From: Chiloscyllium plagiosum
Taxonomy: Eukaryota
Assembly: GCF_004010195.1 (NCBI RefSeq)
Contig: NC_057718.1
Span: 53,101,593 to 53,134,693 of the forward strand
Direction of reading: 5' to 3'
DNA: 33,101 nucleotides
Shown: in pieces, positions 1 through 33,101 of the stretch
Numbering within the stretch: the stretch's first letter is position 1
How the letters are laid out: the number at the start of each line of letters is the position of its first letter
Notes under the pieces: model-generated
What the model was told of the DNA's origin: nothing
Databases searched by the model: none
The model's input: only the letters and a program-made list of their open reading frames with translations
Translations under genes and position numbers: made by a program

Positions 1-240
1 GGGGAGAGAGTAGCATAGAGTACAATGGGTGACTGGGGGAGGAGATGAAGGTGATCACCCATTGTACTCTATGCTACTCTCTCCCCACCCCCACCCTCCC
101 CTAGCTTATCTCTCCACGCTGCAGGCTCTCTGCCTTTATTCCTGATGAAGGGCTTTTGCCCGAAACGTCGATTTTGCTGAAGCTCCTCGATGCTGCCTGA
201 ACTGCTGTGCTCTTCAAGCACCATTGATCCAGTACCTGCA
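1..240 (+). mobile_element. Penelope-like element terminus (pLTR) in a head-to-head inverted pair; left arm runs off the window
   Basis: 1-32 is the exact reverse complement of 55-86. The right arm continues into CTGATGAAGGGCTTTTGCCCGAAACGTC and a GATGCTGCCTGA-x-CTGCTGTGCT tail like the copies at 18345, 22460 and 26890. Confidence 0.85.
142..169 (+). ncRNA. Minimal type I hammerhead ribozyme core
   Basis: CUGAUGA (142-148), stem II GGGC-UUUU-GCCC, GAAAC, then GUC cleavage triplet; palindromic ACGU in place of stem III. Confidence 0.8.
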
Positions 241-660
241 TCTTGTGTCCATTTTATCAAGTTCTGATGGCTTATCAATTAGGAGTATTATCAATCTCTC
301 GAATATTTCCTCTTTATCAATTTTTAGCCAAATCATGTCCTGACTATGTTTTTTTTCACAATTACTTTCGTAACATCTTCTTCCTTGACGATGACGGATG
401 CAAAGTTTTCACTTTATAACTCATCCATGCCATCTGTGTCCATGCATAAATCTCATATTTAGTTCGTGATTGCTCCTCCTCATCGTGGAACATACTTTTA
501 GTCATGAAAAGTGGCATCCTCATCATGTTACTAGTAAGTTGGATAACATTCTTCTGGACGATATCCAGACTGGTTGCCACAAGAGTCATCTTCAGTTCGC
601 AACTATTGTAAGTAGCAATATCAGCCCTGCAGATTGTTTCTGATGCTCATCCCTTGTTCT
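241..660 (-). mobile_element. Old CR1 LINE ORF2 fragment (region between endonuclease and RT)
   Basis: Minus-strand translation gives DEL*SENFASVIVKEED and IDKEEIFERLIILLIDKPSELDKMDTR, resembling CR1 LNEYFASVFTxED and LKxDKSPGPDxIHPR. The upper boundary is approximate. Confidence 0.6.
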
Positions 661-812
661 AGAGGTTAAATAGGACCATCTGCCCAATGACAATTTAGCC
701 TAAAGCCAATTCATATTGCTTGAAATTTCTCCACCGACATTATCAGAACCAACATATACAGTTAAAAATCACACAACACCAGGTTATAATCCAACAGGTT
801 TAATTGGAAGCA

Positions 813-847
813 CACTAGCTTTCGGAGCGACGCTCCTTCATCAGGTG
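813..847 (-). ncRNA. Minimal type I hammerhead ribozyme (mirror copy)
   Basis: Exact reverse complement of 865-899. Confidence 0.8.
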
Positions 848-864
848 ATAGTGGAGGGCTCTAT

Positions 865-899
865 CACCTGATGAAGGAGCGTCGCTCCGAAAGCTAGTG
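865..899 (+). ncRNA. Minimal type I hammerhead ribozyme
   Basis: CAC-CUGAUGA-A-GGAGC(GUC)GCUCC-GAAAG-CUA-GUG: intact core, 5-bp stem II, 3-bp stem I, AGCU palindrome at stem III; predicted cleavage after 896. Confidence 0.8.
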
Positions 900-1002
900 T
901 GCTTCCAATTAAACCTGTTGGACTATAACCTGGTGTTGTGTGATTTTTAACTTTGTACACCCCAGTCCAACACCGGCATCTCCGAATCATAACATATACA
1001 GT

Positions 1003-1465
1003 GTCATACAGTCCTATAGTTGTACAGCACAGAAACAAACCCTTCGGTCCAAGTCATGCAGACCAGATATTCTAAATAAATCTACAGCATTTGGCCCATA
1101 TTCCTCTGAACCCTTCCTATTAATGTACCCATCCAGATGCTTTTGTTGTAATTGTATAAGCTTCCACCACCTCCTCTGGCAGCTCATTCCATACACGCAC
1201 CACTCTCTGTATAAAAGTTGCCCTTTACATTGTTTGTAAATATTTCCTTTCTCACCCAAAACCTATACCCTCTAGTTTTGGATCCCATAAGCCTGGGAAA
1301 AAGACTTTGGCTATTCACCCTATCCACCCCCCTCATGATTGTAGGAACCTTTATAAGGTCACCCCTCAGCCACCAACAATCAAGAGAAAATAGCTTCTGT
1401 CTATCAGCCTCTCCCTTTAGCTCAAACCCTCCAACCAGGCAATGTCCTTATAAATCTTTTCTATA
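1003..1465 (-). mobile_element. CR1/HER1-type LINE 3' end
   Basis: Homologous to the + strand copy at 31630-31938 (ORF2 C-terminus with HLDGYxNRKGxExYGP, 3' UTR and short-repeat tail). Confidence 0.85.
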
Positions 1466-1902
1466 ATCTATATGGACTTCAGCAAGGTATTTGACAAGGT
1501 CCCTCATGGGAGATTAGTTAGCAAGGTTAGACCTCATGGAATACAGGGAGAACTAACCATTTGGATACAGAATTGGCCCAAAGATAGGAGACAGAGGGTA
1601 GTGATGGAGGGTTGCTTTTCAGACTGGAGACCTGTGACCAGTGGAGTGCCACAAGGACCGGAGTAGGGTCCACTGCTTTTCATCATTTATATAAATGATT
1701 TGGATGTGAACATAGGAGGTCAAGTTAGTGAGTTGCAGATGACTCCAAAATTGGAGATGTAGTGGACAGCAAAGAAGGTTACCTCTGAGTCCAATGGGAT
1801 CTTGATTAGATGGGCCAATGGGCTGAGGAGTGGCAGATGGAGTTTATTTTAGAAAAATGTGAGGTGCTGCATTTTGGAAAGGCAAATCTGAGCAGGGCTT
1901 AT
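1466..1902 (+). mobile_element. CR1 LINE reverse transcriptase fragment (left part of an interrupted copy)
   Basis: ORF MDFSKVFDKVPHGRLVSKVRPHGIQGEL...VTSGVPQG, followed by ADDSKIG and WQMEF...KCEVLHFG in shifted frames. Confidence 0.9.
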
Positions 1903-2139
1903 TGCAGTAGCATTAGTCCTCACCATCTGATTCTTACATATGTCCTTATACAGTACTGCAGTAACAAATCTTTCACCTATGTTCTATGATCCTGAGATAG
2001 ATAGCTTACTAACTTATCCCACTCCTCAAAGACTTCTTCATTTTTTAATCTATTTTGAGGCACCTCAAAATCCACATTATCTGGGTTTGATTCCTCATTC
2101 CACAAGAAACTAACACCTTTTTATCCAGTTCCTTCTCTT

Positions 2140-3310
2140 TAGTATAATACGGTTTCAACATGTTCACATGACATACGCAATACCTTTTTTATCTATCTGG
2201 CATCTTTACCAAATAGTCCACCTGACTCAACTTTTTCTCAATTTGATAGGGACTACTAAGCCTGGCTTTGAAAGAATCTCCTGATGCTGGTAACAATACT
2301 AACACATTATTCCCTTGGGAAAACGTTCAAGTCTCAGATCTGCCACTTCCTTCATTCTATACTCTTTAGGAACTGTTTAGCTAACTCACCTACACTATTT
2401 AATCTCTTTCTCACCTCCAATACATAATCTATGTGTGAGATCTCTGACTTTGGTCGTGTCAATTTTTCTTTAATTAATTTAAAAGGACCTCTCAGTTCAG
2501 GCCCAAATATTAACTCGAAGGGAGTAAACTGAGTAGATTTGTTTGGGGCATCTCTCATGGCAAATAATACGAATGGGATACCATTACCCCAATCATTTGG
2601 GTAAACCTGACCGTATGGTCTCAATATGGTCTTCAAGGTCTGATGCCACTCTTCTAAAGCTCCCTGGGATTCAGGATGATACACACTGGATTTAAAGTGC
2701 TGTGTACCTAAGTATCCATAACCTCCTTCAACGGTCTAGCAGTAAACTTAGACGCTTGGTCTGACTGAATCTCTCTGGGTAGCCCATACCGTGTGAAGAA
2801 AGCTACTAATTCCTCTACTACCCTTTTTGCCTTGATACTCCGTAATGGAATTGCCTCTGGAAATCTGGTAGACACACCCATCATGGTTAACAAGTACTGG
2901 TTCCCACGTTTAGTTCTTGGAAGGGGACTTACAGAATCAATTATAACCCACGTGAAAGGTTCTTCAAATGTGGGAATTGGCAACAAAGATGCTGGTTTTA
3001 TTACCGCCTGTGGCTTACCTACCATTTGACATGTATGACACATACAGCAAAAGTTAACCACATTTTTGTGCATTCTAGGTCAATAAAAATGTTTTTGTAC
3101 CTTAGCCTGAGTCTTTCATACCCCTAGGTGATCTCCTAAAGGTGGTTCATGTGCTACCCCTAACACACCTGTCTGTATGCTACTGGCAATACAATCGGAC
3201 CATTTCTCCTCTGCACTAACCTGCCATGATCTCCACTTCTGTCTTAGGATTCTATCTTTTGGATAATAACCCTCTGGAATATTCTCAGCCTCTTCTTGCT
3301 GTTGCAAGTC
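2140..3310 (-). pseudogene. Gypsy integrase (HHCC zinc finger, DDE core, GPY/F-like C-terminus), frameshifted
   Basis: AHEPPLGDHLGV, CCMCHTCQ, WVIIDSVSPLP, IQSDQASKF, YHPESQGALEEWHQTLK, TPFELIFG, CHVNMLKPY. Confidence 0.9.
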
Positions 3311-3544
3311 TCTTAGCCTCTGTCTGTTCAGGCTTTTCCTGCACCATTACATCAAACAGGGTGTCTGCAAACTGAGCCTCCATTCCTTCATCTTTCTCTT
3401 TACTTTTCACTTCGTGCTGTGACTTGTGATAATGGGATCTGGTTACTGCACAATCTGGAAAAATACCAGGATATTTCTGTTTTAACTCCTCAATTTCTTG
3501 TTTTCCTTGGGCTTCGCCACAACAAGGGGTGTCACTCCCACATA

Positions 3545-3800
3545 GGATCCTGCCAAATCATTCCCAAGAACAAACTGAATTCCTGGAACTGACACTCTGC
3601 CAATCACTCACACTGTATCTTCCCCAGTCTTGAGTTGCCACTCCAACTTGATCTTACATCGACAAACGGTAACTTTCTATCCATCTGTCCCACAAATTAC
3701 CACACTCTCAGGTAACAGATCAGAAAGAGTGCATATTTGCTTGTCTCTTACTATCAGCGACTGGTTAGAAAGTATATCTCTCAAAATTATAACTTCTTAT
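3545..3800 (-). pseudogene. Degenerate retroviral-type aspartic protease
   Basis: VIILRDILSNQSLIV (decayed LRDTG motif) and downstream QFVLGNDLAG. Confidence 0.65.
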
Positions 3801-5217
3801 CCTTTTTCCCCTGTTCTTTCTGAATAAACTTTATACACAAGGGCAAATTCTTTGTAGAGGTCAGGTACTAACTCCGTACCCAGCCCCTGCCTAGGCTGTG
3901 CACTCTCCTGCAGCTCTTCGGCTCTTCTTGGGGTCTCCTTTACTACCTTCACTAATGCCGCTGGCTTGGCTTCTTTTACCACATCTTTTCCCATGGTGCC
4001 TTTCTTTAATGACCAGCACTGTGACTTTACATGTCCCACTTTACCACAGTAGAAACACCTGAGGCCTTTCACCTCCTTTCCACCCTCTTGGGCTTCTTTT
4101 TTTATCCTGTGGCAAATTCTTACCAGTGCTCTCTACCCCTGGTTTAGTATTGTAGGATCTCCCCTTCTCCCAATTTCTATACCTCACAGGACGAAATTCT
4201 GGCCAGAAGCTTGTCTTATGCACCAACATATATTCATCTGCTAGTTCTGCTGCCATTCTCTCTTTCTGAACTTTCTGTTCCTCCACATGAATTCTTACCA
4301 TCTCTGGAAGTAAGTTTTTAAACTCCTCCTGAAGCATAATCTCTTGTAGAGCCTCAGAGGTCCTATCTATTTTCAAAGCACACACCCATCTATCAAAACG
4401 ACTATGTTTAATTATTTCAAACTAAACAAAAGTCTGACCTGTTTCTAAACCGCTGTTTATATGCTTCTGGTACCAATTCATAAGCACTTAACCGCTACAT
4501 AATCTCTTCACCCCTCCGCTGACAGTGCGGCAAATACCTCACGAGCTGTGCCTACCAGTTTAGTCTGAATTAGCATTGCCCATAAATCCTCAGATCACTC
4601 CATCTGCCCAGCCAATTTTTCAAATGAAATAAACAAGGCTTCAACATCATTCTCATCAAAATGTGGTGGAGTTTTGACATGTTTGTATATATCACTACCT
4701 TCTCTTTTAATTTCCATCTTGTTGACTTCACATTGCTGACTAAGTCGCAACTTCTCAAATTCAAATGCTCTCTCTTTTTGCTCAGCTTAGAAGCTTCTCT
4801 CTCTTTCTTTTCTCTCTCTCTCTCTTCTCTCTCTTCTCTCTCTCTTTCTCCCTCCCTTTATTCTCTCTCTCTTTTCTCAGCCAAGAAACTTCTCTCCTTC
4901 TCTTTTTCCTCTCTCTCCCCTTCTCTTTCTCTCTCCCCCTCTCTCTTTCCTTTCTCTCTCTTTGTTTATGTTCTAACTCCATTTTCCTTAATTGTAATCT
5001 AAGTTTTTCTATCTCTACTGCACTTGTCTGTTTCTCTGACACCTGTTTTTGAGTAATTCCCTTACAATTTCATCTTTACTTTTGTCCTTGATTAAACTTA
5101 ATCTAACTTATTTGCTAATTCTAAAAGTATGGCCCTATTCTTTCCTTCAAAACTTTCTTGCCAAATCTGAGAATCATCTTCAAATCCCAGAACCTCTTTA
5201 ACAATTTTAAGATCCAT
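3801..5217 (-). pseudogene. Gag polyprotein (E/R/K coiled coil, SCAN-like capsid region, CCHC zinc knuckle), frameshifted
   Basis: ATG at 5217 (MDLKIVKEVLGF), LSAYELVPEAYKQRFR, EIMLQEEFKNLLPEMVRIHVEE...AAELADEY, CFYCGKVGHVKSQC. Confidence 0.85.
4765..4960. repeat. CT-rich imperfect microsatellite inside gag
   Basis: Long (CT)n/CTT tract encoding the ERERK-rich segment on the minus strand. Confidence 0.9.
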
Positions 5218-5314
5218 CTCTCTCACTTTTAATTTAATTAACCACAAGTCGCCGAAATTAAACAAATTGCCTTACCTACATTTTATTCAAAGATCTCGGA
5301 CACTAACTTACAAG

Positions 5315-5461
5315 TGTTTAAATCTGCTGGGATTTTTCATACCCCTAAACCTACTCAAATCTGTCTAAACCAGTTCAAATCCCAAATCCAAGACCCAAAC
5401 TGTTCAAATCATGGACAAAAGCTCCCCAAACCATTTAAATCACAGTAATGAGCCCCCAGAC
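5315..5461 (-). repeat. Primer-binding site (tRNA-Pro type) plus a tandem array of degenerate PBS-like units
   Basis: Minus strand TGGGGGCTC (5458-5450) lies 3 nt after the LTR. On the + strand, 20-36 nt units read T(T/C)(C/T)AAATC...CCC(C)AAAC, resembling the tRNA-Pro 3' end GTTCAAATCCCGGACGAGCCCCCA. Confidence 0.65.
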
Positions 5462-6190
5462 TGTTATGACATTTGGTAAACCCTCCTGCTTAATTTACAC
5501 CAGCAACACAGAAAAGATTTATCCCTTGCAGTAATCTGTGAAAACCTGAGAGGCTAAGGAGTATATAAATTAAAAATTAACAACTTTATTTCTTAAAGTA
5601 TAACAGAGAATAATTAACTATTTACAACTCCTTCCTCTTGCTGTTCTTATACCTTCCTTTCTATAATACTAGTCCGATAATTCCCCCCCCCCCCCGAAAT
5701 TTAAAGGTTTACCTAAAGTTCAAGTTTTCAAAATCAGCCAGACATCAAGTCATCTCTTCCTTAGTCTTCTTTTCTTCTTCTGAGGGATTTCTGCTTCACA
5801 GGTCACTGATCATCAAGGTACCTTGAAGAAGTTTTTCTTTATGGGGGGGGGGGGGGGGGGGGTCATTTTCTACATGCAGGTGGCTTGGCAGTTCTCCTTC
5901 CAACTGTTCAGGTTTGCCTGGTCTAATACCCCCAAACCATCAAATTGTGTCATTGGCTTATAAGATTGTCAATACACTAAACTCAAACTTGATTGGAAAT
6001 TGGTATTTTTTGGGGTATAAATTAAACTGATTGGCCTATTTCAAAGTTGTTTTTGTCTCCAGGCAACCAGCTACACTAACTGCTGGACCACATGCTACAT
6101 TGTATCTTGTTGAGAACACTTGGTGCTGTCAGGTAGTTGTGCTAGCTTTTAACTTTCTTAAAGCTACAATTCACCCACATCTTCATGACA
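5462..6190 (-). mobile_element. 5' LTR (~729 bp) of the Gmr1-like element
   Basis: Inverted termini TGTTATGA / TCATGACA, minus-strand AATAAA at 5590-5585, adjacent PBS. Confidence 0.85.
5952..6034 (-). promoter_or_regulatory. Cluster of CCAAT boxes in the LTR U3 region
   Basis: ATTGG at 5952, 5992, 5999 and 6030 (CCAAT on the element strand), upstream of the LTR poly(A) signal. Confidence 0.4.
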
Positions 6191-6350
6191 CTTATACACT
6201 TAATGTCAAGATCCTAGGGAGTGTTGCTGAACAAAGAGACATTGGGAGTGCAGGTTCATAGCTCCTTGAAAGTAAAGTTGCAAGTAGATAGGATAGTGAA
6301 CAAGGCATTTATTATGCTTTCCTTGATTGGTTAGAGCATTGAGTAGAGTT
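6191..6350 (+). mobile_element. CR1 LINE, continuation of 1466-1902
   Basis: Resumes where the left part stops (YTLNVKILGSVAEQRD); the same junction is uninterrupted in the minus-strand copy at 8445-8635. Confidence 0.88.
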
Positions 6351-7358
6351 CAAAGCTTGTGAGAAGATTTGTAGCTCGGGTGCTCATTGTTGTGGTTCTG
6401 TTCGTCGAGCTGGGAATTTGTGTTGCAGACGTTTCATCCCCTGTCTAGGTGACATCCTCAGTGCTTGGGAGCCTCCTGTGAAGCGCTTCTATAATGTTTC
6501 CTCTGGCATTTATAGTGGTTTGTCTCTGCCACTTCCGGTTGTCAGTTCCAGCTGTCCGCTGCAGTAGCCGGTATTATGGGTCCTGGTCGATGTGTTTGTT
6601 GATAGAATCTGTGGATGAGTGCCATGCCTCTAGGAATTCCCTGGCTGTTCTCTGTTTGGCTTGTCCTATAATAGTAGTGTTGTCCCAGTTGAACTCATGT
6701 TACTTGTCATCTGCATGTGTGTCTACTAAGGATAGCTGCTCGTGTCGTTTCGTGGCTAGTTGGTGTTCATAGATACAGATTGTTAACTGTCTTCCTGTTT
6801 GTCCTATGTAGTGTTTTGTGCAGTCCTTGCATGGGATTTTGTATACTACGTTGGTTTTACTCATGCTGGGTATCGGGTCCATTGTCCTGGTGAGTTGTTG
6901 TCTGAGAGTGGCTGTTGGTTTATGTGCTGTTATGAGTCCTAGTGGTCATAGTAGTCTGGCTGTCAGTTCAGAAGTGTTCTTGATGTATGGTAACGTGGCT
7001 AGTCCTTTGGGTTGTGGCATGTCCTCATTCCATTGTCTTTCCCTTAGGCATCTGTTGATGAAATTGCGGGGCTATCCGTTTTTGGCGAATACATGTAGAG
7101 GTGTTCTTCTTCCTCTTTTTGTAGTTCTGATGTGCTGCAGTGTGTTGTGGCCCTTTTGAACAGTGTCTTGATGCAACTTCTTTTGTGTGTGTTGGGGTGG
7201 TTGCTTTCGTAGTTCGGGACTTGGTCTGTGTGTGTGGCTTTCCTGTATACCTTTGTGGTGAATTCTCTGTTCGGTGTTCTCTGTACCATCACGTCTAGGA
7301 ATGGGAGTTGGTTGTCCTTTTCTTCCTCTCTAGTGAATCGGATTCCTGTGAGTGTGGC
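6351..7358 (-). mobile_element. Penelope/Poseidon-type PLE, 5'-truncated (RT thumb, GIY-YIG endonuclease, pLTR)
   Basis: LPFLDVMVQR...KVYRKATHTDQ...NHPNTHKRSCIKTLFKRA, and NVVYKIPCKDCTKHYIGQTGRQL...EH (GIY-YIG). Confidence 0.9.
6425..6464 (-). ncRNA. Minimal type I hammerhead ribozyme
   Basis: Minus strand GCA-CUGAGGA-UGUCACC(UAGACA)GGGGAU-GAAAC-GUC-UGC; 3-bp stem I GCA/UGC, imperfect stem II. Confidence 0.7.
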
Positions 7359-8370
7359 ATGGACCTAACAAGGGATTACGGAGGGAATGGTCTCTGCAGA
7401 ATGCAGATAGGGATGGGGAGGGAATTATATCTGGTAGTGGAGTCTGTTTGTAGGTGGTGGAAATGGCAAAGGATGGGTTGTATCCGAAGGTTGGTGGGGT
7501 TGAAGTTGAGGACATGGGGCGTTCTAGCCTTGTTGTGATTTGAGTGGTGGGGTTCAAGCGTGAAGGTGTGAGAAGTGGATGAGATACGCTGCAGGGCATT
7601 GTTGACCATGTGCCAGGGAGAGGGAATTGTAGCCTTTGAAGAAGGAGGCCATCTGGGAGCTGATGTGGCTGAGGCAGAGGAATTAGGAGTAAGAGATAGC
7701 ATTTTTACAGGAGGGGAGGTGGGAGGAGGTGTAGCCCAGGGTAGCTGTGGGAATCAGTGGGTTTGCAGTAGATATCTATGTTGAGCCGTTTGCTGGAAAT
7801 GGAGAAGGAAAGGTCCAGGAAGGTGAAGGAGGTGTCCAAGATGATCCAGGTGAACTTGAGGTCAGAGTGGAAGTTGTTCGTGAAGTTGATGAACTGTTCA
7901 ACCTCCACATGGGAGCACAAAGTGGCACCAATATAGTCATTAATGCAATGGGGGAAAAGGTGGGGAATACTGCCAGTGTAACTACGGAAGATGGACTGTT
8001 CCACATACCTGAAGAAGAGGCATCCATAGCTGGGGCCCGTGCAGGTCCCAATGGCTACCCCTTTGGTCTGAAGGAAGTGGGAAGATTAGAAGGCGAAGTT
8101 GTTGAGGGTGAGGACCATTCAGCAAATTGAATGAGTGTTTCAGTGGAGGGGTACAGGCTGGGTCGGTGGGAGAGGAAGAAACCCGAGGGCTTGGAGGCTT
8201 TCGTCATGGTGGATGGACATGTACCCAGACTGGATGTCCATAGTGAAGATAGGACAATGGAGGCGCAGGAAACAGAAGTCATGGAGGAGGTGGAGGGTAT
8301 GGGTGATGTCCTGAATGTATGGGGGGACTTCCTGGACTAAGGGGACAGGATGGTGTCAAGGTATGAGGAA
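7359..8370 (-). mobile_element. Second PLE family (Neptune-like) RT fragment
   Basis: Decayed GPSYGCLF, CINDYIG (YIDD region), LKFTW, FLDLS, DIYCKPTDSHSY; homologous to 17241-17780 on the + strand. Confidence 0.85.
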
Positions 8371-8444
8371 ATACCTGACCAAGAAAAAGTATGCCTAACA
8401 TCTTCAATATCCTATCTACCTGTGACTCCAACATCAAGGAACAA

Positions 8445-8635
8445 TGAACCTATGCTTCAGGGTCTCTTTGTTTGGCAACACCTCCAGGACCTTACCAATA
8501 AATGTATAAATCCCATCTGACCAAAATGCAACACCTCACATTTAGCTAAATTAAACTCCATCTGCCACTTCTCGACCCATCGGCCCATCTGATCAAGGTT
8601 CCATTGTACCCTGAGATTAGCTTCTTCACTCCTCG
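8445..8635 (-). mobile_element. CR1 LINE RT fragment
   Basis: QWNLDQMGRWVEKWQMEFNLAKCEVLHFG. Confidence 0.88.
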
Positions 8636-8739
8636 CAGCATATTGCACTTGTAGTGGAGAATATTTTGTGTCCAAATATGAAATGTAATGTAGGAAGCAG
8701 GGTCACAAATCACCACAAAACTTTAGGGCAATGCTGTGG

Positions 8740-9860
8740 AAGCTCCACATAAAAAGTACTTTTATAGTAGATGGTCCCGGAGAGATATAGAACAGTCTTC
8801 AAATCTCAGACAGGTATTGACAATGAAATGGTAGAATTTGATGTGCTGCTATGATTAAATTTGGTGAAACTTCATTGAATCATAGATGCATCCATACAAG
8901 AACACTGCTGTGGTTCTGCCAGTTGCTGACTTTGGGTGTCCTCTACAAATTTCGATGAGGTTGAGATTTTCTGAACTTGGACAGAAATTACAATAATTAA
9001 TAACCAAAGAGAGGGGAGAGATGTCCTTCTGGATGCTCTCAGTCAGATTAATGACTATATTCTTCTGCAAAACCATGACGTACAGAGTAAAGCAACATGA
9101 TAGATTGGAGGCTAGTTGTCAAACTGATGATGTGCTTATCATATTGAAAAGCTGGAGCACTAACTCATTTCTGGAATCCTCAATGACTCTTCAATGACAT
9201 TAAATATTGCACTGAGGTGAAGCAGACCATCCTACGTCCTGATGCCCAGCCATGAGGGATTACTGCTCCTTCCACTATCCGCACACCTTAAACCACAAAC
9301 CTTTCTTTGTACACTGCATTTCTGTCCAGTGCTACTTTGATCTCAGAGGGAATCCCAATTCATATTCTTATATACTAATTGTCATGCGGTGCATTCAATA
9401 ATATTCAAAAAATGTGGAGATTAAATTTGACACCCATTGAAAATAATGTCACTTCATGTTTCCTGCTGATGTAATGATTTTAGCATCTCTGCAGTGTTAA
9501 CCATGCTGTTATCTGGCTCAAAGCATCAACATCATCAATTCCTTGAGTGGCTAGTACAACTTAAAGTTACCAAGCACTACCAAAATGGAAGTGCATTGTG
9601 ACTGGAACAAGTGCTGGTAGCCATGCAAAAGTGACTCGGATTTGCTAAATGGAAAGGAAAATGGCACAAGATGGGAAGTGACAAAGGTCCCCACAATGAC
9701 TGTGCACTGTACTTGAGGTCTTTATTGTTAAAGTGCAAAAAAGAAGAGATGTCCTCTGCATCCACAGGGGCCAGGAAGTCACTTAGGCACAAGCCGAAAA
9801 GGTAGTGGGAACACACGGCCAGGTCATGACTGATCACCGATCTCAATGCTGTTTCCCCAT
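8740..9860 (+). pseudogene. Heavily decayed DNA-element ORF, PIN/XPG-like part
   Basis: Ordered motif remnants FIVDG (8761), VEFDVLL (8831), H*GEAD (9210), TIRTP (9274), NHAV...STSS (9499); many stops and frameshifts. Confidence 0.35.
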
Positions 9861-9869
9861 AATAGACAA

Positions 9870-10165
9870 TAAGACCATAAGAAATAGGAACAGGAGTAGG
9901 CCGTTCAGTCCATCAAACCTTCTCCATCATTCAATTAGAGATCCTGTCTAATCCAGCATTCCTCACATTCACTTTCCTGCCCTTTCCCCATAACCCTTGA
10001 TTTGCCTACAGATCAAAAATCTATCTCAGCCTTAAATGTACACAAGGACTCTACCATCACAGCTGTCGAAGGAAAGTAGTTCCAAAGACTCACAGCCCTC
10101 TGAGTGAGGAAATTCTTCCTTTTCCCTTAAATTAGCTCTCCTTTATTCTGAGACTAATCCCTGTA
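9870..10165 (-). mobile_element. Older CR1 subfamily 3' end
   Basis: CATAAGA-type tail, GGAGTAGGCC...TTCAG and TATCTCAGCCTTAAAT...GGAAATTCTTCCT, typical of the reverse strand of a CR1 3' end. Confidence 0.7.
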
Positions 10166-10379
10166 TCCTTTGATGTCATTAGTATCCAGAACCCTATTGA
10201 CTATTTCTCAATTTATGTCTCAATTTTTATCCTGAATCCATAATGAAGCTTCCACAACTCTGAAAAATCCCAGAGAATTCCAGATAAACACCATCCAGCA
10301 ACAAGCTAGTCAAGGAATTCTATAGACTGTGAATTGATGACAATGGGTTCCTGATGCTTCTCCACTTATATCCTACAAC

Positions 10380-10880
10380 CCATCTGCATTATCCTTGTCA
10401 TGAAAGTATTTTTCAACTTTGGCCTTCATTTTGTATGATCTACTCCATGTAATTGTTTTGATCATTCTGCCACATGTTTGATCCAAAATCGCTAGACATT
10501 TAAATTTCTTGCTGACCATTGGCATATGTACAAACCGTCTCTCCCTCAGGTCACAATATATCTGATGTCCCTTTTCTAAACTGTTAAATAGTCTCATGTG
10601 TTCTGATGCCACTTCAAAAGCAATAATAGACATGACCAATTAAACTTCCTGTTTCTGCCTTCACTGTCTTGTCCTATCCAGCTTTATAACAGATATAACA
10701 ACAGAGTCTCTGCTGTATCCTAAGAGATTTGCTTCAATACCAAGATTGGTGTGAAGATTGCCATTTATCCTGTCAGCTACCTAGCTATTCATCCCGATTG
10801 CAAACCCAGATTGCATGGTCATTTTGATGAAACTAATGGAGTTATAATCTGGAAATCAATTATCTTTCCTTCCAAATACT
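10380..10880 (-). pseudogene. Heavily decayed DNA-element ORF, end of the DDE-like region and linker
   Basis: DHAI-x3-NRD (~10820-10790) and VASEHMRLFNSLEKGHQIYCDLRERRFV; expected to precede the 8740-9860 motifs but lies on the opposite strand. Confidence 0.35.
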
Positions 10881-11184
10881 CCACAGCTACTTAGCTCTTA
10901 AAAGTTCTTTGTACAAAATGAAATGTATTTTTTTCTTCTCAACACTTAGATCATCATAAATCTATTCCCATTGTCATTTCTGTATTCAACCAGAAATCCA
11001 AGTTAACATTTCAGGCTAATGAACTTTCGTTGGAATTGGGAGGATTTTGCGATATGACAGATATAGGGGAGGGCTCATCTTATATTTCAATAAAATGTTA
11101 CATTGCTATCCTCTTTTACCTTTTATCATTAGTGCGATGGTCTTTTAATATCTTTTGCTCTAAACTGCTATAGATACATGAAAA

Positions 11185-11420
11185 CATCACCATCTGCAAG
11201 TTCACCTCAAAGTCAGTTACCAGCTTGATCTGGAAACATATTCTTGTTCATTCAGTATCCCTGGATCAAAATCTTGGAACTCCCTCCTTAATGGTATTGT
11301 GGGTGCTCCTGTACCAAATAAAGTATAGCAGTTCAAGGAGCCAACTCATCTCTACCTTGAAAAAGACATTAGAGATGGACCAAAATACAAGACCAGCTAA
11401 TAACTCCAATATCTCACATC
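11185..11420 (+). mobile_element. Decayed LINE 3' end (RTE-X-like)
   Basis: TGCAAGTTCACCTC...AAAATCTTGGAACTCCCTCC (WNSL motif)...GTTCAAGG...TTAGAGATGG; tail resembles that of the SINE at 16880-17150. Confidence 0.5.
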
Positions 11421-11427
11421 TGGAGGA

Positions 11428-11719
11428 GTGGCATTGTGGCTCAATGGTAAGCACTGCCACCCCACAGCGCTAGGGACCCAGGTTCAATTCCAGCCTTGGG
11501 TGACAGTCTGTATGGAATTTGTACATTCTCTGTGTGGGTTTCATCTGAGTGCTCTGGTTTCCCCTTGCAGGCCATCTGAATTGGCCATTCTAAATTGCCC
11601 ATAGTATTAGGTGCATTAGTCAGAGGGAAATGGGTCTGGGTGAGGTTGCTCTTCGGAGGATCGATGTGGACTTGTTGGGCTGAAGGGCCTGTTTCCACAC
11701 TGTAGGTAATCTAATCTAA
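11428..11719 (+). mobile_element. tRNA-derived HE1-type V-SINE
   Basis: A box TGGCTCAATGG (11437-11447), B box GGTTCAATTCC (11481-11491), V-domain-like GTGGGTTTC...GTGCTCTGGTTTCC, CR1-like tail GGGCTGAAGGGCCTGTTTCC and TAATC repeats. Confidence 0.88.
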
Positions 11720-12749
11720 AAATCCACCAGCACTATTTTAAAACATCATCAAAAACCTAGAGATTAGTTACTGTTTAATATCTGTTGGCGGATTTTGAAT
11801 TTTTCGAGGTGCATAGTGTTTGAAAGGATTATTTAGCATTGGTGAAGTCAAGGGGTGCTGCATGTAGAAAAAGACTTGAATTTGACTGCAAGTGCTCTAA
11901 GCTTTAGAAGCAAATGTTGAAATTGTCCTGAGGCTGCAGCACAAAAGAAAGATAAAACAGGGCATCAAAGAAAGGTTGCTTACAAAGGCAGGAGGAGAAG
12001 ACAGCAAAGTTTTACTTCCCTAGCATCTTCTCGAAAGCTTATTTTGCTTGCACCTAAAAGTGAGAGTATGTGTGTAGTTGGTGTTGTACAAAGGAGGTGG
12101 TCTCTACCAACTCTTGCAACCAGGCGTCAGAGTAGGCCAAAAGTAGCTCTGGGTGTGGCTGTAAGAGTGAAAGAGGCTCAGAGTAGGCTGAAGGGGCCTG
12201 ATGGCCTGTTTCTTGGTAACTGTATCTGCTCCCTGCCAGTAAATTGCTGCTGTCTCTGATTGTGGGGCAGTTTGTCCTGCAAGAGTGAGTAAAGTGTGTC
12301 AGTCAGTATGGTCACATGATTCTGTTTGATGTGTAGCCTGCAATTGAGTAGCTGTCAGTACGTGCGAGCCAGAAGATGTGACTTTGCAACATGCAAAGAG
12401 TTTGAGCTTTTGGCTTCCCAGCACGAGCATCCTAGGAAGCTGGGCTCCTCATGCAGGTCGTCATTCAGCAGCATATGTACCAGAGGGCTGTGCACCATAA
12501 TCATACAATAAACAAGAAAGATGAAGTGTGTGTGCTATCTGTAGTACAATGGAATAACCAAGTGATGAGATAACTGATGAGGTGACTGACTTTGATCAAA
12601 AAGAGTGAGAGAAAGGTATCAGACCAGAAGAAGTCTGTAAAGAGAAAGATCTTAGACACTATGCTGAAGAACTGTATTCAGGAATCTGTAATTTACAGCT
12701 AAATAAAAGAGTGCTATAGTACTCCAGGAGTGGAACAGCTTTTCGTCTT

Positions 12750-13731
12750 ATGGACCACATGAAGCCCCTTCAAAACTTATCAAGGAGCTAACCTAGACCC
12801 TAACTTTTATCTTATTTACAGGCATGAGTAAGGCATTGCACCCCAGATGTGATTCAATTGGTCAAACTAAGTCAAATACACTTCAATCTTATACACCACA
12901 ATTGAAATACAAATGAAAACAAAAGGAAATTTGTCTTAACTTTAACTCTATTGGAATATTTAACAAACTAATGCATTATTTAACGACTACTAATCAACTG
13001 ATCCAATATAGTAGCTTCTACAGAACCTCGATTATCCAAACGAGAGTGGCGAGGAGTATTTTGTTCAGATAATTGATCGTTCGGATAATCGATCTGATCG
13101 TAAACAACTGGTAATTTATGAGAGCTGGGTATCCTATACTTTCATTGTTATCTGGTAATGCATGCCATAATGCCATTTAACCAATAACTGATCTAAATTA
13201 AACAAACGGTAATTTGAGTGTTGGTTATCGAACGTATCTCGGTTATCCGAGATGCACACCATAATGTCATTTAACTGATAACTGAGTGCTAAGTTGCCTA
13301 ATGCCTTTTTTCCGGGACCTTGAGATCTTGTTCGGCTAATCCAAAATTTGGATAATTGATGTTCAGATAATCGAGGTTGTGCTGTAATAAACACACCTTT
13401 GGCAAAAGCAAGTTCAGCAAAACAGATTCCAGGAGAAAGGAAAAAACAAAAGTGCGATCGATCAGCAAAGAGGGAACTGAAGCTTTTACTGCAGCAGAGA
13501 GAGAGCTGTATCTAGCAGCTTCAACTCCAAAAAACCCAACTTCAACAACTGAAAGCAAAACCTAAAACCCTGACTCTGACTCTACACACTCATTTTTTTT
13601 TGTCGAATTAAAAATAATGAAGTTATTTACTCTGCTTCACACAGGGCAGCTGCCAAGGCTTCAGGTTTACACCGCCTCTCTTCAAGAGAACCAGAACAGA
13701 CAAATCCCTCTTAAAGGCACATATTGTCACA
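12750..13731. mobile_element. Probable old solo LTR interrupted by a MITE
   Basis: Ends in TGTCACA (13725-13731) after CTTAAAGGCACA, similar to CTTAAAGCTACA...CATGACA at the end of the 5462-6190 LTR. Left boundary and target duplication not resolved. Confidence 0.4.
13021..13384. mobile_element. Tc1/mariner (Tigger/pogo-like) non-autonomous MITE
   Basis: TA-CAG(---)AACCTCGATTATC ... GATAATCGAGGTTGTGCTG-TA terminal inverted repeats with TA flanks (13019-13020, 13385-13386); internal copies of GTTC(G/A)GATAAT. Confidence 0.8.
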
Positions 13732-13989
13732 TACTCAAGAATTAGAAGCCAATAGCATTGAAAAGTGAAAGGGTGGAATCTTCTCAACCACTGAATGGAC
13801 TGTGAGATGGGACTTCTGCAGTTAAGCAACGAGAGGGCTAGTTTCCCATTTCCCCACCTGCCGACAGAAACTGGATGGCCACAATGCCTGATATGAAAGT
13901 CAGAGTGGTGATCTGGCCATTTCATATGACCACTTGCTAACTATTCAAGCCCTCCAATAGTCAGAAACACCTCAGGCATGCTTCAACTG

Positions 13990-14075
13990 CAGCAATAGCA
14001 CACATCCTCCATCCACCAGACTTTCCAGCTCCCTGTCGGTAAAGCAAGATGCTAATTTCTTTCTGCCTGATACAT
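13990..14075 (-). pseudogene. Myb/SANT-like N-terminal remnant, probably PIF/Harbinger accessory ORF
   Basis: GRKKLASCFTDRELESLVDG resembles the R-x-P-x-F-S/T-x-x-E-L-x-x-L-V start of Harbinger Myb/SANT proteins. Confidence 0.4.
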
Positions 14076-15898
14076 TAGATTGAGATGACTGTGCAGAGTA
14101 GCTGCAGACTGCCAGCACTTGACTGGGTGCAAAGCTGGGCTTTACAAAATGGCCAGAATTCACAAGATATCCCAGCAATGTTAGTACTCCTGCCTGTGGC
14201 AAGTGGGAAGGTATGTTGAGCAAGTCACCATAGGGGCATAGTGCATAGGTAACAAAGGGAGTTTGAGGAGATAGTGTGCGAAAACAAATTAGGGACTGTC
14301 TTCACTTAAATTGATAAATTTTGTAAAAATCAAGCCTGTGCATATATACCCACAGTCCAGGGGCACTGAGGACAAGCACTCATTGTGTATTAGCAGTAAA
14401 AGATTAAGACCTAAAAAAAAGCACTTTCTGCATTTCTTTGAATGGGCATGGGTTAATCACACATTGCAATCCCCATGTCTGAATGCTGTTGTTCCCTTAT
14501 TAACTATTCATTTTAAGAAATATATGTGCATGAATACATATTAAAGTAGTATAAACAAAACGTATGAGGAAATTTTTTGCAAGTTATTGGATAATTTCTC
14601 CATTGGGTTTCATTTATTTATAAGATCCAAACCCTAAAATTACATTATTGAATGATAAACACTCATCTGAATTCTCCCGGCAATTTCAGCAGACATAAAA
14701 CTATTCCAACCAAATAGATTAATGCCACCAGTAAAATAACAGAATGTGGATTTCCATCAATTTATTAGCTTTTTTTCCTATGTCTGAGTCCCAAAGTGCA
14801 TATTCAGGAGTATTATTTAATGATAAATACTCTTAAAAAGTACAGTAATTCATAATTTTCACATCAGATTCTAATTGTTCATTTGAACTAATATTTATTC
14901 AATATATTATGTGACCAAACATGCTTAAGACGTAGACATTTCTGTTTGGTTGTCAGTTGAAGTGCATAGTTAGTGCAATCCTTACAAAATTCATCACAAT
15001 GCATTTTCTGTAGCACAGTGTTTACACAGTTCAATTCACATAAACACCCAATTTGTTGCTAAATTTTGTCGGTAGGATGAAGATTGAGATTTAATCTGGC
15101 AAGTGTTGTTGCGAACTCTGTGAAGTAAATTTGATTCTCTGAGGGTACTTTATTTTCCCTAAATGATCATTTTACTTTGATTCAGATAAAACAGATTCAA
15201 ATACATGCCCCTTCAGCAGCAAATATTTATATTTGAAATATGATGCGAATGCACAAGATATTGTGGTCAAATGACCATGGGCCCAAAAGTGGACATTTTC
15301 AATTGACCCATAGTCAGATAAATTGTGCCTACAGAAAATTGGTCAAACTAAATTTATCAGTAGCCAGCAACTATCAGCTACAGATAGCAAGGGAAAGCAA
15401 AGTCAAAGAGGTCACAAAGATTCAGGGGCAGCCATTTACAACCAGCCTAAGGATTGTGAATTGGAGATGTATAGATCAGACATTCTGGCACCTTGACTTC
15501 CAGCCTGAGCATGTTCACTTTATGCCTCCCTGGCATGGCAACAGTGAAGGGTGTTGGCGCAATCCCATTGGATGTTTTGAACCTCACTCATGACCCCATA
15601 TGCCATAGGTCCTGGAACATTCAGGAAGGTCCAGAGCGAGGGTTTAAAAACACACACTTAGAAGCTACGCCCTCAATGAAGCCTCACAGCAAGACATGTG
15701 GAGAAGACCAAGGAGAAGATCTGTCCTGACCTGCAAGGCCCATCTTCGTGGAATAGAGCCAGCCCTATCTTGGAGAGAAAGGAGATTCTAATGTCCTAAC
15801 TCAAACACATGGATTGCTACAGGCACAGAGAGTAAATATTATGGGAATTTGGGAAATGCTTACATCATGTTTTAAATAAGGAATACTTTGTTATAAGT

Positions 15899-15987
15899 TT
15901 AAAATCACCAGGTTGTAGTCCAACAGGTTTAATTGGAAGCAGTAGTATTCGGAGCGCTGCTCCTTCATCAGGCATCTCCAAATCATG
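15899..15987 (+). mobile_element. Collapsed copy of the 763-990 palindrome family
   Basis: Left arm CACCAGGTTGTAGTCCAACAGG...GCTCCTTCATCAGG is joined directly to the terminal tail GGCATCTCCAAATCAT; the right arm is missing. Confidence 0.75.
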
Positions 15988-16879
15988 ACCACTTTTTTCT
16001 AAAGTTTAGTTAAGCCAAATTCTGTGTCCTTTTGTTCACCTCACCAACAAGACTGCTTAAATAGAGTGTTTTTAATACATAAACTGGTCCAAGTGTCCAA
16101 AGCACAGACAACATTGATGCTGCTGCATGGTCCTTCAATTAAACATGTTTGCATTACCTCCTAAGGTGACGCTGAGCCTGATTTTAAGAGAGTAGCTGCC
16201 CCACATGATAGCCAGGATGCCAATGGGTGAAAGACAGTGAAGGTTTCTGACAACAGATTGGGCGATAAACCACACGCTTGTAATGTGAGGAGGACAGAGT
16301 TCAGAACTGGGATAGTCCCGGATGTGAGTACAATCCAGTAGGAATTTAGTAAAAAATGGACATGTCCTCATTTGACTGCTGTGCCCCAGGACAAATGCTA
16401 CTGGGAGATAGAGAGAGCAGAATAAGCCAAAGGAAGTACAGGGTCAGGGACACAAGGAAAAGGAAATTGAGCATCAGCCAAAACAGGGTCAGGGAGCCAC
16501 AGAAAGCAGAGGCCAGGAAACCGATCATAGTCTCAGAAGGTACATGATGTCTCCAGATATTGGATTCAGGGACCTACGAGAATAGAGATAAGCTCGAGTA
16601 GGATCTGGGACACTTACGGTAAGAGACATTTAGAAGAGTTGAGGAACCATACCTGCAGAAAAGTGAAAAAGCAGCTAACATAGGGTCAGAGACCCAGGAA
16701 AGAGAGGGAGAGAGAGGGAGCAATGAATTAAAAGGAAACCCTAGGAGAAATGGCCAAGTGACCAGAGTGGGAGGGGGTACTAAGAAAGTACCGAAATATG
16801 AAGTGGCCTGGGTGGGTCAACCATTGCAGTGAGCAAATATCGTGGTACCCATGGGGATTCTGGGAGGTAGCACAGAAAG

Positions 16880-17150
16880 CTGAAAAAAAGCTAAAATAAT
16901 TAATGGTGGCTGCAAAATGACCAGATTGTTATAGAAATCCATCTGGCTCAGTAATATCTTTCATGGAAGGAAATCCACAGTCCTCAATCAATCTGGCCTC
17001 TGTTTAACTCCGGGCCTAACGTGCTTCACTGTTAACTACATACTAAAACAGCAAACAAGCCAGTCAGTTATATTCAAAAAGAAGGTTCACCAATATATCG
17101 CAGGAGTAATTGGAATGGGTAATAAATGCTTTTCTTACCAGTGATACCTG
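16880..17150 (+). mobile_element. Decayed SINE body and tail
   Basis: GATTGTTATAGAAATCCATCTGGCTCAGTAAT...GGAAGGAAATC and tail GGAATGGGTAATAAATGCT; the tRNA head is not recognisable. Confidence 0.5.
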
Positions 17151-17154
17151 CACC

Positions 17155-17240
17155 AGTTCTGATAAAGGTCAATGGAGCTGAAAGGTTAATTCTGTTTTCT
17201 CTCCACAGATGTTGCCAGACCTGCTGAGTTTCTTCAACAA
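17155..17240 (+). mobile_element. PLE terminus fragment with decayed hammerhead (23220-family)
   Basis: CTGATAAAGGTCAATGGAGCTGAAAGGTTAA...TTCTCTCCACAGATGTTGCCAGACCTGCTGAG matches 23322-23400. Confidence 0.7.
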
Positions 17241-18464
17241 ACACCTGCCACCTTGACCTCAAGTTCACCTGGACCATCTCGGACACCTCCCTCCCCTTCC
17301 TGACCTCTCTGTCTCCATTTCCAGCGACCGACTCAACACAGACATCTATTTCAAACTCACCGACTCCCACAGCGACCTGGACTACACCCTCTCCCACCCC
17401 CTGCTCCTGGAGAAATGCTATCCCTTACTCCCAATTCCTCCACCTTTGCCATATCTGCTCCCAGGAGGATCACTTCCAACAAAGCCTTCCAGTGCATCTT
17501 CTGCACTTCCTGCACCTTTGCCTGGAACCTCACCCCTCCAACCGCAACAAGGACAGGACCTCCCTCATCCTCATCTTCCATCCGGATAAGTGCATCATTC
17601 TGTGTCATTTCTGTCACTTACAATCAGACCCCACCACCAGAGATATGTTTCCCTCCCTAGCCCTATCAGCATTCCGCAGAGACTATTCCCTCCGCGACTC
17701 CCTCGTTAGGTCCATGCCCCCCACCAACCCATCCTCCACTCCTAGCACCTTCCCTTGTCATCACAAGAGGTGTAAAACTTGAACCCACACCACTCCCCTC
17801 ACCTCCACAGTTGGCAAAGGATCCTTCCACATCCGGCATAGAATTTCCTGCGCATCCAAACACCTCATCTACTGCGTCCGTTTCTCCTCTAAATTGGGGA
17901 TACAGGGCACCAACTTGTGGAATAATTCAGGGAAATATCTGGGACACACGCAGTAAACAACCCCCCCCCCCCCCCCCGCCCTGTGGCCAATCACTTCAAA
18001 TCCCCCTCCCACTCCGCCAAGAACATGCATGTCCTGGGCCTCCTCCAAATCCAAGCCACCCGATGCCTGGAGGAGGAAAGCCTCATCTTCTGCATTGGGA
18101 TCCTCCAACCACACAGTATCAATGTCGGTTTCCTCATTACTCCTTCCCCCACCTTAGCTCAGTTCCAATCCTCCAACTTGGCACAGTCCTACCTGTCCAT
18201 CTTCCTTCCCACCTATCCGCTCCACCCTTTGCTCCATCACAATCACCCCTCACTTACATTTACTTATCATCTTCCCAACTACATTCCCCCCATCCCCACC
18301 CACCCCCGCTTCTTTTTATCTCTCAGCCCCCTTCTCCCCCTATATTCCTGATGAAGGGCTTATGCCCAAATCGTCGATTCTCCTGCACCTCGGATGCTGC
18401 TTGACCTGCTGTGCTTTTTCAGCACCACATGTGATCTCCAGCGTCTGCAATCCTCACTTTCTCT
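17241..18464 (+). mobile_element. Neptune-like PLE, 5'-truncated, with pLTR and tail
   Basis: LKFTWTISDTSLPFL...DIYFKLTDSH, AFRRDYSLRDSLVRS, decayed GIY-YIG region and ANHF; terminal CTGATGAAGGGCTTATGCCC at 18348 with GAAAC mutated to AAATC. Confidence 0.88.
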
Positions 18465-19664
18465 GACTCAGGAAAAGGCCAGGACAACCCTACAGGGGAT
18501 GCTGAGACATCGGTGTGCTGCCAACCGAGTAACTACCATTCTTCATTACACAACAACAATGCCACTATAATTCATTGCACGCAAAATATATGGTGCACAT
18601 GGTGGTCAAATTCCCTTTCCTAGTAGCCCTCCTGACAACTCCAGTCTTCATACCTGCTCAGATCCCTACCCAACCCATCTACTTGCTCCCTTACTCCCCC
18701 CACCCCAGCCTCTGGGGTATGAAGTGACCATGTCAGGTGCATAGAATGACCTTCCTGGTGGCTGAGGTAATCCTGACCATGAATGAATCCCTTTCCTGTT
18801 GTCTTCCCTTCTCCAAGATGCAGTCTCTGATCCCCATGAATAGATTTCCATTCCCCTTCCACAGTCATGGTTCCTGTTTTGCCCCACACTCCCCATTCCT
18901 TGCTTATATTGGATAGAGAGATACAATGGACTGATCATCCATTGAGTGACCTAACCAGACAACCCTGACTGATGTCTATACACCTTCTCAGCTACGTCAA
19001 CACAAACTCTTGAAATGGCTGCTAAACACTGACCAAGACCCACTCCCCCTAGCCCCGAGATTAGGGCTTGAATGTGCTGTAAGGCAGGCTGCCCCTTTTG
19101 GTTGAAGACTGCTTACAAGCAACTCAAGTTTCCAGGCTCTGAGATTGCACTAAGAGGCAAGCTGAGACAAAGCAAGGATGCTGTGAGTGTCTAAGTAGGT
19201 GCAAAGTGAATGAGTTCTAAGAAAGCAAGCACGTAGCCCTGTGATGCAGCCTGGTCCAATCCATGAGTTGGCTAACTGTCTCTGCAAAGGCAAAAGGCAG
19301 GAGATTGGCACAATGCTCGAAAAGCACATCCAGCTGGTACAGACACGATGGGCCAAGTGGCCTGTTTCAGTGCCATAAAAAATTCTGTGGTTCTGTGATT
19401 TACAATCCTGTGACATTTTATTGCCTTGAGGGTGAATATGTAAGGGCAATGAATCCTGGCCTGACCATTGAATTTCATATCCCTATTAATTAATTTTTAA
19501 AAAAAGATTCTGTATGAATATTGAGGTGAGATTGCATGAGAAATATTCAGAGGGTCAGATTAATGTCCCCTTTGAAAAATCTGACCTGGACCCGCTGACC
19601 CAATTTTTTGTTTTCTTTTTTCCTTATTCCTTGACTTTATGATTCATGTGCATCTTCAGCAGCA

Positions 19665-20295
19665 CATACAAACATGCAAAAGGGAACAGCAATAGGACAT
19701 TCAGCCTCCTGCACATGCTCTGTTATTTCATAATACCATAGCTCATTTAATGGTAACCCCAAATCCACATTCCCTCATACTTCTGATAACTTCTCATCCC
19801 TTTGCTTAGCAAGGATCTATCCACCACAACCTTAAAAATATTCTAAGACCTAATGTTGAGAGAGTTCTGCTATGAAAGAAACTGACACCTCATTTCTGCC
19901 TAACGTGGGGAACCTCTGATTTTTACATAGAAATTCTTCATTCTAGATTCTCCCATAAGAGGAAATGTCTTCTACATTTCTGCCCTGTCAAGATCCCTCA
20001 GGATCTCATATGTTTCAATCAAGTCACTTCCTCTTATACACTCCAGGGGATACAAGCTTGCTAGTGACTTACCCAATCGAAAAATCCACTCATTTCAGCA
20101 TTTAGTAGAATAAACCTCTGTTTCCAATGCATTTACGTCCTTCCTTAACTAAGGTGATAAATCCTCTGCACAGTATTCCAGATGCAGTCTCCCTGGTGCC
20201 TTTTATAACTGCGGCATAACCTCCCTACCTTTGTATCACCTTTGTGGTAAATGATAATATTCTATCAATTTTCCTAATTGCTTGCTGTAGCTGAT
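19665..20295 (-). mobile_element. Old CR1 LINE 3' portion
   Basis: Reverse-strand CR1 signature CTGCACAGTATTCCAGATGCAGTCTC, TTCAATCAAGTCAC, CTAGATTCTCCCA and a 3' tail near 19670. Confidence 0.65.
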
Positions 20296-21499
20296 CCTCT
20301 GGTGTGCCTACACTAATTTCCATGAGGTTCAGGTAATAGTCTAGAGGTTCTATTTCTTTGTTGAAGCTTCAAACCCTGCACTAACTATACAGAACGCCTT
20401 TTTTTGCCCTTTCGATATTATTGCTATTTAGATGAACCACAACAACTGGATCATATCCTTCTCAAATCAAGTTCATGTACTTTTCTGATGACTTTCATGC
20501 TGCATTTGTCTTTTGTCTCAATTCCCATGAGCTTTGCTCTGAATGACACTGAAGGCTTGGTCATTTGAGAATTCTTGGTTTGTGATCCTCCAGTAATAGC
20601 TGAACTGCGATCAGATATGTGTTACTGAAATATCCCCCATGGTTTCGGAGTGCCGAGTGAACGCATTTCTCAGCAATGGCAACCCGAAGCAGGAGAAAGT
20701 TGCCCAGAAGATTAAATTTTTGCTTTGGAGTGCTTGGGTTCTCTGAGAGTCGGGCAAGTAACCTTGGAACAAATATGGAGGCTGCTGGTTTTAGATGTGG
20801 GCAAGGTGGAAGGCTTGCTCCACCATTGTTTTGAAGTTTTCAGAAAACCTTGAAACATAAAACAGCCCTGCTGATGCCATCCTTTTCCACTCCTACCATC
20901 TACCCAACTCCACACACACCCAAGTTCCATCAATGCCAGTTAAAGCCTGTGTTCTATTGATGTCACATTCTCTCTATGTCAACATATGTCCCATCAACCT
21001 TGTATGGCCCTTAATCCAGTTTATTGCCAGCTCATGCCAATCCATTTACACACACATCATTCTTAGCACTTACACTGATAGACCAACTCTCACAGTGTCC
21101 CTCATGGGCACACCTGAGGATCCACACTGAGATGAAATAAAATAAAGTGCAAATATGCATTGCGGACATTGTTAGGAAGTGACACTCATTCACAGGAACC
21201 AATTCATTGCTTTTGTTGGGCTTCAGCTGCATACACTCTCATAAAGGCACATCAATCATTCAAATCCTTAATCTCTTTTTAAAAAAAATATATACTCAAA
21301 TAATAGTTAATCTCATATAAATGATGGCCCTTTATTATTGGCCAAAAAAATCTGGAATTTTCCATATATCTCGTGTAAAAGTCAACCTTAGTTCTTCACA
21401 GCCAACAGATAAACATTAAGGAGTCAATGTGCTGGCCATCCAGCTCCACCCCGGGTTTTCAGAATTACTGTAATTTGTTGGGTTTCTTTCTTCATCGGT

Positions 21500-21580
21500 A
21501 AAATGTGGAGTTGGAAAAGCACAGCAGGTCAGACAGCATCTGAGGAGCAGGAAAGTCGGCGTTTCGGACCAAAAGTCCTT
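21500..21580 (-). mobile_element. Isolated inverted PLE arm
   Basis: AAAATGTGGAGTTGGAAAAGCACAGCAGGTCAGACAGCATC...GTTTCGG matches the left arms at 22389 and 32929; truncated inside the hammerhead. Confidence 0.75.
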
Positions 21581-22388
21581 TTTTATCCTTTATTCAATTA
21601 GTCTTCTGCTAAAGGTATGGTATAAATTTTGACAGACGTGAATTTCAGCCACTCAAAAGTAGTATCCATGTAAAAGTTAGTGCCCTAAATTTAACTTCTA
21701 AAGAGTGGTCAAAAATTATTAGAGTATTACTCGAGTATATAGGATAAGCATTTAATTCAAGTAATTAATTCTTTTTAAAAATAAAACATCTGAATTTGCA
21801 GTGTGTCTTAAAAGCATCTGTGCCCAGTTGGAGCTGTCAATCAAACTGTGAAATGGCAGCTTGCCCTCTGCAATAATGGAAGATTGTGAAATTGATCATA
21901 CAGTCCACTAATGATAACTCTCGGCTTCATGTTATCAGATAGAGCAAAATACATGGAGTACATGGAATATATGAAAATGCACTAGACAGTCCCTTTATTT
22001 TCAAAAATATAAAGTGCAGGAGTTTTAAATGCCATAACAGCTTGACATCTTTCTTTCAACAGTTGTTTTCGACAGGACTTTTTCATACTTCTAAGTTGTA
22101 TTTGACAGTTCCAATGAACTTTATAGTCCCAAATATTTGATGTAGATTTTACATAAATTCATTGTTTCTTTTAACAATCCTGAAGGGCTTCTTATCATTC
22201 CAACCCACCACATCAAGGGGCATTTGACTTCACCCAGATTCTGGGTTACTCCAAATGTCTTCTGGATTTTTCCAAAGGTGTCACAGGACAATATCCAAAG
22301 GGGTAATGTACTCTTTCAAAGGATATTCCAACTCTTCAAGTCACTGTAAAGTTAAGACCTGCTTCTCCCTGTGGTAATTTGTGCAAGA

Positions 22389-22583
22389 GTTGAAAAATGT
22401 GGTGCTGGAAAAACACAGCAGGCCAGGCAGCATCCGAGGAGCAGGAGAATCGATGTTTCAGGAAGGGCTTATGCCCGAAATGTCGATTCTCCTGCTCCTC
22501 AGATGCTGCCTGGCCTGCAGTGTTTTTCTAGCACCACATTTTTCAACTCTGGTACTCCAGCATCTGCAGTCCTCACTTTCTCT
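22389..22583 (+). mobile_element. Palindromic PLE-terminus insertion with the hammerhead CUGANGA core missing at the centre
   Basis: Inverted arms ~22386-22462 and ~22474-22550, tail 22551-22583, direct repeat TAATTTGTGCAAGA at 22375-22388 and 22584-22597. Confidence 0.9.
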
Positions 22584-23219
22584 TAATTTGTGCAAGACAT
22601 GTTTCTCATGCTAAGATTGTCAAAATATGATATAAACATAGACATTTGCAGATTTATTTCAGTAGCTGTCACTGCACAACACTGATGCATAAAATCTGAC
22701 TTATGCCCATTTTTGCTAAAGCAATAAAATGTAGTTGCCATGTTTGGGGGCAGTACTTCCAAATTTTAGTCTCCCATGCTATTTTTTGCAAAAATGCAGA
22801 GGTGCAATGCCATTGTGAAAGTCCAGGCCAGTGTGATTTAGAGCCTTTATCAAGAGAAGTGTCCTCCATGATGGTGAAGTTGCCTGGATAGCTCCATCTA
22901 TGCAATTTGTGAAATGATCTCCTGTATAATTATGGTTTGCTATATGTTGTCTAACTATGCAAGTACTGGGGACAGCATATGAAGATAACATTAGATAAAG
23001 ACATTTAGTATCATAAGGGAGAGACTACTAATTGTACGGAAGATGACAAAGAAGCAGGTAGCCTCTAACACTTGTCTGAACCTAGAACCTGTCAGCAGCA
23101 TCCCATTGAAGAGATTTCTGCTTCCCAATATTAGCAGTTGCATCAAACATCAGTCCCAATCCTTCAACAAACTTGCCCTAAAGACAGAAACAATATTCAA
23201 AACAGCTTACATTTCAGGG

Positions 23220-23452
23220 TCACAAACAAAGATTGCTGGAAAGGCTCAGCAGGTCTGGCAGCATCTGAGAAGAGAAATCAGAGTTAACATTTCCGATCCA
23301 GTGACCCTTCCTCAGACCCTTTTGAGGAAGGGTCACTGGATCTGAAATGTTAACCCTGATTTCTCTCCACAGGTGCTGCCAGACCTGCTGAGCTTTTCCA
23401 GCAATTTCTGTTTTGGTTTCTGATTTATAGCATCTGCTGTTCTTTTAGTTTT
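23220..23452 (+). mobile_element. Palindromic PLE-terminus insertion, third family
   Basis: Inverted arms ~23222-23315 and ~23322-23415 with (C/U)UGAGGA-AGGGUC(ACUG)GAUC-GAAAU-GUU cores, tail to 23452, direct repeat CATTTCAGGG at 23210-23219 and 23453-23462. Confidence 0.9.
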
Positions 23453-26171
23453 CATTTCAGGGGCAGCATGATAGGAATTGAAAAGTTGGGTTTTTTTTCT
23501 GGTTCACACAATTATTTAAGTATTAATTGTCATCTAAATGTGATGTGTTTGGATTAAGTAGTTTCTTTAAGTAACCTTCTTAAGCAATCTCTTCCCCATC
23601 GAATTCTTGATTGTAGAGTACACTTACATGTAGAAGAGCCGCAAGGGGATTTGAGATTCTTTTAATTGACCACTTCTAGTGGCTCAGCCATATGAGGACC
23701 TGACTGTAGATTGTAGCAAATCAGTGGCTCGTGACATCCTAGCTCAGCTAGTTTTTCAACACATGGGCAGGATATAGTTGTGAGGAGGGAGATACGCTGC
23801 CATCTGAAGTGAAGGCAACATTAATGTTGCACAACTGTCCCTACTCTAGCTAGTAGGTAGACATAGCCATTTATCTGTAGGAATGTGTGGTTAGCACATT
23901 GCAGATATGAGAGACAGAGGGAGGGGAGAGCTGTTGTGAGCACAGTATCAGATGTTTGTGTGAGCAGGAGGAAAGGCTTCAGGAATGGATAATAGAAGGA
24001 TCGTCAATGTTGACCATCAGTGTGACCTCACTCCATTCTATAAGTTTTACTCTTCCATTTAATCCGCCATATTTGGAATCCGCCAGGTTTGGAATTGTCT
24101 TTCCCGCTTGCAACCATATGCATATTGCTGTTACTGGAGTATGCAAAGACAAACCTTGAACCCAGTACTCCATCACATAATCTTTAATTTGAAATTAATT
24201 GATAATCAGTTTTTGCACAAATTATTTGCTTTAAAAACCAACCAGAAACATTTCTTAATTATATTCCTTTGAGCCAGGAGGAGTAACACCTGACCTAGGT
24301 CATCTCTCTCCATCATCATTTCCCCAGACCCCCAGGAATTAACTGAAAGAAGACATGACATTTGGAGCATGAATCTTGCTGGCAAGATTTAAATAAGGCC
24401 ATGATCAGTGGCTGCAACACTAGCTGCTGCAGAAATATCCAAAACTGCAATGACTAAAACAGTCCAAAGGTAAAAATCAATCTTTATTTATCGTCAATAA
24501 TTGCCAATCAACAGCATAGCATATATACCTACAATACTCTCCAAAAAAGGATGTGCAATTAAAATTGTCAAGACAACCCAAGACGTGGTTAGTGAACTAT
24601 AGATTAATAAGTAGAAAGTTCCAGTAAGTCTCTGAGCAATACCAATGAGGCCTGTTGCATAGGTTCTTGCTCCTGAAGTGAGTAAGTTAGCACTTGAAGT
24701 CAGATCCAGCAACTGTGATGGCTTGAAGAGTTGAATCGTTGGCATTCACAGATAGAATCCACATGTCAGTGGCTTTTGGAAGAGGGAGAAGATTCCTGTC
24801 TTCTCATTCTACAGGCATGTTACTTTTCACTGCCCAGTTCTTGACAGCTGTTACAAGATGTCTTTCTATTTTCTTCCCCCTTCTCTGTGTAAGCCTGGAG
24901 TCGTGTCTCTCCCCAAATGGTTCAAGATAGAATCGCTCTTTGTTCAGGCAACTTGCCTTTTTGATTCACTTCGACCTAGCAATCCAAGTTCTAATCCATG
25001 TAACTCATTGGCATTCCAGAGGTAACTTCTCTTCCAAATGAACAACAAATCTTATTTATTCCTAGACAAGGGATGTTACAGATTTGCATGTGTACCTCTC
25101 CATGTAACTGGTTTAGAATTGCAGTTCAATAGCAGATGACTTGCAGTAATCATATTTTCAGCTTATTTTGTCGGGTTGCAATCAGATTATTTTAAAAGAA
25201 AAGCCAATAGTATTTAACAGCTTTTCTCTGAAAAATTATGGGAACCGAACTGAACAATCCTGCCAAATTCACAAAAGAACTGGGATGATCGCCATGCTTC
25301 TGGTAGTATTTTGAAACAGTTGCTGCATGCCCATCAAATCTAGTAAACCATTTCTGCAATGCATTGGTTAAGCTGGAAAAAAAATCCTTTCACACTGAGA
25401 ACTGTAAGATGTTGGATAATATATACAGCAGAAGTTGCCGAATCAACAGCTTGGAAATAATTGAGGAGAATGACTTCCTCAGCACACCATGTGTGACAAA
25501 ATTAAAGGATTTTGCAATTTTGTTCTGCATGCCACAGGAAGGAAATCATTTCTTTCATTTCAAGTTGCTTAGCAGAAGCATTTAAATATACCATGGCTCC
25601 GTTTCACAGCATCAAGTTTAACAGGGGGCCTTCATCCAAGGCCAATTGTTCTTACATGTCTCAAAACGAAAATACAAACCCATGAACAGTTCATGATTAA
25701 GACATCTTCAACAATTCTCACATGGCCCTTTAGATATTTTTGATAATAACAATTAAAATTCAACAGCAATCACAAAACATGTTTTGAAGTTGTTTATTTA
25801 AATAACAGCTGACAAATATCCAAATGTATTTCTGAAGGTTTTTCATTATTGGAATTTGTCTAAGTTGCTTCCTTTTCTTAAAAAAAGGTTTCCCTTTGTC
25901 CATTTGACTAGGAGGAGAGGGATGATTGAACCCTATATGTTTCCTACAGGCAGAAGTGGAATATCCATGCTGGTCACAGTCCGGAGGACAGCTCCATAAA
26001 ACATCCCCACCTCCACTCCTGAGGAAGACAGCACAGAAGTCTCCAAGGGAGCCCTGGTAAGGTTGACTATTGCACAGCCCGACCGACTCAAACACCTTGG
26101 TTGGTATTTTACCAAGATTAGTTGGGGTCATTGCTGAGGAAGAGATGCCCTGGTCTCTGGCACTTGGAAGA

Positions 26172-26209
26172 TGTTGGCACATGTTCAACTTGTTGGCACA
26201 TGTTCAACT
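26172..26209. repeat. Perfect 19-bp tandem duplication
   Basis: TGTTGGCACATGTTCAACT x2. Confidence 0.9.
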
Positions 26210-26787
26210 TCAGGCTGGAGGGGATCCTATAGTGTCAATCATTAGGGACTTCAAATATATGCACCAAGAGCAGTAAGAAAGTTTGACAAGGATGCTAGCG
26301 ACTTGCAGGACTGTAGAAAAGGGCTTGGGACATTACATCCTCAGGCATGCAAGTGCCAATCTGCCTCCATGGACAGGTTGGCAGTTGCTATGGAGAGCCA
26401 GGATTAGCACTCTCAGAGTTTGCTGAATCTATGCATAGGCCTGCACTCCATTGTTCTGCACATTTGAGCTCAGCACCAGTGATAAGGCAATGGGATGATG
26501 ACAGACCTTGAGCTGACCCCAAGAGGCCCTTCCTCACACAGAGACAATGTGGTGCCAATAGGCATACAGCTGGAGGAGGAACCACACACACAGACCTCTC
26601 AGAAGTCTCCTTGCAGGACACCCAATGATGATTGGGCCTTTAGCCTCTACTCTGCCTGTCTACCCAACCCTATAGGTGGTACTAGTCTCTAGGCAGAACA
26701 CACTTGATATTTTGGGGCCTTCTGGACAGAAACACCCTGAGGATTACCTGATCAAATCTGCAACGTGAACAAGCACCACAGTAAGGT

Positions 26788-27014
26788 CAGAGAGTGTGGT
26801 GCTGGAAAAGCACAGTAGGTCAGGCAGCATCCAAGGAGCGGGAGAATTGATGTTTCAGGCATAAGCCCTTCTTCAGGAATGAGCTCATTCCTGATGAAGG
26901 GCTTATGCCTGAAACTTCAATATTCCTGATCCTTGGATGCTGCCTGACCTACTGTGCTTTTCCAGCACCACATTCTCGACTCTGATCTCCAGCATCTGCA
27001 GACCTCACTTTCTT
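26788..27014 (+). mobile_element. Palindromic PLE-terminus insertion with no spacer
   Basis: Centre CAGGAATGAG|CTCATTCCTG at 26883/26884, arms ~95 bp, tail ~26981-27014, direct repeat CCACAGTAAGGT at 26776-26787 and 27015-27026; hammerhead cores at 26891 (+) and 26876 (-). Confidence 0.92.
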
Positions 27015-27711
27015 CCACAGTAAGGTTAGCCCAGTCCACCCCAACTGTGAAACCAAGGCCTACACTGAAACATAGTGGGAAGGAAAGAAAGGATGAGAAA
27101 ATCTTAGGGCACGTAGATGGCCTGGGTGACACTTCATTGTAAGTAAGTTTTCATATATGCAAATATATGTTCACTTTTCATTATTAGCTTTGTTTGAATC
27201 CCTTTCTAGCCACACCTGCAAATTTGAATATTAAGAGCTCACCCATCCTTAATAGGACACAACTTTCGAAGGTCAAAGATTTGAAATGAGCAGCACCAAG
27301 CAATGTGTGGGCAATGGTTAAATGGCAGGTGATTGCAACTGTGGAAATGAGGCTCTATCTTTCCAGGGAGACAAACCTTGTCATTATATCACATGCTTTT
27401 TGGGATTCATTCAATATCTTCCCAGATGCAGCCAGGATATACTTAGGGTAAGGAATTGGAGTGGACACAGAATGATAAAGTTCACAAAGCTTGCATGTTT
27501 CTGCTGCAGTCTATGCATGTCTGTGCAATGCTTTTCCCCTTTGAAGGATCTCACATGGCTCACGATTGAAGGCTCCTCTCTCACAGAATGAAACACATAC
27601 CCCACCCACTCAGGTGTGGTTACAGCCAATGTAGTCTCCATTGCACACTTGTTATTTACAGAACAATGGAAAACAACAGCAGGACACGAGCCAGGATGAA
27701 GCAGAGTGCCA

Positions 27712-27940
27712 GAACATGTTGTATGGCAGCACCGGTGGGTGTGGAGTACATGCTGTCACTGTCCATGGAACATGTTGAATGGTAGCACCTGTGGGTGTGG
27801 AGTACATGCTGTCACTGTCCATGGAACATGTTGTATGGCAGCACCTGTGGGTGTGGAGTACATACTGTCACTGTCCATGGAACATGTTGAGTGGCAGGAC
27901 CTGTGGGTGTGGAGTACATGCTGTCACTGTCTGTGGAACA
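27712..27940. repeat. Minisatellite, 4 x 56 bp
   Basis: Units start at 27712, 27768, 27824 and 27880: GAACATGTTGxxTGGxAGxACCxGTGGGTGTGGAGTACATxCTGTCACTGTCCATG. Confidence 0.95.
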
Positions 27941-28309
27941 CGCCTTGAGAGTGTGGTGCTTGGTGTCTAAAATGAAAGAAACTCTAGAGGAGTTCGCGGA
28001 AAGCTCAAGCCACCAGGCACCCACTCTGACGTTCATGTTGTCGGTGACGTTCAATTCCCTGTGTCTGGTTTCTATCTGTTGGGAAATAGAATGGAAGAGT
28101 ACATGATAATAAGACTTATCGAAGTCTTATTAGGACTGATAATCCTTCTTAATAGGCTTTTCACCAATCACCAGTGAGAATCTCTTCTCAACGTCTAGGA
28201 CTTGGCAAGAGAATGCAACTTTTCAGTCTCGATATTGACGCCACATCTCACACGATTCTTCTAAATTTCTTACCACAGCTCACATGGCTCAGGCTCTGGG
28301 AAGGTTCCA

Positions 28310-28710
28310 TCCAAAGATTAGAAATTTCAGCAAAGTGGAGACACTAGAGAAGCTCAGCTTGTTTATTTTAGAAAGTTTTACATGGTTATAAAGCTAGTGA
28401 CGCTCACGAGAAATTGCTTTCAGTAGCAAATACATAAGTACTTCGAGGACACAGATTAAAGTCATCTGGAAAAGAATGAGACAACAGAAGGTCAAAATAT
28501 TTTATGCAATTAATGACTCTGATTTGCAATACACCAGCCTCAAGGTGGGAGAAGTAGATTCTAGAAACTTTTAAAAGGGAAGTTGGTAAATATTCTAAAG
28601 TGAAATATTGTTGAGCAATGGAATAGAAATAAAACTAATTGGACAGCAATATGAAAGAGCCTACAGATACAGGATGGACCAAATTGTCTCCTTCTGTTAT
28701 GACTATTCCA
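28310..28710 (+). mobile_element. Very old CR1 LINE 3' end
   Basis: CTAGAGAAGCTCAGCTTGTTT, CGAGGACACAGATTAAA, TTTAAAAGGGAAGTTGGTAAATA, GATGGACCAAATTGTCTCCTTCTG in CR1 order. Confidence 0.55.
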
Positions 28711-29428
28711 AAATTTTTTCATTATTCTTTGCAATGAGTGAAAGAAGTGTTGAAATTTTGTGAAGGAAAGTAATTAATTTGAAATTGGAAAATAGTAATA
28801 GAAATTCAATTTAATAAATGTACTTTTATAGTTGAAAAAATAGAAAATACCTTTCTAATATTTGACTGTCATAATTAATTAAACTCTTCTCACAGAAAGT
28901 GCATTTCACAAAATCATATACGCTGACATGTTTGAGTTTGACTAAAAATCCATTCCGTATTACATGCATTAACATTCCCTCCCATTCTGTCACATGCAAC
29001 CATGATTTTCCATTTGCAGTTCCACACTAAAACTATTGTCAGGGAACACTGTCCTTGAAACTGAAATGCAATGGCAAACTACCGCTGACAAAAATGTGGA
29101 ATAAACATTCAGCTATACATTAGTTCTAGGAATAGCTCCCAAAGATGTGTGAAAGCAGCTGTTCAGGGATGTCAGATTAGGGTCCACAATGTTTCAGAAA
29201 GCTGTTCTCTCTCTCACTGTTGTATTTAGGCTAGTCTAGCTTCAGAATTATTGCTAAGTCATAGGTATGTTCAAACAACAGCAGCTTCATAATATAGTAG
29301 GGAACTATGTATAGCTCTATGTGACCCTGTCTAGCTCTGCTGAATCCATGATTGTTCTCTCTTCAAACCTCTGTAACATATTCTCTTACATCATCACTCC
29401 AGGAGCTGTTATTACTCTGGTATTTCAC

Positions 29429-29600
29429 TTACCTTCTTTTATATTTAATTACGTTCAATAAAGCCTGCAGACAACAACATTACATAGAACATTAATCCTT
29501 ACAGATCCTAGTACTTCGATTACCTCCTCTTGTATATAATTATGTTTCATAAAGCCTGCAGACAACATTATGGGGGATCTTCTAAGAAGATCCTAGTCCA
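29429..29600. repeat. Degenerate ~90-bp tandem duplication
   Basis: TTACCT...ATAAAGCCTGCAGACAACA...AGATCCTAGT occurs twice in the same order. Confidence 0.75.
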
Positions 29601-30464
29601 GACATTTATTGCCTTGTTGATGATGCTCCTTTCTACTGAAGTTCTGGAATTGTTCTTTTCTGCAGAGGGGCAGCCTAATGCTGATGTATGTGTGCAACTA
29701 TTTCCAAGAGATGAATTTATAAAATGTCACAGATGGATGGGAAAGGGAGAATTTCAATTTGTCATCTTCCCCTTCATGAGACTTCAATAGTTTGAGTTCT
29801 GGAGGATTGCTTCCTCAATCAGTTTCCTTGATCAGTTCGCCCTGCTGTGTGAAGCTGTAATCCACTCTATGAATGCAATTGCCTTCTAAACAGCTGATAA
29901 GGAATCATGTGTTATTGGATGCACAGTTAAGCTGAGTCTGCACCTCAGCATGGAGTAAATTTGGTCCCATCATCCACTTTAAATGTAGAGATCTATTGGA
30001 CCAGCTGAGTGCAGTGTAGCAGAATATATTCCATATCCTGCTCTAACTAGAAGACAATTTGTACAAATCAAGGTGTAGCCAGTAATTACAGGTTATGATG
30101 GACGGTGTTATAGAGATTGTGAGAAGGACAGAATGGGAGGTCTTTCTCATCTAAGATCCTCAGCTATCTGCCACCAAGTCAATATGACATTCTTCATTGT
30201 GAACAGCACTTAAGACACTCCTCAGTTTAACCCCTTCAGACCATTGCACCATTTGTAAACTTTTGCTCTATGATTCTTTTCTATTATTAATAATACACAG
30301 TTGTGCATATAATTACACATTCCTGTTTCCTCTCTTCCCCATAAATCTGAAACATCAAAATTCAGGTAAGCACGAGTTTTCATTATTGTCCCAGAACATG
30401 TTTTCTTCAGACTTGGAAGACTGAGCGATCTCTGGGTTGAAAACTGTTGACCTTCTGACAAGGT

Positions 30465-30680
30465 CAGAAGTCAGATGACACCAGGTTAATTTCCAACAGA
30501 TTTGTTTGAAATCATAGGGGTTTGGAGTGCTGTTCCTTCATCCGTTGACTAGCTACCTGACAAAAGAGCAACGATCCAAAAGCATGCACTTCCAAATAAA
30601 TCTGTTGCACTATAACCTGGTATTGTGTGATCTTTAACATTGACCACCTCAGTCCAACAGCGGCACTTCCACATCCTAAT
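30465..30680 (+). mobile_element. Old, diverged palindrome related to 763-990
   Basis: CACCAGGTTA...CCAACAGATTT...CCTTCATC, then CCTGACAAAAGAGC...AATCTGTTG...TAACCTGGT plus tail CAGTCCAACAGCGGCACTTCCACATC; hammerhead cores decayed. Confidence 0.75.
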
Positions 30681-31504
30681 TCTGTAACGTTAACTTCTTG
30701 CTTGGCCTGATTGCTATGACTGACAATTCTTTCTGGCAAGATGAGGAAATGAAATTCTCTTCTCGAACTTGTCTGTTTCAAGTTACCTCCGCATCTGTCA
30801 CAGCAATTTATTCACTAAATTCTGTTTCACTCTGTGTTACATCAAATAATCATGCAATTATTTATTTTTTCTGGGTTAAAAGACATTTATTTTGCAATAA
30901 AAGCAGTGCTTCAGCTCTATACAACTCAACTAGAGAGTTTTCCCGTGTTTTGCGAACAAATTAGTCTTCTCATGGATAAATTGAAGGATTCCTGCTATTC
31001 TCAGCTAAAATCAATAAACCCACCTTTTCTGCACTTTCACTGGATGACCTTCTCTGTTTGCAGTCTTAATAAATGCTTTCTGTTTCTTTAATTGCTTTAC
31101 TGAATGAATCCCACTGCCTGTGGCTTTAATAAATCATGCCTGCTTTAATCACAGTTTCACTAAATGTCTCCCACTATTTGCATCTTTAAGAGATGAATTC
31201 TATTTCTTGAGCAATTTTAGTTCCTGGATTATTCCCACTGTTGGCAGCTAATTATGATCTCTATTTCACATAAAACATTTTTCCTGAATGATTTCTGCTT
31301 TTCATGCTTCTCCCCCTTTAATATGATTTTATGAAAGATCTCGTGACTTTTTATGCACCCTGAAAAAAAGTCTCCTAACTTTCCTCTTCCATCAGCCCCT
31401 TTTGTCATTTTAACTTTGGCTTTGCAATGTCCTCCAGTCTGTGATGTTGGTGTAGACATCATTTATTTAAATTAGAGAGGGTTTAGAAAATATTTGCCAA
31501 GATG

Positions 31505-31938
31505 ATACAGGAGTTGGGAGGTCATGTTGCGGCTGTACAGGACATTGGTTCGGCCACTGTTGGAATATTGCGTGCAATTCTGGTCTCCTTCCTATCGGAA
31601 AGATGTTGTGAAACTTGAAAGGGTTCAGAAGGGAATCCAGAACTAGAGGGCATAGGTTTAGGGTGAGAGGGGAAAGATATAAAAGAGACCTAAGGGGCAA
31701 TTTTTTCACGCAGAGGGTGGTACGTATATGGAATGAGCTGCCAGAGGATGTGGTGGAGGCTGGTACAATTGCAACATTTAAGAGGCATTTGGATGGGTAT
31801 ACGAATAGGAAGGGTTTGGAGGGATATGGGCCGGGTGCTGGCAGGTGGGACTAGATTGGGTTGGGATATCTGGTCAGCATGGATGGGTTGGAGCGAAGGG
31901 TCAGTTTCCATGCTGTACATCTCTATGACTCTATGACT
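31505..31938 (+). mobile_element. Young CR1/HER1 LINE 3' end with an internal deletion
   Basis: LYRTLVRPLLEYCVQFWSPSYRKDVVKLERVQK joined at ~31630 to SRTRGHRFRVRGERYKRDLRGNFFTQRVVRIWNELP; (CTCTATGA)n tail. Confidence 0.92.
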
Positions 31939-32928
31939 GTAAGTATTTTCAAGACTAGTCTAATTCAACTATAATTTGACTTAGTAAGGAAATAAATACC
32001 AACACTCACGAGTTAGTTGAAGTATCTTAAAAATTAAGCTTTACTCTGTATGACTTTCAAAAACTGTTAACAGGTACAAGAAGATTAATGATTGCACATT
32101 AATTAGGTAACATTGAACCCCAGCAAAATAGCAATCCATTCTCAATGAAAATTATTATATGATCTTTTGACAAACAAAACTCACAGATCCTTTCCAAGTT
32201 TCACAATGTTCCCTTTTTTTGGATGATTACTAATTGCTTATACAATGTCATTTCCAAGCATCATAAATACCCAATTTTTAGAAATTACAAATTTCCTTTT
32301 TAACCATGTCCTAGTTTCTTGAAGTTGCCTGTATCCTAGTTTCCTGCATTTACAAACCCTTGGTCATTTACTGCCATCTTCACAGCTCTGAAAGAAGCTT
32401 AATATTTCAAACATTTTTGTAAGTATAGTCGCGATTATTTTTCCATCCTAATTCAAAATTCACCACCATTCCCCTGCCTCCTCCTGAGCCCAAATAATAG
32501 TTTTTCAGATTAGACAGTGTTTAAAATTTTCTTAATTGTGCCTAATCTGTCTCTGTTCAGTGTAATCACAGGCATTGTTAACAGTTGAATGTCTGCAATA
32601 AAATCCACCCCATACCTGACTTTATAAGCAAAGGCACCATGCTCATTTTATGGCATATATCCTGCTTGTAGGAATGCATCACACAAACACTTCAGGCTAA
32701 TTATCTATTAAGTGCTTGCTCAAACAGGCAAGCTGTTTTCCACTTCCTTAACCATTGTGTTCTCATAAAGGTCAAGTTGTAAAATTCAACAGTGGTCAAT
32801 TTGACTTAATTCCATTGTGTTTTATGTACATTCTCAAAGCCACAACTAGCATAACTATAGTCATGATAAAAATTAGAAATTGATTAGTTACATTGCCAAT
32901 CCAATTATATCAGGACATATTGTAAGTA

Positions 32929-33101
32929 GCTGAAAAATGTGTTGCTGGAAAAGCGCAGCAGGTCAGGCAGCATCCAAGGAGCAGGAGAATCGACATTTCG
33001 GGCATAAGCCCTTCTTCAGGAATGAGGAGCGTGTGCCAAGCAGGCTAAGATAAAAGATAGGGAGGAGGGACTTGGGGGAGGGGCGTTGGGAATGCGATAG
33101 G
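32929..33101 (-). mobile_element. Inverted PLE arm with hammerhead; element continues beyond the window
   Basis: Minus strand CUGAAGA-AGGGC(UUAU)GCCC-GAAAU-GUC at 33019-32992; same family as 22389 and 26788, and lacks the terminal tail as other left arms do. Confidence 0.85.

Follow-up and report, generated by a model that had tools for sequence, protein, structure and literature searches.

Short hairpin-shaped insertions in Chiloscyllium plagiosum are very probably dead-end products of PLE integration

Short hairpin-shaped derivatives of Penelope-like retroelements (PLEs) have entries in repeat databases, such as Chompy and Penelope1_Vert. The available part of one source names Chompy in a single table row and gives no description there (PMC7561263). 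As far as the available parts of the cited papers go, PLE insertions consist of an inverted pLTR, a duplication of 8-10 bp and a 31-bp tail on one end, and their palindromic junction has been ascribed to self-priming (PMC3846280). The typical PLE is described as carrying an inverted 5'-truncated copy and a one-sided tail of 30-40 bp (PMC8557442). It has also been reported that the PLE protein acts on both strands of the target, cutting and extending each, that the tail is the stretch between two internal RT start sites on the RNA, and that hammerhead cleavage is dispensable in vitro (PMC11167929). How PLEs make the inverted structures is still open (PMC8557442, PMC11167929).

We analysed a stretch of 33,101 nt from Chiloscyllium plagiosum (NC_057718.1, positions 53,101,593-53,134,693, forward strand), which is called the window below. 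Four hairpin-shaped insertions of 200-230 bases in this window are real. Their layout is already known from PLEs, and the element is an ordinary one, a set of short PLE insertion products. The four palindromes are very probably dead-end stubs made by PLEs, each of them built separately during the insertion of an autonomous element.

Anatomy and families of the insertions

As shown in Table 1, exact direct repeats abut all four insertions, with the lengths of 10-14 bp that an earlier note on this DNA had given. In a chance test using generous search windows, repeats of 10, 12 and 14 bp were obtained at random sites in 116, 44 and 11 of 20000 trials, respectively. Only these four have arms longer than 35 nt among the 18 inverted-repeat pairs found within 400 nt in the window. 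The aligned arms comprise 74-94 bases, as expected from the ~75-95 bp noted before, and they differ at 1 of 89 sites in 763-990, 6 of 74 in 22389-22583, 8 of 91 in 23220-23452 and 7 of 94 in 26788-27014. The tail is always on one side, and its length of about 33-41 nt is close to the 33-39 nt of the earlier note; the lengths in Table 1 are those of the local alignment, and the tail of 763-990 is reduced to 33 nt if the arm is extended to 957. A head-to-head inverted tail-less arm, a target-site duplication and a tail on one end only were present in 4/4 insertions. The target of insertion 1 is the edge of another high-copy repeat, with a short tract of near-repeated AT-rich words (991-1030).

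Table 1. Coordinates of the palindromic insertions and of a longer family A copy in the window
Feature	Position	Strand	Remarks
Insertion 1, left target-site duplication	751..762	+	12 bp, exact repeat at 991-1002
Insertion 1, inverted tail-less arm	763..851	-	intact minimal hammerhead, core at 844 (minus strand)
Insertion 1, centre	852..865	-	9-nt loop and next 5 nt; family's own upstream sequence, minus strand
Insertion 1, forward arm	861..949	+	hammerhead core 868, GAAA 889, predicted cut after 896
Insertion 1, poly(A) features of forward arm	861..949	+	signal 908-913, site ~926-928, GU-rich tract 929-948
Insertion 1, one-sided tail	950..990	+	41 nt, between the family's two 3' ends (~949-954 and 990)
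Insertion 1, right target-site duplication	991..1002	+	directly precedes another repeat starting ~1003
Insertion 2, family A	22389..22583	+	arms 22389-22462 and ~22463-22547; 36-nt tail; 14-bp duplication
Insertion 3, family B, related to A	23220..23452	+	arms 23224-23314 and 23323-23413; 39-nt tail; 10-bp duplication
Insertion 4, family A	26788..27014	+	arms 26790-26883 and 26884-26977; no loop; 37-nt tail; 12-bp duplication
Palindrome 5	30459..30680	+	much older, related to insertion 1 (72%), different centre; no hammerhead left
Palindrome 6, family A relative	1..232	+	cut by window start; arms 1-32 and 55-86; tail-less end near 232
5'-truncated longer copy of family A	17228..18464	+	broken RT C-terminal and GIY-YIG coding remnant at 17228-18132

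The division of the insertions into three distinct families stands loosely. Insertions 2 and 4 are one family (A), insertion 3 (family B) shares a block of 30-39 nt with family A at 79-90%, and the 763 family gave no match to families A or B. In the longer family A copy, the coding remnant was matched by tblastn with P0001 (E 4e-59) and P0016 (E 4e-28); the query proteins match RVT_1 and GIY-YIG, the latter above the cut-off in one of three. The ORF at 17228 has its closest protein relatives in sharks and rays, which marks the DNA as that of a shark-type genome. Beyond the remnant follow a 3' UTR, a hammerhead remnant at 18348 and a tail, and this 3' part matches insertions 2 and 4 at 79-80% over 122-127 nt. 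Since the RT/GIY-YIG remnant continues into a family A-type 3' end, family A is the 3' end of a protein-coding PLE. Neither a linked ORF nor a long copy was found within the window for the 763-990 family or family B; a PLE origin is probable for the former by its anatomy, and for the latter by its anatomy and its likeness to family A.

A pattern scan for further copies of the families yielded 0 loci in viral, metagenome and genome contigs. When 8 ORFs of the window were compared with Pfam, nothing was obtained for the PLE remnants and only rve and SCAN appeared below the cut-off. These matches mark a broken LTR-retrotransposon remnant at 2352-4421 (-), with its integrase (rve) and SCAN-like parts.

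Several other PLE pieces were seen in the window. At ~6350-7364 (-) there is a 5'-truncated PLE of a fourth family with an RT thumb and GIY-YIG remnant and an intact-looking hammerhead at 6461, for which no inverted arm was seen; an ATG stands at the start of helix II of this hammerhead, as described for the Anolis element. Directly upstream and in the same orientation lies another PLE RT remnant, whose protein is of the family A type (7363-8372, -). At 17159-17240 (+), a family B-like arm without a tail abuts the truncated RT remnant of family A in the same orientation, possibly as the result of a template switch or a nested insertion. Tail-less single arms were found at 32928-33101 (-), 15906-15972 (-) and 21500-21580 (-); the first exits the window and may belong to a longer palindrome as its inverted half, and the other two begin at or near the hammerhead and have no partner arm. 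By eye, the predicted cut site of family B is closely followed by a pyrimidine tract with a terminal CAG (23345-23370 + and 17185-17210 +), and this tract resembles a splice acceptor.

Hammerheads and the polyadenylation site

Each arm was scored for CUGANGA, helix II, GAAA, the palindromic 15.1-16.1, UH and helix I. A hammerhead on each strand, proposed for all four insertions, was found in 763-990, where all the features of a minimal hammerhead are present on both arms and both strands, but not in 22389-22583, 23220-23452 or 26788-27014. Insertion 26788-27014 has cores at 26891 (+) and 26876 (-) with GAAA on both strands, and the dimer palindrome is lost on both. In 23220-23452 a core exists on the minus strand only (23315), the plus arm is without the first core base, and the palindrome is likewise lost on both strands. 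No core followed by GAAA was found on either strand of 22389-22583, whose junction lies inside the hammerhead. The full feature set was present in 0 of the 6 arms of these three insertions. The related claim, that a sense hammerhead is present whichever strand is transcribed, holds as sequence for 763-990 only, and there its complement precedes it on both strands.

Transcripts of 763-990 from either strand are predicted to fold into one long hairpin (-170 and -178 kcal/mol). The predicted probability of helix II is 0.0 for the whole element as well as for each of the 8 prefixes computed, versus 0.63 for the forward arm with its tail and 0.88 for the motif alone, and imposing the hammerhead stems on the hairpin costs a predicted 66 kcal/mol. 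On these predicted folds, the hammerhead of 763-990 would be locked shut and inactive in the hairpin. For the minimal hammerheads of metazoan PLEs, the accessible text reports no cleavage by single motifs and little by dimers (PMC4209133), and each 763-990 transcript contains one sense copy only. An unconstrained cofold of two hammerhead copies gave no dimer fold and carries no weight as evidence. An Rfam search with E up to 1 gave 14 matches, which all scored under the gathering thresholds and included no hammerhead family; those to miRNAs were rejected, as they reflect the long hairpins. The RNA run showed no position with many molecule starts or ends, and its poly(A)-primed library is of a kind that cannot show hammerhead cleavage. 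The hammerheads are most likely passengers from the terminal repeat.

Of the RNA reads placed (4271), those ending in poly(A) or poly(T) numbered 302, 236 and 269 at positions 928, 784 and 790; a single run of a single sample underlies these counts, and about 2 in 100 of it was read. The reads are mostly 85-95% alike and therefore derive from the 763-990 family, not from this locus. Since the three positions are mirror-symmetric, they represent one poly(A) site at ~926-928. This site is located 13-15 nt past an ATTAAA (908-913) and before the GU-rich tract, at a place with no genomic A-run. It lies 30 nt past the predicted cut, with both 3' ends of the family still further downstream, so polyadenylated family RNA would be without both priming sites at its 3' end. 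No such poly(A) hexamer is present within the insertions of families A and B, and the pattern of poly(A) before the 3' end is therefore not general.

According to the available part of PMC2377424, the Penelope transcript starts inside the upstream pLTR. Taken together with the position of the poly(A) site, this suggests the 5' repeat as the place where reverse transcription begins, with the enzyme running off the RNA near the hammerhead, and such a run-off would explain the stereotyped size of the insertions. Read-through RNA is an alternative to priming on the 5' repeat.

In the palindrome, the poly(A) signal, the site and the GU-rich tract are present on both strands (908-948 and the mirror 764-804). 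A young copy, if unpaired, might act as a two-way terminator; if read through, it would make long double-stranded RNA.

Centres, the empty site and the origin of the palindromes

The earlier note had placed the fold-back at or just 5' of CUGANGA, which does not apply to 22389-22583, with its junction inside the motif, or to 1-232, whose centre is ~90-110 nt upstream of the core at 142. The ORF-less palindromic form is frequent here, with 6 palindromes in 33 kb. No centre is shared by two of these six (0), and it differs between the two family A insertions, between the two 763-type insertions and in the 1-232 copy. Palindrome 30459-30680 has arms differing at 27 of 80 sites and no duplication evident by eye.

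Next, contigs of three related organisms and one RNA run, 4 of 24 listed runs in all, were placed on window positions 1-1080 at 85% likeness. The run search listed no RNA run on record as a carrier of this sequence, and this has no bearing on expression. Among the 15 joints listed of 820, 10 connect the left with the right arm, and no two of these 10 share a position pair; each was found in one contig per run, 8 of the 10 in one run only, and many of them fall well inside the arms. The listed joints have 18-49 letters on their short side at 85% likeness, and some may be noise. Copies sharing the 763-990 centre make no joint and are thus uncounted in this tally. Identical centres at many loci had been named as the mark of propagation as a unit and scattered centres as that of independent formation: none is shared among the six palindromes of the window and the listed joints (15 of 820) are scattered, while same-centre copies are uncountable and one junction, 785/865, is deep. 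Since centres differ between copies of the same family, both in the window and in the contigs of related organisms, separate formation is favoured.

The contigs also inform on the ends of the 763-990 family. Loose ends into mixed flanks were found at 990 in 424, 1063 and 862 contigs and at 954 in 507 contigs (X14); the family therefore has two discrete 3' ends, about 36-41 nt apart. Contigs that match along the left arm keep matching across the loop as far as 865, where they turn together into a common upstream sequence (loose ends in 86 contigs of X2 and 103 of X12, agreement 0.72-0.73), so the loop is family sequence. Positions 861-865 both continue the loop and pair with 847-851, and this 5-nt microhomology is likely to reflect a self-priming snap-back. 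The centre of 26788-27014 is loop-free, with both arms stopping 7 nt before the core and no microhomology. Gene conversion between the arms of this insertion was rejected as the source of the variants common to both; a common source copy suffices, because the same variants are the majority in the family RNA reads and one is also present in the copy at 33019.

It is very unlikely that the palindrome propagates as a unit, that is, as a non-autonomous hairpin RNA of ~230 nt whose tail is recognised by a PLE protein and which is copied whole. In line with such copying, the insertions are of similar size across families, pLTR sequences suffice for mobilisation in trans (PMC3846280, available part), and the 785/865 junction, with 13 letters between, reaches a depth of 2589 in one contig, in X2 only, against ~13 for unique flank. 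Moreover, opposite-strand joints of the tail end to the tail-less end (954/990) occurred in 1, 7 and 8 contigs, as tandem units would give. However, contig depth is no copy number, and a satellite or some larger repeat may hold the deep junction. The six palindromes have no common centre and the listed joints (15 of 820) are scattered, the arm and hammerhead are predicted to be fully paired in either transcript, and in RNA of the 763-990 family the poly(A) site precedes both 3' ends. The self-propagating hairpin element offered by the earlier note as one of two readings finds no backing in these four insertions, three of which are without a full hammerhead and the fourth of which has it buried in the predicted fold. 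There is a similarly low probability that a minority of the palindromes is a protein-free mobile unit, copied whole by a PLE protein or amplified head to tail; the 785/865 junction and the 954/990 joints would then be its traces, and it would represent a hairpin-shaped PLE parasite distinct from tandem retrozymes.

To return to 763-990 itself, the match of unique-flank contigs ends exactly at 750, the base before the left duplication, in 3/3 organisms, and past 750 these contigs carry 57, 60 and 57 further letters. At a filled site the contig is expected to run on unbroken for up to ~39 letters; at an empty site it should resume at 991 and extend 30 letters beyond the last private base that precedes the next high-copy repeat. 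The empty-site ends so predicted, 1047 or 1050 given the differences at 1017 and 1020, fit exactly. We infer a clean empty site with a single target copy in the three organisms, the joint itself not being among the joints listed. Empty sites that keep one arm or miss the target sequence had been named as evidence against these insertions, and the site appears clean in all three. The flank of organism A differs from that of the window at 2 of 513 bases, and the 763-990 insertion is therefore very young or polymorphic. As a separate observation, in the flank contigs of organisms B and C the 390 and 397 letters ahead of 233 and 232, respectively, do not resemble the window, so the 1-232 palindrome is probably absent there.

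The youth of 763-990 bears on a further reading, in which the inverted PLE insertions were longer when they formed and afterwards lost sequence by deletion at the unstable centre of the hairpin. The lack of a core on both arms of 22389-22583, its asymmetric junction and the longer-armed copies at 1-232 and probably 32928-33101 are as this history would have it. Nevertheless, it is highly improbable: 763-990 is already short though very young (1 of 89 arm mismatches, and a site inferred to be empty in the organism with 2/513 flank differences), and single arms also start at the hammerhead (15971). Differences between centres could also arise after insertion by deletion of the hairpin tip, especially in 22389-22583. 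That the palindromes are fold-back artefacts of the assembly is extremely improbable, for although inverted PLE structures are known to trouble assemblies (PMC8557442, available part) and no placed contig spans 763-990 whole, the arms differ from each other at 1-8 sites, the tails are one-sided and exact duplications flank all four, features of the assembled sequence that argue against a fold-back, and comparable left-right junctions occur in contigs of three organisms. The readings as MITE or miRNA were rejected because of the asymmetric tail and the variable duplications of 10-14 bp.

We therefore prefer separate formation of the stubs during PLE insertion. The reading as stereotyped abortive PLE integrations, the other one offered by the earlier note, gains support from the published layout, from the link of family A to RT/GIY-YIG and from the differing centres. 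Two nicks 10-14 nt apart would each prime one cDNA, the RT start site nearer along the RNA giving the tail-less arm and the far site the arm with the tail. Both cDNAs would stop early, often near the 5' edge of the hammerhead, probably because the transcript is primed on its 5' terminal repeat, where the enzyme reaches the start of the RNA and runs off. Head-to-head joining of the two cDNA ends would follow, in 763-990 likely by a snap-back on the 5-nt microhomology. For this scheme, the anatomy, the two 3' ends of the family, the differing centres and the connection of family A to the coding remnant come from the present analysis; both-strand cutting and extension and the two internal RT start sites bounding the tail are taken from the literature. 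Many young ORF-less stubs allow direct counts of fold-back points, both 3' ends and duplication lengths. If the position of the poly(A) site means priming on the 5' repeat, the stubs would correspond, for PLEs, to first-strand products that ran off the template without a successful jump.

Comparison with described PLE systems

In a literature search with most subscription papers outside its scope, no paper was found on ORF-less palindromic PLE stubs in sharks, nor any on a pLTR whose poly(A) site precedes the tail. The comparisons below refer to the available parts of the cited works.

The closest system is the insertion unit of endonuclease-positive (EN+) PLEs (Arkhipova et al. 2013, PMC3846280; Craig et al. 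2021, PMC8557442). It has the same head-to-head inverted copy, the same tail of 30-40 nt on one end, the same duplication of ~8-14 bp and a junction palindrome consistent with self-priming. In that unit the inverted copy adjoins an ORF or captured DNA, whereas here the insert consists of two arms and has no ORF.

In the in vitro work on the Poseidon PLE of Anolis (Frangieh et al. 2024, PMC11167929), the same two discrete 3' ends bound the tail and lie downstream of a minimal hammerhead. By analogy, both arms would result if the two strands were cut and extended as in Poseidon. The available part of that study does not reconstruct the inverted product, and the present families, compared here by sequence, may be of another clade.

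With the minimal type I hammerheads of metazoan PLEs (Cervera and de la Pena 2014, PMC4209133), 763-990 shares CUGANGA, one extra base, helix II and GAAA, as well as the palindromic 15.1-16.1, UH and a short helix I. The active form described there is a dimer of two sense copies, whereas the 763-990 transcript has one sense copy behind its complement.

Finally, the non-LTR retrozymes (bioRxiv 10.64898/2026.07.22.740005) are likewise ORF-less, PLE-derived, hammerhead-bearing and a few hundred bases long. An identity with them was rejected, since the insertions described here have one sense motif per strand, head to head. Retrozymes are head-to-tail tandems with two consecutive sense hammerheads, whereas those found in C. 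plagiosum are dispersed head-to-head palindromes with target duplications.

Follow-up and report, generated by a model that had tools for sequence, protein, structure and literature searches.

A tandem array of tRNA-Pro primer-binding-site units behind the LTR of a decayed Gmr1-like Ty3/gypsy element

A decayed Ty3/gypsy element carries, between its 5′ LTR and gag, five tandem units related to the complement of tRNA-Pro's 3′ end. We favor, with a probability of roughly 0.55, the reading that these units are decayed copies of a module consisting of a spacer and an extended tRNA-Pro primer-binding site (PBS), added singly on the side facing the LTR when reverse transcription slipped and duplicated the module, and that probably only the LTR-adjacent copy primes. 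All positions are those of the window, the whole 33,101-nt stretch of DNA that was analyzed, which is repeat-rich and of animal type. Elsewhere in it are long near-perfect inverted repeats at 755-957, 22381-22555, 23224-23413 and 26790-26977 (arms of 82-97 nt, 0-11 nt apart, dispersed repeat ends) and a 56-nt tandem repeat at 27712-27940 (4.1 copies, 93% matches).

The host element and its five units

The array lies in a dead copy of a Gmr1-like element on the minus strand, in which the LTR (6190 to 5462) is followed by a leader of about 245 nt, a decayed gag from 5217, a protease region and an integrase extending to about 2130:

5462..6190, minus strand: 5′ LTR, about 729 bp (end 5462 from reads, end 6190 deduced)
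5432..5461, minus strand: unit 1, LTR-adjacent, 3-nt spacer and 26-nt PBS (score 25, p 0.0005)
5401..5431, minus strand: unit 2, spacer and 27-nt PBS copy with the T-loop complement intact (score 27, p 0.0005)
5372..5400, minus strand: unit 3, spacer and 25-nt PBS copy (score 23, p 0.001)
5351..5371, minus strand: unit 4, collapsed to spacer, almost no middle, and T-loop complement (score 14, p 0.022)
5315..5350, minus strand: unit 5, gag-side, with a lengthened middle (score 14, p 0.058 in the window copy)
4000..5217, minus strand: decayed gag with SCAN-like capsid and CCHC knuckle (Pfam, tblastn)
3435..4000, minus strand: decayed protease-linker region (tblastn similarity to the corresponding part of relatives' polyproteins)
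2130..3346, minus strand: decayed integrase (Pfam Integrase_H2C2, E 4.9e-14; rve, E 1.6e-6)

A first-pass annotation had placed the array behind a Gypsy LTR, and this position was borne out by 237 and 201 reads that define the LTR end at 5462 and have unrelated loose flanks (agreement 0.35-0.36). The end at 6190 was deduced from 8-bp terminal inverted repeats with one mismatch. The LTR is single and has TG/CA ends, and no second LTR was found within the window. The array had been described on the plus strand, where its letters are indeed present, but the element reads on the minus strand.

The gag region, the ATG of which was positioned from the sequence, is broken by many stops and frameshifts, and is collinear with intact relatives by tblastn; a separate gag homolog search gave no matches. 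Pfam detected SCAN (E 5.7e-5) and zf-CCHC (E 2.7e-4) in gag, the SCAN match of this decayed copy (23.3 bits) falling below the 27-bit cut-off that relatives L034, L011 and L007 exceed, and detected no protease domain in 3435..4000. The integrase follows the protease region directly, with no reverse transcriptase (RT) between gag/protease and integrase, an order collinear with the relatives. The tblastn matches of four full polyproteins stop at about 2130, and no RT was found in the window, where the copy is cut after the integrase; in the three relatives scanned as polyproteins (L034, L007 and L009) RT/RNase H lies downstream of the integrase. According to the available text of bioRxiv 10.1101/2025.03.03.638093, Gmr1-like elements combine a SCAN-like capsid with an integrase that immediately follows the protease region, and the window element was assigned to this group because, judged from its predicted domains, it appears to share both the SCAN-related capsid and the integrase placed after the protease and before RT. 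Like Gmr1-like elements, it also has a tRNA-Pro-type PBS behind the LTR.

The presence of five units between the 5′ LTR and gag was confirmed, with the boundaries first proposed. Each unit is built as a 3-nt LTR-PBS spacer, TGG or TAG, a variable middle and a T-loop complement ending at tRNA G53, and the complementarity to tRNA-Pro thus spans 24 nt, beyond the usual 18. A canonical PBS is one site of at most 18 nt behind the LTR; the position fits here, but five units and a 24-nt match with insertions were found. Unit 1, the PBS of which is 2 nt longer than the 24-nt tRNA complement, shares its layout of LTR end, spacer and TGG with 35 related loci and is likely the priming site. The motif T(T/C)(C/T)AAATC, previously ascribed to every unit, is strict in four of the five (5317, 5374, 5403 and 5434), the unit at 5351-5370 being one letter short of it, with the fitting letter at 5354 in 323 of 345 reads of run X21 (family reads, described below). 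These four copies in 147 nt compare with at most two in 5000 dinucleotide shuffles, and the rest of the window holds 11, both strands counted.

Units were scored by local alignment against the complement of tRNA-Pro's 24 terminal 3′ nucleotides, with p values from shuffles. The reference was a eukaryote-type gene, found by ARAGORN on contaminant contigs among the fetched loci, which may not be the host's; human tRNA-Pro is printed with the same 3′ end in the accessible part of PMC12217144. Eukaryote-type tRNA genes occur on short contigs of bacterial genome records (L080-L096), likely host contamination. ARAGORN found no tRNA genes in the window or in 52 related loci. The proposed tRNA-Pro identity held for units 1-3 (p≤0.001), and the five units comprise three strong, one weak (0.02) and one borderline (0.06) match. 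Control tRNAs (His, Lys and Leu) scored below Pro in units 1-3, with Leu only one point lower in unit 3 and equal to Pro in unit 4; a 'Glu' control was uninformative since it shares the Pro 3′ end.

The units had been taken for PBS derivatives rather than for one PBS beside shuffle-like sequence, and the neighbors of unit 1 did beat shuffles. Chance resemblance in a low-complexity leader is refuted for units 1-3 and next to impossible as a general explanation: taken singly, units 4 and 5 are weak matches, and unit 3 reaches 22 with tRNA-Leu, but three non-overlapping matches scoring at least 18 were reached by none of 500 shuffles, and the family majority letters at 5346, 5354, 5436 and 5442 shift units toward the PBS. 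Together with 5459, the listed majority letters at these positions bring the units closer to the PBS or to one another than they are in the window copy; 262 of 336 X21 reads, for example, carry C at 5346, giving unit 5 a PBS-like G-run.

The gradient of tRNA-likeness is not fully regular. The best CCA-end match was said to sit beside the LTR, and the longest uninterrupted one (9 nt) is in unit 1, but the best overall match is unit 2. A rise of divergence with distance from the LTR had been proposed as a test; the duplex predicted to form with the 18 final nucleotides of the tRNA does weaken roughly from unit 1 to unit 5 (-21.5, -20.0, -17.3, -4.7 and -11.1 kcal/mol), but tRNA-likeness does not fall monotonically, unit 2 exceeding unit 1 by alignment and unit 5 exceeding unit 4 in duplex strength. 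For units 4 and 5, pairing with this 18-nt stretch does not surpass that of shuffles.

Tandem Repeats Finder (TRF) did not report the array as a whole, and an Rfam scan over 4900-6400 gave three chance-level matches only. A hairpin-array reading was dropped, as one of five units folds significantly (unit 3, z -3.8) and the whole leader does not (z -0.5). A same-sense match to the tRNA-Pro D-arm (16/18 at 5337-5354, minus strand; 31 of 2000 shuffles) was judged probably due to chance because three of its matching letters are minority states in the family reads. A sixth T-loop-complement box, a 10-nt exact match, lies at 5178-5188 on the minus strand, inside the first gag codons.

Unit number and polarity in family reads

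Reads were aligned over 5120-5720 at ≥80% likeness, from two raw-read runs (X21 and X22) of organism A, which may differ from the window's species, and contigs (X5 and X6) of organisms B and C. Of the 5,689 and 5,572 aligned reads from organism A, only 39 and 30 are ≥99% alike, indicating that they come from other copies of the family; no intact member of the window's family was seen. Relative to 5288-5308, depth from the gag side to the LTR side was 1.02/0.99, 0.78/0.79, 0.64/0.65, 0.39/0.39, 0.13/0.13, 0.05/0.05 and 0.06/0.06 in the two runs (summed depths, from unit 5 to unit 1: 587/573, 450/459, 368/374, 224/225, 75/77, 28/27 and 37/34), rough fractions given that clipping near divergent sequence also lowers depth and contig depth does not equal copy number. 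By unit, relative depth was 0.78-1.02 in unit 5, 0.64-0.65 in unit 4 and 0.05 in unit 2 (over 5414-5434), and summed depth stood at about 830-980 where gag starts, about 580 immediately behind the array and 1,800-1,900 in the LTR.

Joints in the alignments gave a concordant picture. Ten of the 15 joints listed (184 in total) start at 5381-5385, just past unit 3's T-loop box, and leave out the two LTR-side units; these are 3-unit copies, in which the LTR-adjacent PBS occupies the site of unit 3. Five of the ten resume at 5448-5451, in all four runs (12 reads of X21, 6 reads of X22, and contigs of X5 and X6), and five further into the LTR. One listed joint in X6, starting at 5410, is consistent with a 4-unit copy. 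The whole array of five units is covered by X6 records 15 and 16, with two gaps each at about 82-85% identity. One X5 contig lacks unit 5 and part of unit 4. Gag-side units are therefore common to most family reads while LTR-side units vary in number, which supports the polarity that had been claimed for the array.

This variation fits either direction of change, polar growth or loss, since deletion from a 5-unit ancestor predicts the same joints. A possible but unlikely account is that the ancestor had a long array and that shorter versions arose by deletion between repeats, through template switching or DNA recombination, with the LTR-side half of the working PBS kept. The joints fuse the LTR-side half of unit 1 with the T-loop half of unit 3, as this account expects, and the 26-nt LTR-adjacent site is common to 3-unit copies and the window copy. 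Against it, long versions are rare (relative depth 0.05-0.13), the gag-side units are the most diverged from tRNA, and none of the 15 listed joints (of 184) skips an inner unit only.

The same joints bear on the suggestion that every added unit was copied afresh from the primer tRNA at the LTR, the array being a record of priming events. Besides the polarity, two features agree with it: homology with the tRNA ends sharply at G53 in units 1, 2, 3 and 5, and units 1 and 2, which differ in their middles, are no more alike than either is to the tRNA. A faithful copy would measure 24 nt, but the LTR-adjacent site is 26 nt in six of eight listed joint rows and in the window copy, 25 nt in one row and 24 nt in only one, so that it is mostly an unfaithful tRNA copy. 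With one tRNA family only, there would also be little to record. These lengths leave the claim of a priming record doubtful, and we regard fresh tRNA copying as improbable.

Repeats in related Gmr1-like families

Relatives were collected by integrase alignment (79 loci), and an LTR end followed by a tRNA-Pro-type PBS was recognized in 35 of them, a pattern that misses visible cases (including L013, L039, L075 and L076) and contigs, of which there are many, that end before the leader. These 35 loci were grouped into 28 families through a 39-row tree, with L015 and L077 outside the tree. tRNA-Pro is the primer of the Gmr1-like clade, all 18 nt being matched in 8 of the 28 families.

Most of the 28 families have one PBS, and 4 have repeats anchored on it: L005/6/7 carry a second PBS plus spacer, L004/11 about 8 15-nt units, L001/9 2.5 21-nt units, and L019 about 8 units in a loose series. 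Only L006/L007 passed the alignment test for a second full PBS, the other repeat families being called from TRF output and by eye; single threshold-level second-PBS matches occur in L003, L027 and L069/L074. The repeats of L004 (5255-5400) and L011 (805-945) are about 8 tandem 15-16-nt units made of a PBS tail, spacer-like letters and TGG. Repeats likely arose several times because unit sequences differ between families. In L006/L007 a 17-18-nt LTR-side site lies ahead of a 13-nt one, as fresh tRNA copying would predict. Elements of the same family stand in tandem, with one or two PBS copies, at L005 4188, L006 3309, and L007 594 and 6514 (one contig).

Differences in unit number were found in two unrelated families, the extra unit being LTR/PBS-proximal in both (a 16-nt unit that L011 has beyond L004, and a 35-nt unit that L006 has beyond L005), with assembly collapse a possible cause. 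Confinement of variation to the LTR side thus extends to three families. L005 is readable as derived from the L006 type, which would suit the deletion account. The window element groups (99/96) with L029, L008, L002 and L003, and its nearest relatives with a leader (L003, L008 and L029) have a single PBS, so a gain must have occurred sometime, which argues against deletion.

GAAC occurs shortly after the PBS in 5 of the 28 families against a background of 0.032 (p 0.002), a sign that tRNA position 58 may now and then be read through. By eye, the PBS middle carries small insertions in L009 and in no fewer than 7 of the 28 representative relatives; those of 2-3 nt recur in L008, L009, L014, L015, L019, L029, L042 and L061, and the sisters L001 and L009 differ by one. 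Changes between sister copies (8 pairs) are only moderately raised in the PBS zone, which counts against the slip-duplication reading, at 2.3 per 100 nt versus 0.6 downstream, the upstream figure of 2.2 being inflated by one misaligned contig end.

In the viral_contigs set, a single-protein scan and a tRNA-motif scan gave no matches, and none of 15 PBS-pattern matches, several of them chance, had a further TGGGGG within 200 nt; one of these records, L101, is the L001 record. Other tRNA-Pro-primed records, L100 and L104, show PBS complementarity 4-5 nt beyond 18.

Origin and meaning of the array

In the slip-duplication that we favor, the nascent strand would stall at the end of the tRNA copy or realign at plus-strand transfer, and re-pair through an AAC microhomology, the extended site ending in GAAC and the LTR in TAAC(A); spacer and PBS would then be copied again at the LTR side. 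Priming would be required of the copy next to the LTR alone, and older units, being tolerated, could drift, collapse or lengthen. The LTR-end/spacer/TGG pattern recurs at all five junctions, although this motif was designed after the data were seen. The junction between units 2 and 3 equals the LTR junction at 9 of 10 letters, the tenth being present at 5459 in most reads (76/95 in X21). Given these matching ends and the reproduced junction, a slip back through AAC would duplicate spacer and PBS at the LTR side. The microhomology of only 3-4 nt counts against such a slip.

Alternatively, the array may be kept by selection, its inner units serving as extra annealing boxes for the tRNA T-loop or as sites for a 22-nt tRNA-Pro 3′ fragment, acting as a decoy or rheostat; going by the letters, we consider this quite doubtful. 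Within the units, the complement of fragment nucleotides 1-7 is best preserved, with three such sites in the leader versus at most two in 3000 shuffles and one more in gag, but this seed segment has no CpG and the middle has two, so slower decay would explain its survival equally well, and seed-type sites follow trivially from PBS duplication. Inner units persist across a hundreds-fold read depth and three organism labels, and tRNA fragments are argued, in the available portion of PMC7472051, to shape PBS sequence in mouse ERVs. Set against these points are the L004/L011 repeats without a seed match, the failure of units 4 and 5 to pair with the 18-nt piece better than shuffles, the unremarkable structure of the whole leader (z -0.5), and the 24 of 28 related families without such repeats. 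A broader proposal strikes us as doubtful as well: the Gmr1-like LTR-PBS junction may be a recurrent one-ended growth point, where read-through of the primer tRNA would stack an ordered lineage record and retained T-loop boxes, under selection, would tune silencing by tRNA-Pro 3′ fragments. The array is likely a tolerated by-product of slips rather than a working device.

The window family thus differs from most of its Gmr1-like relatives in having 3-5 units and in the extension of its site to 24 nt, to which two more letters are usually added. In Ty1, extra boxes pair with the primer tRNA's T and D arms. These boxes, like the window array, are several short tRNA-complementary stretches downstream of the PBS, but they pair with different parts of the tRNA, whereas the window array repeats one part with spacer and TGG. 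A CRISPR array has constant repeats separating unrelated acquired spacers, and is polar, nested and copy-number-variable. The polar, nested and variable arrangement is shared, by analogy only; the window array has no foreign spacers and no dedicated acquisition gene, its middles being decayed tRNA-Pro complement, and those of units 1-3 align to tRNA-Pro itself.

HIV-1 offers closer parallels, as far as the available texts describe them. A partial PBS duplication of the MAL type, 23 nt long and placed immediately downstream of the PBS, is tolerated and present in 14% of isolates (PMC3185550), a PBS-derived insertion in a successful lineage as in the window family; it is one partial duplication, whereas the window family has serial whole modules including the LTR-PBS spacer, in variable number and with an age-like gradient. 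In HIV-1, m1A58 is the main plus-strand stop and position 54 the second (PMC8599865, PMC11251516), read-through of tRNA position 58 is documented (PMC8599865), and read-through with aberrant plus-strand transfer leaves tRNA inserts (PMC12657518). Complementarity or copied tRNA thus extends beyond 18 nt in both cases (PMC8599865, PMC12657518), but in HIV-1 the complementarity is conserved to position 55, or the inserts mark defective proviruses, whereas the window family, an amplified one, has it fixed and extending to 53.

This analysis adds family-wide and cross-family evidence of PBS-array polarity. By title and abstract start, no description of tandem, multiple or duplicated PBSs in retrotransposons was found in the literature, an earlier mention in the original Gmr1 paper or Repbase being possible. 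Unless it has a function, the array is a mechanistic curiosity in a dead copy. If polar gain is true, the leaders of a very abundant family would be an ordered trace of rare reverse-transcription slips, with unit order as a subfamily clock; thousands of natural copies could show how read-through of the tRNA and errors in plus-strand transfer reach fixation, and would offer a test of tRNA-fragment pressure on primer sites outside mammals.
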